Shown piece by piece: positions 1-64,000 of a stretch of DNA of 64,000 nt (position 1 is its first letter; each line of letters begins with the position of its first letter). The stretch lies in IMG/VR virus record IMGVR_UViG_3300011635_000012; one strand, 5' to 3'. The notes beneath the pieces were generated by a model, which saw nothing but the letters and a program-made list of their open reading frames with translations, made no database searches and was not told the origin of the DNA. Made by a program: the position numbers and the translations under genes. The stretch is from an uncultured virus (IMG/VR IMGVR_UViG_3300011635_000012). Its lineage: Duplodnaviria; Heunggongvirae; Uroviricota; Caudoviricetes.

Positions 1-71
1 CCCCCAAACGAATCGGAAAATCGATACTGGAAAAACTCTAACTCGGTGGCCAGTTTTTGTTGACCACTTCA
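1..71 (+). mobile_element. Right end of an IS3-family element (IS911-like): OrfB C-terminus and IRR (36-71)
   Basis: Minus strand reads TGAAGTGGTCAACAAAAACTGGCCACCGAGTTAGAG, matching the IS911 right inverted repeat as I recall it; + strand encodes ...PNESENRYWKNSNSVASFC*; abrupt junction with the phage gene at 71/72. Confidence 0.85.
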
Positions 72-839
72 CGTAGAGAGGTTATGAACCAGATCCTGGC
101 TACGGTCTGTCTTGTTTCCACCACCCAGCGTGGAGCCAGTGTCTGTACGGTTTTCTTCTGTGGTGGTGGTAGACAGAGGACGCTTATCAACTGGTGTATC
201 GATCCATTTAGCGATCTGCTTTTTAATGTCCGGCCACTGTGCAGATTCTTTGGTGTTCTCACGTAACCAGGAGAGTAATTGCGCCTGGCGTTCCGGCGCC
301 AGTTCAAGCGCGCGTCGCTCTTTTGCCAGTGCTTCTGCAAGCTCGCGTGCAAAGCTGGGTTCATCGTCATTCTTCAAATCGACGATCTGGCCATACTGCG
401 CTGAAGTGATTCCAGGGACCGGGCCAAACAGTGCCAGACAAGCTGCGCGGGATGCCTGGTCGAGCTGCGCAACGATTTTAATTTCTTCCTGATTCTTGTT
501 GTCATCCCATTCTTCCTTTGCTTCAGTTTCTGGCTGTGGTGCAGCAGCTGGTTCACCTCGGTTGGTATTCCAGACAACGTGATCACCAAAGAAATCAGAG
601 TTAAACACATCAAGGTCAGGGCAGGGGAGATCATCATGGTGCTCCCAGATTTTCACCTTAAAATAATCATCAATATGTTCAGGATGTTCAGCCGCAAGCT
701 TACCGAAAATAACGGCCTCAGCGATGGCTTTTGTGGCCGCATTAACTGCGGTTGCAAGTGGTTTTAAATCGGGGTGTTTTTTTAATGCTTTATCTTTTGG
801 GAAGTAAGCACCACCAAATACTTTTAACTCAACAGACAT
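72..839 (-). pseudogene. RecE/exonuclease VIII-like gene, 5' part, interrupted by the IS
   Basis: LGGGNKTDRSQDLVHNL resembles the RecE N-terminal region; the TGA stop (69-71) is supplied by the IS terminus; recombination-region position. Confidence 0.65.
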
Positions 840-850
840 AATAACCTCGT

Positions 851-1060
851 TTAATATTTGAAAAATGATGTTGAATGAAATGGTTTGCGGATGCCACGTT
901 TTACTTTTCTTAAAGCGTCACGCTTTTCTCTTTTTTCATTGCATTGCTGACATAAATAAATCGTGCGCTTAAAGGGATATATATCTGTTTTCCTTTCGTG
1001 CATTACCGATTTTTTATATTCGTGGCAGCAAACAGCGCAATGACAACTGATGTCATCCAT
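851..1060 (-). CDS. Small Zn-finger-like phage protein
   Basis: CxxC...CxxC, in the leftward early operon. Confidence 0.5.
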   Translation of the reverse strand: MDDISCHCAVCCHEYKKSVMHERKTDIYPFKRTIYLCQQCNEKREKRDALRKVKRGIRKPFHSTSFFKY

Positions 1061-1061
1061 A

Positions 1062-1334
1062 TTAATTAAGTTGTTGGCGCTTATGATCGTAATAGGACAT
1101 GCCACAGGAGTTCTGCGCTTCTGCGAATTTCACAGATAGCAAACTAATGTGTTTGACAGCGCATGCAGGGCAATCGAACTCCCCGAGTACGTAGCCACCA
1201 TCAATCACAACGGTAACAGAGCCAGAGGATGGCAAATGAACCACGCCTGAAATAGCACCGTTAACATTAAAGGTTGCAAGGTCTTTATTTACGATTGCCA
1301 GGCTCAATTCTACGGTAGTAATAGTTGCTTTCAT
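1062..1334 (-). CDS. Hypothetical phage early protein
   Basis: 90-aa ORF with RBS, tandem with neighbours. Confidence 0.6.
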   Translation of the reverse strand: MKATITTVELSLAIVNKDLATFNVNGAISGVVHLPSSGSVTVVIDGGYVLGEFDCPACAVKHISLLSVKFAEAQNSCGMSYYDHKRQQLN

Positions 1335-1445
1335 TTTATGATCCTTAATTTAAGGTGTGAAAATCCCTGCCGTTTAAGGCACGTTTTTAGCGTATACAAT
1401 TAAATGACAGTCAGGTTTTTGCGTTTATATCGACGCTATTAACCT

Positions 1446-1562
1446 TCAGAGTTCAGGGTTGCCTTTTTGAGCCAGAAAATAACAAAGTTGTCGAAGTTTT
1501 ATTTCAAACCAGTTAAGGCGAACTGCTTGTTGCCGTGATGGTTGACGATTAAAGTCTGTCAT
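1446..1562 (-). CDS. Small phage early protein, 38 aa (MTDFNRQPSRQQAVRLNW...)
   Basis: Below the ORF-track cutoff; GGGG RBS; translated by hand; resembles small lambdoid pL-operon proteins. Confidence 0.55.
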   Translation of the reverse strand: MTDFNRQPSRQQAVRLNWFEIKLRQLCYFLAQKGNPEL

Positions 1563-1717
1563 AATGAATCCCCTATTAAGGTTATTAACAGCCATCTACA
1601 ATTTTCGATTGGCCACAACTGGAAGCACACTCCGCCAGCTAACAAACCAATCCCCATTAGTGAAAGGGTGGAATGTGCTTCCATGTTATGGACGATTCAT
1701 ATGCCTATATCCGAACT

Positions 1718-1888
1718 TCAGCTGACAAGCCGGAAACCGCGTTTAATCAAATTCTTAGCTTCCACTGCAGTAATTACCTTTATCGTTTCTGCATCATCAT
1801 TGATCAGAGCTTTGGCAACGAACTGATTTCGAGCATGGATAATCACCACCTCCGAACCTTCGTTTATTGTTGCTAAGTAATATTTCAT
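1718..1888 (-). CDS. Hypothetical small protein
   Basis: AGGAG RBS before MKYYLAT. Confidence 0.5.
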   Translation of the reverse strand: MKYYLATINEGSEVVIIHARNQFVAKALINDDAETIKVITAVEAKNLIKRGFRLVS

Positions 1889-2032
1889 CGACTGTCTCCT
1901 GAACTCTACTAACCCTCTTCTACGAATCATCCGGTCATTCATACGCCACCGGCGGCTACTTCGTGGGCATCCTGCCTGTTCGCTTTGTTCACCCTTATCG
2001 CCGGGTAGGCGGAACGTTTACTGATTACTGCT

Positions 2033-2104
2033 GTTAAGTTTTGATAACGCAGATTGTTATTTAAACCTAACAAAACGTCAAGGGTCAATTTCGCAAAACC
2101 TAAC
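2033..2104 (-). promoter_or_regulatory. pL-like promoter with three repressor operators
   Basis: Imperfect palindromes GTTAAGTTTTGATAAC, GTTATTTAAACCTAAC, TTTCGCAAAACCTAAC; -35 TTGACG on the minus strand. Confidence 0.55.
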
Positions 2105-2163
2105 ATAAAGGTTGTGAAAAACACAAAAAGGCCGCTACTGATGCGGCCTGGCGTGGAGAAAAA

Positions 2164-2583
2164 TTATTTGATGTCGAGATTTTTGAGGATCTGCAGGATT
2201 TCTTCTTTGCTTTTGGTTTTTATCAGGTCATTGAACGTTTCATCGTAGTCTTTGACCTTGTCCCGCAAGTTGATGATGTGTTGCTCTTTCTCTGAATTGG
2301 GGAGTTTTTCAAACAGCTCCAGAAGCTGAATCTGTTGCGGTGACAGCAACCGATGCGATTCTGCTGGGGCGGGTTCGTATCCGTCATCGCCTTTAATGAT
2401 CCAGCCAGGTTCAACGCCCAGAGCTGCAGCTAACTTGAAGAGATTATCGCCCCTTGGTGAGGTTTCATCACGTTCCCACTGAGAGATTGTGACATGAGCA
2501 ACCCCAGCCTGTTTGCCTAGGCTGCGCTGGGTATATTTCAAAGCAGAGCGCCGCTCTTTTATACGCTGACCGATCGTTTTCAT
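2164..2583 (-). CDS. Prophage repressor, DicA-like XRE HTH, no S24 peptidase domain
   Basis: TIGQRIKERR..TQRSL..VTISQWERDE..P.G.NLF closely parallels DicA; divergent from a Cro-like gene. Confidence 0.9.
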   Translation of the reverse strand: MKTIGQRIKERRSALKYTQRSLGKQAGVAHVTISQWERDETSPRGDNLFKLAAALGVEPGWIIKGDDGYEPAPAESHRLLSPQQIQLLELFEKLPNSEKEQHIINLRDKVKDYDETFNDLIKTKSKEEILQILKNLDIK

Positions 2584-2584
2584 A

Positions 2585-2648
2585 GTTCGGAAATCCTAAC
2601 GCGCATTGACTCTTGTTTCCTTAACATATAGAGTTAGGAAAACTTACC
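2585..2648 (+). promoter_or_regulatory. pR-like promoter and operators
   Basis: TTGACT-17-TAGAGT (2606-2634); operators GTTCGGAAATCCTAAC and GTTAGGAAAACTTAC share the GTTAGG-N4-CCTAAC pattern. Confidence 0.6.
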
Positions 2649-2660
2649 AAGGAGAACGAA

Positions 2661-2873
2661 ATGAAAACCGAAGATGTAATCAAACACTTTGGGAAAAAAG
2701 CCAACGTGGCGAGGGCTCTCAACATCGCTCGATCCTCTGTGAGTGAGTGGGGGGAGTTAGTACCTGAACGACGCGCCGCTCGACTGGAAAAATTAACGGG
2801 TGGTGCATTGAAGTACGACTCAGTTTTGTATGAGCAGAAGGTTAACCCCAAGGCCCCTAAGGAGTCTGACTGA
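2661..2873 (+). CDS. Cro/DicC-like regulator
   Basis: WGELVPERRAARLEKLTGGALKYD resembles DicC. Confidence 0.88.
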   Translation: MKTEDVIKHFGKKANVARALNIARSSVSEWGELVPERRAARLEKLTGGALKYDSVLYEQKVNPKAPKESD

Positions 2874-3322
2874 TGGAAATCAAAAAACTGGCATATGAGC
2901 TGGAGTCCTGGGCGCAGGAAAAGGGCTGGAAGACTGTGACGCAGCTGATAACCCCACATCACTTTGGTGATCTGCTTCAGTCACTGGATGACGTATCTGA
3001 TCCGGACGAGTACGCGCGTCGGTTGCATAACAACAAGCAAATCATTCAGCGTGCGTTCCGCAACGATACGCCTAATTACCTGAAACAGGCGGAAGCGCTG
3101 AGCTATGCAATCCGTACCGCCATTGATAACGAACTGGCGCAGAAGGACTGCATGCATTACCGGGCGGCCAGGGTTAACAAAGAGTGTATCGAAGCCACCA
3201 ATGCTGTCTTCACAGGCAAGCCGCAACCGGTAATCCGACGCGAGACTCTGGAAGCGATCGATGCGCTGGCGCAGATGGCTGGCGTGAAAGTCCAAATTAT
3301 GCACTGCCACCGTGCGGCGTAA
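2873..3322 (+). CDS. CII-position regulator (YdaT-like)
   Basis: Position after cro, coupled; WAQEKG motif. Confidence 0.6.
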   Translation: MEIKKLAYELESWAQEKGWKTVTQLITPHHFGDLLQSLDDVSDPDEYARRLHNNKQIIQRAFRNDTPNYLKQAEALSYAIRTAIDNELAQKDCMHYRAARVNKECIEATNAVFTGKPQPVIRRETLEAIDALAQMAGVKVQIMHCHRAA

Positions 3323-3336
3323 GGGTCAGTAAAACC

Positions 3337-4308
3337 ATGAATCCATCTGACATCATTCGCGGGTTCGGTCGTCCGGTTGCTTATTACCCGGCACTGGCCG
3401 AACACCTCGGCGGCGTTAGCGCCACAGTTCTTTTTTGCCAGATGACCTACTGGATGGACAAGCTCACCTCTGATCTGGGTGTGCATAAAACCTCAGAGGA
3501 AATTCAGGATGAAACCGGGCTGAGTTACGAAGAGCAACTGACGGCCCGGAAAAAGCTTAAGCGTCTGGGGGTTTTGGTAGAGACACATAAGCGACTGGAG
3601 CACCGGATTTACTTCAAAGTTAACTTTGAACGAGTGGATCAGGTACTAACGCAAGCCATTGATAAATCACCAAATGGGCAAAGCCCATTTCGGGGGATGG
3701 GCAAAGCCCAGGTCGGTAACGAGGGAATCCCTTGTTCGAGAACTGGGGAAAGCCCAGCCCGCGGGGAAGGCAAAACCCATTTCGATCCTACAGAGATTAC
3801 TACAGAGACTACTACAGAGAATAAAAACACTTCTTGTCCGGACGCTTCGCTGTCGGACGAACAACTGACCAAAGAGGCGTTTTTAAATCGTCATCCAGAG
3901 GCTGTGGTTGCCCATGCAGGAAAACGGCAGTGGGGAACCAAGGAAGATCTGACCTGCGCCCAGTGGATGTGGAACCGCATCGTCAAACTGTATGAAAAAG
4001 CCGCTGAGACAGACGGGGAACTGGTGCGCCCTAAAGAGCCTAACTGGACTGCATGGTCCAACGAAATCCGGCTGATGTGTGCCGTTGACGGCAGAACACA
4101 TAAGCAAATTTGCGAAATGTTTTCGCGTGTACAGCGAGATCCGTTCTGGTGCCGGAACGTGATGTCACCGTCAAAACTGCGCGAAAAATGGGATGACTTA
4201 ATTCTTCGACTGCCATCGCCAGGGGCGGTTCAGAATCAGGCTGGTGGCCGGGATATCAATCGGATCTCCCGTCCTGACAGCTCCGTTCCGCCAGGATTCA
4301 GGGGGTAA
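3337..4308 (+). CDS. Replication initiator (lambda O-like)
   Basis: N-terminal wHTH-like region; C-terminal FWCRNVMSPSKLREKWD; internal iterons; start reassigned to ATG 3337. Confidence 0.85.
   Translation: MNPSDIIRGFGRPVAYYPALAEHLGGVSATVLFCQMTYWMDKLTSDLGVHKTSEEIQDETGLSYEEQLTARKKLKRLGVLVETHKRLEHRIYFKVNFERVDQVLTQAIDKSPNGQSPFRGMGKAQVGNEGIPCSRTGESPARGEGKTHFDPTEITTETTTENKNTSCPDASLSDEQLTKEAFLNRHPEAVVAHAGKRQWGTKEDLTCAQWMWNRIVKLYEKAAETDGELVRPKEPNWTAWSNEIRLMCAVDGRTHKQICEMFSRVQRDPFWCRNVMSPSKLREKWDDLILRLPSPGAVQNQAGGRDINRISRPDSSVPPGFRG
3674..3780. repeat. Origin iterons within the initiator gene
   Basis: ATGGGCAAAGCCCA at 3674 and 3697 plus variants GGGGAAAGCCCA and GGCAAAACCCA. Confidence 0.7.
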
Positions 4309-4310
4309 GC

Positions 4311-5051
4311 ATGCAAAACGCAGGTTCCATTCTCGATCGCCTTCGCCGCGTCATTCCGCCGGGCGTAGAACCCAAATTTAAGAGCGCCGCTGAGTTGATG
4401 GCCTGGCAGCGCGAGGAAGGTCTAAAACGTGCCGCTGAGGTGGACAAACTCAACCAGCAGGCACGTGCAGAGAAAATTTTCGGGCGATCCGGGATCCAGA
4501 ACCTGCACCGCAGCTGCAGCTTCGCGAATTACACGGTGAACGGCGATGGCCAGCGCCACGCCCTGAGTATGGCAAAGAGCTATGCGCAAAATTTTGGAAC
4601 CGGCTTTGCGAGTTTCGTTTTCACCGGAAAGCCGGGTACTGGCAAAAACCACCTCTCAGCAGCCATTGGAAATTATCTGCTGAAACAGGGGCGAACGGTG
4701 CTGATTGTCACTGTTCCGGATCTGACCCTGCGCGCCAGGGCCTGTTATGACGAAGGGCGTTCTGAAGCCGCGCTGCTGGATGATCTCTGCAAAGTTGATC
4801 TGCTGGTGCTCGATGAAGTCGGCATCCAGCGCGACAGCCGCGGCGAGAAAGTTTTGTTGAACCAGATTATCGATTGCCGCCTGGCTGCCATGCGCCCGGT
4901 TGGTGTTCTGACCAACCTGAATTACGACGCGCTGGTAGAAACCCTGGGTGAAAGGGTTGTTGACCGCCTGCGCATGGATAACGGCATTTGGGTGAACTTT
5001 GACTGGGAGAGCTATCGCGGAAACGTTAGCCACCTGAGACCTGTTAAGTAA
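4311..5051 (+). CDS. DnaC/IstB-like helicase loader
   Basis: Walker A GKPGTGKN, Walker B LLVLDE, FDWESYR. Confidence 0.92.
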   Translation: MQNAGSILDRLRRVIPPGVEPKFKSAAELMAWQREEGLKRAAEVDKLNQQARAEKIFGRSGIQNLHRSCSFANYTVNGDGQRHALSMAKSYAQNFGTGFASFVFTGKPGTGKNHLSAAIGNYLLKQGRTVLIVTVPDLTLRARACYDEGRSEAALLDDLCKVDLLVLDEVGIQRDSRGEKVLLNQIIDCRLAAMRPVGVLTNLNYDALVETLGERVVDRLRMDNGIWVNFDWESYRGNVSHLRPVK

Positions 5052-5068
5052 ATTTTGAGGAGAAAATT

Positions 5069-5725
5069 ATGGAATCTGTAATCGACGCACTGAAAGCCAT
5101 GAAAAAAGCGACATATCGTGAGGTTGCCGCCCGTCTTGATATTGAGCCCGTAGAAGCGCTGAACATGCTGCGCGAGCACAAACAGCAGGGGTTGTGCGAT
5201 TTCTTCGATGGATCATGGTCGGTCGGTACCGCGAAGGAGCATAAGCCGAAGCGTATCAGACCCAAGCAGCCATCGCCGCTGGTGGAGAGGGTATTGTCAG
5301 CAATGCAGGGGCAGGGGGCCATGACGGCCAATCAGGTCGCAGAAAAACTGGGTAAAGGTTCGCGAGCCCTGAATGCATCGCTGGGTGCAATGTGCAAGGA
5401 CGGTCTGGTCCTACGCCATGTGGACGGTAAAAACATCACCTGGAGCCTGGCGGGTGAACCGGTAATACAACCAGAGCAGCAGGAGCCCGCGGCAGTGGAA
5501 GTCAAGGCCGCATCGGCTCCGGAAAGCAAACTCCTTAAAGAAATTATTGGGGATATCCCGGTTTTCGTCAGCCGTCCGGATGATCTGATTATTCCTTCAT
5601 CGCGTTATATCTCGACTGAAATCCGCCGCACGAAAGCGAAGCTGGCAAACCTGCAGCGTCTGCAGGGGGCCGTTCGCGAGCTGCGCCGCCATAAGCATCT
5701 GCTGGAGGGGCTAGGGAATGGCTGA
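5069..5725 (+). CDS. Conserved prophage HTH protein
   Basis: Two HTH-like segments; usual position after dnaC. Confidence 0.65.
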   Translation: MESVIDALKAMKKATYREVAARLDIEPVEALNMLREHKQQGLCDFFDGSWSVGTAKEHKPKRIRPKQPSPLVERVLSAMQGQGAMTANQVAEKLGKGSRALNASLGAMCKDGLVLRHVDGKNITWSLAGEPVIQPEQQEPAAVEVKAASAPESKLLKEIIGDIPVFVSRPDDLIIPSSRYISTEIRRTKAKLANLQRLQGAVRELRRHKHLLEGLGNG

Positions 5726-5948
5726 TTTACCGAAATGCCCTGAATGCGGCATGGCCCCTTCACTGAGGGTTCGCAGCCGGGGGATGAACTGGGGGGCGGC
5801 AGAGGTCCGCTGTTCAAACGGTTGTCCTGGCGTCCGCGCGGGATTTTCGTTCCCGCCTGATGGTGAGACTGCGGCCCGGCAAATGCTTCAGGAAAAATGG
5901 AAAGAGCTGGTGGGAGGGCTTAACGATGCCACGACCAAAAACTCATGA
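5718..5948 (+). CDS. Small Zn-ribbon protein (Lar-like)
   Basis: CPECG...CSNGC. Confidence 0.5.
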   Translation: MADLPKCPECGMAPSLRVRSRGMNWGAAEVRCSNGCPGVRAGFSFPPDGETAARQMLQEKWKELVGGLNDATTKNS

Positions 5949-6111
5949 AGAGCGCACTGTGATTATTAACCGGATTATCGAACTGGTGAAAGAGCAGGGC
6001 CGCATCATGACGAAGGATGTCGTCGCGATGTTTAACCTTTACCGAACCACCGCGGAGAAATACATCTGGATTGTCGTACAGCGTGGAGAGCATATCCGTC
6101 ATGGCCGCTGA
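5926..6111 (+). pseudogene. Probably truncated wHTH protein (DUF977-like)
   Basis: MPRPKT..IIELVKEQGRI..RHGR then stop, just before the low-GC insert. Confidence 0.45.
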
Positions 6112-6392
6112 GGTATCTTCAGTAGCAAGAGAAAAATCATAGAATAAGATTTGAGACTATATTCACATTCGGAGAGAGTGCGATAAACAGTCACTTAAGT
6201 AAGAATTCAGTACAGAAGCATTAAAAAAATCATTACTCTTTGTTTACTCTATTTGCTTGAGATAGTGAAAACTGTCTCAAGCATTATTTTGTTAACATAA
6301 TGCAAAGTTCTACACGCTCTGCGAGCGGAACATCTTGAGTTGACCTAAAAAACCGTATATATAGTACGTATAAAAACAACTCAAGCAAGGAA

Positions 6393-8141
6393 TTGATTGT
6401 GGCTAACTCTATCACAAAATTACGTAGTATGAATGTGGAAAGTTTTCGAGGTCTCAAGAATGTAAATATCTCATTTGGGGAGCGAATTACTGTTATTTGT
6501 GGTAAGAATGGCACATCAAAATCAACCATACTTGGAATTATTGCCCAAATTTTTAGTTTTTCCCGTGACTATTCTAAAGATCCTGCGGAGTTGCTGGGGT
6601 CCTATCGGACACTTACTGGTAATCGCTTTAAATCTCAATTTAGTGAGCACTTTAGGTTTTCAAGTAAATTTGATACACCTGGCGGGATGGAAGTGCAAAT
6701 AACACTCTATGATGGTGCATTTGAAAAAGAATTGAATAATTTAAGACTTGGTCTGGTTGACTCGACATATCATCAGAAAGCAAGGCCAGTTCTCAGAAAT
6801 AACGACGTCTTAGGCAATAAAAATACCAGTCGTAATGTCACTCACCCTGTAATTTACTTGAGCCTTCAGAGACTTTTACCAATAACGCTGAGACCTGAGT
6901 ATAGTGAGCGCGATGTCCAGTATATTATTGATAATAAAAAAGAAATTCTGTCAATGAACAGAAGATTACTTATCAAGGAAAATGGAACATCCATTACTGC
7001 TACCACAGGAACTATCGACTCAATGGTAGTGCATGGAGATAATTATGACCATGAATCGGTTTCTGTCGGTGAGGATAACGTTGGGCAGATTATTCAAGCT
7101 ATATTTTCTTTCAAAAGACTAAAGGATGAATTGAAAGATTATCATGGTGGCATGCTATTGATTGATGAGGCAGATGCTGGGCTTTTCCCTGCTGCGCAAA
7201 TTGAATTAATTAACGTGCTAAAAAAAATGGCTAGTAAGCTTGATTTGCAAATTGTTATGACATCACACTCACCTATCCTTATTGAGGAAGTGTTTAAATT
7301 AAGTAAAGTCGCTGATAAGGATTATAGGACAGTATATCTTACGGATACATATGGGCCTATTTCAGCTAAAACAAATCTTTCATGGCCAGAAATAAATGCT
7401 GATCTGCTTGTTGATACCATAAAAGTTGATGCGGAAGAAGCATTCCCTAAAATAAACATTTACTTTGAGGATTTTGAGGCTTATTTGTTCTTCAAACAAC
7501 TAATAACAGAAAGGCATATCAATAAAATACTCACTCCGCTAAAAGACGTAAATATAAGTTGTAGTACTATGTTAGATTTAATGGCGCGGAAAATACCAGA
7601 GTTCATTAATAAAAGTATAATAGTTCTGGATGGCGATGTTGTAAATGATAATGGCCAGAATGCAAAAAAAGCAAAATCTGAGAAGAGCCTGTGCTTATTA
7701 CCAACGACTCTTCCGCCAGATCAGCTTTTGTTTGAATTTTTGTATAATTTAGATAAAAAAGATTTGTATTGGCAAAAGAATCAAGGTTTCACAAGACAGG
7801 TTTTTATAAGAATTAGTGGCGATATTATAGATCGGCTCAATATAGTTGGAGAGAAAATATCTCTAGAAGACATTATTAAAAATTACAGAAAAGGTAAAAG
7901 TGAAGAGAGTGTAAAAGGAGAGCTTAGAAAGTTATTCAAGGCTTTTGCTCAAAATGATAAAATCCGTACGCTTTTAACTGGTCCAGTCAGTAAGAATCCG
8001 TTCAGGTATTGGATTAACCAAAATCCGGAGCTAAAACTTGAATTTAAGAAAAAATTTGAAGCTTGCTTAATTAATGCCCTAATTAGTGGTTTTGGTATTG
8101 ATTCCGGCAAAGTGTATGGTTACCTTCAAATCGATAACTGA
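6393..8141 (+). CDS. ABC-type (AAA_15/21) ATPase fused to a TOPRIM-like domain (OLD-like nuclease)
   Basis: Walker A GKNGTSKST, signature-like SVGE, Walker B LLIDEAD, H-loop TSHS; TOPRIM-like YFED and VLDGD; low GC; likely start GTG 6399. Confidence 0.8.
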   Translation: MIVANSITKLRSMNVESFRGLKNVNISFGERITVICGKNGTSKSTILGIIAQIFSFSRDYSKDPAELLGSYRTLTGNRFKSQFSEHFRFSSKFDTPGGMEVQITLYDGAFEKELNNLRLGLVDSTYHQKARPVLRNNDVLGNKNTSRNVTHPVIYLSLQRLLPITLRPEYSERDVQYIIDNKKEILSMNRRLLIKENGTSITATTGTIDSMVVHGDNYDHESVSVGEDNVGQIIQAIFSFKRLKDELKDYHGGMLLIDEADAGLFPAAQIELINVLKKMASKLDLQIVMTSHSPILIEEVFKLSKVADKDYRTVYLTDTYGPISAKTNLSWPEINADLLVDTIKVDAEEAFPKINIYFEDFEAYLFFKQLITERHINKILTPLKDVNISCSTMLDLMARKIPEFINKSIIVLDGDVVNDNGQNAKKAKSEKSLCLLPTTLPPDQLLFEFLYNLDKKDLYWQKNQGFTRQVFIRISGDIIDRLNIVGEKISLEDIIKNYRKGKSEESVKGELRKLFKAFAQNDKIRTLLTGPVSKNPFRYWINQNPELKLEFKKKFEACLINALISGFGIDSGKVYGYLQIDN

Positions 8142-8221
8142 TTGTTTTTCTGGTGAATTATTGTATGGCCATACCTTGCTTGTATTTGGTACAATATCGG
8201 CCTATACATATGAGGTGCTTT

Positions 8222-9082
8222 ATGCGGTTTAATACGCCACTACGTTATCCAGGCGGTAAAGGTAAGTTATTCAACTTTATGAGTAAAATCATAGGGATGA
8301 ACGATTTACAGGACCTGCATTACGCAGAGCCATACGCCGGCGGTGCCGGTTTGGCGTTGAAGTTACTATTCAAAGAAAATGCTTCACAAATATACCTTAA
8401 CGATTTGAACTTAGCTGTATATTCTTTTTGGGATAGTGTACTCAACCGAACTGAAGAATTATGCCATATGATCCTTACAACTGAAGTTTCTATGGATGAA
8501 TGGCATATTCAAAAGTCAATTATGACTAATCATGAAAGTAAGGATCTGCTCCAACTTGCTTTTGCTACATTTTTCCTTAACAGAACAAACCGCTCTGGTA
8601 TCCTTAAAGGCGGGGTGATCGGAGGTAAGAGTCAGGACGGAAAATGGAAATTGGATGCCAGATACAATAAGCAAGATTTAATTCAAAGAATTAAACTTAT
8701 AGCCGCGCAAAAAGATCGGATACATATTTATAATCTCGATGCTAATGATTTTATTACAAAAGTTGTAAAAAATCTGCCAAATCACTCTTTGACATATTTT
8801 GACCCTCCATACTATGTCAAGGGGAAAGGTCTATATGAAAATCATTATTTACATGAAGACCATGTTGTCATCGCCAATAGGATACAGACTGAGATTCAAA
8901 CACCATGGATAGTTTCATATGATAATGTTGCACCTATTCGAACGATGTACAATTCATCAAAAACCTTATCTTATGGAATCACCTATAGTGCCCAAGAGCG
9001 CTATACAGGCGACGAAGTTATGTATTTTAGTAATGGCCTAAAGTATCCGGAATGTGCTGACCCGGCAAAATTTAAAGGGTAA
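8222..9082 (+). CDS. DNA adenine methyltransferase (Dam/D12 class)
   Basis: PLRYPGGK, EPYAGG, FFLNRT, DPPY; GAGG RBS. Confidence 0.92.
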   Translation: MRFNTPLRYPGGKGKLFNFMSKIIGMNDLQDLHYAEPYAGGAGLALKLLFKENASQIYLNDLNLAVYSFWDSVLNRTEELCHMILTTEVSMDEWHIQKSIMTNHESKDLLQLAFATFFLNRTNRSGILKGGVIGGKSQDGKWKLDARYNKQDLIQRIKLIAAQKDRIHIYNLDANDFITKVVKNLPNHSLTYFDPPYYVKGKGLYENHYLHEDHVVIANRIQTEIQTPWIVSYDNVAPIRTMYNSSKTLSYGITYSAQERYTGDEVMYFSNGLKYPECADPAKFKG

Positions 9083-9265
9083 TTAACTTCTCATTTAAAT
9101 ATAATTTGTCACTTTGAACATCATCTATTCAGATGATGTTCCTCTGGTCTTTGAACTTGTTCCGGCTGTTATTCCACTTATTTTACATAGACCTACATAG
9201 ATCCAATGCCCCATTTCTTTAACAATTCGTGCTGTTAAAGCATTGATCAATCACATCCATAGGTG

Positions 9266-9285
9266 TACTGTATAAATATACAGTA
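9266..9285. promoter_or_regulatory. LexA (SOS) box
   Basis: TACTGTATAAATATACAGTA = CTG-N10-CAG consensus. Confidence 0.9.
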
Positions 9286-9305
9286 GCATTGTGGAGGCGA
9301 TCACC

Positions 9306-9629
9306 ATGGGTTTTCCATCACCAGCAGCAGACTACGCAGAACAAACTCTCTCAATTACCAGTATCTGCGGTTATGACAGCAACTGCCGAACCATCGAAAC
9401 CTCTTCCGGTTACGCAATCATCAACATTGCCAGAAAGGCGAAGATTGGCGACACGGTGCTCATTTCCTTCTGTGGAAAGCTGGACTTCGCCTCCGTTCAG
9501 GGGAAAGCACTCATCACGCCTGACGGAGAGGCGATTGAGGGGGATGCGCTGGACGATGCGACAGTTCTTGGGGTTGTTACTTATCTTCTGAACAGCGTTA
9601 CCGACACAGACGACAGGCCAGTGATATAG
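9306..9629 (+). CDS. SOS-regulated UmuD/S24-derived small protein
   Basis: MGFPSPAADYAE and GVVTY; catalytic GDSM segment not seen. Confidence 0.7.
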   Translation: MGFPSPAADYAEQTLSITSICGYDSNCRTIETSSGYAIINIARKAKIGDTVLISFCGKLDFASVQGKALITPDGEAIEGDALDDATVLGVVTYLLNSVTDTDDRPVI

Positions 9630-9807
9630 CAGAGCGTGCATGATTCCTGTGCATAAAGAGCCGATCGGTTACACAGATCAATTACGGTTAATTGATCTAT
9701 CTAACCTATTAGACGTTAGGTTAAGCGGAACCTTTAATGAAGTGAGCGCGCAGGGAGAAAAAGGACCGCTCCCCGGAAGGGGAAACCCAACAGTTAGGGA
9801 TATGCCA

Positions 9808-10026
9808 ATGAAATTGAATGAATTTGCTGCAGGTCTTACTAAAGACGGACTACTTGTTTTGTGTCTGTCTGACGGTGAAATAACCGACTATGTTGTCAGC
9901 AACAATGCTGCGCGCACACTGATACGGCGTAAAGGTAACAGGCTGTCTGCCCAGGTTATCAGTGATGATGAGCGGATTGTAAACCTTAACTCCCTGCCGG
10001 ATGCACTTAAGGTTCTCAAGCAATAA
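9808..10026 (+). CDS. Hypothetical phage protein
   Basis: ORF with AGGGA RBS. Confidence 0.5.
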   Translation: MKLNEFAAGLTKDGLLVLCLSDGEITDYVVSNNAARTLIRRKGNRLSAQVISDDERIVNLNSLPDALKVLKQ

Positions 10027-10170
10027 GCGTTGATTTATAATAATCAAACGGGCTGAACACCCACTGATTACTGCGCCAACCTGAGGAATCAAAATGGCGC
10101 AGAGCATTACCATAAATCACTCACACCGCCCATTCGCGCGCGGTGTTTCTGCTTATGCTGGTGGTCCAGC

Positions 10171-10467
10171 ATGAAGAAAGCAGATAGCCTCCATCTTTCA
10201 CGTGTGGCCGCACTGGGCTGCATCGTGTGCAGAAACCAGAACCTGGGCGAGACGCCTGCGGAAATTCACCATATCCGAACCGGTCAGGGCACCAGTCAAC
10301 GTGCTGACCATCGGAAATCAATTCCCCTGTGCCATATGCACCACCGCAACGGCGGTTACGGTGTCGCGATTCATGCTGGCCGCCGCGCCTGGGAAATGAA
10401 GTACGGCACTGAAGCTGAACTGCTGGTGCAGGTGCTTTACCTGCTTGGGGAACCCGCCGATGCATAA
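10171..10467 (+). CDS. Ref/DUF968-like HNH nuclease
   Basis: CIVC, EIHH, IPLCHMHH. Confidence 0.75.
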   Translation: MKKADSLHLSRVAALGCIVCRNQNLGETPAEIHHIRTGQGTSQRADHRKSIPLCHMHHRNGGYGVAIHAGRRAWEMKYGTEAELLVQVLYLLGEPADA

Positions 10468-11836
10468 AGCAGTCAATTACGGCTCTGTTTGCAGCGGCAT
10501 CGAGGCCGCCAGCGTGGCATGGCATTGTTTGGGCTGGCAGCCAGTATGGTTCGCTGAGATAGAAAAATTCCCCTCTGCTGTTCTGGCGTACCGCTGGCCG
10601 GATGTCGTCAACCTGGGCGACATGACCCAAATCGCCGCAGCAATCCGTGCCGGAAAAATCGACGCACCTGATGTGCTGGTGGGGGGAACCCCTTGCCAGG
10701 CGTTCAGCGTAGCGGGTTTACGTAATGGGCTGGCTGACGAACGCGGCCAGTTAACTTTGGCTTTTGTGGAACTGGTTAATGCTATCGATGAAAAACGCAG
10801 AGGACAGGGAAAACCTCCCGTCATCGTCGTCTGGGAAAACGTCCCCGGCGTATTCAGCAGCAAAGATAACGCTTTCGGATGTTTTCTTGCAGGGCTTGCC
10901 GGCGAAAGCTGCGCGCTGGAATCACCAGGGAAGCGATGGTCAAACGCTGGTTATGTGCTGGGACCAGAAAGAGCTATTGCCTGGCGAGTGCTCGACGCTC
11001 AATTTTTCGGAGTGGCCCAACGACGCAGACGTGTGTTTGTTGTCGCAACAGCTCGAGGTGATATCGATCCCGCAAAAATTCTTTTTGAGTCCGAAGGCCT
11101 GCGCCGGAATTCTCCGCCGTGCAGAAAAAAGGAAAAGGCAGTTGCCGCCCTTACTTCAAACGGCGTTGGAGTACGTGGTGCAGACGACAACCAGGCGCAA
11201 GCCGGACATCTGATCCCCGAATGTGTTACCGGCGATATCAGCCACACCCTGAAAGCGGAGGGCTTCGACGGTAGCGAGGACGGCACCGGGAAAGGGACAC
11301 CGATTATCGCGATGGCGCACGGGCAGGGGGGCGCTGAGATTAAAACCGATGATACAGCGCCAACACTGACCTGTAATCACGAAGCACCAATCGTATTTAG
11401 CAGTAACGGGCATGCATCTTTCGCGCTGGGAGTGAGTGCTTTACGGGCTAAGCCGGGCGCTGATCATGAAACGCTGGCCGTTCATGGAACCCAGGATCCG
11501 GATTGCAATAGCGAAATAGCCCACACTCTCGGGCGCAATCATGGACAGGAGAATGCAGTGCACGCTTCTGGTATGGCCGTTCGCCGCCTGACTCCTGTCG
11601 AGTGCGAACGCCTGCAGGGCTTCCCAGATAACCACACCTTGATCCCCACACAAAAACGTAAACAACTCACCGCTGAAGAATACGCCTACCTGCGGCACCA
11701 CCGGCCAGAACTGACTGCAGAACAGGCTTACCGCCTGGCCGCTGATGGACCGCGCTATAAAGCGATCGGAAACTCAATGGCCGTACCGGTTATGCGGTGG
11801 ATTGGTTCCCGCATACAGGAGGCGCTGCGTGCATAA
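10460..11836 (+). CDS. DNA cytosine-C5 methyltransferase
   Basis: SVCSGI, GGTPCQ, WENVPG, QRRRRVF, RRLTPVECERLQGFP, YKAIGNS. Confidence 0.93.
   Translation: MHKAVNYGSVCSGIEAASVAWHCLGWQPVWFAEIEKFPSAVLAYRWPDVVNLGDMTQIAAAIRAGKIDAPDVLVGGTPCQAFSVAGLRNGLADERGQLTLAFVELVNAIDEKRRGQGKPPVIVVWENVPGVFSSKDNAFGCFLAGLAGESCALESPGKRWSNAGYVLGPERAIAWRVLDAQFFGVAQRRRRVFVVATARGDIDPAKILFESEGLRRNSPPCRKKEKAVAALTSNGVGVRGADDNQAQAGHLIPECVTGDISHTLKAEGFDGSEDGTGKGTPIIAMAHGQGGAEIKTDDTAPTLTCNHEAPIVFSSNGHASFALGVSALRAKPGADHETLAVHGTQDPDCNSEIAHTLGRNHGQENAVHASGMAVRRLTPVECERLQGFPDNHTLIPTQKRKQLTAEEYAYLRHHRPELTAEQAYRLAADGPRYKAIGNSMAVPVMRWIGSRIQEALRA
10764..11213 (+). CDS. Nested out-of-frame ORF, probable methylase beta polypeptide
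   Basis: LSQQLE..IPQKFFLSPKACAGILRRAEKR..LP; exact start uncertain. Confidence 0.55.
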   Translation: MWNWLMLSMKNAEDRENLPSSSSGKTSPAYSAAKITLSDVFLQGLPAKAARWNHQGSDGQTLVMCWDQKELLPGECSTLNFSEWPNDADVCLLSQQLEVISIPQKFFLSPKACAGILRRAEKRKRQLPPLLQTALEYVVQTTTRRKPDI

Positions 11837-12185
11837 ATACATCATTACCCCAGTCGGAAAACCCCGCATGACCCGCGCTGATAAGTGGAAGCAGCGCCCG
11901 CCGGTGATGCGCTATCGCATGTTCTGCGATGAAGCCCGACTGCATGGCATCCGGGTGCCTGAGAGCGGCGCCCATATCACCTTCGTTTTGCCTATGCCAC
12001 AGAGCTGGAGCAAGAAAAAGCGCGCGTCTATGGACGGCCTGCCACACCAGCAAAAGCCTGATCTGGACAACTTAACAAAATCTCTGTTGGACGCCTTGTT
12101 TGAGGATGATTCCCACATTTGGGACGCCCGGACATCAAAAATTTGGGGCGAAACCGGAATGATAATTATCGAGGACATGAAATGA
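11829..12185 (+). CDS. rusA: RusA-like Holliday junction resolvase
   Basis: KPDLDNLTKSLLDAL..DDS. Confidence 0.85.
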   Translation: MHKYIITPVGKPRMTRADKWKQRPPVMRYRMFCDEARLHGIRVPESGAHITFVLPMPQSWSKKKRASMDGLPHQQKPDLDNLTKSLLDALFEDDSHIWDARTSKIWGETGMIIIEDMK

Positions 12186-12787
12186 CGCCACGCCAGAAAC
12201 GCCAGTATCTTGAAGGGCTGGGAAAAACAGCAATGGCACCACGTAAGAGCTGGCTTGGGAAAAGTATTCTCCTGAATGATGTCCAGTCCGGGTGGATTAA
12301 ATCGCTACTTACCGTGTGGGGCGAATGTGTTCGCGGCGGAACCGCCCCGGCGAAACCGTGTGGGCATTCGTGCTGGCAAGTGATCAGGGGGAAGAACTGG
12401 TCAGATAAAGCGCTTGAACGTTTTACTGCCGCACTGAACCAGGCAAGGGAGGAGGGTTACCGCGGCGAACAGGCAATGCGGCGGGCACGCTCGATACTCT
12501 GGCCTGAACCAGCGGCCAGCGTAATTGATGAGGCTATGACTCTTGATGATGCTGAGTTCATGGAGGACGTGGTGCTGCAGGCGTTTGATTTGAAGGATCC
12601 GGTTTATATCGTCGGGTGCCAGTATTACACCACTCGAAAAAAAATATCGGACATCACCAGAGATCTGCAGAGTATGGCGCCATGGCTTACGGATAACGAG
12701 GCCAGAAAGCGGGTGCGCTGGTGCCTGGAAATATTCAGGGCAAAGGTTTTTCTGTCGGCGCGGAATGCCCTTAAAGAAAATTCATGA
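12182..12787 (+). CDS. Late antiterminator Q-like protein
   Basis: Position directly before the late promoter/terminator and lysis genes; C-terminal HTH-like segment. Confidence 0.7.
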   Translation: MTPRQKRQYLEGLGKTAMAPRKSWLGKSILLNDVQSGWIKSLLTVWGECVRGGTAPAKPCGHSCWQVIRGKNWSDKALERFTAALNQAREEGYRGEQAMRRARSILWPEPAASVIDEAMTLDDAEFMEDVVLQAFDLKDPVYIVGCQYYTTRKKISDITRDLQSMAPWLTDNEARKRVRWCLEIFRAKVFLSARNALKENS

Positions 12788-12828
12788 AAATCATTTTTAG
12801 CGAAAAGTGCTATTTGTGCGATGAAAGA

Positions 12829-12856
12829 TTGAAAACGGGCCAGAAAATCAGATAAT
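12829..12856 (+). promoter_or_regulatory. Late promoter pR'-like
   Basis: TTGAAA...GATAAT after Q, followed by a terminator. Confidence 0.5.
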
Positions 12857-12922
12857 CCATTCATGCTTGGCAGAGCTGCGCCACGATGGCAGCGATGTAA
12901 AGCGACAATTTGAAAAAACTCT

Positions 12923-12946
12923 AAACCCCGCCAGCCGGGGTTTTTT
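12923..12946 (+). terminator. tR'-like intrinsic terminator
   Basis: AAACCCCG-ccagc-CGGGGTTT plus T run. Confidence 0.8.
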
Positions 12947-13128
12947 GTTATCCGGCGATACGACAGGGGTATTCGCGAAGGTGCATTGCATCAGTACCCC
13001 TGTCATATCGCCGATCCCATCTGATTTACCTAATCCAAACATCTTTTTTGAGGGCTGCCATCCGGTGGCCTTTTTTCATTCCCCTCAATTTTTCTGAGAG
13101 GATTCACAGCAATAACAGAGGGGGCGTA

Positions 13129-13518
13129 ATGTCCGATCCATTAACCGGCACTGGAGCAGTTCTCGGGGGCGGCCTGTTGGGCTCAGTCCTGTACGGTGTC
13201 TTTACTCATACAGATTTCGGCGTGGTGTTTGGAGCGTTTGGTGGTGCGGTGTTTTACGTCGCGACAGCTGCAAACCTTACGCGTGCTCGCCTGGCTGCAT
13301 ATTTTCTGACTTCATTCATTGTTGGAGTGCTTGGTGCCGGGTTTGTAGGCTCATGGCTAAATGCTGCATCGAATTATGAAAAACCACTGGATGCACTCGG
13401 TGCAGTGATTCTGTCTGCGCTGTGTATAAAAATCCTAACTTTTCTTAATAACCAGGATTTGAACAGCCTGTTCGGCTTTTTCTCACGATTACGCGGAGGA
13501 GGGGGAAATGGTAATTGA
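13129..13518 (+). CDS. Putative holin
   Basis: Multiple TM segments, first lysis gene. Confidence 0.75.
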   Translation: MSDPLTGTGAVLGGGLLGSVLYGVFTHTDFGVVFGAFGGAVFYVATAANLTRARLAAYFLTSFIVGVLGAGFVGSWLNAASNYEKPLDALGAVILSALCIKILTFLNNQDLNSLFGFFSRLRGGGGNGN

Positions 13519-13786
13519 CCCGTCAGCTGTCTTTAATGCGTTTATCTGCTCGGTGATCGTCGTCGTTCTGATGTTCTACCAGCGCCATGGTGCCCGGCAC
13601 CGTCCTTTCATCTCAATCCTGGCGTATATAACCATCCTGATTTACGCAGTAATCCCGTGGCAATTCATCTTCGGTCTCTATCGTGACTCCAGTTGGCTGG
13701 TGGTGGTGGCAAACCTCCTGATATGCGCAGCTGTTATGAAGGTCCGGGGAAATCTGGCGCGTCTGGTTGATCTTCTGAGGCACTAA
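13508..13786 (+). CDS. Holin-family membrane protein
   Basis: 3 TM segments, RGNLARL end. Confidence 0.75.
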   Translation: MVIDPSAVFNAFICSVIVVVLMFYQRHGARHRPFISILAYITILIYAVIPWQFIFGLYRDSSWLVVVANLLICAAVMKVRGNLARLVDLLRH

Positions 13787-14415
13787 TGAACCAAATACTA
13801 TTTCAAAAGGCGGCTGGCATTAGCGCCGGGCTCGCTTTGCGCTGGTTTCAGCATATCGATGCTGCAATGAAGGAATTCGGCATCACGGCGCCGCTCGATC
13901 AGGCCATGTTCATCGCACAGATGGGGCATGAGTCCACGGGATTTACCCGGCTGGTGGAAAACCTGAATTACGCGGCTGAAAACTTAGTGCCTACATTCGG
14001 CAGACACCGCATTACTCCCCAGCAGGCCGCCGCGCTCGGCAGAACGGCAACTCAACCGGCAAACCAGAAAGCGATAGCAAATCTGGTTTACGGCGGTGAG
14101 TGGGGCAAAAAGAACCTGGGGAACCAGGTTGCTGGTGATGGCTGGAAATATCGCGGTCGCGGCCTGAAGCAAATCACCGGGCTAAGCAATTACCGCAACT
14201 GTGGCCACGCGCTGAAGCTGGACCTTGTAACACAGCCTGAATTGCTGGAACAGGATGAATATGCTGCTCGCTCAGCTGCATGGTTCTATGTCTCGCACGG
14301 CTGTTTGCTTCATTCCGGCGATGTGGAGCGCGTCACGCTGATTATTAATGGCGGCCGTAAAGGTCTGGATAAACGCCGCGTGCTGTTTAACCAGGCGAAA
14401 TCAGTGCTGGTATGA
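13786..14415 (+). CDS. Endolysin, glycoside hydrolase 19
   Basis: AQMGHES, ENLNY, GDGWKYRGRGLKQITG. Confidence 0.9.
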   Translation: MNQILFQKAAGISAGLALRWFQHIDAAMKEFGITAPLDQAMFIAQMGHESTGFTRLVENLNYAAENLVPTFGRHRITPQQAAALGRTATQPANQKAIANLVYGGEWGKKNLGNQVAGDGWKYRGRGLKQITGLSNYRNCGHALKLDLVTQPELLEQDEYAARSAAWFYVSHGCLLHSGDVERVTLIINGGRKGLDKRRVLFNQAKSVLV

Positions 14416-14422
14416 GGTTGCT

Positions 14423-14698
14423 ATGGGGTTTGAAACTTTAATTAGTATTGCTGCAGCAGTCATTGCCGCCATCGCTGGTGCTTTCGGTCTGGGTCATATC
14501 CGCGGCACCAGCAAAGCTGAATCAAAAGCAGACCAGCAGCGAACCGAAGATAACGCCGCGGCCACGGTCGCTGCGGCAGAGCGCCGGGTTGAAGCAACGA
14601 AAGAGGCCAGCGATGTACAGCAGACTGTTAACCATATGCCTGGCGACGACGTTGATCGCGAGCTGCGTGACTCGTGGCAGCGCCCCGGTGGTAGTTGA
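14423..14698 (+). CDS. Inner-membrane spanin (Rz-like)
   Basis: N-terminal TM plus coiled coil. Confidence 0.7.
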   Translation: MGFETLISIAAAVIAAIAGAFGLGHIRGTSKAESKADQQRTEDNAAATVAAAERRVEATKEASDVQQTVNHMPGDDVDRELRDSWQRPGGS

Positions 14699-14828
14699 TA
14701 CCGCCTGTGACTGGGTAAAGCCAATCTACCTGACCGATCATGACATTGATGTGCTGGATAAGCAGACGAAGAAAGACATCCTGTCGCATAACAAAGCGTG
14801 GCAGGCGAACTGCCAGCCCAATAAATAG
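14613..14828 (+). CDS. Outer-membrane spanin lipoprotein (Rz1-like)
   Basis: Overlapping frame, lipobox LIAS-C. Confidence 0.75.
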   Translation: MYSRLLTICLATTLIASCVTRGSAPVVVDTACDWVKPIYLTDHDIDVLDKQTKKDILSHNKAWQANCQPNK

Positions 14829-14920
14829 CGAGCCTCACAATAACCACTTTTACTCAGCATCTCAGAAGATCTGGTTGTTGATAGTTGTTATGTTAATGCT
14901 TTCAATGTGAGGGCAAAAAC

Positions 14921-15157
14921 ATGCACGATTCTGAAGTGACAATTAATGATCTTTATTTGACGGCGAAAGAATATTTCCCACATGGGCTCATGCGAGTAGA
15001 GTTATGGGATATTGGAGTTAAATTTATATGGGTAGATCGAGACAATGATAATCAAGAGCGCTCGGCATTTCTTCAGGCCTCTCTTAAGGATCTTTCCTTA
15101 AGCCAGGTCAGAGGATTTCTGGACGCTGAGACTCAGGAAGACCAAGTCAGCCAGTGA
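14921..15157 (+). CDS. Moron, hypothetical protein
   Basis: Lower GC, own RBS, terminator follows. Confidence 0.6.
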   Translation: MHDSEVTINDLYLTAKEYFPHGLMRVELWDIGVKFIWVDRDNDNQERSAFLQASLKDLSLSQVRGFLDAETQEDQVSQ

Positions 15158-15163
15158 TAAACA

Positions 15164-15187
15164 GACCGCCTCCGGGCGGTTTTTTTA
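15164..15187 (+). terminator. Intrinsic terminator
   Basis: ACCGCC-tccg-GGCGGT plus T run. Confidence 0.8.
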
Positions 15188-15203
15188 TGTCAGGAGAAAC
15201 ACA

Positions 15204-15465
15204 ATGAACCAATAAAGCGGATAGACCGCAGCCGAAAGGCAATGCAGCAGTCATGATGCTGCCCCGAGTCGCGTAATAGCGAGCCTGTGTAGTGATGGGT
15301 AAGGGTTCATAGATTAAAACAAGCTACGGTAGAGCAGCGCGAACGCCAGACGCGCACCGGTTATCAGCGGCGAAAGAGCGACAGCACCTCAAGGGCATGA
15401 GCGTGGCCACTCCGGGAAGTGGCAGCCATTACAAAGCTCATCTGCGGGTGGGCTTGATAATGGTC
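15204..15465 (+). ncRNA. Putative structured RNA upstream of cos
   Basis: Dense nested hairpins including a GAAA tetraloop; no credible ORF. Confidence 0.4.
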
Positions 15466-15579
15466 ATCCCCACAAGCGGATAAGGCAACCATGGTCAGCG
15501 CTTACGAGAAGCAATAGACGTTTAGACGTCTAAATAAGTGCCTTCTCATGGTTGCACGTGATAATTATTATCATTTAAT

Positions 15580-15670
15580 GGGTCCTCCCGGTGGGGTGGC
15601 CTGCCACGGGGCGGCTGGCGCGCGGAAAACGGCTAGTTTTTGCGATCTAGGGTCATCATCATCATTTATG
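15580..15670 (+). other. Helper cos site (cosQ 15580-15586; predicted cohesive end GGGCGGCTGGCG 15609-15620)
   Basis: GGGTCCT...CCACG GGGCGGCTGGCG CGCG parallels lambda cosQ/cosN; directly upstream of the small terminase. Confidence 0.85.
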
Positions 15671-15737
15671 CAGGCCTTTGATTTGTTTAAAGGCCGTTTT
15701 CGCAAGATGTCGAATCGTTTAAAAAGTGTTCACCATC

Positions 15738-16226
15738 ATGGACCAGGAAATCGCCGCATTAAAACTGAATATCAACCAGCTTGCCGGGATAACCGGCGTA
15801 CACCGTCAGACGGTTGCCGCGAGGTTGAAAAATGTCGAACCTGCGCCAGGCAGCAACAGCAAATTAAAGCTCTATCTGGTTACAGACATTCTGACCGAAC
15901 TGATGATCCCCACCGTGTCGACGAATATCGACGATATGGATCCATCCGACAGGCTCGCTCACTGGAAAGCAGAGAACGAGAGGCTGAAGTTTGAACAAGA
16001 TACGGGGCAGTTAATACCCGCTGATGAAGTGGCGCGTGAATTCTCATTGATGGCGAAAGCCGTCGTCATGGTACTTGAAACTCTCCCTGACATACTCGAA
16101 CGCGACTGCGCATTAACGCCGACTGCGGTTTCCCGCGTACAAAACGTTATCGATGATCTGCGCGACCAGATGGCGGAGAGGGTGAAGGACGCTGAAACAG
16201 AGGAGGAAGAGCCAGAGGAGGACTGA
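15738..16226 (+). CDS. Terminase small subunit (Nu1/DUF1441-like)
   Basis: wHTH INQLAGITGVHRQTV; position after cos. Confidence 0.88.
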   Translation: MDQEIAALKLNINQLAGITGVHRQTVAARLKNVEPAPGSNSKLKLYLVTDILTELMIPTVSTNIDDMDPSDRLAHWKAENERLKFEQDTGQLIPADEVAREFSLMAKAVVMVLETLPDILERDCALTPTAVSRVQNVIDDLRDQMAERVKDAETEEEEPEED

Positions 16227-18328
16227 TGGCAAAGCGGGCATCCGCCAGGGGCATCCGCCGCGATGTTTCCGGTATTTTACGTGCCCCGCGTCGTATGCCG
16301 GTGGCCGATGCGGTCGGTACATATATGCGCGTGCCAATGGGGGCAGGAAACTCCGTTCCATGGGACCCGGATCTTGCACCTTATGTGATTGAGCCGATGA
16401 ATTGCCTGGCCTCGCGTGAATACGATGCGGTTGTGTTTGTTGGCCCGGCGCGAACGGGTAAAACCATCGGGCTGATTGACGGATGGATTGTCTATAACAT
16501 CGTCTGCGATCCGGCAGATATGCTCGTCATTCAGGTATCAGAGGAAAAGGCGCGCGAGCATTCAAAAAAACGTCTTGACCGTACTTTTCGCTGCAGCCCT
16601 GAAGTTAAAAACCGGTTAAGTCCGAGGCGTAACGATAATAACGTCTACGATCGTACATTCCGCGCCGGTAACTATCTGAAGCTAGGCTGGCCATCCGTCA
16701 ATATTATGTCGTCCTCTGACTATAAAAGTGTGGCGCTGACGGATTACGACCGCTTTCCTGAAGATATCGACGGGGAGGGCGACGCTTTTTCACTGGCGTC
16801 GAAACGTACCACGACATTTATGTCCTCCGGGATGACGCTGGTTGAGAGTTCACCCGGCAGGGATATCAGAGACACAAAATGGCGGCGAACCACGCCTCAT
16901 GAAGCCCCTCCAACTACCGGAATTTTATCACTCTATAACCGTGGCGACCGCCGCCGCCTTTACTGGCCATGCCCGCATTGTGGGGAGTATTTCCAGCCGG
17001 AAATGGACAATATGACCGGATACCGCGACAGCAGCGATCCTGTGCTTGCCAGCGAAGCGGCGTTTCTTCAGTGCCCAGCCTGTAAAGGCAGGATCACACC
17101 GGACATGAAGCGTGCGCTGAACATGAAATGTGTCTGGCTCCGGGACGGGCAAACCATCGACAGTAAAGGCAAGGTTAGCGGTGACGGCCGTCGTTCCCGT
17201 ATTGCATCCTTCTGGATGGAAGGTCCGGCAGCTGCTTACCAGACCTGGGCGCAGCTTATTTATAAGTTCCTGACCGCCGAGCAGGAGTATGAATCCACGC
17301 GCAGCGAAGAAACCCTGAAGACGGTGATCAACACCGATTTCGGCAGGCCCTATTTGCCGCGGGCCAGCATGGAGCAGCGTAAAAGTGAATTGCTTGAGCA
17401 GCGTGCCGAAGAAGTCCCAAAACGCTCGGTACCGGACGGCGTGCAGTTTCTCACTGCGACCGTGGACGTGCAGGCCGGGCGCAACCGGCGCTTTGTTGTG
17501 CAGATTACGGGTTATGGAAGTATGGGTGAGCGCTGGATAGTTGACCGTTACAACATCCGGCATTCGCTGCGCTGCGACGGCAACGGGGAAAGCATTCAGG
17601 TTGACCCGGCGAGCTATCCGGAGGACTGGGATCTTTTACTCACCGACGTCTTTGATAAAACGTGGCCACTCGCAGCTGACCCGTCAAAGGGCATGCGGTT
17701 GATGTCGATGGCCCTGGACTCAGGGGGTGAAGATGGCGTGACGGATAATGCCTACAAATTCTGGCGCAGATGTCGTCGTGAAGGGCTGGGTAAGCGTATC
17801 TACCTCTTCAAGGGGGACAGCGTCAGGCGCAGCAAACTTATCCAGCGAACGTTTCCCGACAACACGGGCAGATCAACGCGCCGCGCACAGGCGACGGGTG
17901 ATGTGCCTCTTTATCTTCTTCAGACCGATGCCCTTAAAGACCGGGTGAATAATGCGCTGTGGCGTGATTCACCCGGCCCTGGCTATGTGCATTTCCCCGC
18001 CTGGCTGGGCAGCTGGTTCTATGACGAACTGACGTATGAGGAACGCTCGAATGAAGGGAAATGGAGTAAGCCCGGCCGGGGCGCAAACGAAGCATTTGAC
18101 CTGCTCGTTTATGCCGATGCGCTCGCCATCCTTAGTGGTTACGAAAAAATCAAATGGCCGTCAGCTCCTGAGTGGGCACGGCGGGAAACGTGGATCGAGG
18201 ACATGCAGACGGAAGCTGGCGAAATGCCATCCCCGCCGCCTGCGCCGAAATCTAAATCAAAACCAAAGCGTGAGAAGCCCGTAACCGAGCAGGCTAATCC
18301 GTGGTCTTCGTCAGGAGGTTGGGTGTGA
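16226..18328 (+). CDS. Terminase large subunit (gpA family)
   Basis: GPARTGKT, CPHC..CPAC, VDVQ, NEAFD. Confidence 0.95.
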   Translation: MAKRASARGIRRDVSGILRAPRRMPVADAVGTYMRVPMGAGNSVPWDPDLAPYVIEPMNCLASREYDAVVFVGPARTGKTIGLIDGWIVYNIVCDPADMLVIQVSEEKAREHSKKRLDRTFRCSPEVKNRLSPRRNDNNVYDRTFRAGNYLKLGWPSVNIMSSSDYKSVALTDYDRFPEDIDGEGDAFSLASKRTTTFMSSGMTLVESSPGRDIRDTKWRRTTPHEAPPTTGILSLYNRGDRRRLYWPCPHCGEYFQPEMDNMTGYRDSSDPVLASEAAFLQCPACKGRITPDMKRALNMKCVWLRDGQTIDSKGKVSGDGRRSRIASFWMEGPAAAYQTWAQLIYKFLTAEQEYESTRSEETLKTVINTDFGRPYLPRASMEQRKSELLEQRAEEVPKRSVPDGVQFLTATVDVQAGRNRRFVVQITGYGSMGERWIVDRYNIRHSLRCDGNGESIQVDPASYPEDWDLLLTDVFDKTWPLAADPSKGMRLMSMALDSGGEDGVTDNAYKFWRRCRREGLGKRIYLFKGDSVRRSKLIQRTFPDNTGRSTRRAQATGDVPLYLLQTDALKDRVNNALWRDSPGPGYVHFPAWLGSWFYDELTYEERSNEGKWSKPGRGANEAFDLLVYADALAILSGYEKIKWPSAPEWARRETWIEDMQTEAGEMPSPPPAPKSKSKPKREKPVTEQANPWSSSGGWV

Positions 18329-18540
18329 ATCCAGCAGATATTCAAAACATGATCGACCGCTACGCTGCAGCCGAGCTGTCTGTTCTGGAGGGGAAATCAA
18401 TCACTTTCAACGGGCAGCAGATGACGCTCGAAAACCTGTCGGAAATCAGAAAAGGCCGTCAGGAATGGGAGCGACGACTGGCAACGCTCAATAACAAACG
18501 CCGCGGGCGACCCGGCTACAGGCTGGCGAGGTTTGGATGA
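18325..18540 (+). CDS. Head-tail joining protein (gpW-like)
   Basis: Small ORF between terL and portal. Confidence 0.8.
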   Translation: MNPADIQNMIDRYAAAELSVLEGKSITFNGQQMTLENLSEIRKGRQEWERRLATLNNKRRGRPGYRLARFG

Positions 18541-20036
18541 GTTTTTTAGATGATGCGATTGGCCTGTTTTCACCAGGCTGGAAAGCCTCACGCCTGCGTG
18601 CCCGCGCGGTTATTAAGGCGTATGAGGCGGTAAAGCAAACACGTACCCACAAAGCCCAGAAGGAAAATCGTTCAGCCGATCAGCTCAGCCAGATGGGGGC
18701 GGTTTCACTGAGGCAGCAGGCGCGCTGGCTGGACAATAACCACGATCTGGTGATTGGCGTTTTCGACAAGCTGGAAGAAAGGGTGGTGGGTGCGAAGGGC
18801 ATCATAGTTGAACCGCATCCGATGCTTACCAACGGGAAGATCGCTAAAAAGCTGGCCACTGATATCCGCAGAAAGTGGGGCGAATGGTCCGTAAGACCCG
18901 ATGTTACAACCCAGTTTACCCGCCCCATGCTGGAGCGGCTTATGCTGCGAACGTGGCTCCGGGACGGTGAGGTATTTGCTCAGCTGGTTCGCGGCACCGG
19001 AAATGGTCTTCAGCCGGTTGCTGGCGTGCCGTTTTGGCTGGAAGCGCTGGAGCCGGACTTCGTGCCGATGAACAGCGATGCCGCCACCCAGCTCAATCAG
19101 GGCGTTTTTGTCGATAACTGGGGGCGCCCGAAAAAATATCAGGTCTATAAAAGCCTGCCAGTATCCGGGCGTCAGTTCGATACCAAAGAGATAGATGCAG
19201 AAAACATGCTTCATCTCAAATTCACACGACGCCTGCACCAGACCCGCGGAACGTCTCTTTTGTCAGGTGTTCTGATGCGTCTGAGTGCGCTGAAAGAGTA
19301 CGAGGACTCGGAGCTTACCGCTGCCAGAATTGCTGCGGCACTCGGCATGTATATCAAAAAAGGCGACGGACAGAGCTTCGATTCTGATTCCGGCAGCGAT
19401 GACCGCGAGCTGATGATTCAGCCCGGTATGCTCTATGACGAGCTGCAGGCCGGGGAAGAAATCGGGATGATTAAATCCGATCGCCCGAACCCTAACCTCG
19501 AGTCGTTTCGTAACGGACAGTTGCGTGCCGTGTCCGCCGGCAGTCGCCTCAGCTTTTCCAGCACATCCAGAAATTACAACGGAACGTACAGTGCCCAGCG
19601 GCAGGAGCTCGTCGAGTCAACCGACGGCTATCTGATTCTTCAGGACTGGTTCATCGGTTCAGTAACCCGGCCCATGTACCGGGCCTGGCTGAAGATGGCT
19701 ATTGCTGCCGGAGAAATCAAGCTGCCGAGAGGCATCGATATGGACTCGCTTTATAACGCGGTTTATTCGGGGCCCGTTATGCCGTGGATTGATCCCGTTA
19801 AAGAAGCGAATGCCTGGAAAACGCAGATCCGCGGCGGTGCTGCTACTGAATCCGACTGGATACGTGCCAGCGGTCGCAACCCGGATGATGTTAAGTCACG
19901 CCGAAAAGCGGAGGTTGACGAGAACCGTGAACAGGGCCTGGTGTTTGACACCGACCCCGCCAATGATAAAGGAGGCACCAGTGCCGAAGCCAAAGAACCG
20001 GGCGCGCCACCGTCCGAAAGCCAGCGCAAAAAGTAA
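18537..20036 (+). CDS. Portal protein (lambda family)
   Basis: RDGEVF, YSAQRQELVE, WIDPVKE. Confidence 0.93.
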   Translation: MSFLDDAIGLFSPGWKASRLRARAVIKAYEAVKQTRTHKAQKENRSADQLSQMGAVSLRQQARWLDNNHDLVIGVFDKLEERVVGAKGIIVEPHPMLTNGKIAKKLATDIRRKWGEWSVRPDVTTQFTRPMLERLMLRTWLRDGEVFAQLVRGTGNGLQPVAGVPFWLEALEPDFVPMNSDAATQLNQGVFVDNWGRPKKYQVYKSLPVSGRQFDTKEIDAENMLHLKFTRRLHQTRGTSLLSGVLMRLSALKEYEDSELTAARIAAALGMYIKKGDGQSFDSDSGSDDRELMIQPGMLYDELQAGEEIGMIKSDRPNPNLESFRNGQLRAVSAGSRLSFSSTSRNYNGTYSAQRQELVESTDGYLILQDWFIGSVTRPMYRAWLKMAIAAGEIKLPRGIDMDSLYNAVYSGPVMPWIDPVKEANAWKTQIRGGAATESDWIRASGRNPDDVKSRRKAEVDENREQGLVFDTDPANDKGGTSAEAKEPGAPPSESQRKK

Positions 20037-20352
20037 TTCGTGGTTCCGCATGCAGGCCAGCAATAACAGCGAGGCCGACATTTTTATTTATGACGAAATC
20101 GGGTACTGGGGCGTAACGGCGAAACAGTTCGTCAATGATCTCCGGGCACTTGGGGACGTCACCCACATCAACCTTTATATCAACTCGCCCGGTGGTGATG
20201 TCTTCGACGGTATTGCTATTTATAACGCGCTGAAGCACCACGGCGCGGCGATTACCGTGCATATCGACGGTCTGGCGGCATCCATGGCCTCGGTGATTGC
20301 GATGGTAGGCAATCCGGTCATCATGCCTGAAAACACGATGATGATGATCCAT
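19981..20352 (+). pseudogene. 5' part of the helper ClpP-major capsid fusion gene, interrupted by the satellite
   Basis: GGAGG RBS, GTG start; IYDEIG, INSPGGDVFDG, DGLAASMAS, ENTMMMIH, then non-homologous sequence. Confidence 0.9.
20341..20352 (+). repeat. Satellite attL core ATGATGATCCAT
   Basis: Identical to 31116-31127. Confidence 0.9.
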
Positions 20353-20480
20353 TATCCTTCACACTACCTCATGGGTACGCATGAAGAACCGGATTTATTC
20401 ATTAACTTATTGTTAATTATGAATAAAGAAGAGGTGTTGTTTGCATTGCTTTTCTACTGTTTTTCGGCGTTGCAGTTAAG

Positions 20481-20504
20481 TGTGTATTGCAATGTGTATT
20501 GCAG
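20481..20504 (+). repeat. Integrase arm-type tandem repeat
   Basis: TGTGTATTGCAATGTGTATTGCAG, identical at 31023-31046. Confidence 0.8.
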
Positions 20505-20515
20505 AATGAGGTTTT

Positions 20516-21751
20516 ATGGCGGGCGAGAACAAGTTAAGCGACAAGGCGTTAAAAGCCTTACATGGTAAACCGCAGCCGCGTCAAAAGATGGTGGCTGATG
20601 GTCGCGGACTGTCTGTCAGAGTGAGCATGAGTGGCACAGTGAGTTTTGTATATTTCTTCAGACATTCCGGCCGACAAAGCGCCCCCGTCTGGATGACGTT
20701 AGGCAAGTATCCAGATATGACCCTTAAACAGGCCAGAGAGAAAAGGGACGAGTGCCGGGCATGGCTATCTCAGGGGCTCGACCCACGGATAGAGAACAAA
20801 CTCACCAAAGAGAGCCTGTTCACTCCGATAACTGTGAAGAACGCTATCGATTACTGGTTTGATAACTATGCAAGGGAGAAGCGCAAAGAGACAGTACGTC
20901 TCTATCGCCGTTATGAGAGATACATCTTTCCCTACATCGGCGGATTTCCTGTTGAGAAATGCGGTCTGTCAGACTGGATAAAATGCTTCGATCGCGTAAA
21001 GAAAGTAGCACCGGTTCAATCTGCCGCGATGCTTATTGAGTTAAAACAGATCTTCAAATACTGCCGGGTACGCCAGTATGTGCGGTGTAATGTGCTGGAC
21101 GACTTAAGCCCTGGCGATATTGGCAAGTATCAGAACAAGAGAGAGCGGTTACTCGAGGAAAGCTACGTTGCCGATCTGTGGGGAGTGTACTTTCATGGTA
21201 AAGGCAAAACCCGTGTAATGAATTACAAAAAAAGGATGGCGATTTTGTGTCTCGTGTTTGGTTGCAGGCTGAGTGAGGCGCGTTTATCTACATGGGATGA
21301 GTGGGATTTCGATAAGTGGATTTGGACAGTACCTAAAGAGCACAGTAAAAACGGCGAAGAAATTATTCGCCCCGTTCCTCAAAAAATGCGCCAGTGGATC
21401 GTAAACCTGCACGAAGAGACTAAAAGGAGAGGCTACATACTTGGCGAACTGAAATCTGATTCAACTGTCAGCACGATGGGATGCACAAACTTTACCTCCC
21501 TTAAACATGAAAAACGCTGGTCATTACATGATTTGAGACGAACGTTCTCGACAAGTCTTAACGATATGGGCGTTGATTTTATGGTCGTAGAGCAGCTGCT
21601 GGGGCATACCATAAAGGGCGTGGCCGGAATCTATAACCGCAGCAAGTATATTCCTCAAAAGCAAGAAGCACTGGACCGATGGATTGACTATCTTGATGGG
21701 CTGGTGGGTGAAGAAAAAACAGTTAAAGTGATTAAGAAAAGGAGCGCCTGA
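20516..21751 (+). CDS. Tyrosine integrase (P4-like arm-binding N-terminus)
   Basis: DGRGL, LGKYP; catalytic GCRLSE, HDLRR, LGH, GIY. Confidence 0.95.
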   Translation: MAGENKLSDKALKALHGKPQPRQKMVADGRGLSVRVSMSGTVSFVYFFRHSGRQSAPVWMTLGKYPDMTLKQAREKRDECRAWLSQGLDPRIENKLTKESLFTPITVKNAIDYWFDNYAREKRKETVRLYRRYERYIFPYIGGFPVEKCGLSDWIKCFDRVKKVAPVQSAAMLIELKQIFKYCRVRQYVRCNVLDDLSPGDIGKYQNKRERLLEESYVADLWGVYFHGKGKTRVMNYKKRMAILCLVFGCRLSEARLSTWDEWDFDKWIWTVPKEHSKNGEEIIRPVPQKMRQWIVNLHEETKRRGYILGELKSDSTVSTMGCTNFTSLKHEKRWSLHDLRRTFSTSLNDMGVDFMVVEQLLGHTIKGVAGIYNRSKYIPQKQEALDRWIDYLDGLVGEEKTVKVIKKRSA

Positions 21752-21752
21752 T

Positions 21753-21989
21753 ATGGCTACGTTGTCTGTTCTGAAAAAAGAAGATCTCCAGTACATGCCT
21801 GAGCTTGACCGAATGATTCGGGAACCAGAATGCAGGGCAATGACCACGCTGTCTAACTCAACGCGCTGGCGCATGGAACAGGAAGGAAAATTTCCAAAGC
21901 GCATAAAAATCGGCCCGTCAGCTGTCGCATATCGGCTTTCTGAGGTGCAAGCTTGGATTAAAGGAAATTGGTTCGATAAAAATAAATGA
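21753..21989 (+). CDS. alpA: AlpA-family regulator/excisionase
   Basis: LSNSTRWRMEQEGKFPKRIKIG..VAYRLSEVQAW. Confidence 0.9.
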   Translation: MATLSVLKKEDLQYMPELDRMIREPECRAMTTLSNSTRWRMEQEGKFPKRIKIGPSAVAYRLSEVQAWIKGNWFDKNK

Positions 21990-22035
21990 GAGATATGGCA
22001 ACGTATTAAGCGATAAATTATACGTTGCCATAGGT

Positions 22036-22746
22036 TTATTTTAATGAGCACTCTTCTAATAGCATTCCTATGAAGTGATGAGAGCCTATGATATATTTTT
22101 GAAGAGGAAATGCCATGCCAGTAAGTGATTCGTTAAGCTTACCTTTGAAAGGAGGGAAAACTTCTAAACCAGAATCTACTATGTTCAGATGTTTTATTTT
22201 ATTATTCAGTACTCTACATTCATTAATGTCATCATAAGATGGCAATGTCTCAAAGTTGATTCCATATGACAGGAATTTGCTTTTTATTGTATCCCATTTG
22301 TAAGGCGTTTTAACTTCATTTAAATCTTTATTTTCTTTTTGAGATATTAGATTGGCCAATCCCCTGGTCATATATTGTTCATTCATGGCCCATAAGTTTA
22401 TAACGACACTATCGTTAGCAATGTAAGACGCTTTTTCATTCAAATCAGTTTGGTGGTTAATGTATTCCATATGTCTTGCAAAGCTGAGTTGATACGCTTC
22501 ATACTCGTCTTCAGAAAGGGAATTTTTTTGTTCGTCATCAAGAAAGTTAAATTTATTATATTGTACATCAATTGCTTTTTTGTTTTTTGAATAGGTGTTG
22601 ATAACAAAGCGATGAAAAACAACTATATCTTCCAATCTATAATTGAACTCGAATAATAATGAGTTAAAAGGGCTTTTTCGTGGGAAGTAATGATCAAATT
22701 TCTCTACGAACATAAAATATTCAGATGGTGTATATAAATCATCCAT
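22036..22746 (-). CDS. Low-GC cargo protein, possibly HEPN-like
   Basis: 236-aa AT-rich ORF; RVLNNKIKH near the C-terminus. Confidence 0.6.
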   Translation of the reverse strand: MDDLYTPSEYFMFVEKFDHYFPRKSPFNSLLFEFNYRLEDIVVFHRFVINTYSKNKKAIDVQYNKFNFLDDEQKNSLSEDEYEAYQLSFARHMEYINHQTDLNEKASYIANDSVVINLWAMNEQYMTRGLANLISQKENKDLNEVKTPYKWDTIKSKFLSYGINFETLPSYDDINECRVLNNKIKHLNIVDSGLEVFPPFKGKLNESLTGMAFPLQKYIIGSHHFIGMLLEECSLK

Positions 22747-22799
22747 AGAAATTCCTTAATTTAATTTTGGCTGAAAAAATCAACGAGTGCATGTGAAAA

Positions 22800-22991
22800 C
22801 TAACCTTTAGGTTCAATTCCTTGCTTAATAAGTTCATTTCTAGCCAGACCTTTAAGCCAATTACCAAGACTTACTCCCTCACGCTCAGCAGCTTCATTCA
22901 TCTGCTGGCGCAATTCAGGACTTATTCGGATTTGGAATGTCGGAGACAAGCCCTCTCCTTTGGGGGTTTTATCTCGTTTTATTGTTGACAT
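22800..22991 (-). CDS. Ribbon-helix-helix (HicB/Arc-like) regulator
   Basis: FQIRISPELR..AAEREGVSLGNW; TACGTACGTA palindromes upstream. Confidence 0.7.
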   Translation of the reverse strand: MSTIKRDKTPKGEGLSPTFQIRISPELRQQMNEAAEREGVSLGNWLKGLARNELIKQGIEPKG

Positions 22992-23128
22992 GTACGTACG
23001 TAACCTCATAGGATGTTGCTATTACGTACGTACGTTATCACGCTTGACGTGAAAAAAGCAACGTCCCGGAAGTGCTTGGAACCACTCACGGGACGTCTAA
23101 CCACAAACCGTTAGTTGAGGTAACAGTT

Positions 23129-23416
23129 ATGGCTGATCAACAGCATACCCAAACTCGTCCAAAATTTACATGGCTATTCCTTGGCACGCCGCGAGGTCAC
23201 TCCTGTCTCCCGGTAGTTCTTCGCACCGTTGCAGACACTGAAGACACTGCCCGTGCAAAGTTCTGCGGCTGGGATTTAACCTTTGCCGCCAAAATCCGGA
23301 CCGAAAGCCCGCTCTCAGTGTCGTTTATGAAACCTGAGAATCGCACCCTATGGAGCATTCTGGGTAGCGATCCTTACAGCAATGAAGCTGTGGCAATGGA
23401 GGTGCACCATGTATAA
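23129..23416 (+). CDS. Icd-like host division inhibitor family protein
   Basis: [26 protein letters not shown]; hairpin leader. Confidence 0.75.
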
Positions 23417-23588
23417 GTCCGACTTACCCCCTGATTACGAGATCCGCGTACTGGTGACGGTTAAAAACGGTCAGGTTACAGAGCGCCGCCTTCGTTCGGA
23501 TGAAATCGTGGCCACACCGGAAGGTTTTATCCAGGCAGTTCGTCATGCTGCTGATGCATACGGTTTAACGGCTACCGACAAGGAATAA
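23409..23588 (+). CDS. Small satellite protein
   Basis: GGAGG RBS, coupled to the previous gene. Confidence 0.55.
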
Positions 23589-23592
23589 CTTC

Positions 23593-23916
23593 ATGATTAA
23601 AAAATTCAATCAGGTTCAGCCTGAGGGCGTCGCTCAACCAAAAATTGAGCTTAACAGCCGCTGGAAAGATTCTCGCGGGGAAAAAATTACTGTCACATGT
23701 GTAACGGATAGCCGAATTACGTATGTCCGGGATGGGTATTCCCATGAATGTGTTTTTTCTGAGTACCGGTTCCGAAATGAATTTATCTACCTTCCTGACG
23801 ATAGCCGGGAGTCGCAGGAGGCCGTAAAAGAAAACGGGCGTAAAAAAATCGCTGCTCTGCGATCTACTCTGCCGCTGAGTGTTGGATCTGACGGATGGGA
23901 TAAGGGGCTGAAATGA
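23593..23916 (+). CDS. DUF4222-like satellite protein
   Basis: WKDSRG..ITYVRDGYSHEC. Confidence 0.6.
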   Translation: MIKKFNQVQPEGVAQPKIELNSRWKDSRGEKITVTCVTDSRITYVRDGYSHECVFSEYRFRNEFIYLPDDSRESQEAVKENGRKKIAALRSTLPLSVGSDGWDKGLK

Positions 23917-25709
23917 AAAACGCACCGAACCTGAAACATCTGCCAAAGGAAAAATTCACGGAAGCAGTTATTTTTGCCGGGTCAGATGCATACACCCATG
24001 CGAAGGGTTGGGAAGAGGGGCTGGGTAAACAAATCGCGGAAGATACCATACCTCCTGTTTACCTTGGGCCAAAACAGCTGGCTGAGCTGGATAATCTGCG
24101 CATTGTGGATGATGGACGTCGAGCTGCGCGTGTATACCTTGCCGGAGATATTGAGCCGATCATGATTAATGCGATTGCCGAGAAGCTGGCGCGCGCCGGA
24201 GTCCAGCATGCAAAATTATACAAGGGCATACCGGATCGCCAGCCAGAAGACTGGCACGATTATCTGGAAAGGATCCGTGCAGATAACGTTGTGGCGCTTC
24301 CTGTAGCCCGGAAAGAAAAAAGCCAGGATAACGTTACTCCAGCGTTAAACCAGATGGGGGCAAGTCAGCGCGGTGAGGTACTTCTTGCGCACTATAGCGG
24401 GGATCTGGCGATCAATGCCGACTCTGATACCGTACATCATTACAACGGTGTGGTGTGGTTGCCGCTGCCGGATAAAGAGTTACAGCGTGAAATGGCGCAA
24501 ATCTTTATTGAAGCGGACGTTGCGTACTCGCAGAACGGTATCAAGTCAGCGGTGGAAACCATGAAGTTAAGTCTCCCGGTAATGGGGGTGACTGCCCGAA
24601 ACCTGATTGGCTTCAGTAATGGCGTATTTGATACCCGCACAGGAGAATTCCGACAGCACAGAAAAACGGACTGGCTTTTGATCGCCAGTGAGCTGCCATT
24701 CAGTCCACCAGCCGAAGGGGAGACGCTTGCCACTCATGCACCGAATTTCTGGAAGTGGCTCCGCCGTTCTGTAGCCAATAATGACCGCAAGACAGATCGT
24801 GTACTGGCGGCGCTGTTTATGGTGCTGGCGAACCGGTACGACTGGCAGCTGTTTCTTGAAGTAACGGGGCCGGGCGGCAGCGGTAAAAGCGTGATGGCGG
24901 AAATCTGTACCATGCTGGCAGGTAAAGCCAACACGGTGTCTGCCAGCATGAAAGCGCTGGAAGATGCCCGGGATCGCGCGCTGGTGGTTGGCTATTCGCT
25001 GATTATCATGCCGGATATGACCCGATATGCCGGGGATGGGGCCGGGATTAAAGCCATTACTGGTGGAGATAAAGTGTCTATCGACCCCAAACACAAAGCA
25101 CCATACTCGACCCGAATCCCGGCTGTTGTGCTGGCGGTCAACAATAACGCTATGACATTCAGCGACCGCAGCGGAGGGATTTCGCGACGCCGGGTGATAT
25201 TTAATTTCTCTGAGGTAGTGCCGGAGGGCGAACGCGATACGATGCTGGCCGAGAAGATCGAAGGTGAGCTGGCGGTTGTTATCCGACATCTGCTGACACG
25301 TTTTGCCGATCAGGACGATGCGCGGCGTTTACTGCACGAGCAGCAGAAATCAGAGGAAGCGCTGGCGATTAAACGTGAAGGTGATTCGCTGGTGGACTTC
25401 TGCGGTTACCTGATGGCTTCAGTTGTGTGTGATGGGATGTTTATCGGTAACGCCGAGATAGTGCCGTTCAGCCCGCGTAAATATCTCTATCATGCTTATC
25501 TGGCTTACATGCGTGCCAATGGCCTGAGCAAACCCGTATCGTTAATGCGCTTCGGTTCTGATATGCCAGGCGCAATGGCTGAGTATGGCAAGGAGTACCA
25601 GAAGCGCAAAACTAAACATGGCATAAGATCGAACGTCACTCTGCATGATGATTCAGAAGATTGGATGCCATCCTGTTCCAGTATTTCTGAAAGCAGCGGG
25701 GTAGAGTAA
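23913..25709 (+). CDS. P4-family/D5-like primase-helicase
   Basis: SF3 Walker A GPGGSGKS, KAITGGD, GISRRRVIF. Confidence 0.92.
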   Translation: MKNAPNLKHLPKEKFTEAVIFAGSDAYTHAKGWEEGLGKQIAEDTIPPVYLGPKQLAELDNLRIVDDGRRAARVYLAGDIEPIMINAIAEKLARAGVQHAKLYKGIPDRQPEDWHDYLERIRADNVVALPVARKEKSQDNVTPALNQMGASQRGEVLLAHYSGDLAINADSDTVHHYNGVVWLPLPDKELQREMAQIFIEADVAYSQNGIKSAVETMKLSLPVMGVTARNLIGFSNGVFDTRTGEFRQHRKTDWLLIASELPFSPPAEGETLATHAPNFWKWLRRSVANNDRKTDRVLAALFMVLANRYDWQLFLEVTGPGGSGKSVMAEICTMLAGKANTVSASMKALEDARDRALVVGYSLIIMPDMTRYAGDGAGIKAITGGDKVSIDPKHKAPYSTRIPAVVLAVNNNAMTFSDRSGGISRRRVIFNFSEVVPEGERDTMLAEKIEGELAVVIRHLLTRFADQDDARRLLHEQQKSEEALAIKREGDSLVDFCGYLMASVVCDGMFIGNAEIVPFSPRKYLYHAYLAYMRANGLSKPVSLMRFGSDMPGAMAEYGKEYQKRKTKHGIRSNVTLHDDSEDWMPSCSSISESSGVE

Positions 25710-25719
25710 AGTTATAGAT

Positions 25720-25955
25720 GAAGTGTTCACCAGTATTCACCCTGTTAAAAAATCTATATATAACAGCAGGCTAATGGGTGAACACTTATTTATTAAGTAT
25801 TCACCAAGTATTCACCTGTTCACCTTTTGATTGTTTTTTGCTCTAAAGGGTGAAGGGTTGGGTGAACACTAGTGAATACCTGAAAGTATAGTGTTCACCA
25901 CCTAACGTTATGAATTTATTCATTAATAATGACATGGTGAACAGGTGAACACTTA
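25720..25955. repeat. Satellite replication origin with P4-like iterons
   Basis: Many TGTTCACC/TATTCACC/GGTGAACA copies in both orientations right after the primase. Confidence 0.8.
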
Positions 25956-26038
25956 AACGCTTTTTTTTATATTTATACTTTCAGATTAAGCGGCTTAGAG
26001 GGAAAATGAGGCTTATGGAGAGTGCCTGAGGAACATAA

Positions 26039-26614
26039 ATGTCTACGATAGTTGATTTGGTGTCGGCTCTGGTTTGGCCCGGAGTAACCGTTTGGTTTAT
26101 CAATAAATATGGTGATGATGTAAAGTCTCTCATACTAAGATTATCTCGAATCAAAATGGGGGGCGCTGAGGCGGAATTCGCTGAAAATCTTGATGTGGCT
26201 GAGGCACTGGCTATTGATACTCCAGTAGTAAATATTAAAGATGCTGTACATGATGAAGATACCGAGTTTTCTCGCAGATTATCTGCTCTACAGCGAATCG
26301 CTGATGTTTCTCCTCGAGCTGCAATAATGGAATCATGGCTGTTGATTGAGGAAGCCGCAGGAAAAGCTGGATTCGTTCAGGGTGCGACGATCCCTCGCAT
26401 AAACATTCCTCTTTTTTTAGATTGGTTGGTGCGTGAACATAGAATAGATAAAAACACCGCTAAGTTAGTAGAAAAAATGCGGCATTTAAGGAATTCAGCC
26501 GCACATTTAAGAGATTTCGAATTAACACGAGATGAAGCTGAACGTTATCTGAAACTAGCAACAAGACTTTCTCTTATCATTGTCGACCAAGAAGTTGATC
26601 TCATTAATGAATGA
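26039..26614 (+). CDS. Membrane-anchored HEPN-like protein
   Basis: N-terminal TM (LVWPGVTVWF), RNSAAH = RxxxxH; own terminator 26637-26659. Confidence 0.65.
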   Translation: MSTIVDLVSALVWPGVTVWFINKYGDDVKSLILRLSRIKMGGAEAEFAENLDVAEALAIDTPVVNIKDAVHDEDTEFSRRLSALQRIADVSPRAAIMESWLLIEEAAGKAGFVQGATIPRINIPLFLDWLVREHRIDKNTAKLVEKMRHLRNSAAHLRDFELTRDEAERYLKLATRLSLIIVDQEVDLINE

Positions 26615-26765
26615 TTAACTATCGGCTACAAAAACGAACCGGCACTAGCCGGTTTTTTTGTATCTAAAACTGACTAACCTGTTTTTATGATGAATAAAAG
26701 TTTACTTACCACTTTTAGTGATCAATGATTGCACATGTACCATCAATCACGATAAGGGTAAGAAG

Positions 26766-26960
26766 ATGGCTGATAAGAGCAAATCGATGCAGGATAAGGG
26801 CGGAACTGTCCATATCGACGCCGAAACCATGAAGAAAATTGAGGAGTATCAGGCGTTCATTAAAAAGAATCACCCTGAAATGCCTGTCCCCACCAAAGGC
26901 CAGATCGTTCGCAGCAGCGTGAACTACTGGCATCACCAGACGCTGGGGGCATGGCTATGA
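26766..26960 (+). CDS. Small satellite protein upstream of capsid
   Basis: ATGA overlap with the capsid gene. Confidence 0.6.
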   Translation: MADKSKSMQDKGGTVHIDAETMKKIEEYQAFIKKNHPEMPVPTKGQIVRSSVNYWHHQTLGAWL

Positions 26961-28873
26961 AAGGCTGGTACGCCATCAAGGCGGCCAGCGATGGCGCAAG
27001 TGCAACAATTCAGGTTTATGAGGAGATCGGCGGATGGGGTATTACTGCGCAGCAGTTTGCCGATGACCTGAAAGCCCTGGGCGATGTATCGCACATCAAC
27101 CTGAACATTCACTCCCCGGGCGGTGACGTATTCGACGGCATCGCTATCTATAACTTTCTGAGCAAACATCCGGCAAAAATCACTGTGCACATCGATGGGC
27201 TGGCGGCGTCTATGGCGTCAGTTATCGCAATGGCAGGGGATCGCATCGTCATGCCTGAGAATGCCCTCATGATGATTCACAAGCCGTGGGGCATTTCAGG
27301 CGGGAACGCCAACGACATGCGCGACTATGCCGAGCTTCTGGACAAAGTTGAAAACGTCCTTATCCCGGCCTATGCACGCAAAACGGGTAAATCTGCTGAG
27401 GTTCTGGCAGCGATGCTGGAAGAAGAAACCTGGATGAACGGTGCTGAATGTGTGGCCCAGGGCTTCGCCGATGAGCTATTACCGGCGGTTAGCGCAATGG
27501 CCTGTATTGAATCGAAACGAATTGAGGATTTTGAGCATATGCCAAAAGAAATTAAAGGGATGATCACCAGCCCGAAAGGTTCCACCAGTAGCGCTGTACC
27601 GGAACAGAACCGCATCAACGGGATTAAGGATCTGTTTGCCATGTTCGGCGGCAAGCATGATTCTCTCAAGATGCAGTGTCTGGAGGATGTGGATTGCACG
27701 CCTGAAAAAGCAAAAGACATGCTGCTGACGGCACTGGGTAAGACCTCGACCCCATCGGATAAAACCAGTAACGCGCATATTTACGCAGGTAACGGCAACA
27801 TTACCGGCGATGCTATCCGCCAAGGGCTTTTTGCCCGTATGGGTCACGAACGCGCCGAAAGGGGAAACCCTTACGCCATGATGAGTCTATTTGAAATGGC
27901 GCAGGCTTCGCTGGTGGATCGAGGTATCAGTGTTAGTGGTTTCGGTAACCGCTCGCAGATTGTTAATCTGGCCTTCACGCACAGCACCAGTGATTTCTCT
28001 CATATCCTGGCTGGTGGTGCTGAAAAGTCGGTGCTGACTGGCTGGCAGAACAGCGGGGAAACTTTCCAGCAGTGGACAAAGACCGGTTCTCTGTCGAATT
28101 TCCATGAGGCTAAACGTGTCGGTCTGAATGGTTTTTCAGAACTGGATAAAGTCCCGGAAGGTGCTGAATACAAATATGTCACCACCAGCGACAGCGGTGT
28201 GCCTATCGCGCTGGCTACCTATGGAAACATCTTCTCTGTTACCCGCCAGGCCATTATCAACGATGACCTGAGCCAGCTCACGACAATCCCACAGGCAATG
28301 GGGCGTGCCGCTGCACGAACGGTTGGCAATCTGGTCTACCTGCAACTGACCGCTAACAGCAAATTCACAGATGGTAAAGCGTTGTTCCACGTCGACCATA
28401 AAAACCTCATCGCTAAAGGGATGGATACAGACGGACTCAATGAGGCCCGTAAGGCCATGCGCCTGCAGGAGGATGCAAACGGCGACCCTATCAACGTCAT
28501 TCCTGCCTATATTCTCGTACCGGCGGCGCTGGAAGGGCAGGCAAATCGCGCCGTGCTCTCCTCCTCTTCACTGTTCCCGGTAGACCAGAGTGGCACGCTG
28601 AATCAAAACCCCGGCATTATTAACGTCGTGAAGGATATGGCGCAGGTAGTGGTTGAGCCGCGACTGGACAAGGCCAACAACAAGGAGTGGTACGTCACTG
28701 CAGCGCAAGGCGCCGACACTATCGAGGTGGCTTATCTGGATGGAATGGACGTGCCGTATCTGGAGCAGCAAGAGGGCTTCACTGTGGACGGTATTGCATG
28801 GAAGGTGCGTATCGATGCTGGCGTGGCGGCGCTGGATTATCGGGGTATGGTGAAGTCGAGCGGGGCGGCATGA
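26957..28873 (+). CDS. Satellite ClpP-major capsid fusion protein
   Basis: Colinear with the helper gene: SPGGDVFDG, MMIHKPWG, THSTSDF, TRQAIINDDL, VRIDAGVA. Confidence 0.93.
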   Translation: MKGWYAIKAASDGASATIQVYEEIGGWGITAQQFADDLKALGDVSHINLNIHSPGGDVFDGIAIYNFLSKHPAKITVHIDGLAASMASVIAMAGDRIVMPENALMMIHKPWGISGGNANDMRDYAELLDKVENVLIPAYARKTGKSAEVLAAMLEEETWMNGAECVAQGFADELLPAVSAMACIESKRIEDFEHMPKEIKGMITSPKGSTSSAVPEQNRINGIKDLFAMFGGKHDSLKMQCLEDVDCTPEKAKDMLLTALGKTSTPSDKTSNAHIYAGNGNITGDAIRQGLFARMGHERAERGNPYAMMSLFEMAQASLVDRGISVSGFGNRSQIVNLAFTHSTSDFSHILAGGAEKSVLTGWQNSGETFQQWTKTGSLSNFHEAKRVGLNGFSELDKVPEGAEYKYVTTSDSGVPIALATYGNIFSVTRQAIINDDLSQLTTIPQAMGRAAARTVGNLVYLQLTANSKFTDGKALFHVDHKNLIAKGMDTDGLNEARKAMRLQEDANGDPINVIPAYILVPAALEGQANRAVLSSSSLFPVDQSGTLNQNPGIINVVKDMAQVVVEPRLDKANNKEWYVTAAQGADTIEVAYLDGMDVPYLEQQEGFTVDGIAWKVRIDAGVAALDYRGMVKSSGAA

Positions 28874-28880
28874 CGACAGG

Positions 28881-28905
28881 AGGGCGGCAGATGCTGCCCT
28901 TTTTT
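28881..28905 (+). terminator. Intrinsic terminator
   Basis: AGGGCGGCA-ga-TGCTGCCCT plus T run. Confidence 0.75.
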
Positions 28906-28908
28906 AAA

Positions 28909-29000
28909 AGGTACTCCCGGCGGGGATGCCTGCCACGGGGCGGCGGCATCGCGGGAAACGGCTAGTTTTTGGTTTTCATGGACATCATCATCATCTTATA
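28909..29000 (+). other. Satellite cos site
   Basis: CCTGCCACGGGGCGGC..CGCGG.AAACGGCTAGTTTTT shared with the helper cos; same cosQ-cosN spacing. Confidence 0.85.
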
Positions 29001-29085
29001 ACTGACTGATTTTTATTAGGTAAAAAATACGAAGAATGGTAAAGATGATGATTTGTATGTTTTTCCTTCATCATCATGAGGTTTC

Positions 29086-29286
29086 ATGCGTTTAATAAAA
29101 CTGACAATCAGCGAACTTGCTGCTGTAACTGGAATTCATCGGCAGACGATATCCAAGCGGCTTAAAGAAACTGAGCCTCTTCCGGGAAGCAGCTCTAAGA
29201 AAAAAATCTACGATTTGAAAGTGGCGTTAAAGGTCCTGTATTCAGATAAGAGGAAAACAGAATGTAAAACAAAACCGAAATTATGA
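29086..29286 (+). CDS. Mini small-terminase wHTH (Rpp-like candidate)
   Basis: LTISELAAVTGIHRQTISKRLK vs helper LNINQLAGITGVHRQTVAARLK. Confidence 0.75.
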   Translation: MRLIKLTISELAAVTGIHRQTISKRLKETEPLPGSSSKKKIYDLKVALKVLYSDKRKTECKTKPKL

Positions 29287-29316
29287 TGACTGTTAGGCTG
29301 GGCATCATTCAAAAGC

Positions 29317-29493
29317 AATCCCCTCAGGCTATTGGATTAGCAGGCAAACAATCTGCAGATAACAGGACCAGTGATGCTTTCGGCGGTGTGACCAATACAG
29401 TTTCTCAGGGATATTCAGTCCCACTGCTTTATGGTGAGCGTTGTAGAAGGAGCCATCATTTCAGCTGGTATCTATGTTGAAGAGCAGTTGTAA
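29317..29493 (+). pseudogene. Decayed 3' fragment of tail assembly gene I
   Basis: SPQAIGLAGKQSADNR..FGGVTNTVSQGY.VPLLYG, then frameshift to GAIISAGIYVEEQL*. Confidence 0.8.
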
Positions 29494-29608
29494 GTAATGA
29501 TGGCTTTTAGCCCGATGAGATGAAAACTCTCAATAAAGAAATTTGAGCATACTATCCGTGAATCGCGAGGCTAGTCGCGGACACCTAATTGCAGATTTCC
29601 TGTAGTAC

Positions 29609-30307
29609 TCAGGTCTTAGGAATGTCCTGATTTTTTTCGATAAACGCCCTAAGGTCTTCTTTCTCTTTTTGACGGTCTTCTGACGTATATATATGGGTGC
29701 TGATTTTCTTATGCCCACTGGTGATGTGAGATATATCTTGCTGAATTTTTTCGAGGCTTTTTGCGATTGAGTAGAGATTTGGCGTTCCTAACTGGTATGT
29801 GCCTTTAAGCTCTGACATATCAATGATTGACTGTTCTATATACTTAACGCCGGTTGTACTCTGGTATGAAATCTCGATAACTAGAACAGACTCAATTTTA
29901 TCATTATAATGCTGTGTCATTTGACTGTAATGAGAGAAACGTTCTTGTCCTGGGCCGAAGTACTTCAACCCTATTTTTAAAAAATTTGCTTTAGTGAAAT
30001 CATCAATGAGAGTTTGTGCTATTTGACCACCGGAGATGACTTTTAGATTAAATTTGATGTTTATGGCAGGCCCGAGGCCTATGTTCCTGACATGCAATCG
30101 AACGATATTTATAGCAAAATCAAAAGGTTTGATGGTTATTTCAATCTTTGGTTCTGTCTGAACTTGTCTCATTTTGGTTGTTTCAGAAACCAGTTTTCCT
30201 GTAAGAATGGAATAAACAACCGTTGATAAAGTAACAACTGCTGTGAATAGAACGGTTAGCGCACCAGAATTTTTATTTAGGAAATATAAAACCTCGGATG
30301 TACTCAT
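29609..30307 (-). CDS. Low-GC membrane-anchored hypothetical protein
   Basis: N-terminal TM; VRNIGLGPA. Confidence 0.7.
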   Translation of the reverse strand: MSTSEVLYFLNKNSGALTVLFTAVVTLSTVVYSILTGKLVSETTKMRQVQTEPKIEITIKPFDFAINIVRLHVRNIGLGPAINIKFNLKVISGGQIAQTLIDDFTKANFLKIGLKYFGPGQERFSHYSQMTQHYNDKIESVLVIEISYQSTTGVKYIEQSIIDMSELKGTYQLGTPNLYSIAKSLEKIQQDISHITSGHKKISTHIYTSEDRQKEKEDLRAFIEKNQDIPKT

Positions 30308-30522
30308 CTTTAGGCCTCGCATTTATAAAAGTAGAAGTGGTTATCGGGGATGAACTTATCTGCAAATACTACGCTCGGGTTTCCTATGATACCCATAGGA
30401 AATTCCAAGGGCTTAAGCTTGTGCGCAAGCCCTTGAAATTTGGTTGCTCCTAATGGATGTGAACCAGCAACCAAGCGATATGGAATTTCTACTAAATGTA
30501 TGAGCATTTCAATTTAAGTATA

Positions 30523-30882
30523 TTAAACAGAAAAGTTGTAATAACTGCTAGTTTCATAATCGAATATGGTGATGCTATTACCTGATATAGTTACATCAAA
30601 ATAACATGATGAGTCATAATCGAAACCTGAGTAATTACTTCCAGATAACTTAAGGTCTACATAACTACTTGAATCATAATTAAAAAAATTCAGCGTTTGC
30701 GCATTGGAACCTGAAAAGTAAGACGAGGATGTATAGTCAAACCCATTCACTATACCGCCATCCAATTTAGTGTCGAGATTTATATAAGTGGACCTCGATT
30801 GATCGAATACACTTGTGATTCTCTTATTTAACTTATGCGCCGCGACGATTGAAGCGACCCTGGCACGTACATTCTGTTTCAT
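30523..30882 (-). CDS. Low-GC small protein with FDYxSSxY repeats
   Basis: Five imperfect internal repeats. Confidence 0.7.
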   Translation of the reverse strand: MKQNVRARVASIVAAHKLNKRITSVFDQSRSTYINLDTKLDGGIVNGFDYTSSSYFSGSNAQTLNFFNYDSSSYVDLKLSGSNYSGFDYDSSCYFDVTISGNSITIFDYETSSYYNFSV

Positions 30883-31022
30883 CGGAAATCCTTTTATGAA
30901 GATAGAACTTCAATCTGAGTCAAAGATGTTTTGACAAGTTTCTAAACTGTTATGTCGTGATCCACATACTTCTGAATACTGCGGGAGAAGCAACCAATCA
31001 TTTCAATTCTCCATCCTTATGA

Positions 31023-31046
31023 TGTGTATTGCAATGTGTATTGCAG
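31023..31046 (+). repeat. Integrase arm-type tandem repeat
   Basis: Identical to 20481-20504. Confidence 0.8.
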
Positions 31047-31115
31047 CTAATTCTCTCCCCTATGATTTTTTAAAAAAAATCATTTTAAATCAACAGGTTT
31101 TTTTCATGCTATTGC

Positions 31116-32771
31116 ATGATGATCCATAAGCCCTGGGGGTTTGCTGGTGGTGACGCGAGCGATATGCGCGACTATGCGGATCTTCTCGACAAGGTTGAAT
31201 CCGTTCTTATCCCGGCGTATGCGCAGAAAACCGGAAAATCCACTGAAGAAATTGCGGCAATGCTGGAGGACGAAACCTGGATGAACGGCAGCGAGTGCCT
31301 TGAACTGGGTTTTGCCGACCAGGTGACACCATCCCTTCAGGCTATGGCCTGTATTCATTCAAAACGTATTGAGGAATTTGAAAAAATGCCAAAAAGCATT
31401 CGCAACATGATCACCCCGCCGCGCAACACTACCCAGCGTGACCCGGTTATTACCCAGCCTCAGGCACCACAGGCAAATACAGACCCGGCACCGGATGAAA
31501 ATGCGATCCGCGCGCAGGTGTTGGCTGAGCAGAAAGCCCGTGTTAACGCTATCGGCGATCTCTTTGCCATGTTCGGCAATAAGCACATGGATCTGCAGAA
31601 TCAGTGTGTGGCCGACCCTGATTGTTCCGTCGATAAGGCGAAAGATTTGCTGCTGGCAGAACTCGGTAAAACGGCCACGCCGTCCAATAAAACCACTCAG
31701 CCACATATTCATGCGGGCAACGGTAACTTCGTCGCGGATGGTATTCGCCAGGCACTGATGGCGCGTGCCGGGTTCGAAGGTCAGGTGCGGGATAACGTTT
31801 ATAACGGTATGACGCTGCGCGAGTATGCGCGTATGGCCCTGACAGAAAAAGGTATCGGCGTGGCCAGCTACAACCCGATGCAGATGGTTGGCCTGGCGCT
31901 GACCCACAGCACCTCTGACTTTGGCAACATTCTGCTTGATGTTGCGAACAAAGCGCTGATTCAGGGCTGGGACGAGGCGCAGGAAACCTTCGAGCAGTGG
32001 ACCAAAAAAGGCCAGCTGTCCGACTTCAAAACGGCGCATCGTGTCGGTATGGGTGGTTTCCCTTCTCTGCGACAGGTTCGCGAAGGGGCTGAGTACAAGT
32101 ACATCACTACCAGTGACAAAGGCGAAACCATCGCGCTTGCCACGTATGGTGAAATCTTCTCAGTAACCCGCCAGGCGATCATCAACGACGATCTGAACCA
32201 GCTTACCGACGTACCGATGAAGATGGGGCGCGCGGCGAAAGCAACGATTGGCGATCTGGTTTACGCCATTCTGACCAAAAACCCGAAACTCTCAGACGGA
32301 AAGGCGCTGTTCCATGCCGATCACAAGAACCTGAGCTCGGGCGCAATTTCTGTGGCCAGCCTGGACGAATCGCGCAAGCTGATGCGTCTGCAGAAGGAGG
32401 GGGAGCGAACCCTGAATATCCGTCCAGCCTACATGCTGGTGCCCGTCGCCCTGGAAACTCTGGCAAATCAGACCATCAAGTCGGCAAGTGTTAAAGGTGC
32501 AGACATCAATGCCGGGATCGTTAACCCTATCCAGAACTTTGCAGAAGTCATTGCCGAACCGCGCCTGGATGAAGCTGATGCGAAAGCTTGGTATCTGGCT
32601 GCCGCGAAGGGCACCGACACCATCGAGGTCGCTTATCTCAACGGCGTCGACACGCCATACATCGATCAGCAGGAAGGCTTCACCACTGATGGTATCGCCA
32701 CGAAAGTGCGTATTGATGCAGGTGTGGCACCGCTGGACTACCGCGGTATGACCAAATCCTCTGGTCAGTAA
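31116..32771 (+). pseudogene. 3' part of the helper ClpP-major capsid gene (starts at attR core 31116-31127)
   Basis: MMIHKPWG continues the 5' part in frame; reconstituted product ~671 aa. Confidence 0.92.
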
Positions 32772-32793
32772 AAAACAGTCCTGACAAACAGAT

Positions 32794-32812
32794 GCCCGTA
32801 AGGGCTTTTTTT
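32794..32812 (+). terminator. Intrinsic terminator after capsid
   Basis: GCCC-gtaa-GGGC plus T run. Confidence 0.65.
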
Positions 32813-32853
32813 ATACCTGAAACCAGCCCCGCATGGGGCTGAATGGAGAAGTT

Positions 32854-33180
32854 ATGGCTAAGAACTATGCGCAGGACGGGAAAACGATCCCGCTGGTAAA
32901 CAGTGGTGCAACCGATATTCAGAGCGGCGACCCGGTTGTTGTTGGAAAACTTATCGCAGTGGCGATTACCAATATTCCGGCAGGCGACACCGGGGACGGT
33001 TTTGCTGAAGGTGTATTCCTTCTGCCAAAAGTTTCCGCCGATGCGGTGACTGCCGGGGCGCAGGTGTATCTGAAGGACGGCAAAATCACGATCGATGAAA
33101 CGGATGCCGTTGCCGCAGGCATCGCCTGGGAAGATGCACCGGTAAACACCACCGTTGTTGAAGTTAAGATTAATGTCTAA
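32854..33180 (+). CDS. DUF2190-like head protein
   Basis: MAKNYAQDGKTI..EGVFLLPK. Confidence 0.75.
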   Translation: MAKNYAQDGKTIPLVNSGATDIQSGDPVVVGKLIAVAITNIPAGDTGDGFAEGVFLLPKVSADAVTAGAQVYLKDGKITIDETDAVAAGIAWEDAPVNTTVVEVKINV

Positions 33181-33448
33181 TCCCTTTGATCGGATGGCGG
33201 CTCGCATGGACGCGGCCACCATAAAAAAGATGGGAAAAACGGCTCTGATTAACGGAATCACATACGACGTTATCTCTGCTGAGTTGCTTGAAGAGATGGG
33301 GCCATTATCAGGGAACTTACGTTCTCTGGTGGTATTCAGTGGAGAATATACCCCGCGGCGAAACGATGAAGTGGTTTGGGAAGGCAAAAACTGGATCGTC
33401 ACACGTCACGAACTGTTTAACGGGAAACCTCGTATCTTCATTGAGTAG
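33173..33448 (+). CDS. Head-tail joining protein
   Basis: Position; NPFDRMAARMD. Confidence 0.7.
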   Translation: MSNPFDRMAARMDAATIKKMGKTALINGITYDVISAELLEEMGPLSGNLRSLVVFSGEYTPRRNDEVVWEGKNWIVTRHELFNGKPRIFIE

Positions 33449-33456
33449 GAGGGGCT

Positions 33457-34011
33457 ATGTCGATCAAAGGCCTCGAGCAGGCTATCGCAAACCTCAACAG
33501 CATCAGCAAAACGGCCGTACCACGTGCCTCTGCCCAGTCGGTTAACCGTATTGCCGGGCAGGCCATCAACCGAAGCGTTTCTGTCGTTTCGAAATCGACT
33601 CGAGTACCTCGAAAACTGGTTAAGCAACGTGCCCGGTTACGGCGAGCTACCGTCAGTAAACCACGCGCACTTATTCGGGTGAACCGGGGAAATCTCCCCG
33701 CCATAAAACTCGGTCCCGCCAGTGTTCGTCTGTCCCGCAGAAAACGGGATAAGTCGGGTGCAAACAGTGTGCTCAGAATAGGCCCGTTTCGTTTTCCAGG
33801 CGCTTTTATCCAGCAACTGGCAAACGGTCGATGGCATGTGCTGCGACGCACCACAAAGAACCGCTACCCCATTGAAGTGGTCAGCATTCCCCTGGCTGTT
33901 CCCCTTACAGAGGCCTTCCGTGCGGAGTTGCCCCGCCTGATGGACGAAAACATGCCAGCAGTTATGCGCCAGAACCTGCAAAACCAACTGAGGTTGATAC
34001 TTAAACGATGA
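33457..34011 (+). CDS. Tail completion protein (gpZ-like)
   Basis: IKGLEQAIANL, RYPIEVV. Confidence 0.85.
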   Translation: MSIKGLEQAIANLNSISKTAVPRASAQSVNRIAGQAINRSVSVVSKSTRVPRKLVKQRARLRRATVSKPRALIRVNRGNLPAIKLGPASVRLSRRKRDKSGANSVLRIGPFRFPGAFIQQLANGRWHVLRRTTKNRYPIEVVSIPLAVPLTEAFRAELPRLMDENMPAVMRQNLQNQLRLILKR

Positions 34012-34406
34012 AACACCCGCAGATACGCGCCGCCGTTCTGACGGCCCTGAAACGCAGTATCACAGAACCAATAACCTGGTTCGACGGACGTCCAGGATTT
34101 CTCGAAGAAGAAGATCTGCCAGCTGTTGCCGTCTATCTGACTGACGCTCGAGCTTCAGAAGATAGCGTGGATGAAGATATGTGGACCGCACTGCTGCATA
34201 TCGAGGTATTTCTGAAGGCAAAAGAGACAGATTCAGCTCTGGATGCCTGGATGGAAGAAAAAGTGTACCCGGTTCTGTCTGACATTCCCGAATTGCTACC
34301 CCTAATCGAACTGATGAATGCAAATGGCTATGACTATCAGCGAGATGAAGAAGTGATGATGTGGGGATCAGCCGATCTCAGTTATTTAATCAGCTATGTA
34401 ATGTGA
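34008..34406 (+). CDS. Tail terminator (gpU-like)
   Basis: [20 protein letters not shown]. Confidence 0.88.
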
Positions 34407-34413
34407 GGATCCT

Positions 34414-35151
34414 ATGGCCACACCAAACCCGCTGGCGCCAACAAAAGGTGCCGGTACCACTCTCTGGGTTTACACCGGAACCGGTGACCCCTATGCCAAT
34501 CCGCTTTCAGACGTTGACTGGTTGCGCCTCGCAAAGATTAAAGACCTGCAGCCCGGTGAACTGACGGCTGAATCTGAAGATGACACCTACATCGATGATG
34601 AGAATGCCGACTGGACATCAACGATGCAGGGGCAGAAATCAGCCGGTGAAACCAACCTGACGCTCGCGTGGATGCCTGGAGATTCCGGGCAGCAGGACCT
34701 GGTGAACTGGTTCGATGAGGGCACCGTGAGGGGATATAAAATCAAATATCCGAATGGGGTTGTCGATGTGTTTAAGGGCTGGGTGAGCAGCCTCGGTAAA
34801 ACCATTACGTCCAAAGAGGTCATGACCCGCACGGCCAAAATCACAAACAACGGCAAACCATCGCTGGCAGAGGACAGCGGTACCGCGCCGATTGCTGTTA
34901 CGGGGATCAGTCTGGATAAATCCACTGCAGCTGTAGCGGTCGCAGCCACAACGCAACTGGTGGTTTCAGTCCTTCCGGCCAGTGCGTCAGATAAATCCTT
35001 CCGCGTAGCCAGCTCTGAACCTTCAAAAGCGACGGTCACCGTTAACGGCAATACCCTGACTGTCACCGGCGTGGCGGCGGGCACCGTAGAAATCATCGTT
35101 ATGAGCAATGACGGTAACTTTGTGGCGATCTGCAAAGTCACTGTTTCCTGA
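34414..35151 (+). CDS. Major tail protein (gpV-like, C-terminal Ig domain)
   Basis: [20 protein letters not shown]. Confidence 0.92.
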
Positions 35152-35189
35152 TAACCGGGGCGTGAGCCCCGTTCCGACCCGGAGTAAAT

Positions 35190-35612
35190 ATGTTTCTAAA
35201 GAGCGAACTGCTGGAAAGTAACGGCAGCAGCGTCACATTGTTCCAGCTTTCGGCGCTTCAGCGTATTGAATACCTCGAATACCTGAAGCAGCTGGAGGCA
35301 GTTGAAGCTGGCGATTTCCAGGCGGCCATCACCCTCACCGTAAAAAGTGGGGCGTTCCTCGTGGCGATGTCGCTCTGGCACGGCCATGAACTGAAAGGCT
35401 CCCAGGGAGAAAATGCTGCGGCGGAAGTGGCAAAGATTCAGGATGAGGTCATGCAGTCATGGCCGACAGAACTGGTTGCCGAAGCGGAATATAAGGTGAA
35501 GCTCCTGTCCGGGATGATTGCGCCGGTAACTGATGACCAGGCAGCGTCCGCCGAAGAAGGTTATAAACCCGCTGAACCCGTTACTGCGGAAAAGCCCTCG
35601 CCAGTGAGCTGA
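35190..35612 (+). CDS. Tail assembly chaperone gpG
   Basis: MFLKSE..LSALQRIEYL. Confidence 0.88.
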   Translation: MFLKSELLESNGSSVTLFQLSALQRIEYLEYLKQLEAVEAGDFQAAITLTVKSGAFLVAMSLWHGHELKGSQGENAAAEVAKIQDEVMQSWPTELVAEAEYKVKLLSGMIAPVTDDQAASAEEGYKPAEPVTAEKPSPVS

Positions 35613-35941
35613 AATTTGCCATGAAACTGGCGCGTGAGTTCGGTCGCCCGGACTGGCGTGCCATGCTTGCTGGCATGTCCTCAACGGAGTACGGCGACTG
35701 GAAAATCTTCTATCAGGACAATTACTTTCATGATGCGCAGCTGGACGCACACTTCTCCGGCTTGCTCTACACCATCTCAACCCTGTTTTTTGCCGATCCG
35801 GAGTTAACCCCGGACAGTTTCAGCATTCTTAATACTGCACCGGAACCCATCGACATTGATGAACCGGATGACAATACGCTGATGGCGAAGGCTGCAGGTA
35901 TTTCAGGAGGCGTGCGCTATGGCCCAGACGGCAGTCGGTGA
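35594..35941 (+). CDS. gpT part of gpGT, reached by -1 frameshift at G-GAA-AAG (35588-35594)
   Basis: -1 frame reads ALASELKFAMKLAREFGRPDWRAMLAGM, like lambda T. Confidence 0.8.
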   Translation, partial: ALASELKFAMKLAREFGRPDWRAMLAGMSSTEYGDWKIFYQDNYFHDAQLDAHFSGLLYTISTLFFADPELTPDSFSILNTAPEPIDIDEPDDNTLMAKAAGISGGVRYGPDGSR

Positions 35942-38435
35942 TCTGGTCGTTAACCTTGACGTTAACTCGTCGAAATTCAGCGAGCAGCTTAACTACGTCA
36001 AAAAAGAATTAAAACAGACCGGCAGTGCGGCAAACGACGAAGCGTTACGTATCCAGCAGTCCTTCAGCCGCCAGGAGAACGCCGCGCGCAAAGCGGGTAT
36101 TTCTGTGGGTCAGTATAACGCAGCAATGCGTATGCTCCCGGCACAGTTTACCGATGTGGCCACTCAGCTGGCGGGTGGGCAGAACCCCTGGCTGATTCTG
36201 CTTCAGCAGGGCGGTCAGGTTAAGGACTCCTTTGGCGGGATCATTCCGACATTCCGGGCGTTGCTGGGGACGATTTCCCCGTTGATGGTCGGCATTGGTG
36301 CGTTGTCCGTTGCAACTGGCGCGTTGTTCTATGCCTGGTACCAGGGCTCTTCCACTCTGTCTGATTTCAACAAAACGCTGGTACTGTCGGGGAACACAGC
36401 CGGACTGACCGCTGACCGCATGCTGGCACTGGCGCGTAACGGACAGGCAGCGGGGCTGACCTTCAACCAGACCAGTGAAGCGCTGACCGAACTTATCAAC
36501 GCGGGTGTGCGTGCTGGCTCGCGCTTTGATGACATGAGCCAGGCGGTGGCGCGGTTTACCGATGCCTCCGGCGTGCCGGTGGAAAAGGTCGCAGCAGCCT
36601 ATGGCAAGCTCGCAACTGACCCGACATCGGGCCTGATCGCGATGGCCCAGCAGTTCCATAACGTTACCGCTGAACAGATTGCCCATGTGGCGCAGCTGCA
36701 GCGTGCCGGTGATGAGGCTGGCGCACTGCAGGCGGCTAACGAGGCTGCTACAGCCGGATTCAACGATCAGACCAAAGCCATCCGCGACAATATGGGGACG
36801 ATTGAATCTTCAGCGGACTCCCTGAAGCGCGCCTTCAAGTCGATGTGGGATGCAGCCCTCGATATTGGCCGACCTGACACCGCGCAGGAGATGGTGGCAA
36901 AAGCCGAAGCCGCGTTCAAAAAAGCCGATGAAATCTGGAACCTGCGTAAAGGTGACCGATATGTCAATGATGAGGCCCGCGCCCGATTCTGGAATGACCG
37001 CGAAACGGCCAGGCTTGCGCTGGATATGGCGCAGCAGCAGGCGGGAATTGCCAGGGCGAACGAAGAGAATGCATCGCGCGAAGCGGCTGCGGAATCGGAT
37101 CGCCAGAAGTATGCTGCGCAGGCACAGGCAAACTATGTCAAAACGCAGACGGCCCTGGAGAAATACACGGCCAGGCAGAGCGAGCTCAACAAGGCGCTGA
37201 AAGAGGGGCGGATCCTCCAGGCAGACTACAACATCAACCTGGCTGCCGCGAAAAAAGAGTACGAAGACACCCTTAAAAAGCCGAAGAAGACCCCGGCAAT
37301 CAGAACCCCCGCAGGTGCCCGTGCCACCGATACGGCCAGCGCCCAGACGCTGGAGTTGCAGGCACAGCTGCGCACCCTGCAGGAGCATAAGAGCATCAAT
37401 GACACCATCAGCCAGCAGCGTCAGGAGCTGTGGCGTCAGCAGTCCCGCTTTACGGTTCTGGAAGAGGCCGCGAAGACCCGGACGCTTTCTGCTGAGGAAA
37501 AATCCCTGCTGGCCAGTAAAAGCGAGGTGCTTTCCCGGGCGGAGCTGAATGCGAAGCTTGGCGATCAGATAGTGGCGCAGGAGCGGCTTAATCGCCTGCA
37601 GGATACGTCCCAAAAATACGTCACGCAGATCGGCGAGAAAACCCGTGCCCTGGCGGAAAGTGCTGGTATGAGCAGTCGTGCAGCACAACGTCGCAATGAA
37701 GAGGCCCAGCTTCTTCAGGGCTGGAAAAATGGTGGCGGGTCTGAGAACGATGCCGGTTATCAGAATGAGCTGCAGGCGCTGCAGGCGTATTACGCCGAGC
37801 AGGATAAGCTTCGGGATGACTGGCAGTCCGGGGCCAAATCCGCATGGGCAGATTATGTTGATTCTGCTTCAGATGCTTATGGCCAGATGAAGTCGGCTGC
37901 TACCAGTACGTTTGATGGCATCGGGCAAAATATGGCTGACATGCTGACGCGCGGAAAGGCTGACTGGGCTGACTTCACCCGCTCCACGCTCTCCATGCTG
38001 ACACAGATCCTGCTGAAACAGGCGATGGTAGGCCTGGTGGATTCAGCGACAACCGCGCTGGGATTTGCAGGTGGCGGTTATACCGGTTCAGGCGAGAAAT
38101 ATGAACCTGCAGGTGTCGTTCACCGTGGTGAATTTGTTTTCACCAAAGAGGCTACAAACCGGATCGGCGTCGGCAATCTTTACCGGATGATGAAAGGGTA
38201 TGCCACGGGTGGATATGTCGGGGGCGGTGGTACAGGCCCGGCTGCAGCACCTTTCGGTGTCAGTGTATATGCCCCGGTGACGGTCGAAAATGCTTCCGGT
38301 AACGCACAGCAGCAAAACGACGGTGACAGGCTGGGTAAAGCGTATCAGCAGGTGATTAACAAATCTGTCAACGATGGTATCGCCAGGGCAATCCAGCCCG
38401 GTGGGCTTATCTGGAATGCGACCAATCGCAGGTAA
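35919..38435 (+). CDS. Tape measure protein (gpH-like)
   Basis: VGDLVVNLD, LLQQGGQVKDSFGG. Confidence 0.93.
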   Translation: MAQTAVGDLVVNLDVNSSKFSEQLNYVKKELKQTGSAANDEALRIQQSFSRQENAARKAGISVGQYNAAMRMLPAQFTDVATQLAGGQNPWLILLQQGGQVKDSFGGIIPTFRALLGTISPLMVGIGALSVATGALFYAWYQGSSTLSDFNKTLVLSGNTAGLTADRMLALARNGQAAGLTFNQTSEALTELINAGVRAGSRFDDMSQAVARFTDASGVPVEKVAAAYGKLATDPTSGLIAMAQQFHNVTAEQIAHVAQLQRAGDEAGALQAANEAATAGFNDQTKAIRDNMGTIESSADSLKRAFKSMWDAALDIGRPDTAQEMVAKAEAAFKKADEIWNLRKGDRYVNDEARARFWNDRETARLALDMAQQQAGIARANEENASREAAAESDRQKYAAQAQANYVKTQTALEKYTARQSELNKALKEGRILQADYNINLAAAKKEYEDTLKKPKKTPAIRTPAGARATDTASAQTLELQAQLRTLQEHKSINDTISQQRQELWRQQSRFTVLEEAAKTRTLSAEEKSLLASKSEVLSRAELNAKLGDQIVAQERLNRLQDTSQKYVTQIGEKTRALAESAGMSSRAAQRRNEEAQLLQGWKNGGGSENDAGYQNELQALQAYYAEQDKLRDDWQSGAKSAWADYVDSASDAYGQMKSAATSTFDGIGQNMADMLTRGKADWADFTRSTLSMLTQILLKQAMVGLVDSATTALGFAGGGYTGSGEKYEPAGVVHRGEFVFTKEATNRIGVGNLYRMMKGYATGGYVGGGGTGPAAAPFGVSVYAPVTVENASGNAQQQNDGDRLGKAYQQVINKSVNDGIARAIQPGGLIWNATNRR

Positions 38436-38440
38436 CAGTT

Positions 38441-38788
38441 ATGACGATAGAAACATTCTCCTGGGGGATTAAGGTCTCCAGCCAGCCCACCGAAGGAAGC
38501 AAAGACACCGTCAGGAAGGTCCAGTTCGGCGACGGGTACGCACAGATGAGCGGCTCCGGCCTGAATGATGAGATTCGCACCTATGAGTTTTCCTTTTCCG
38601 GTGATCCGACTACTGCGAATGAAATTCATGCCTTCCTTCGGCGGCATAAAGTGAAGTCGTTTATTTTCACTCCGCCGTTCGGCGATACCGCGCTGTGGCG
38701 TGTCGAGGCTGACACGCTCAAAAAGGTGGTTAAAAACGTAAAAGTGATAACCGTAACCGCAACGTTTGAACAGGCATTTGCACCATGA
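38441..38788 (+). CDS. Minor tail protein M
   Basis: VQFGDGYAQ. Confidence 0.88.
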   Translation: MTIETFSWGIKVSSQPTEGSKDTVRKVQFGDGYAQMSGSGLNDEIRTYEFSFSGDPTTANEIHAFLRRHKVKSFIFTPPFGDTALWRVEADTLKKVVKNVKVITVTATFEQAFAP

Positions 38789-39540
38789 GTCTTAATGCTG
38801 ATTATCAAAAACTCGAGCCGGGCAATGAAGTCCGGCTTTTTTCTGTCGATGGCACAGCGTTCGGTATGTCAGATGTACTCCGCTTCCACGCACATAACAT
38901 CGCGCATACCCCGGAAGAGATTGAGGCTGCAGGCGGGGATGAGAATAAACTTCCGGCGAAGTCCATCTGGTGGCAGGGGGAGGAGTATAAAGCCTGGCCG
39001 TGTCAGGTTGAGGGTATTGAAGCGACCACGGACGGTACCAGTCCACAGCCAAAACTGAGTGTGGCGAACCTGGACAGCTCGATCTCAGCGCTCTGTCTGG
39101 CGTATGACGATCTGCTGCAGGCGAAAGTGAGTATCCACGACACGCTGGCACAGTATCTGGACGCCAGAAATTTTCCGCAGGGCAATCCCACTGCAGACCC
39201 GTCACAGGAAAAGCTGAAGGTCTTTTATATCGATGCCAGAAGCACCGAGACGGATGAATCTGTTGAATTTACGCTTTCCAGTCCGATGGATTTACAGGGC
39301 CAGATGATACCCACGCGGCAGCTGCATTCGTTATGCAGCTGGTGCATCCGGAACAAGTACCGGACCGGCGACGGCTGCGACTATGCCGGAACGCGCTATT
39401 TCGACAAAAACAATAATCCGGTTGACGATCCATCACTGGATGTCTGCAACGGCACGCTGACGGCCTGCAAGCTCCGGCACGGAGACAGCAACGAGCTGCC
39501 GTTTGGCGGTTTCCCCGGTACATCTCTTATCAGGAGCTGA
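38785..39540 (+). CDS. Minor tail protein L
   Basis: Fe-S Cys pattern, PFGGFPG. Confidence 0.9.
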   Translation: MSLNADYQKLEPGNEVRLFSVDGTAFGMSDVLRFHAHNIAHTPEEIEAAGGDENKLPAKSIWWQGEEYKAWPCQVEGIEATTDGTSPQPKLSVANLDSSISALCLAYDDLLQAKVSIHDTLAQYLDARNFPQGNPTADPSQEKLKVFYIDARSTETDESVEFTLSSPMDLQGQMIPTRQLHSLCSWCIRNKYRTGDGCDYAGTRYFDKNNNPVDDPSLDVCNGTLTACKLRHGDSNELPFGGFPGTSLIRS

Positions 39541-39541
39541 T

Positions 39542-40273
39542 ATGCGCCAGAAAACCATTGATGCCATCATGGCACACGCTGCAGCGGAATATCCGCGAGA
39601 GTGCTGCGGCGTGGTGGCACAGAAAAGCCGGGTTGAGCGCTATTTTCCCTGTCGTAATCTCGCAGCAGAGCCGACTGAACATTTTCACCTGTCCCCCGAA
39701 GATTACGCATCGGCAGAAGACTGGGGGACGGTGGTAGCCATTGTTCACAGCCATCCTGACGCGACGACACAGGCCAGCGAGCTGGATAAGGCGCAGTGTG
39801 ATGCAACTCTGCTGCCCTGGCATATTGTGAGCTGGCCAGAGGGGGATTTACGTACCATTCAGCCGCGCGGGGAGCTGCCATTGCTGGAGCGTCCGTTCGT
39901 GCTTGGCCACTTCGATTGCTGGGGTCTGGTAATGAGCTATTTCCGGCAGACCCACTGTATCGAGCTCCACGATTACCGGGTGGATTATCCCTGGTGGGAA
40001 AACGACTACCCGGACAATTTCTATCAGGAGTGCTGGTACGAGTGCGGATTCAGGGAGTTTGATGGTCCGCCTCAGGAAGGGGACCTCGTCATCATGCAGG
40101 TGCAGGCCGATAAGTGGAATCATGCCGGGATTTTACTGGAGGGTAACATGCTGCTGCACCATCTTTACGGGCATCTGAGTCAACGTGTTCCTTATGGCGG
40201 ATACTGGCAGGAGCGCACAATGAAGATCGTTCGCTATAAAGATGTAATGGCAGGTGAAACATGCAGGAAGTAA
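39542..40273 (+). CDS. Tail assembly protein K (JAB + NlpC/P60)
   Basis: ECCG, HSHPD, DCWGL. Confidence 0.9.
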   Translation: MRQKTIDAIMAHAAAEYPRECCGVVAQKSRVERYFPCRNLAAEPTEHFHLSPEDYASAEDWGTVVAIVHSHPDATTQASELDKAQCDATLLPWHIVSWPEGDLRTIQPRGELPLLERPFVLGHFDCWGLVMSYFRQTHCIELHDYRVDYPWWENDYPDNFYQECWYECGFREFDGPPQEGDLVIMQVQADKWNHAGILLEGNMLLHHLYGHLSQRVPYGGYWQERTMKIVRYKDVMAGETCRK

Positions 40274-40851
40274 TGACCCGCATTGAGCTTGGCGGCGTGC
40301 TCGGGAAAACATTCGGTAAAGTTCACCATCGCCTGATTTCCCGCGTGAACGAAGCGAGTGTTGCTCTGGCAAAGACTATACCGGGCTTTGAGCAGTTTAT
40401 GATTTCCAGCCAACACCGTGGTCTCACTTATTCAGTATTCAAAGGGAAAAAGAATATTGGTGTTGATGACCTGGGTTACCCGGTCACCGGCGATGCCATT
40501 CGCATTGTCCCGGTGATTATCGGGAGCAAAAAGGCCGGATTGCTCCAGACAATACTTGGTGCTGTTCTGGTTGCCGTAGGGGCGGTGCTTAATTTCACAC
40601 CCTGGGCTGCGGCATCACCATTCTTATACAAATTCGGTGCGGCGATGATGATTGGCGGGGTTGTCCAGATGCTTTCCCCGCAACCAGCTGGGCTGGCCAG
40701 CAAACAGAGCTCAGATAACCGCGCCTCATACGCGTTCGGTGGAGTCACCAACACCGCCGCGCAGGGCTATCCGGTACCGCTTCTTTATGGTCGTCGGCGA
40801 ATCGGCGGTGCGATTATTTCTGCCGGGATTTACGTTGAGGATCAACAATGA
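40261..40851 (+). CDS. Tail assembly protein I
   Basis: NTAAQGYPVPLLYG..ISAGI. Confidence 0.9.
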   Translation: MQEVMTRIELGGVLGKTFGKVHHRLISRVNEASVALAKTIPGFEQFMISSQHRGLTYSVFKGKKNIGVDDLGYPVTGDAIRIVPVIIGSKKAGLLQTILGAVLVAVGAVLNFTPWAAASPFLYKFGAAMMIGGVVQMLSPQPAGLASKQSSDNRASYAFGGVTNTAAQGYPVPLLYGRRRIGGAIISAGIYVEDQQ

Positions 40852-41114
40852 AGAAATATTTAAGATTGACCATTTCAGGCCTGCATCGTGTTGATGAAGG
40901 AATCCTAATCGGCGGAAATGCGACAGTAATAGTAAACCGTGGCGGAGAGGTTATTTGTCGCGAGAAGTTTTCTGGCAAAGTTTCTGATAAATATTCAAAG
41001 CTATATGAAGTTGAAGACACCGGTATTCCAGTATCAGTAACGTCTTCCAGTGATTGTCAGTTTTTCAAGGCAGAAGTTGATTTTGTAAACCCATTTAGCG
41101 AAACAAATATCTAA
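40848..41114 (+). CDS. Moron between I and J
   Basis: Lower GC; terminator 41134-41158 follows. Confidence 0.6.
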   Translation: MKKYLRLTISGLHRVDEGILIGGNATVIVNRGGEVICREKFSGKVSDKYSKLYEVEDTGIPVSVTSSSDCQFFKAEVDFVNPFSETNI

Positions 41115-41168
41115 TTAATTTTCTCTTGCAATAAGCCACCTCAGGGTGGCTTTTTTTATGGGCGCAAT

Positions 41169-44100
41169 ATGGCTATATCTACTCCGATTAGAGGCCGCAA
41201 GGGCGGCAGCTCAAGTTCCCGCACCCCGACTGAACAACCAGACGATCTCCAGTCCGTAGCGAAGGCCAAAATTCTTGTTGCGCTGGGAGAGGGGGAATTT
41301 GCAGGACAGTTGACGGCGAAAGATATCTATCTCGATGGCACTCCACTGGAGAATGCGGACGGATCGCAAAACTTCAGCGGCGTGGCGTGGGAATTTCGCC
41401 CGGGGACTCAGGCACAAAAATACATTCAGGGTATCCCCGGTACCGAAAATGAAATCAGCGTGGGCACCGAAGTGTCGAGCACCACTGCCTGGACGCACAC
41501 CTTTACTAACACGCAACTGTCAGCCGTTCGCCTGCGCCTCAAGTGGCCATCGCTTTTTAAACAGGAGGACGATGGCGATCTGGTTGGCTATTCAATTAAC
41601 TACGCTATTGATCTGCAGACCGATGGCGGCACCTGGCAGACGGTACTTAATACCAGCGTAACCGGCAAGACAACTTCCGGCTACGAACGCAGCCATCGCG
41701 TCGACCTACCGCAGGCAGGCAGCACATGGACGGTGCGCCTGCGTAAGCTCACGGCGGATGCCAACAGCGCGAAAATTGGCGATACGATGACGCTGCAGAG
41801 CTATACAGAGGTCATTGACGCCAAATTGCGTTATCCAAATACCGCGCTGCTGTACATCGAATTCGACTCAAGCCAGTTTAACGGCTCTATCCCGCAAATA
41901 TCCTGCGAACCGCGAGGACGTGTAATCCGCGTTCCGGATACGTATGACCCGGAGACCCGCACCTATAGCGGCACATGGACAGGGGCGTTTAAGTGGGCGT
42001 GGACGGATAATCCGGCCTGGATTTTTTACGATCTGGTAGTGAGCGACCGCTTTGGGCTGGGCAATCGCCTGACGGCGGCCAATATTGATAAATGGACGCT
42101 TTACCAGGTCGCGCAATATTGTGATCAGCCGGTTCCCGATGGTAAAGGCGGTAGCGGCACCGAGCCTCGTTATACCTGCAACGTGTATGTGCAGGAGAGG
42201 AATGACGCCTATACCGTGTTACGTGATTTTGCGGCGATATTCCGGGGCATGACGTACTGGGGTGGCGATCAAATTGTTGCGCTTGCGGATATGCCCCGCG
42301 ATGTGGATTACAGCTACACACGTGCAAACGTGGTTGATGGCCGCTTCACCTATTCGGGCAGCACCACGAAAACCCGCTATACCACGGCACTGGTTTCCTG
42401 GTCCGATCCGGGTAATGCCTACGCGGATGCGATGGAGCCTGTATTTGAGCAGGATCTCGTTGCTCGCTTTGGCACAAACCAGCTCGAAATGACAGCCATT
42501 GGTTGTACCCGACAGTCAGAGGCAAACCGTAAAGGACGTTGGGGTATCCTGACCAATAACAAGGATCGCATTGTGTCGTTCGATGTTGGTCTTGACGGCA
42601 AGATCCCACAGCCTGGTTATATCATCGCGGTTGCCGATGAGCTGCTTTCCGGAAAAGTGATGGGAGGGCGCATCAGCGCGGTTAACGGTCGCGTTATCAC
42701 GCTTGATCGTGATTCGGCAGCCGCTCCCGGAAGCCGTCTGATGGTTAACCTTCCGTCCGGCGCATCGCAGAGCAGGACGATACAGAGCGTAAACGGCCGG
42801 GCCATCACCGTGACAACGGCATACAGCGAAACACCTGCAGTGGAATCGGTGTGGATTGTCGAGTCCGAAGAGCTTTACGCGCAGCAATATCGCGTTATCA
42901 GCGTTACGGATAATAATGACGGAACGTATTCGATTTCTGGCGCTTTGCACGATCCGGATAAATATGCGCGTATCGATACCGGTGCCATTATCGACCAGCG
43001 GCCAATAAGTGTTATTCCGCCAGGTAATCAGTCCCCGCCAGCCAACATCGTCATTAATTCATTCTCTGTGGTTCAGCAGAATGTGAACGTTCAGACCATG
43101 CGCGTCAGCTGGGACCAGGCGAAGAACGCCATCGCCTATGAAGCACAGTGGCGCCGCAATGACGGGAACTGGGTCAATGTGCCGCGCAGCTCCACCACAT
43201 CGTTCGATGTTCCGGGCATTTATGCGGGACGATACCTGGTGCGCGTGCGTGCCATCAACGCCGCTGAAATTTCGTCCGGATGGGGGTATTCAGAAGAGAA
43301 AACGCTGACGGGCAAGGACGGGAATCCACCGAAGCCGGTGGGTTTTATCGCGTCTGAAAACGTGGTGTTCGGCATCGAGCTGAACTGGGGGTTCCCGGCC
43401 AATACGGACGATACACTGAAGACGGAAATTCAGTACAGCCTGACCGGTACTGAGGGCGATGCGATGTTGCTGGCCGATGTGCCATACCCGCAGCGTAAAT
43501 ATCAGCAGATGGGCCTTAAAGCGGGGCAGATTTTCTGGTACCGCGCACAGCTGGTTGACCGAACCGGTAACGAGTCCGGTTATACCGGCTGGGTTCGTGG
43601 TCAGGCAAGTATCGATGTTTCTGATATCACCGATGTGATCCTGGAGGACATCAAAGGGTCTGAGACGTTCAAGGACCTGATTGAGAATGCCGTTGATACC
43701 AACGAAAAAATTGCTGGTATGGCTAATGATATCCTGCAGGCGAATAATGAGCTCGAACAGCAGGCGCTGAAGATAGCCCAAAACGCGCAGGACATCGGGC
43801 AGGTTCAGACCGATGTGAAGGAACTGACAAGTAACGTTGGGGATGTGTCGTCATCTCTGTCTCAGCTTGAGCAGACCGTCGCAACGGCAGATACCGCTCT
43901 TGGCCAGCGTATCGATAATATCAGCGTGTCCATGGATGGTATGGCAGGAGGCGTAAAAAACTCAGCTATCGCCATTATCCAGAACGGGCTGGCGCAGGTG
44001 GCCGCGCGTAAAACGTTGTCTGCATCGGTCGCAGGTAACAGCGCTCAGCTGGATCGTCTCGACGAAGTGATCGTCAGTGAGAAGGAGGCAACGGCACGAT

Positions 44101-44752
44101 CGCTGCTGAGCCTGCAGACAGACGTTAACGGCAACAAGGCATCCATCAACAGCCTCAACCAGACGTTCTCCGATTATCAGCAGGCTACGGCCACGCAGAT
44201 AAACGGCATTACGGCGACGGTGAACGGGCATACCTCAGCCATCACAACTAACGCTCAGGCGATAGCGAACGTAAACGGCGGCCTCAGCGCGATGTACAAC
44301 ATCAAGGTTGGTATCTCCAGCAACGGGCAGTATTACGCCGCGGGGATGGGGATTGGCGTTGAGAATACGCCATCTGGCATGCAGTCGCAGGTTATCTTCC
44401 TGGCTGACCGCTTCGCGGTAACGCATCAGGCAGGAGCGACCGTTACGCTTCCGTTCGTTATTCAGAACGGGCAGACCTTTATCCGAAATACTGTGATTGG
44501 TGAAGGGACTATCGACAACACCAAAATCGGCAGCTACATCCAGTCCACAACCTGGGCACGGGGAACGTTGGCTGGCACATCAACAAGTCAGGCTACGCGA
44601 CGTTCAACAACGTGACCGTTCGCGGCTCGATTTTCGCCACAAACGGTAATTTTTCTTTTAATGGCTCCGGCAACACAACGGTTATCAATGGTAATGGCGT
44701 AACCATCAATATACCGGGAGGTGGCCGGATCGTACTCGGGACATGGTCATAA
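41169..44752 (+). CDS. Central tail fibre/host specificity protein J, with an apparent frameshift near 44555
   Basis: GEGEFAG, DNPAW, ADRFA; the natural-looking C-terminus continues in another frame to 44752. Confidence 0.88.
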
Positions 44753-44753
44753 A

Positions 44754-45736
44754 ATGCCGACAGGATTATTGATAGAATTGAATGACGGCGGGAAGCGTAT
44801 GGAGATAACTGCGGGTCTGAGATGCCCGTCTTTTGGTGGCAGCTTTGACACTGGCTACCAGAAAGCAAAGTATGTGGACATTGCTGGTTATGTTTCAGGG
44901 GCGCAGGTGCTGTTTATACCGCATGCGACTGCCTATGTTGATTCAGGGCTGTGGCATAAAATGAATTCCGTCACTATCTCTGGTGGGAGGGTTACGCAAA
45001 ATTCGAGAATGCAGGCGCTGGGTATAAGTGAGAGGGATAGTACCTATACCTTTCCCGGTAGTGTCTGNNNNNNNNNNNNNNNNNNNNNNNNTTTCCGACA
45101 GGTCAGCGAAGCGGGGTGGGCCTGCTCATCAGCGACAGTACTGACTTCACCTCGATAACGAATGCTACGCAGTCAGGGCAGTGTATCTGGAAGGGTACTG
45201 TAAGTGTTCCGACCGGGGGGTGGGCGGTTCCCACGATAGCAGGATACGACAAGTCGAAGTACGTCGTTTTCGGGCGCTGTAATAGCGGTAACACGATTGA
45301 CTTCGACGGTAACACCGTCAGGTTCTTCAGCCCTCCGTCCACGAACGATGATGCTCCCGCAACCGGCACGATAGACATCGTTATTTTTGCCAGTGGCGTA
45401 GCGCCGCAGCCTGGTACCGGCCTCAATATTTTTAATGCTGCAGGGGCCTGCACCTTTTCAACCACAAAACGACCATTCGTATACCTCAACCAACTTTGGA
45501 CCCCTTCGACAAGTGCCGTGAGCATCGGTAACGGATATGTTCCGCTGGGCAGATTTGGGCTAATGGTGCATACGGTAAACGGCATGTATGTATATCGAAT
45601 GTTCGGAATAAAAATACAGAACGGCAACGCTTCAGTTCAGGGCGGAAAATATCTTGGGCGCGAGCAATATGCCATTTTCGGTAATAACACGGTAACGTCA
45701 CTCAGTCTTCCTGTTTTGCCCGATATGTACGTCTGA
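44754..45736 (+). CDS. Tail-associated protein spanning an N gap (45068-45091)
   Basis: Two ORF halves flank the gap; position after J. Confidence 0.65.
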
Positions 45737-45796
45737 ATTAACAGCATAATTAAATCAACCTCGCTCCGGCGGGGTTTTTTATTGTCTGGAGAAAAT

Positions 45797-46933
45797 ATGC
45801 TTTATAACACTGGCACCATAGCCATTAACGGAAATACGGCCACCGGCACCGGCACAAACTGGACAGCACCCGCCAGCCAGGTTCGCGCTGGTCAGACGAT
45901 TATCGTCATGTCTAACCCGGTCCAGATGTTCCAGATTTCATCCGTGAACAGCGCCACGTCAATGACGGTTACGCCCGCTGCTTCCCCGGCGCTGAGCGGC
46001 CAGAAGTATGGAATCCTTGTGTCGGACAATATCTCGGTCGACGGCCTGGCGCAGGCCATGTCGCAGCTCATCAAAGAGTATGACGAGAATATTGGCGCAT
46101 GGGAGACATTCGCCACAACCTCAGCGAACCAAACTATCACCGTTACCATTAACGGAGCTTCCGTGAATATTCCGGGCATTGGTGCACTTGCCAGAAAGGG
46201 GGCAAACAGCGATATCACGGAGCTGAAAGGACTCACTACTGCGCTTTCTATTGCGCAGGGCGGGACCGGGGCAACGACTGCAGCAGACGCTCGCTCAAAC
46301 CTCGGTTTAGGAAGTAGTGCGACGAGGAATGCTTACAGTTCCTCCGGGGATATGCTTTCCATAGGGGATTTTGGGGTTGGGGCTTACTCAGAAGCTAAAC
46401 CGACTGAAGCCAGAAGTTCATTTATCAGCGAAACCAATTCATCCACTGCATGGGCACCAGCAAATGGTGCCGGTTATCAAAGCTCCTACGCCGTAAACAG
46501 AATATTTCAGATGTGGATTGGTTCCAATGGTTCTGGCTTTAGTCGATTTGTTTCAACGAATAACCCCCAGGAACCTAAAGCTAACATTCCATGGACGCAG
46601 TACCAGGCTTCTGGCACGTCGGACATTAACTTTAAGAAAGTGACAGGGGAACTGGATTTAAACGAATCGCTCTCAAACATCGAGGCAATGGATTTTAAGA
46701 CCTTCTACTACCTCGCAGATGCAGCCAAAACGACTCGCCGCGGCGTGATTGCTCAGGAACTGGAAAAGATAGATCCGCAATATGTTCACTCAGCTGAGGA
46801 GTCGGGAAAAATGACGCTCGACCTCAATCCTCTGGTGCTCGATGCGCTCGCAGCAATCAAAGCGCTGGCAATCCGCGTCAGCGCATTAGAGGGAGACGCT
46901 AAACCTCCGGTTCCTGGCTCATCCGCTGATTAA
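45797..46933 (+). CDS. Side tail fibre, constant N-terminus plus cassette A (S74-type chaperone C-terminus)
   Basis: GANSDITEL, GGTGATTAADARSNLGL, SDINFKK..GVIAQEL. Confidence 0.85.
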   Translation: MLYNTGTIAINGNTATGTGTNWTAPASQVRAGQTIIVMSNPVQMFQISSVNSATSMTVTPAASPALSGQKYGILVSDNISVDGLAQAMSQLIKEYDENIGAWETFATTSANQTITVTINGASVNIPGIGALARKGANSDITELKGLTTALSIAQGGTGATTAADARSNLGLGSSATRNAYSSSGDMLSIGDFGVGAYSEAKPTEARSSFISETNSSTAWAPANGAGYQSSYAVNRIFQMWIGSNGSGFSRFVSTNNPQEPKANIPWTQYQASGTSDINFKKVTGELDLNESLSNIEAMDFKTFYYLADAAKTTRRGVIAQELEKIDPQYVHSAEESGKMTLDLNPLVLDALAAIKALAIRVSALEGDAKPPVPGSSAD

Positions 46934-47710
46934 ACGCAGAATCATCAGGCATATCCAAGCGCACATCGATCCAGCTGTTCGCCGGTACGTCCATTGGTAG
47001 ACCTTTCGTTTTGATGATCTCTCCGTCATTGCCCAGCATGTATTTGCGCTTGAACAGGCGAATTGTCAGCTCTCCGTTATCGGTTTGCTCTGCCTCAACC
47101 ACGCCCAGTTCCCCCATGCCGCCAGGGTCCATTGGCGGCAGTAACTGCCATCCCTCAGATGCCAGGCCAGCCGAACCGGCGAGCACATAAACACCTACAT
47201 CAAGGCGAGAAAGAATCACTCCTTCAGCTTCTGCATTTGCTGTTCCGCACCCACACCAGACAAAACCATCTTCCGCTATGTCGGCACGCTGGCACTCTTC
47301 CTGGCTCGCTACGATACGCGCAACCGGAGACGCTGCCTTCAGGGTGCCATCACTGGCTTTCGTGGTATTCGATGTTGTATAGAATTCAGCCCAGCCTGTG
47401 AATCCCGCACTTCCATTAGAAACTCGCAGAGCTGCACGCGTACTGGAAAGGCATGTGAATGCCATTTGTGAGTAAGTCGCCCCACCTACCCCAATTTGCA
47501 GAATGCTTTGCCATTGGCCAGGAAATGCACCGACGTTATCTGCCGCGGCCCAGTAGCCAAATCCGGTCGGCCCCGGCTGCGCTGAAGTGGCGGGATTTAT
47601 CGGTTTCGCATTACTGGATGAAAGGAGCAATCCAACACCAAAATCTCCCTCTGAAAGCATCTTCCCGGAAGCGCTGTAAGCATCTCTTGTCGCACTACTT
47701 CCTAAACCGA
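46899..47710 (-). CDS. Silent alternative fibre C-terminal cassette B
   Basis: Open frame from the crossover site: GLGSSATRDAYSASGKMLSEGDFG. Confidence 0.8.
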
Positions 47711-47716
47711 CGATAA

Positions 47717-48477
47717 TTATAATGCCTTTATTTGCTCTTCTAATTTGCTTATGCGTCGAAGAAGCTGCTGAACAACGGGTACTAAATAAGCAGCACCTAT
47801 TTCTCCTGGATCAATAATTTTACCATCTTCATAAATAATGTTTTCTTCGGTTTCTTCATCCCATACTGACAGTTGAGACACCTGGACCAACTCACGATCT
47901 AAAGCTTCAACGTTCTGAGCGCTGTAACCAACACGCACCTGGTCTGGTGTCCACTTGTACGAATAGCGGATGGGTTTCAGCCCGGTTATGAAGGCTACTG
48001 CTTCATCTTCGGTAATCTCGCGCACAATGTTTTTAACCCGCTCATCAGACGCTACGGGGGTGATATTCCCGTTATTGGTTTGAATAACACTCCCACCCTG
48101 GATGAAATACCAGAACGAACCAAAAGAACCTGAATCAAAGGTGCCAATGTACGGACCGCAAGCTGCCGCCGAGCCACTTCCATTGATGTAAGCGCCAAAG
48201 GAAGCGTTCATAGTCCACGAATCTGTCCCATAACGCTGGGTAAAACCCTTCGTCACAAAGCTGGTAGATGTGCTGTTGGTCGCTTTGGTAGTGATGATTC
48301 CGCCGCTGGGATTGCCCGCAGCAGGAGCCAGTATGGTCGATATACCCGTCAACCCCGTTATATCATTGTTGTTTCCTGATGAAGCTGCTGAGAGGTTTTT
48401 ACGCGCATCAGCCGGCAATTTTCCTCCAGTACCCCCCATGCTGACCGGAACGGTATCATTGTTATCTACTAAACCGA
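47717..48477 (-). CDS. Silent alternative fibre C-terminal cassette C (S74-type chaperone)
   Basis: Open frame from the crossover site: GLVDNNDTVPVSMGGTGG; SDERVKN. Confidence 0.8.
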
Positions 48478-48554
48478 CGTTTTATAGATTGCTCTTGAGC
48501 GGCCTGGCCGATAACTTCACCTGATTTTTTTGCAGAAATAACTGGGTGAAAAAT

Positions 48555-49130
48555 ATGCAAGTTGGCTATGTAAGGGTGTCAACAAATGACCAAAATACGG
48601 ATCTTCAGCGGCAAGCACTCGAACGCGCAGGATGTGAACATATTTTCGAAGAAAAAATGAGCGGAACGGTAGCGAACCGACCAGTACTAAAAAAGCTTCT
48701 CAAGGCATTAAATGAGGGGGATACACTGGTGGTCTGGAAGTTGGATCGCCTTGGGCGCAGCATGCGTAATCTTGTGCTGCTGGTGGACGAGCTCCGGCAG
48801 CGCGGTATCCACTTTAAGAGCCTCACGGACAGTATCGATACATCAAGCCCGATGGGGCGCTTCATCTTTCATATCATGTCAGCCCTGGCGGAAATGGAGA
48901 GGGAGTTGATTGTTGAGCGCACCCGGGCAGGCCTGGCAGCAGCTCGTGAGAAAGGGCGAATCGGCGGCAGGCGTCCGAAGCTTACCCCGGAGCAATGGGA
49001 TCAGGCGGGCCGATTGATTGCGAACGGCGTGGACAGGAAGAAGGTGGCGATCATTTATGATGTGGCTGTTTGCACGCTCTATAAAAAATTCCCAGTAAAT
49101 AAAGACGTTACACGAACTTCAACACATTAA
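48555..49130 (+). CDS. Serine DNA invertase (Gin/Pin/Hin family)
   Basis: GYVRVSTNDQ, WKLDRLGRS, GRIGGRRP, HTH. Confidence 0.95.
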   Translation: MQVGYVRVSTNDQNTDLQRQALERAGCEHIFEEKMSGTVANRPVLKKLLKALNEGDTLVVWKLDRLGRSMRNLVLLVDELRQRGIHFKSLTDSIDTSSPMGRFIFHIMSALAEMERELIVERTRAGLAAAREKGRIGGRRPKLTPEQWDQAGRLIANGVDRKKVAIIYDVAVCTLYKKFPVNKDVTRTSTH

Positions 49131-49459
49131 AATTCATCCGGGTTATTCGATGTGCTTATGCCAATTTTGATCAGGCTCAATACTATCAAGCCAAGAGCAA
49201 CAACTACGGTACTTGCGATTATAAACGTTGCCATGTTGAACCTTTTTTATGAACTTTTCATTTAGACAATACGGAACTGCAAACGTTCAGAACAAAAAAT
49301 TCTTAGTATGAGAGCAGGATGTTTGATGTTTCGGACAGCCATATGTAAAAATGAGCTACGGTTGCTGGGCACTGTTCGGTAATTCGAATATTGAATGTTA
49401 CAACCATGAAGATTCTGTTTGTACATAAGCTTCTGTAACAAGAGGATCTACTGAAAGGA

Positions 49460-49885
49460 ATGATGAGAGATGTGTGGGGGCTTACCGTAGTTGAATTTAT
49501 TGCTATCAAGCGGAATCTTGAGAATATTTCTGATACATGGTCAGATCTCTGGGCAATGTTGTATCTGAGTCAGGCTAAGCCCGGACAGCTTCTTGGGGCA
49601 AAGTTTGATGATGTGAGCCATGATATTCTTGTTCTTTCAGCCACAAAAGGACTGAGGGAAAGATGCATTGCTCTTAAGCCTGGAGTTAAAAGAATTCTCC
49701 ACTCCCGCAGGGAGAAGTATCCTGAAGATGTGTTTTTGTTTCAGAGCCATTCACATCGTACCAAGACAACTCCAAGACCGGTAACGTTAGTTGCATTTAA
49801 TGCGGCACTGAAAAGGGCATCTATTGGAGTGACCGCAAAAACAGTGAGTAGTAAAAGTGCTTATTATTTAACGCCACTAAGATGA
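49460..49885 (+). CDS. Degenerate tyrosine-recombinase-fold protein
   Basis: RREKYPEDVFLFQS similar to 62149-62709; catalytic residues not seen. Confidence 0.55.
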   Translation: MMRDVWGLTVVEFIAIKRNLENISDTWSDLWAMLYLSQAKPGQLLGAKFDDVSHDILVLSATKGLRERCIALKPGVKRILHSRREKYPEDVFLFQSHSHRTKTTPRPVTLVAFNAALKRASIGVTAKTVSSKSAYYLTPLR

Positions 49886-49971
49886 AGTGCCGTTCAATAT
49901 CGGAAAAGTACGATGGGTAGTGGTGCATGTCTGCGTAGTTGAAGGTATGCACGAAGCGAACACGGGCTTTG

Positions 49972-50211
49972 CTAATCATTCACCAGCCACATATTTGCGT
50001 CTTCAAATATTTCCTCCAGCATGCGGTTCAGCTTTTCCCGATCGCTTTTGCTGGCATCGCTATTCAAGCCGTTCGCCTGCATCGGCTTCACCCTCACTTC
50101 AGCATCAGGGAAAATCTGGTGCACTCGTTTCGTCAACTCGGCTAGGATAATCTCCCTGGCTCCCTCCAAGCCTTCAACGTTTCGCTTATCGTAAACCAGT
50201 TCAACAAACAT
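49972..50211 (-). CDS. DinI/MsgA-like protein
   Basis: MFVELVYDKRNV..FEDANMWL; LexA box upstream. Confidence 0.85.
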   Translation of the reverse strand: MFVELVYDKRNVEGLEGAREIILAELTKRVHQIFPDAEVRVKPMQANGLNSDASKSDREKLNRMLEEIFEDANMWLVND

Positions 50212-50227
50212 AATGCGCTCCATTATC

Positions 50228-50247
50228 TACTGTTTGGATATACAGTA
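50228..50247. promoter_or_regulatory. LexA box
   Basis: TACTGTTTGGATATACAGTA. Confidence 0.85.
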
Positions 50248-50489
50248 TTTTTGCTGTGGAGGATTTGTCTGTCAAGGCGTGAGCCCTTTGTTTTTAAATT
50301 TTGAGGGTATTTCTGCGTGAATAATTATTGTCGATGTGACCTGCAGAGCCGATGGTGTCTGAGGTTGGCTTAAAAAAGCTTTGGGGCATGGATGGGGCAA
50401 AAGTGCATGGTAAAGTGCGTTAAAGTTCGTTAATCATGTTTTGTCTCGATCTCGCTCATCCCTTGTTTTATGCGCTCCTGGACGATCTT

Positions 50490-50501
50490 TATCGATTTTA
50501 A
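50490..50501 (+). other. Candidate prophage attR (ompW 3'-end-like TATCGATTTTAA)
   Basis: Reads Y-R-F-stop like the OmpW C-terminus; TGGGGCA arm-like pair at 50382/50393; ompW normally lies on this side of trpA. Confidence 0.45.
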
Positions 50502-50511
50502 AAATTATGAG

Positions 50512-50789
50512 TTCATATTATGTCAGCCCTGGCGGAAATGGAGAGGGAGTTGATTGTGGAGCGCACCCGGGCAGGTTTGGCTGCAGCTCGTGAGAAAGGT
50601 CGAATCGGCGGCAGGCGTCCAAAGCTTACCCAGGAACAATGGGACCAGGCGGGCCGACTGATTGCGAACGGCGTGGACAGAAAACAGGTGGCAATAATTT
50701 ATGATGTGGCCGTGTGCACGCTTTATAAAAAATTTCCGGTGGGGATAAATCGGAGAAAAAGCAGCCCACCGTGTGAAATGGCGGGCTGA
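50512..50789 (+). pseudogene. 3' half of a second invertase gene
   Basis: Near-identical to ~48868-49095; catalytic N-terminus absent. Confidence 0.85.
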
Positions 50790-50799
50790 TTTGTGATTT

Positions 50800-51378
50800 T
50801 TACGGTTGTATCCAGCGATCACGTGCTCGCCGTGCTATGGCGATCATTTTCTGTATCTCGCCGAGCGTGAATTTTTCCGCTTCATCACACGGCATTACCA
50901 CATAGCCGGAACGGATCACATGTTCCAGGCATGAATCGGGGTTCATAACTACTTCACCAGGCATAAGAGGGTGGCACGCCACCGGCAGGCTGTTTTCGAA
51001 GTAGGTGATCACAGCATAATTTTGACTAACCGAAGCCTGACTCACTTGTTGGAGAGGCTCCACAACTTCTTTATCGAGGATGTCTAATACCCATTTACGG
51101 AATTCTTTTGCGACCGGCGTTCTGGCAAACATGGCGATCAGATGAGCCCCTCGCAGGGAGAAAACACGATTTTCACGCTGTACGCCTCTGGTGGTCAAAT
51201 TGACCACCGAAGCCATGCCGTCCGTAAATTCATCAGCATGACGCGTGTGTATACGGAGCACGGATTTATCATCAGCATATTGAAGTGCGGCAGCTATATC
51301 AGAAGCGGTTAGCCAGATCTGGTTCTTATGAGTTACAACCGAAAAATTATGATCGTGAAATGAAAGCTGAGTAGTCAT
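50800..51378 (-). CDS. Bro-N antirepressor-like protein
   Basis: RVFSLRGAHLIAMFARTPVAKEFRKWVLD. Confidence 0.85.
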   Translation of the reverse strand: MTTQLSFHDHNFSVVTHKNQIWLTASDIAAALQYADDKSVLRIHTRHADEFTDGMASVVNLTTRGVQRENRVFSLRGAHLIAMFARTPVAKEFRKWVLDILDKEVVEPLQQVSQASVSQNYAVITYFENSLPVACHPLMPGEVVMNPDSCLEHVIRSGYVVMPCDEAEKFTLGEIQKMIAIARRARDRWIQP

Positions 51379-51532
51379 GGCGACACCCTCGGTGGTTTCT
51401 GAATAATCACCACCGCTGATGCCAATCAGTAGGGTGGTGAACTGTGCAGGGTTGGCATAACCGGGAAACCACCGGCGCGGATTTCTCCGCCCCCACACAG
51501 CCCACCATAATGCGAAGATGTGACTATGCAAA

Positions 51533-51616
51533 CGACAATAAAAAACACGCTCGCGGCGTGTCGTTGTCGCGGTTTCCATTCGGGATGCCAATCCCGGCAC
51601 CAGATTTTGCTGGTGC
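51533..51616 (-). ncRNA. IsrK/C4/P4-CI-like antisense immunity RNA
   Basis: GCACCAGCAAAATCTGGTGC, CGGGATTGGCATCCCG and ACACGCCGCGAGCGTGT hairpins plus U run. Confidence 0.75.
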
Positions 51617-51622
51617 AGGGCG

Positions 51623-51651
51623 AGTATGAGAAAAAAATATTTTTATGTCAA
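51623..51651 (-). promoter_or_regulatory. Sigma70 promoter for the RNA/Bro-N module
   Basis: TTGACA-17-CATACT. Confidence 0.75.
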
Positions 51652-51937
51652 CGTCGGTCAAAAAATCCTTCTCCAAAACTCAGGCGTAAGTGCATGAAAA
51701 TGCTTGCGTTCGCACGACGTAAAATGCATTAAAAAACACGCTAAAATATGTGGTTATCTATTTGAATCAAAAGAGGAATCTGTGTTTTTCGTTTTTCTTT
51801 GAACTCAGAGGGTTTAAAGCCGAAAAGAGACCAAATCATACGCTTACGGCAAGGTTTGAAAAGCCATTCACGCCGAAAATATCGATGGGATCAATTTTGG
51901 CGTAACGCTTAAGTGATAGCGGGAATATAAGAGGAAG

Positions 51938-51963
51938 ACCGTCTGGCTGAGTCGCCAGACGGT
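51938..51963 (-). terminator. Hairpin after trpA
   Basis: ACCGTCTGGC-tgagtc-GCCAGACGGT. Confidence 0.6.
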
Positions 51964-51970
51964 GGAAGGA

Positions 51971-52780
51971 TCAGGCTTTACGCGTTGCGGCTTTCATCGC
52001 CGTAACAAATGCTTTGAGTTCAGTCAGCATCTGCTCGGGCTTGTCCACGTTCTTCTCAATGATTTTGACGATAGCAGAGCCGGAGATTGCGCCTGCCGCT
52101 TTTGCGTCAATTGCCGCCGTAACCTGATCCGGGGATGAAATGCCGAATCCCTGCAGCGGAGGTGCTGCGTGGTATTCAGCCAGTTTTTCTACCAGATGAT
52201 GCAGCGGCAGCGCGGCTTTGTTTTCAGCACCCGTCACGCCCGCGCGGGAGAGCAGGTAGGTGTAACCACGGCCGTAAGAGGCAATCTGGCGCAGCAGTTC
52301 GTCATCGGCGTTTGGCGGGCAGATGAAAATCGGCGCCACGTTATGACGCATAGCTGCCTGGCGGAACGGTGCAGATTCTTCAACCGGGACGTCGGCCACC
52401 AGCACGGAGTCAACGCCCACCCGCGCGCACTCGGCATAAAATTCGTCGATTCCGCGGTTAAAGACCAGGTTGGCATACATCAGCAGGCCAATCGGAATGG
52501 TCGGGTGCTTCTGACGGATCGCGGCCAGCATCTCAAAACACTGCGTTGGGGTGACGCCCGCGGCAAAGGCACGCAGAGTGGCGTTCTGAATGGTCGGGCC
52601 ATCCGCCAGCGGGTCAGAGAACGGGATCCCCAGCTCCAGCGCATCGGCACCGGCTTCAATCAGGGCGTCGATAATTTTTAGCGACTGTTCCGGGCCCGGA
52701 TCGCCCAGCGTGACGAAGGGAACGAACGCGCCTTCCTGGCGGGATTTCAGTTGTGCAAATGCGTTATCGTAGCGTTCCAT
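51971..52780 (-). CDS. trpA: Tryptophan synthase alpha
   Basis: [17 protein letters not shown]. Confidence 0.98.
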
Positions 52781-53973
52781 CAGATTTCCCCTCGTGCTTT
52801 CAGAATATCGTGAACGGTGAAGATATCTTTATCACCGCGACCGGAAAGGTTAACGACCAGCAGTTGCTCTTTTTCCGGGTTTTCTTTCATCATTTTCAGC
52901 GCATGCGCCAGAGCATGCGAGGACTCCAGTGCCGGGATGATCCCTTCGCTGCGGCACAGCGTCTTAAACGCTTCCAGCGCTTCGTCATCGGTGATGGAGA
53001 CGTAGTCAGCGCGTCCGGTGCTGTTCAGGAACGCATGCTGTGGCCCGACGGACGGGAAATCCAGACCGGCAGAGATGGAGTACGACTCTTCAATCTGACC
53101 TTCATCGGTCTGCATCATCGGCGCTTTCATGCCGAAGTAGATCCCCACGCGGCCATGTTTCAGCGGAGCGCCGTGCTCACCGGTTTCAATCCCGTGACCC
53201 GCTGGCTCCACGCCGATCAGGCCAACACGGGTTTCGTCGATAAAATCAGCGAACATCCCGATGGCGTTTGACCCTCCGCCCACACAGGCAATCACCGCGT
53301 CCGGCAGACGGCCTTCTTTTTCAAGGATCTGCGCTTTGGTCTCTTCGCCAATCATGCGCTGGAATTCACGCACGATAGTCGGGAACGGGTGCGGGCCAGC
53401 GGCCGTGCCGAGCATGTAGTGCGCGGTTTCATAGCTACCAGACCAGTCGCGCAGCGCTTCGTTACAGGCATCTTTCAGCGTGGCAGAACCACTGTGAACC
53501 GGGATCACTTCTGCGCCCATCAGACGCATACGGAATACGTTCGGAGACTGACGCTCAACGTCTTTCGCCCCCATATAGATACGGCATTTCAGGCCAAGCA
53601 GGGCGCTTGCCAGTGCTGATGCCACGCCGTGCTGACCCGCGCCGGTTTCGGCGATGATCTCGGTTTTGCCCATCCGTTTTGCCAGCAGTGCCTGTCCTAA
53701 CACCTGGTTGGTTTTATGCGCGCCGCCGTGCAGCAGGTCTTCACGCTTGAGGTACAGCGTGGTTTTGGTGCCGGCAGTCAGGTTACGGCATTTGGTCAGC
53801 GCTGTTGGACGGCCCGCGTAGTTTTTCAGCAGGTCGGTAAATTCAGCCTGAAACGCTGGATCTTTCTGTGCGCTCACAAACGCTTCTTCCAGCTGGCGCA
53901 GTGCGGGCATCAGGATCTGCGGAACGTACATCCCGCCGAACTCACCAAAATACGGGTTAAGTAATGTCGTCAT
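52780..53973 (-). CDS. trpB: Tryptophan synthase beta
   Basis: [11 protein letters not shown]. Confidence 0.98.
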
Positions 53974-53983
53974 TTTTTCTTCC

Positions 53984-55342
53984 TTAATATGCACGCAGAG
54001 TTTTAAATACCGAGGCCAGCTTACTGGCATCTTTGATGCCCGGTTGCGACTCTACGCCTGAATTGAAATCGAGGCCCGCGCAGCCGGTTTTGGCTGCTTC
54101 CACACAGTTATCCGGGCTAAGTCCACCCGCCAGCAGGACATTGTCCAGCGCTTCGCCGTTCAGCAGTGACCAGTCAAAACGCTGGCCTGTACCGCCCTGG
54201 CCGTTATCGAGCACGTATTTATCAACATGATTCAGGTTACGTGCTGGCAGGGTGCTGCCCACGCTCTGCGCTTTCCAGATCTGAACCTGAGGAGCCAGCC
54301 CGGCACGCAGGGCATCGATGTATGCCTGATCTTCATCACCGTGCAGTTGTACTGCACTAAGGGATAACGCTTCGGCTTTTGCCGTAACGTCCGCAATATC
54401 AGCGTTACGGAAGACGCCCACATAGCTGAGTGGGGCTGCCGCTATCACCTTGCGTGCCTGTTCATCGCTCACCGCACGCGGTGAGGAGCCCACAAAGATC
54501 AACCCGCCGTAAATAGCCCCCGCCTCATAGGCGGCCTGGGCATCCTGTTCGCGGGTTAAGCCGCACACTTTGTTTTCACCCAACAGCACCCGACGCACTG
54601 CGGCATTGAGATCGTCATGTGCCATCATCGCAGAGCCAATCAGGAAACCGTTGGCAAAGTGGCTCAGCTCACGCACCTGGGCGTAGCTGTTGATCCCGGA
54701 TTCACTGATAACGGTCACGCCAGAGCCCAGACGCGGTGCCAGCTGACGCGTACGATTCAGGTCAATTGACAGATCGCGCAGATCGCGGTTGTTAATCCCG
54801 ACCACTTTCGCCTGCAGTGCAATGGCTCGCTCCAGCTCTTCTTCGTTGCTCACCTCGGTCAGCACGCCCATGTTGAGGCTGTGCGCCACCGCAGCCAACT
54901 GGCGATACTGCTCGTCGTCGAGCACCGAGAGCATCAGCAGGCAGGCGTCAGCCTGGTAAAAACGCGCCAGCCAGATCTGATACGGGTCGATAATAAAGTC
55001 TTTGCACAGAATCGGTTGCGGCGCGATGCTGCTGACAACAGGCAGAAAATCGAAGCTGCCCTGGAAATATTTCTCATCCGTCAGCACAGAGATCGCCGAC
55101 GCATGATGCTTATAAATGCCGGCAATACGCGCCGGATCGAAATCCTCACGGATAACGCCTTTCGACGGGGAGGCTTTTTTGCACTCAAGAATAAATGCGG
55201 TGCGCGCGCCCTGCAGGGCATCATAGAAACGACGGCTGCTTGGGACGACGTCGTTCTGAAAACTGGCAAGCGGCTGCTGCGCTTTGCGGGCTTCCACCCA
55301 GATGGCCTTATCGGCAACGATTTTCGCTAAAACGGTCTGCAT
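53984..55342 (-). CDS. trpC: Bifunctional IGP synthase/PRA isomerase
   Basis: [16 protein letters not shown]. Confidence 0.97.
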
Positions 55343-55345
55343 TCT

Positions 55346-56947
55346 TTACCCTCTTGCCGCAAGTGCGGTAACGCGATCGTAAGCTGCACCAGAGCGCAGT
55401 ACGTCCAGAACTTTTTGTGCGTTAGCTTTGAGATCCTCTTCGCCGTGCAATCGCATCAGCATGGCCACGTTGGCTGCCACGGCTGCCTCATGGGCAACCT
55501 CTCCCTTACCTTGTAATAAGCGCGTGAGAATGTCACGGTTTTCTTCCGGCGTGCCGCCTGCCAGCGCCTCCTGATGATACGGCGTTAAACCAAAGTCGGC
55601 GGCTTCCAGCTGATAGCTCAGGATTTCGCCATTGCGCAGTTCCGCGACGAGAGTTGGCGCGTGAAGGGACACTTCATCCATACCCCCGCTGTGAACCACT
55701 GCCGCGCGCTGATAACCGAGCACGCGCAGGGTTTCCGCAATTGGCAGAACCAGTTCCGGGCTGTAAACACCAATCAGCGCCAGCGGCGGGTGCGCCGGGT
55801 TGATCAGCGGCCCCAGTACGTTAAACAGCGTGCGTGTTTTGAGTTGCTGNNNNNNNNNNACCGGCATCGCATGGCGGAAACCGGTGTGATACTTCGGCGC
55901 AAACAGGAAGCAGACGCCCAGATCGTCCAGCGCTTCACGGGAGCGTTCGGCGTTCATATCCAGGTTAATGCCGAAGGCAGCCAGCAAATCGGACGAGCCC
56001 GAGCGGCTGGAGACACTGCGGTTACCGTGTTTCGCCACCTTCAGGCCACACGCCGCGGCCACGAAGGCACTGGCGGTGGAGATATTGATGCTATTGCTGC
56101 CATCGCCCCCGGTGCCGACGATATCCGCAAACTGATAATCCGGGCGCGGGAAGGGGGCGGCATTTTCCAGCAGGGCCGTGGCGGCACCGGCGATTTCTTG
56201 CGGGCTTTCGCCGCGCACTTTCATGCTAACCAGTGCGGCCGCCAGCTGTTCAGGTTTCAGCTCACCGCGAACCACGGCAGAAAAGAGCTGGTGGCTCTCC
56301 TGCTGGCTCAGGGTCTGCGCCTGATACAGCCTTTCCAGAATCGGTTGCAGCGTGTTGGTCTGCTCCAGTTTCTGCAACGCCCAGTCCAGCGTCTGCTCCA
56401 GCAGTCGCGCGCCATGGGTCGTGAGAATCGACTCCGGATGGAACTGCATGCCGCAGACGCGATCCGCATCGTGACGCACGGCCATTACCATCCCTTCAAA
56501 CGAGGCGTTAATGGTCAGCCCGGCCGGGATGTTGCTGCCCACCAGGGAGTGATAGCGCGCAACCGGCAGCGGATTTGGCAGGCCGGCAAACATCGCCTGG
56601 CCGTCATGTTCAATGCTGGAGGCCTTGCCGTGCAGGATCTCACCTGCCTGACCCACGTAGCCGCCATAGGCTTCCACAATCGCCTGGTGACCCAGACAGA
56701 TACCGATAATCGGCAGTTTACCGCGCATACGGGTCAGCAGCTCCGGCATACAGCCCGCCTCACTGGGGGCTCCTGGGCCAGGAGAGAGCATCAGCACCGG
56801 GTTTTGCATGGTTGCCAGACGGTCTATCAGCGTCTGTGCCGGAACATGGTTACGATAGATAACGACGTTGTGACCATTCGCACGCAGCTGATCTGCCAGG
56901 TTATAGGTAAAAGAGTCGATGTTATCGAGCAGCAGAATGTCAGCCAT
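55346..56947 (-). CDS. trpD: Anthranilate synthase II/phosphoribosyltransferase (N gap 55850-55859)
   Basis: [16 protein letters not shown]. Confidence 0.97.
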
Positions 56948-58509
56948 CAGAAAATCTCCTGTGCGTGATGTGCGGTAGCAATGGCGCGCAATACCGCGCG
57001 GGCTTTACTGCGGGTTTCGTCAGCTTCAGACTGCGGAACAGAATCCAGAACAATCCCTGCGCCTGCCTGCACGGTAGCGATACCGTCCTCAACGTAGGCG
57101 GAGCGGATCACAATGCAGGTATCCAGATCGCCATGGGCGGTGAAGTAGCCCACTGCACCACCGTAACTGCCGCGACGGCGCCCTTCAGCCGCCGCGATCA
57201 GCTGCATGGCGCGAACTTTCGGCGCGCCGCTCAGCGTGCCCATGTTCATACAGGCGCGGTAGGCGTGAAGCACGTCGAGGTCGCTGCGCAGTTCGCCCAC
57301 CACGCGGGATACCAGATGCATAACAAACGAGTAGCGGTCGACCTTGGTCAAGTCCGCCACGTAGCGGCTGCCAGGGGTACAAATGCGCGCCAGGTCGTTA
57401 CGGGCCAGATCAACCAGCATCAGATGCTCGGAGAGCTCTTTATGGTCGGTACGCATTTCCAGCTCAATGCGGCTGTCGAGATCGCGATCCAGCGAGCCAT
57501 CGGCTCGACGGCCGCGTGGCCGGGTTCCGGCAATCGGGTAGATCTCAATCTGGCGGCTGGTGGCGTCATATTTCAGTGAACTTTCAGGGGATGCGCCAAA
57601 CAGGGTGAAATCATTGTCCTGCATAAAGAACATGTACGGGCTTGGGTTGCTCTTTTTCAGCACGTCATAGGCCGCGAGCGGCGACGGGCAGGGCAGAGAG
57701 AAACGACGGGACGGAACAACCTGGAAAATTTCTCCGGCGCGAATCGCTTTTTGCATCTGGCGAACCACGGCACCGTACTGATCGTCGCTCTGATTAACCT
57801 CACAGGTCATTTTCTCGACACGATGTACAGGCAGCGCAGGCGGCGCTTCGGTCATTTGTTGCTGCAACTGCTCAATACGCTGCTCAAGGCGTTTTTTCTC
57901 TGTCGCGGATGGCGTGAAGAGGCTTGCCTGAATACGGGTGTTTTTTTTCTGGTGGTCGATCACCAGTAAGGTTTCGGCCAGGTAGAAGCAGTAGTCGGGG
58001 CAGCGGTTACCCTGTTCAATGTCCGGTAAATCTTCGAACCCGGCCACCAGGTCGTAAGCAAACAGCCCGCCAAAGAACATTGCTTCGCGTTCATCTTCCG
58101 GCACGGTGACCAGATTTTGCAGCAGACGGAAGGCATCAAAAACGGAAAGAGAGCACAGGCGTGCGTCTTCGTCCAGCAGTTGGCTCACCGGCGGGAAGTG
58201 CAGAACGCGCATTTCAGGATGGTGTTCATTTTCGATACCAGCAGGCAGGCTCGCATCCAGTAACGGCAGCAGAGCCGCACCGTTATCCGATAACGCTTTG
58301 ATAGTGACAGTGTCACCTAGCGCCGTAATGCGCAGCGCGCTGTCCACCAACAGCAGGCTCTTGAGATCGTCTTTGCTGTCAATATCGGCGGATTCCAGTA
58401 ACAACGTGGCTGGACGCGCACCGCAGACCTGATGAAACAGCGCGGTTGGGTTGTGGCGATAGGCCGCCTCGCTGGTCAGCAATTCGAGGTGTGGTTTGGC
58501 TGTTTGCAT
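56947..58509 (-). CDS. trpE: Anthranilate synthase component I
   Basis: [17 protein letters not shown]. Confidence 0.97.
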
Positions 58510-58534
58510 TATGTTGTTCTCATTTATTCTGTTC

Positions 58535-58560
58535 AAAAAAAAGCCCGCTGATGAGCGGGC
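58535..58560 (-). terminator. trp attenuator terminator
   Basis: GCCCGC-tcatca-GCGGGC plus U run. Confidence 0.92.
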
Positions 58561-58604
58561 GGGTATCTGTTTGCTGTACGCAGACGTGTGACACTGCCCG
58601 GAAA

Positions 58605-58649
58605 TCAGGAAGTGCGCCACCAACCGTGCAGAGTGAAATGTGCAGTCAT
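58605..58649 (-). CDS. trpL: trp leader peptide [14 protein letters not shown]
   Basis: Tandem Trp codons. Confidence 0.95.
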
Positions 58650-58678
58650 TTTCAGATACCTTTCTCGTGTGAACTTGC

Positions 58679-58712
58679 GTACTAGTTAACTAGTTCGATG
58701 GCGTATTGTCAA
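58679..58712 (-). promoter_or_regulatory. trp promoter and TrpR operator
   Basis: TTGACA-17-TTAACT; GAACTAGTTAACTAGTAC. Confidence 0.93.
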
Positions 58713-58788
58713 CCCTTGATTTCAGAATTTCGTGGCAAGTCGGTATCATGGGCTTTTAAGATGTCTCTAACCTGTGACGGGAAGTGCT

Positions 58789-59670
58789 TTGAGCGATACC
58801 ACCTACGCCGTAATTTATGATTTACACAGCCATACCCAGGCCTCCGATGGTCTGCTGACGCCCGAAGCGTTGGTGCATCGTGCCGTTGAAATGCGGGTTG
58901 GCACGCTGGCCATAACCGATCACGATACAACCGATGCCATTCCAGCCGCGCGCGCCGAGATTGCCCGCAGTGGTCTGGCACTCAAACTGGTTCCTGGCGT
59001 CGAGATATCGACCGTCTGGGAGAATCACGAAATCCATATTGTTGGCCTGAACATCGATATAGACCATCCGGTAATGTGTGCGTTTTTGCAAGAACAAAAA
59101 ACGCGCCGCAATCAGCGCGCAGAAATGATCGCTGAACGTCTGGAAAAGGCGCATATTCCGGGCGCCCTGGAAGGGGCACAAAGGCTGGCAAACGGGGGCG
59201 CGGTAACGCGCGGTCATTTTGCCCGTTTTCTGGTTGAGGCCGGCAAGGCCACAACGATAGCGGATGTCTTTAAACGCTATCTGGCTCGCGGGAAAACCGG
59301 ATATGTTCCGCCACAGTGGTGTACAATAAAACAAGCTATTGATGTGATTCATCATTCTGGCGGTAAGGCCGTGCTGGCCCATCCGGGGCGGTATAATCTT
59401 TCTGCTAAATGGCTGAAAAGACTGCTGGCGCATTTTGCCGAATGCGGTGGCGAGGCGATGGAAGTCGCCCAGTGTCAGCAGGCGCCCAACGAGCGTTCGC
59501 AGCTTGCGACCTACGCCCGCCAGTTTGGTTTGCTGGCGTCACAAGGCTCAGATTTTCATCAGCCCTGTGCGTGGATAGAACTGGGACGCAAGCTTTGGTT
59601 ACCCGCAGGCGTTGAGCCTGTCTGGCAGCTCTGGGAACAGCCACAGCAACTTGAAGAGAGGGAAGTATGA
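58789..59670 (+). CDS. yciV: PHP-family RNase AM (YciV/TrpH)
   Basis: DLHSHT, ITDHD, GSDFH; synteny. Confidence 0.92.
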   Translation: MSDTTYAVIYDLHSHTQASDGLLTPEALVHRAVEMRVGTLAITDHDTTDAIPAARAEIARSGLALKLVPGVEISTVWENHEIHIVGLNIDIDHPVMCAFLQEQKTRRNQRAEMIAERLEKAHIPGALEGAQRLANGGAVTRGHFARFLVEAGKATTIADVFKRYLARGKTGYVPPQWCTIKQAIDVIHHSGGKAVLAHPGRYNLSAKWLKRLLAHFAECGGEAMEVAQCQQAPNERSQLATYARQFGLLASQGSDFHQPCAWIELGRKLWLPAGVEPVWQLWEQPQQLEEREV

Positions 59671-60287
59671 GTCAGTTTTTCTATATTCATCCGGATAATC
59701 CGCAGCCGCGCCTGATTAATCAGGCCGTGGAGATCGTGCGTAAAGGGGGCGTTATCGTCTACCCGACGGATTCGGGTTATGCGCTGGGCTGTAAGATTGA
59801 AGATAAAGCGGCGATGGAGCGCATTTGCCGTATTCGCCAGTTGCCGGACGGTCACAACTTTACCCTGATGTGCCGGGATCTCTCTGAGCTATCGACCTAT
59901 GCTTATGTCGATAACGTGGCATTTCGTCTGATTAAAAATAACACGCCGGGCAACTACACCTTCATCCTGAAAGGGACGAAAGAGGTTCCGCGCCGTCTGT
60001 TACAGGAAAAGCGCAAAACCATCGGGATGCGTGTGCCGTCTAACCCGATTGCCCAGGCCTTGCTGGAAACGTTAGGTGAGCCGATGCTCTCAACCTCGCT
60101 GATGCTGCCCGGCAGTGAATTCACCGAGTCCGATCCTGAAGAGATCAAAGACCGTCTGGAAAAGGTGGTTGAGTTGATTATTCATGGCGGTTACCTCGGT
60201 CAGCAGCCGACCACGGTTGTCGATTTAACGGAAGATGCACCGGAAGTGATTCGCGAAGGCGTGGGTGATGTTAAGCCTTTCTTGTAA
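59667..60287 (+). CDS. yciO: YciO (Sua5/YrdC family)
   Basis: YPTDSGYALGC; synteny. Confidence 0.95.
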   Translation: MSQFFYIHPDNPQPRLINQAVEIVRKGGVIVYPTDSGYALGCKIEDKAAMERICRIRQLPDGHNFTLMCRDLSELSTYAYVDNVAFRLIKNNTPGNYTFILKGTKEVPRRLLQEKRKTIGMRVPSNPIAQALLETLGEPMLSTSLMLPGSEFTESDPEEIKDRLEKVVELIIHGGYLGQQPTTVVDLTEDAPEVIREGVGDVKPFL

Positions 60288-60634
60288 AGGTGTAAGCAGC
60301 TATACTACGCGGCCATCAAATCAGGGCATAGCCCTGGTTTGACCTGATTCGACGCCTGTGAAGGCGCACAAGATAAATATTAAATCATGTATAATCAATG
60401 ATTTAATATGTCTCGGTTAATGGTTGTTACTAACTTGTGTGACAGCCATTAGCCACATCGCGACTCTCATCATGTATGTACACCTTTCCCTGCCGTTAAT
60501 GGCTTCATTGGTCAAGCTACGTTCTGGGTATTAATACCGAGGGCTTTATGGCTTCTCTTTTCCAAAATCTGTTAGTTGCGCATTGTATGCACCCTGGTTA
60601 ACCTGAGATTAATCCTAACCACTCAAGGGTGTGC

Positions 60635-60805
60635 ATGGCTATCGGGAAGAGACAGAATCAGAAGGAATCACCTGAGGAAGAGTTAGATCGCTTGCTGGAT
60701 CAACTTGAGTTGACGCCGGATCAGCGTAATTTTATTGATTCTATGCGGGTAAATGAGGACGAAGAGAAAGATGAAAAGTCGCGCTTGTATAGTACCAATA
60801 CGTAG
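60635..60805 (+). CDS. Small acidic protein, 56 aa
   Basis: Hand-translated MAIGKRQNQKESPEEELDRLL... Confidence 0.4.
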   Translation: MAIGKRQNQKESPEEELDRLLDQLELTPDQRNFIDSMRVNEDEEKDEKSRLYSTNT

Positions 60806-60902
60806 CTAACAGTACCTTTTATACTGTAAGTTTAACCAAAGTGGATGTGATTCTCCCCATCAATGCTGACTCATAGATAATAATAGATTAAGGACGTTTA
60901 AC

Positions 60903-61544
60903 ATGAAAACTTATATTGCACTGCTCTTACTTTTCTCAGCTAACTGTATATCTGCACCAGTTCAATTAAACCCTGATTTGAGGTTTTACGACCAAGGAAA
61001 GTTGGTTAAAGAGAAACAGATGGGGAGAACTGGGAAATATGAAATATCCATGAGCGAAGAGGGTAAGATAGGAAATGTTCGATATAGATTCTGGCTATCA
61101 GATGGGTCAGGCACTTTTCAAGGGGAACCTGATAACACATTAGATTTAATTAAAGATAACAGTGATTCTAACTGGTCTTTGCGGTGTGACAGAGACAACA
61201 TGACGGATAAAGTTACGTGCTCAGCTACGAAATACGATCTGACCGTAAGCTATTTTGATAATGGGAGTAAGAGAGTATCCTTGGGAAGTAACAACTACCC
61301 AGATTCAGCTATATATGCAAGGATAGATAATGGCAGCGTAATGCAGGGGCCTGGCGATGGTTATTTTGCTTTGAATGATGGCAAGGATATTATATCTGCT
61401 TTGTTATCAGGTAAAACTGTTAATACTCAGTGGCAGGAATGGCCTTATCAAAGTAACAAAGAAGGTAGTGTCAGCGGCTATGGTTTTAAAGAAGTTTCAG
61501 ACTACATGAATTGGGTTCTGACACAGAAAAAGTCAAAGTCTTGA
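60903..61544 (+). CDS. Exported hypothetical protein
   Basis: Signal peptide, AAGGA RBS. Confidence 0.7.
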   Translation: MKTYIALLLLFSANCISAPVQLNPDLRFYDQGKLVKEKQMGRTGKYEISMSEEGKIGNVRYRFWLSDGSGTFQGEPDNTLDLIKDNSDSNWSLRCDRDNMTDKVTCSATKYDLTVSYFDNGSKRVSLGSNNYPDSAIYARIDNGSVMQGPGDGYFALNDGKDIISALLSGKTVNTQWQEWPYQSNKEGSVSGYGFKEVSDYMNWVLTQKKSKS

Positions 61545-61934
61545 GTATGATAGGTTGTTATGAATTGAGAGGGCTAATGCCCTCTTAGATTATGCTCTTA
61601 AAGCTCAACGCCACTTCATAAGAAAATGAAACTTTTTTCCTGTCATTGCTGGCACTTTAACCGGTTGACCTTGCTCTACGTTGCATAGCGCGAGCGGTAA
61701 CGCCATAATGCTGCTGTTCTGCATTTCCTTCTCTCCGTTGGGAATGTTGAATACGGTAGGGGCGGGCTTCTTGGTGGTTGGCTGCCCCTGCCACTTGTTG
61801 ATCAACTGCTTTTCTAAGATTGGTTGGTAACAGATGACGCTGTATCGTCGTCCCTGCAAACTTCACTACCTGCGTATAAACGCACACCGTAGCACCACAC
61901 CAGATAAAGCTGGTGATCGGCTTTTCTTCCTTCT

Positions 61935-62138
61935 TCAATTTTCTGAATCCTCTGTGTTGAAGGTTTTCGCATAGGGACATTTCCCCTTAGTTACGTAGGT
62001 GAACAGGTAATTGGTGTTCTCATACACACATAGTGTTTTTCCGTTCTCCGTCTGTTCCTCCTGCGGGTTGACCATAGTTATCTGTCCGGCGTAAGTCTGT
62101 AAGCTCATGAGCGCCAGCGTCAGCATAAGATATTTCAT
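61935..62138 (-). CDS. Small secreted protein
   Basis: AGGAGG RBS, signal peptide, two Cys. Confidence 0.65.
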   Translation of the reverse strand: MKYLMLTLALMSLQTYAGQITMVNPQEEQTENGKTLCVYENTNYLFTYVTKGKCPYAKTFNTEDSEN

Positions 62139-62148
62139 GTTTACCTCC

Positions 62149-62709
62149 TTATAAGTCCATCTCATTGATCACACGGCTAACGGCTTGCTTGTCTAAATCC
62201 AGATAGCGCCTGGTGTCAGTGATGTTGCTGTGATTGAGCACGGACATAGCTAAAGCGATGTTGTTTGCTGAACGCTTGTAGATGGCATTCCCGCCAGCTT
62301 TGCGGAAGCTGTGAGCCGATACAGTGCCATGAATCCCGATAGCTTTCGCGGCTTCTGCGATTTGCTTGCTCACCTCTTCGCGTCGTACAGGTGCTTGCTT
62401 GTTCATCGAGCGGTTACGCTGACTTCTGAACACATGCACATCATTGGGAAACTCAGCACGGCGACGAGCGATCATCTGCACCACTGGAGCCGGAAGGGTG
62501 AGGGCTTTACGCTTCCCCGTCTTCTGTTCTTCTATGTCTATCTCTCCGTTTATCACTTCGTCGAAGCGTAAAGCTACGGCATCCCCCACACGCAATACGG
62601 CGGCTTGCATCATTAACGTAACGTCAGCTATCAGGCTTTTGTTATGAGCGTTTAGCCACTCCCTAATCGCTTTGGCTTGCTGTTCGTCTAACACGACTGC
62701 TCTGTTCAT
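62149..62709 (-). CDS. Minimal tyrosine recombinase (catalytic domain only)
   Basis: LRVGD, EQKTGK, HSFRK, LNHS, RRYL. Confidence 0.88.
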   Translation of the reverse strand: MNRAVVLDEQQAKAIREWLNAHNKSLIADVTLMMQAAVLRVGDAVALRFDEVINGEIDIEEQKTGKRKALTLPAPVVQMIARRRAEFPNDVHVFRSQRNRSMNKQAPVRREEVSKQIAEAAKAIGIHGTVSAHSFRKAGGNAIYKRSANNIALAMSVLNHSNITDTRRYLDLDKQAVSRVINEMDL

Positions 62710-64000
62710 TTTACCCTCCCTCAAGGTCACACATCTAAACTTATGAAATAAACAATATGATCATTTTCAGTAAGTTGCAATATAAGTGATCAAAAATAAA
62801 GCTGTCTTGTGTGTGGTAAATGGCTGCACCCTTGCTATCACTGCTTAACGCGATTTTCATGACGTACCCCATTTCCACCCCAGGACTGCCCAAATATCAG
62901 TGATAATCATTATCATTCGCAATATAATCTATCGTGAATCTTTATAAATCAATGACTTGGAAAGTTGAAATATGTGTTTGAACATTGCCAAATCCTCAAC
63001 TCTGCACGAAGAACAGCGGCAACAGCGGAACATCACACTACAGATGGTTTTGTGTGTGGTTATTGCCTATCTCATTGATTTATAAATGATAAATGTAAGG
63101 TTGTTAGGCGAGGGCAGTGCTAACCTGCCTTTATGCACTGATTATGCGGAGTTTATGCACTTGAAACTGATTGTAAAATGAAATGATTAGAATGCTAACT
63201 AAGTGGCGGATTTAGGCATGGAAAATCAGCGGAGTGATCTTTCGAGAATACTCGTTCAACACATGCACCTCTCATGAAAGTGTACATTGTCCACAATGAA
63301 CGCTGTAAGCCTTGCGTGGTGCGGTTTCCGCATAAGGGATGAAAGATACTATGAAAGTGAGAAAGGCGCTCATAGAGCATTACAGGCGGGTTATTTAGCT
63401 ATCATTATTGATAGGTTTAGTCGTTATTAAGGTATGGTTTTAATAGGCTTATTTGCATATAGCCAACAGGAGATTCAGCTTAATCAATAAGTGTCAAAAT
63501 GGCACTCTATGGAAAGATTCGCTTTGCTGGCGTGTATCGCCTGGCAAGGTTCACCAGCCGGATCGGCATCACTGATACCCCTATCAAGTTGCACATGATG
63601 TTTTCGCTGTGGGCGAAGGGCTAATGGGTAATCGACGCGAAGCGCCGGAACCATATTGTTATGCGTTGGCCTCGGTGCCAGGCTCACGCCACGCATGAAA
63701 GACAGCTATCACAGGAGAAATCGTTTTTAGCAAGTTACCTTGATCAAAGGTGCTTCTCCTGTACAGATGCTCGCTACGCTCACTAACACAAATCAAAACC
63801 TCTAACCCTTAATTGAGTTAAGGTTATTAATTGTCTCTTTTGGGCTTCTTACGCCCAAACGTGATTAATGCCATCCAGCGACTACGCCGCTAACAGTATT
63901 CCACAATGATTAATGGCATTCCTTCTTAATGTCATTCACGGATCTTGATTAACCACCAACCAAATAACCACCCTAAATCATTTAGGCTGTCTATTTACCA

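Follow-up and report, generated by a model that had tools for sequence, protein, structure and literature searches.

The closest described counterparts of the element analysed here are the helper-embedded PICIs (HE-PICIs) that occupy site C:CLP_protease:110 (Tommasini, Mageeney, Williams 2023, PMC10111431). According to the accessible parts of that paper, the founder HE-PICI, 11capE, interrupts a capsid gene and bears a capsid gene of its own; the composite replicates and the satellite excises on induction, particles were not obtained, and the authors propose a backup role for the satellite capsid gene. Each of the 31 gene profiles given for C:CLP_protease:110 in its supplement (parts 69-70) includes a CLP_protease gene of its own; the order is Int, AlpA ... 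Primase, H.14, CLP_protease, after which DUF1441 and Lambda_tail_I often come, and two published portal-site profiles also bear the gene. A capsid gene is present in most Gram-negative PICIs, and a change of head shape is its presumed role.

A satellite with its own capsid fusion inside that of its helper is thus an arrangement already in print. The accessible text of PMC10111431 holds no comparison of satellite and helper proteins and the available part of its preprint makes no mention of linker, scaffold or capsid size; our literature search, which most subscription journals lay beyond, found no comparison of satellite and phage versions of the fusion. What we add is small: a short scaffold arm that runs through the satellite lineage, and a predicted internal start.

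The embedded element and its helper prophage

The window is a stretch of 64,000 nucleotides from an uncultured virus (IMG/VR record IMGVR_UViG_3300011635_000012), in which a satellite of 10,775 bp lies between 12-bp direct repeats at 20341 and 31116.

19981..20352 (+), helper fusion gene, 5' piece, starting at a GTG behind a strong ribosome-binding site; 124/124 residues identical to phage mEp213
20341..20352 (+), 12-bp attL core, falling on the helper protease's Met-Met-Ile-His codons; same core as C:CLP_protease:110 (supplement of PMC10111431, in the part available)
20481..20503 (+), doubled HE-PICI attP motif, int-side copy (motif match)
20516..21751 (+), tyrosine integrase, 411 aa (profile match)
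21753..21989 (+), AlpA regulator/excisionase (profile match)
23913..25709 (+), P4-type primase-helicase, 598 aa (Pfam/PHROGs)
26766..26960 (+), 64-aa gene (phrog_4934), its stop overlapping the capsid start (PHROGs)
28886..28905 (+), terminator-like hairpin after the capsid gene (sequence)
28903..28994 (+), cos-like site just before terS, 80% identical to helper 15574-15665
29086..29286 (+), 66-aa homologue of the TerS DNA-binding domain (DUF1441), Rpp-like and much shorter than Rpp (Pfam/PHROGs)
29283..29480 (+), tail assembly gene remnant, lambda gpI-like (PHROGs)
31023..31045 (+), doubled HE-PICI attP motif, second copy (motif match)
31116..31127 (+), attR core, direct repeat of attL, closing the element
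31116..32771 (+), 3' piece of the helper fusion gene; 545/551 residues identical to mEp213; holds a predicted internal start at 31386

There is very little doubt that this is an HE-PICI at site C:CLP_protease:110. The element lies co-oriented in a prophage late gene, and it shares with the elements described for that site, in those parts of PMC10111431 that are accessible, the same 12-bp core, the doubled attP motif, the 9-12 kb size and the gene order, which here runs integrase, AlpA, primase and late zone. The core sits on the codon for the catalytic His of the helper protease. The nearest edges of the two motif copies are 76.5 and 134.5 bp from the core midpoint, giving a sum of 211 bp as against the published 213 +/- 4 (one copy about 81 bp upstream of the attP centre, the other 132 bp downstream), with the proviso that the reference point used in PMC10111431 may differ from the core midpoint from which we measured. 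The integrases of relatives at the same site are 93-100% identical. We also considered whether divergence from the core protects the satellite's own gene against integration: it differs from the core at 2 of 12 bases, yet in 7 of 15 same-site satellites and in 20 of 76 phage genes the last base is the sole difference, and no clear rule emerged.

As the initial annotation had stated, the element encodes neither a portal nor a large terminase; none was found in the 15 element ORFs scanned against Pfam and PHROGs. The cos-like site resembles the cos of lambda. The 66-aa TerS-like protein is 59% identical to helper TerS over 39 aa, and among 76 distinct loci bearing the satellite capsid gene such an ORF is of full length (161-167 aa) in 25, reduced to the DNA-binding domain (56-93 aa) in 38 and missing from 13. 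Relatives of the 64-aa gene precede the capsid gene in all satellite lineages examined; its product is a candidate regulator or assembly partner. The satellite also carries cargo genes at 22036-22746, 26039-26614, 29609-30322 and 30523-30882, three of them on the minus strand and one with a weak HEPN/DUF4145 match; PADLOC returned no match for these four genes.

Pfam CLP_protease matches to the pieces of the helper fusion gene run from position 109 of the profile, and intact helper-type fusion genes exist in relatives. Because the left end of the prophage appears to lie off the contig, we took the helper size from mEp213 (44,120 bp). The same satellite-helper composite is present in one piece in an independent assembly (run X3), and no attP or attB joint was seen in the contigs of 4 public DNA runs (from a list of 24 runs), contigs being an assembly product from which rare forms are dropped. 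The helper also bears an ATPase and methyltransferase pair (window 6393-9082), the second gene of which strongly matches PADLOC PD-Lambda-5_B, and 79-bp inverted repeats around a segment of the tail-fibre region at 46302-49130, adjoining a serine recombinase, probably mark an invertible host-range cassette.

The capsid fusion, its short arm and a predicted internal start

26957..28873 (+), satellite ClpP-scaffold-major capsid fusion, 638 aa, its ClpP triad positions occupied by Ser85, His108 and Glu157
27524..27541 (+), internal ribosome-binding site with ATG (Met195) predicted in the satellite gene, from which a scaffold-capsid of 444 aa would be made
27539..27634 (+), short linker, the N-terminal arm of the scaffold; 32 aa as against 59 aa in the helper (alignment with helper)
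28571..28606 (+), loop of the capsid domain, bearing an insertion of net 7 residues that is fixed in the satellite clade of Enterobacterales
31371..31388 (+), predicted internal ribosome-binding site and Met of the helper gene, start 31386, 461 aa

The satellite reading frame extends on the plus strand from 26951 or 26957 to 28873, and we take 638 aa as the right length because the ATG at 26957 has both the overlap with the upstream stop and the top Shine-Dalgarno score among the 25 in-frame Met codons. The protein scores 895 bits against NCBIfam NF045540 (cut-off 475), and its triad is invariant in 45 aligned relatives. In its predicted model a ClpP domain leads into a helical middle part, and the end has the HK97 fold; structural matches were obtained to ClpP (Z 19.6) and to HK97-fold shells (Z 12.7-13.6; VIA, without residue detail), Foldseek returned ClpP only, and sequence matches to Mu gpT-type capsids were weak (E 0.008-0.04).

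The initial annotation described the protein as colinear with that of the helper and as having a linker shorter by 27 residues, and both statements agree with our alignment (386/638 identities, 60.5%). An insertion in the capsid domain, also described there, is present, but since the loop is of 24 aa as against 17, a net gain of 7, the 12-residue stretch quoted for it is a replacement plus an insertion. From HK97 topology we take the insertion to lie in the A-domain near the capsomer centre. A third difference is that the basic N-terminal extension of the helper protein (~17 residues) is absent. Structure prediction, suggested at that stage as a check, was carried out for the satellite protein and a helper-type protein: the first scaffold helix is of 24 residues in the latter and 13 in the former, so the loss from the arm is not confined to disordered linker; the rest of it falls in linker modelled with low confidence (pLDDT under 50, pTM 0.47-0.48).

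The short arm marks every satellite-like copy that we examined. Among 193 distinct full-length genes, the span from protease to capsid is 166-188 residues in 70 that are satellite-like and 192-258 in 115 of phage type, with no overlap between the two, and 170-174 in 8 that are unclassed. In first scans of 171 genes the linker was 34-35 residues in 78 of 90 portal-less genes (those with matching anchors) and 56-74 in 80 of 81 phage genes, and the longer capsid loop was found in 86 of the portal-less genes and in none of the 81; the loop insertion is absent from a second satellite lineage. When the spans were tested at the level of groups, which are not independent, the result was p=3.6e-4 (5 versus 21 of 33 groups). 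The window's protein is near the very shortest in arm length among full-length representatives of the family; several other short ones come without genomic context, and the short-linker proteins P0145, P0009 and P0032 may include phages, a scan with P0145 having given only distant relatives. Some outlying loci (L011, L012, L253-L263) are also short-armed, but we do not claim convergent shortening, because a single origin of the short arm is not rejected (p-AU 0.22) and a small upstream gene is common to the distant short-arm lineages.

The opening Met of the linker has a Shine-Dalgarno-like word a short way upstream in 70/70 phage genes and 65/66 satellite genes, whereas at other Met codons such a word is found in 37 of 1668 cases in the phage set and 160 of 1481 in the satellite set. 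This signal persists through amino-acid changes, and its Glu codon is GAG in 70/70 phage genes, compared with roughly one third at other places. In L011 and L012 the signal is not evident. We infer that a second, protease-less scaffold-capsid product would be made from the internal start, in which case the 'linker' would be its N-terminal arm. Lambda C/Nu3 provides a comparable second product. The predicted scaffold-capsid frame of the helper, of 461 aa (31386-32771), lies wholly beyond attR, so that the insertion probably removes only the helper protease; terminator-like sites of the satellite precede this frame. The suggestion that the satellite gene is the only intact capsid gene while integrated therefore holds for the full-length fusion, but not for the predicted helper scaffold-capsid, whose frame stays whole. 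The internal start signal, the cos-like site, the TerS-like gene and the loss of the N-terminal extension had not been noted in the initial annotation.

Spread of the gene among satellites

Judged from trees and substitution rates, the gene is not a copy of this helper's and can be placed in an old satellite lineage under strong purifying selection. In a quick tree the satellite clade, 25 of 51 rows, is separate from all phage rows (SH-aLRT 100, stem 0.84); it spans four Enterobacterales families and is made up of relatives at 70-100% identity. Values of dN/dS are 0.04-0.13 in the protease, linker, scaffold, capsid and inserted loop alike, similar to those of phage copies (37 proteins, 641 pairs). 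An integrase is in view in 45 of the 76 loci and is of the window's type in 15, which in 13 cases stand directly behind a split capsid gene; the other 30 use different integrases, five of them inside terL. A cos-like motif is found 3' of the gene in 60 of the 74 loci with enough flank. In one locus, L258, the satellite splits the portal gene and the helper capsid gene is intact. Given the 30 loci with other integrases and the intact helper gene of L258, replacement of the interrupted gene, which the initial annotation had raised, is not why the satellite gene is kept. We conclude that it is a general PICI module that predates embedding at C:CLP_protease:110, because it is retained across integrases and sites and beside intact helper capsid genes.

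A second, distant satellite lineage (L012, L255-L263) has a fusion of 605-612 aa that is ~45% identical, with the shortest linker, no loop insertion and a full TerS, and is embedded in portal (L258) or terL (L263) with the helper capsid gene intact. Two further satellite-like loci fall outside the main clade: in a Thiopseudomonas MAG (L011:3595-11797) an integrase, the small upstream gene and a short-linker fusion occur with no primase gene, and in a metagenome contig (L253:3339-6395) the integrase directly precedes a module of small upstream gene and short-linker fusion. At L023:3330-15557 a satellite of this kind is inserted in the capsid gene of another satellite, a nested case already published. 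At L287:8956-12007, where a satellite lies in terL, an internal stop breaks its capsid gene, and a decoration (cement) gene and TerS come after it.

Possible roles of the satellite capsid and comparison with known systems

The arm is short relative to that of the phage copies examined, which may point to smaller heads suited to 11-kb DNA. Our tentative reading, to which we give a probability of about 45%, is that the protein steers assembly to small shells holding one 11-kb satellite genome. On induction the composite would replicate and the satellite excise, as with 11capE, after which late transcription would be likely to yield the full fusion together with the protease-less scaffold-capsid from the internal start. 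Assembly on the portal of the helper would involve satellite subunits, either by themselves or together with those of the helper; helper terminase, decoration protein and tail would finish the particles via the satellite cos, and the small heads would exclude the ~44-kb helper genome. Two published cases point the same way: Ccm is a satellite capsid paralogue that makes T=4 heads and has a delta domain of 87 residues as against 128 (PMC8569155, in the part available), a shorter scaffold that the short arm described here may be said to resemble, and PmCI172 is reported, in the account accessible, to be a Gram-negative PICI that encodes a capsid homologue and makes small heads. A 1.9-kb gene kept beside intact helper capsid genes would also seem to need a benefit that full-size heads would not obviously give. 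We favour small heads because the gene comes at a cost, shows strong conservation and persists next to helper genes that are intact, because its scaffold is shortened as in Ccm, and because of the PmCI172 precedent.

Several observations count against small heads. EcCICFT073, a cos PICI, packages only phage-size DNA, and deletion of its capsid gene changed neither transfer nor interference (PMC6092414, PMC6739421, as far as these are accessible). The 11 elements that could be mapped are 0.23-0.28 of the mEp213 genome and four copies of them 0.94-1.12, so that concatemers would fit a normal head. By the available description of a head-size model (PMC7762592) T=3 corresponds to 11.8 kb and T=4 to an average of 18 kb (13.2-24.5), and the satellite monomer, 0.24 of the helper genome, is small for T=4. 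The analogy with Ccm is weakened by the finding, in the part of PMC8569155 available, that Ccm is unable to form shells alone, and by its identity of only 24% to its helper capsid. Linker length varies from 56 to 74 residues among phages (span 192-258) with no shown effect on size, and therefore length alone need not set size; streamlining could also explain the short arm.

Close behind small heads stands the possibility that normal T=7 heads are built or joined by the satellite protein and that satellite DNA is carried in them as concatemers some four genomes long, the gene making protease and shell independent of the helper late gene or widening the range of helpers, and the short arm being a matter of streamlining. 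This is a possible account, though we rate it lower. EcCICFT073, the only E. coli PICI tested according to the sections available (PMC6092414, PMC6739421), is a precedent for it; four copies of 10,775 bp come to 0.98 of the mEp213 genome, the satellite protein has every domain and the triad intact, lambda-type HE-PICIs are reported in the available text to have the same 10-12 kb size, and the backup role proposed in the accessible part of PMC10111431 is in keeping with it. It accounts poorly, however, for strong selection on the gene in PICIs that are not embedded, and the deletion trims not only linker but also a helix conserved in phage copies. We think it improbable that the main effect of the protein is to disrupt helper assembly, with phage yield lowered by shells that are mixed or misprocessed, while the satellite uses ordinary helper heads via its cos and TerS-like protein. 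Identity of 60% would allow co-assembly, satellite-specific indels are present and interference is described, in the sources to hand, as general among PICIs; but protease, scaffold and capsid are all conserved as in phages, which is more than a poison needs, and the EcCICFT073 capsid gene is not needed for interference in the published parts available. Recent capture from this helper, merely to patch the interrupted gene, is very improbable: the proteins are of one family and colinear, all 31 published site profiles seen carry the gene and late-gene capture by PICIs is documented in the accessible literature, yet identity of only 60% and a separate deep clade largely refute it, as do the two-thirds of loci with integrases of other types (30/45) and those where the helper gene is intact.

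Small heads, full-size heads and the poisoning of assembly cannot be told apart from sequence data. The proteins of satellite and helper differ by three discrete, lineage-wide changes, and that of the helper is near-identical to its counterpart in the cultured E. coli phage mEp213, so that the capsid-size question can be tested directly; the short arm and the predicted internal start together make this easy. A wider proposal, which we regard as rather doubtful, is that such elements form a widespread class midway between PICIs and cf-PICIs, in which one protease-scaffold-capsid gene would suffice for small heads of the satellite's own (possibly T=3, to suit 10-12 kb), with arm length as the size switch, and borrowing only portal, terminase, decoration and tail; as the embedded form splits only the helper protease, helper shell subunits would depend on the satellite protease until excision.

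Comparison with known systems can be summarised as follows, within the parts of the cited sources that are accessible. The tripartite capsid proteins of the Gifsy-2/mEp213 type (NF045540) have the same domain order and belong to the same family as the satellite protein; the phage copies have a longer arm, no loop insertion and, in most, a basic N-terminal extension overlapping the portal gene, and Gifsy-2 itself is T=7 with 45.8 kb. The element is like cf-PICIs in being a satellite with capsid and protease functions of its own, but these encode their own TerL and head-tail proteins, neither of which is present here, and it is without a portal. With the cos-type Gram-negative PICIs that have Rpp, including EcCICFT073 (PMC6092414, PMC6739421), it shares int-alpA-primase, a capsid gene, cos and a TerS-like DNA-binding domain, and the lack of portal and TerL. 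The EcCICFT073 capsid gene adjoins a head decoration gene, whereas the present gene fuses protease, scaffold and capsid and no decoration gene accompanies it; Rpp, which binds helper TerS, is of 144-153 aa, as against the 66-aa ORF here (56-167 aa among relatives), which has the DNA-binding domain but is too short for the C-terminal dimerisation part of Rpp. Ccm of SaPIbov5 is likewise a paralogue of the helper capsid with a shorter scaffolding part, carried by a cos-packaged satellite (PMC8569155). It is 24% identical to the helper capsid, has no protease, forms pentamers only and has been shown to redirect size, whereas the satellite protein described here is 60% identical to its helper's, carries the protease and is a candidate for such a role.
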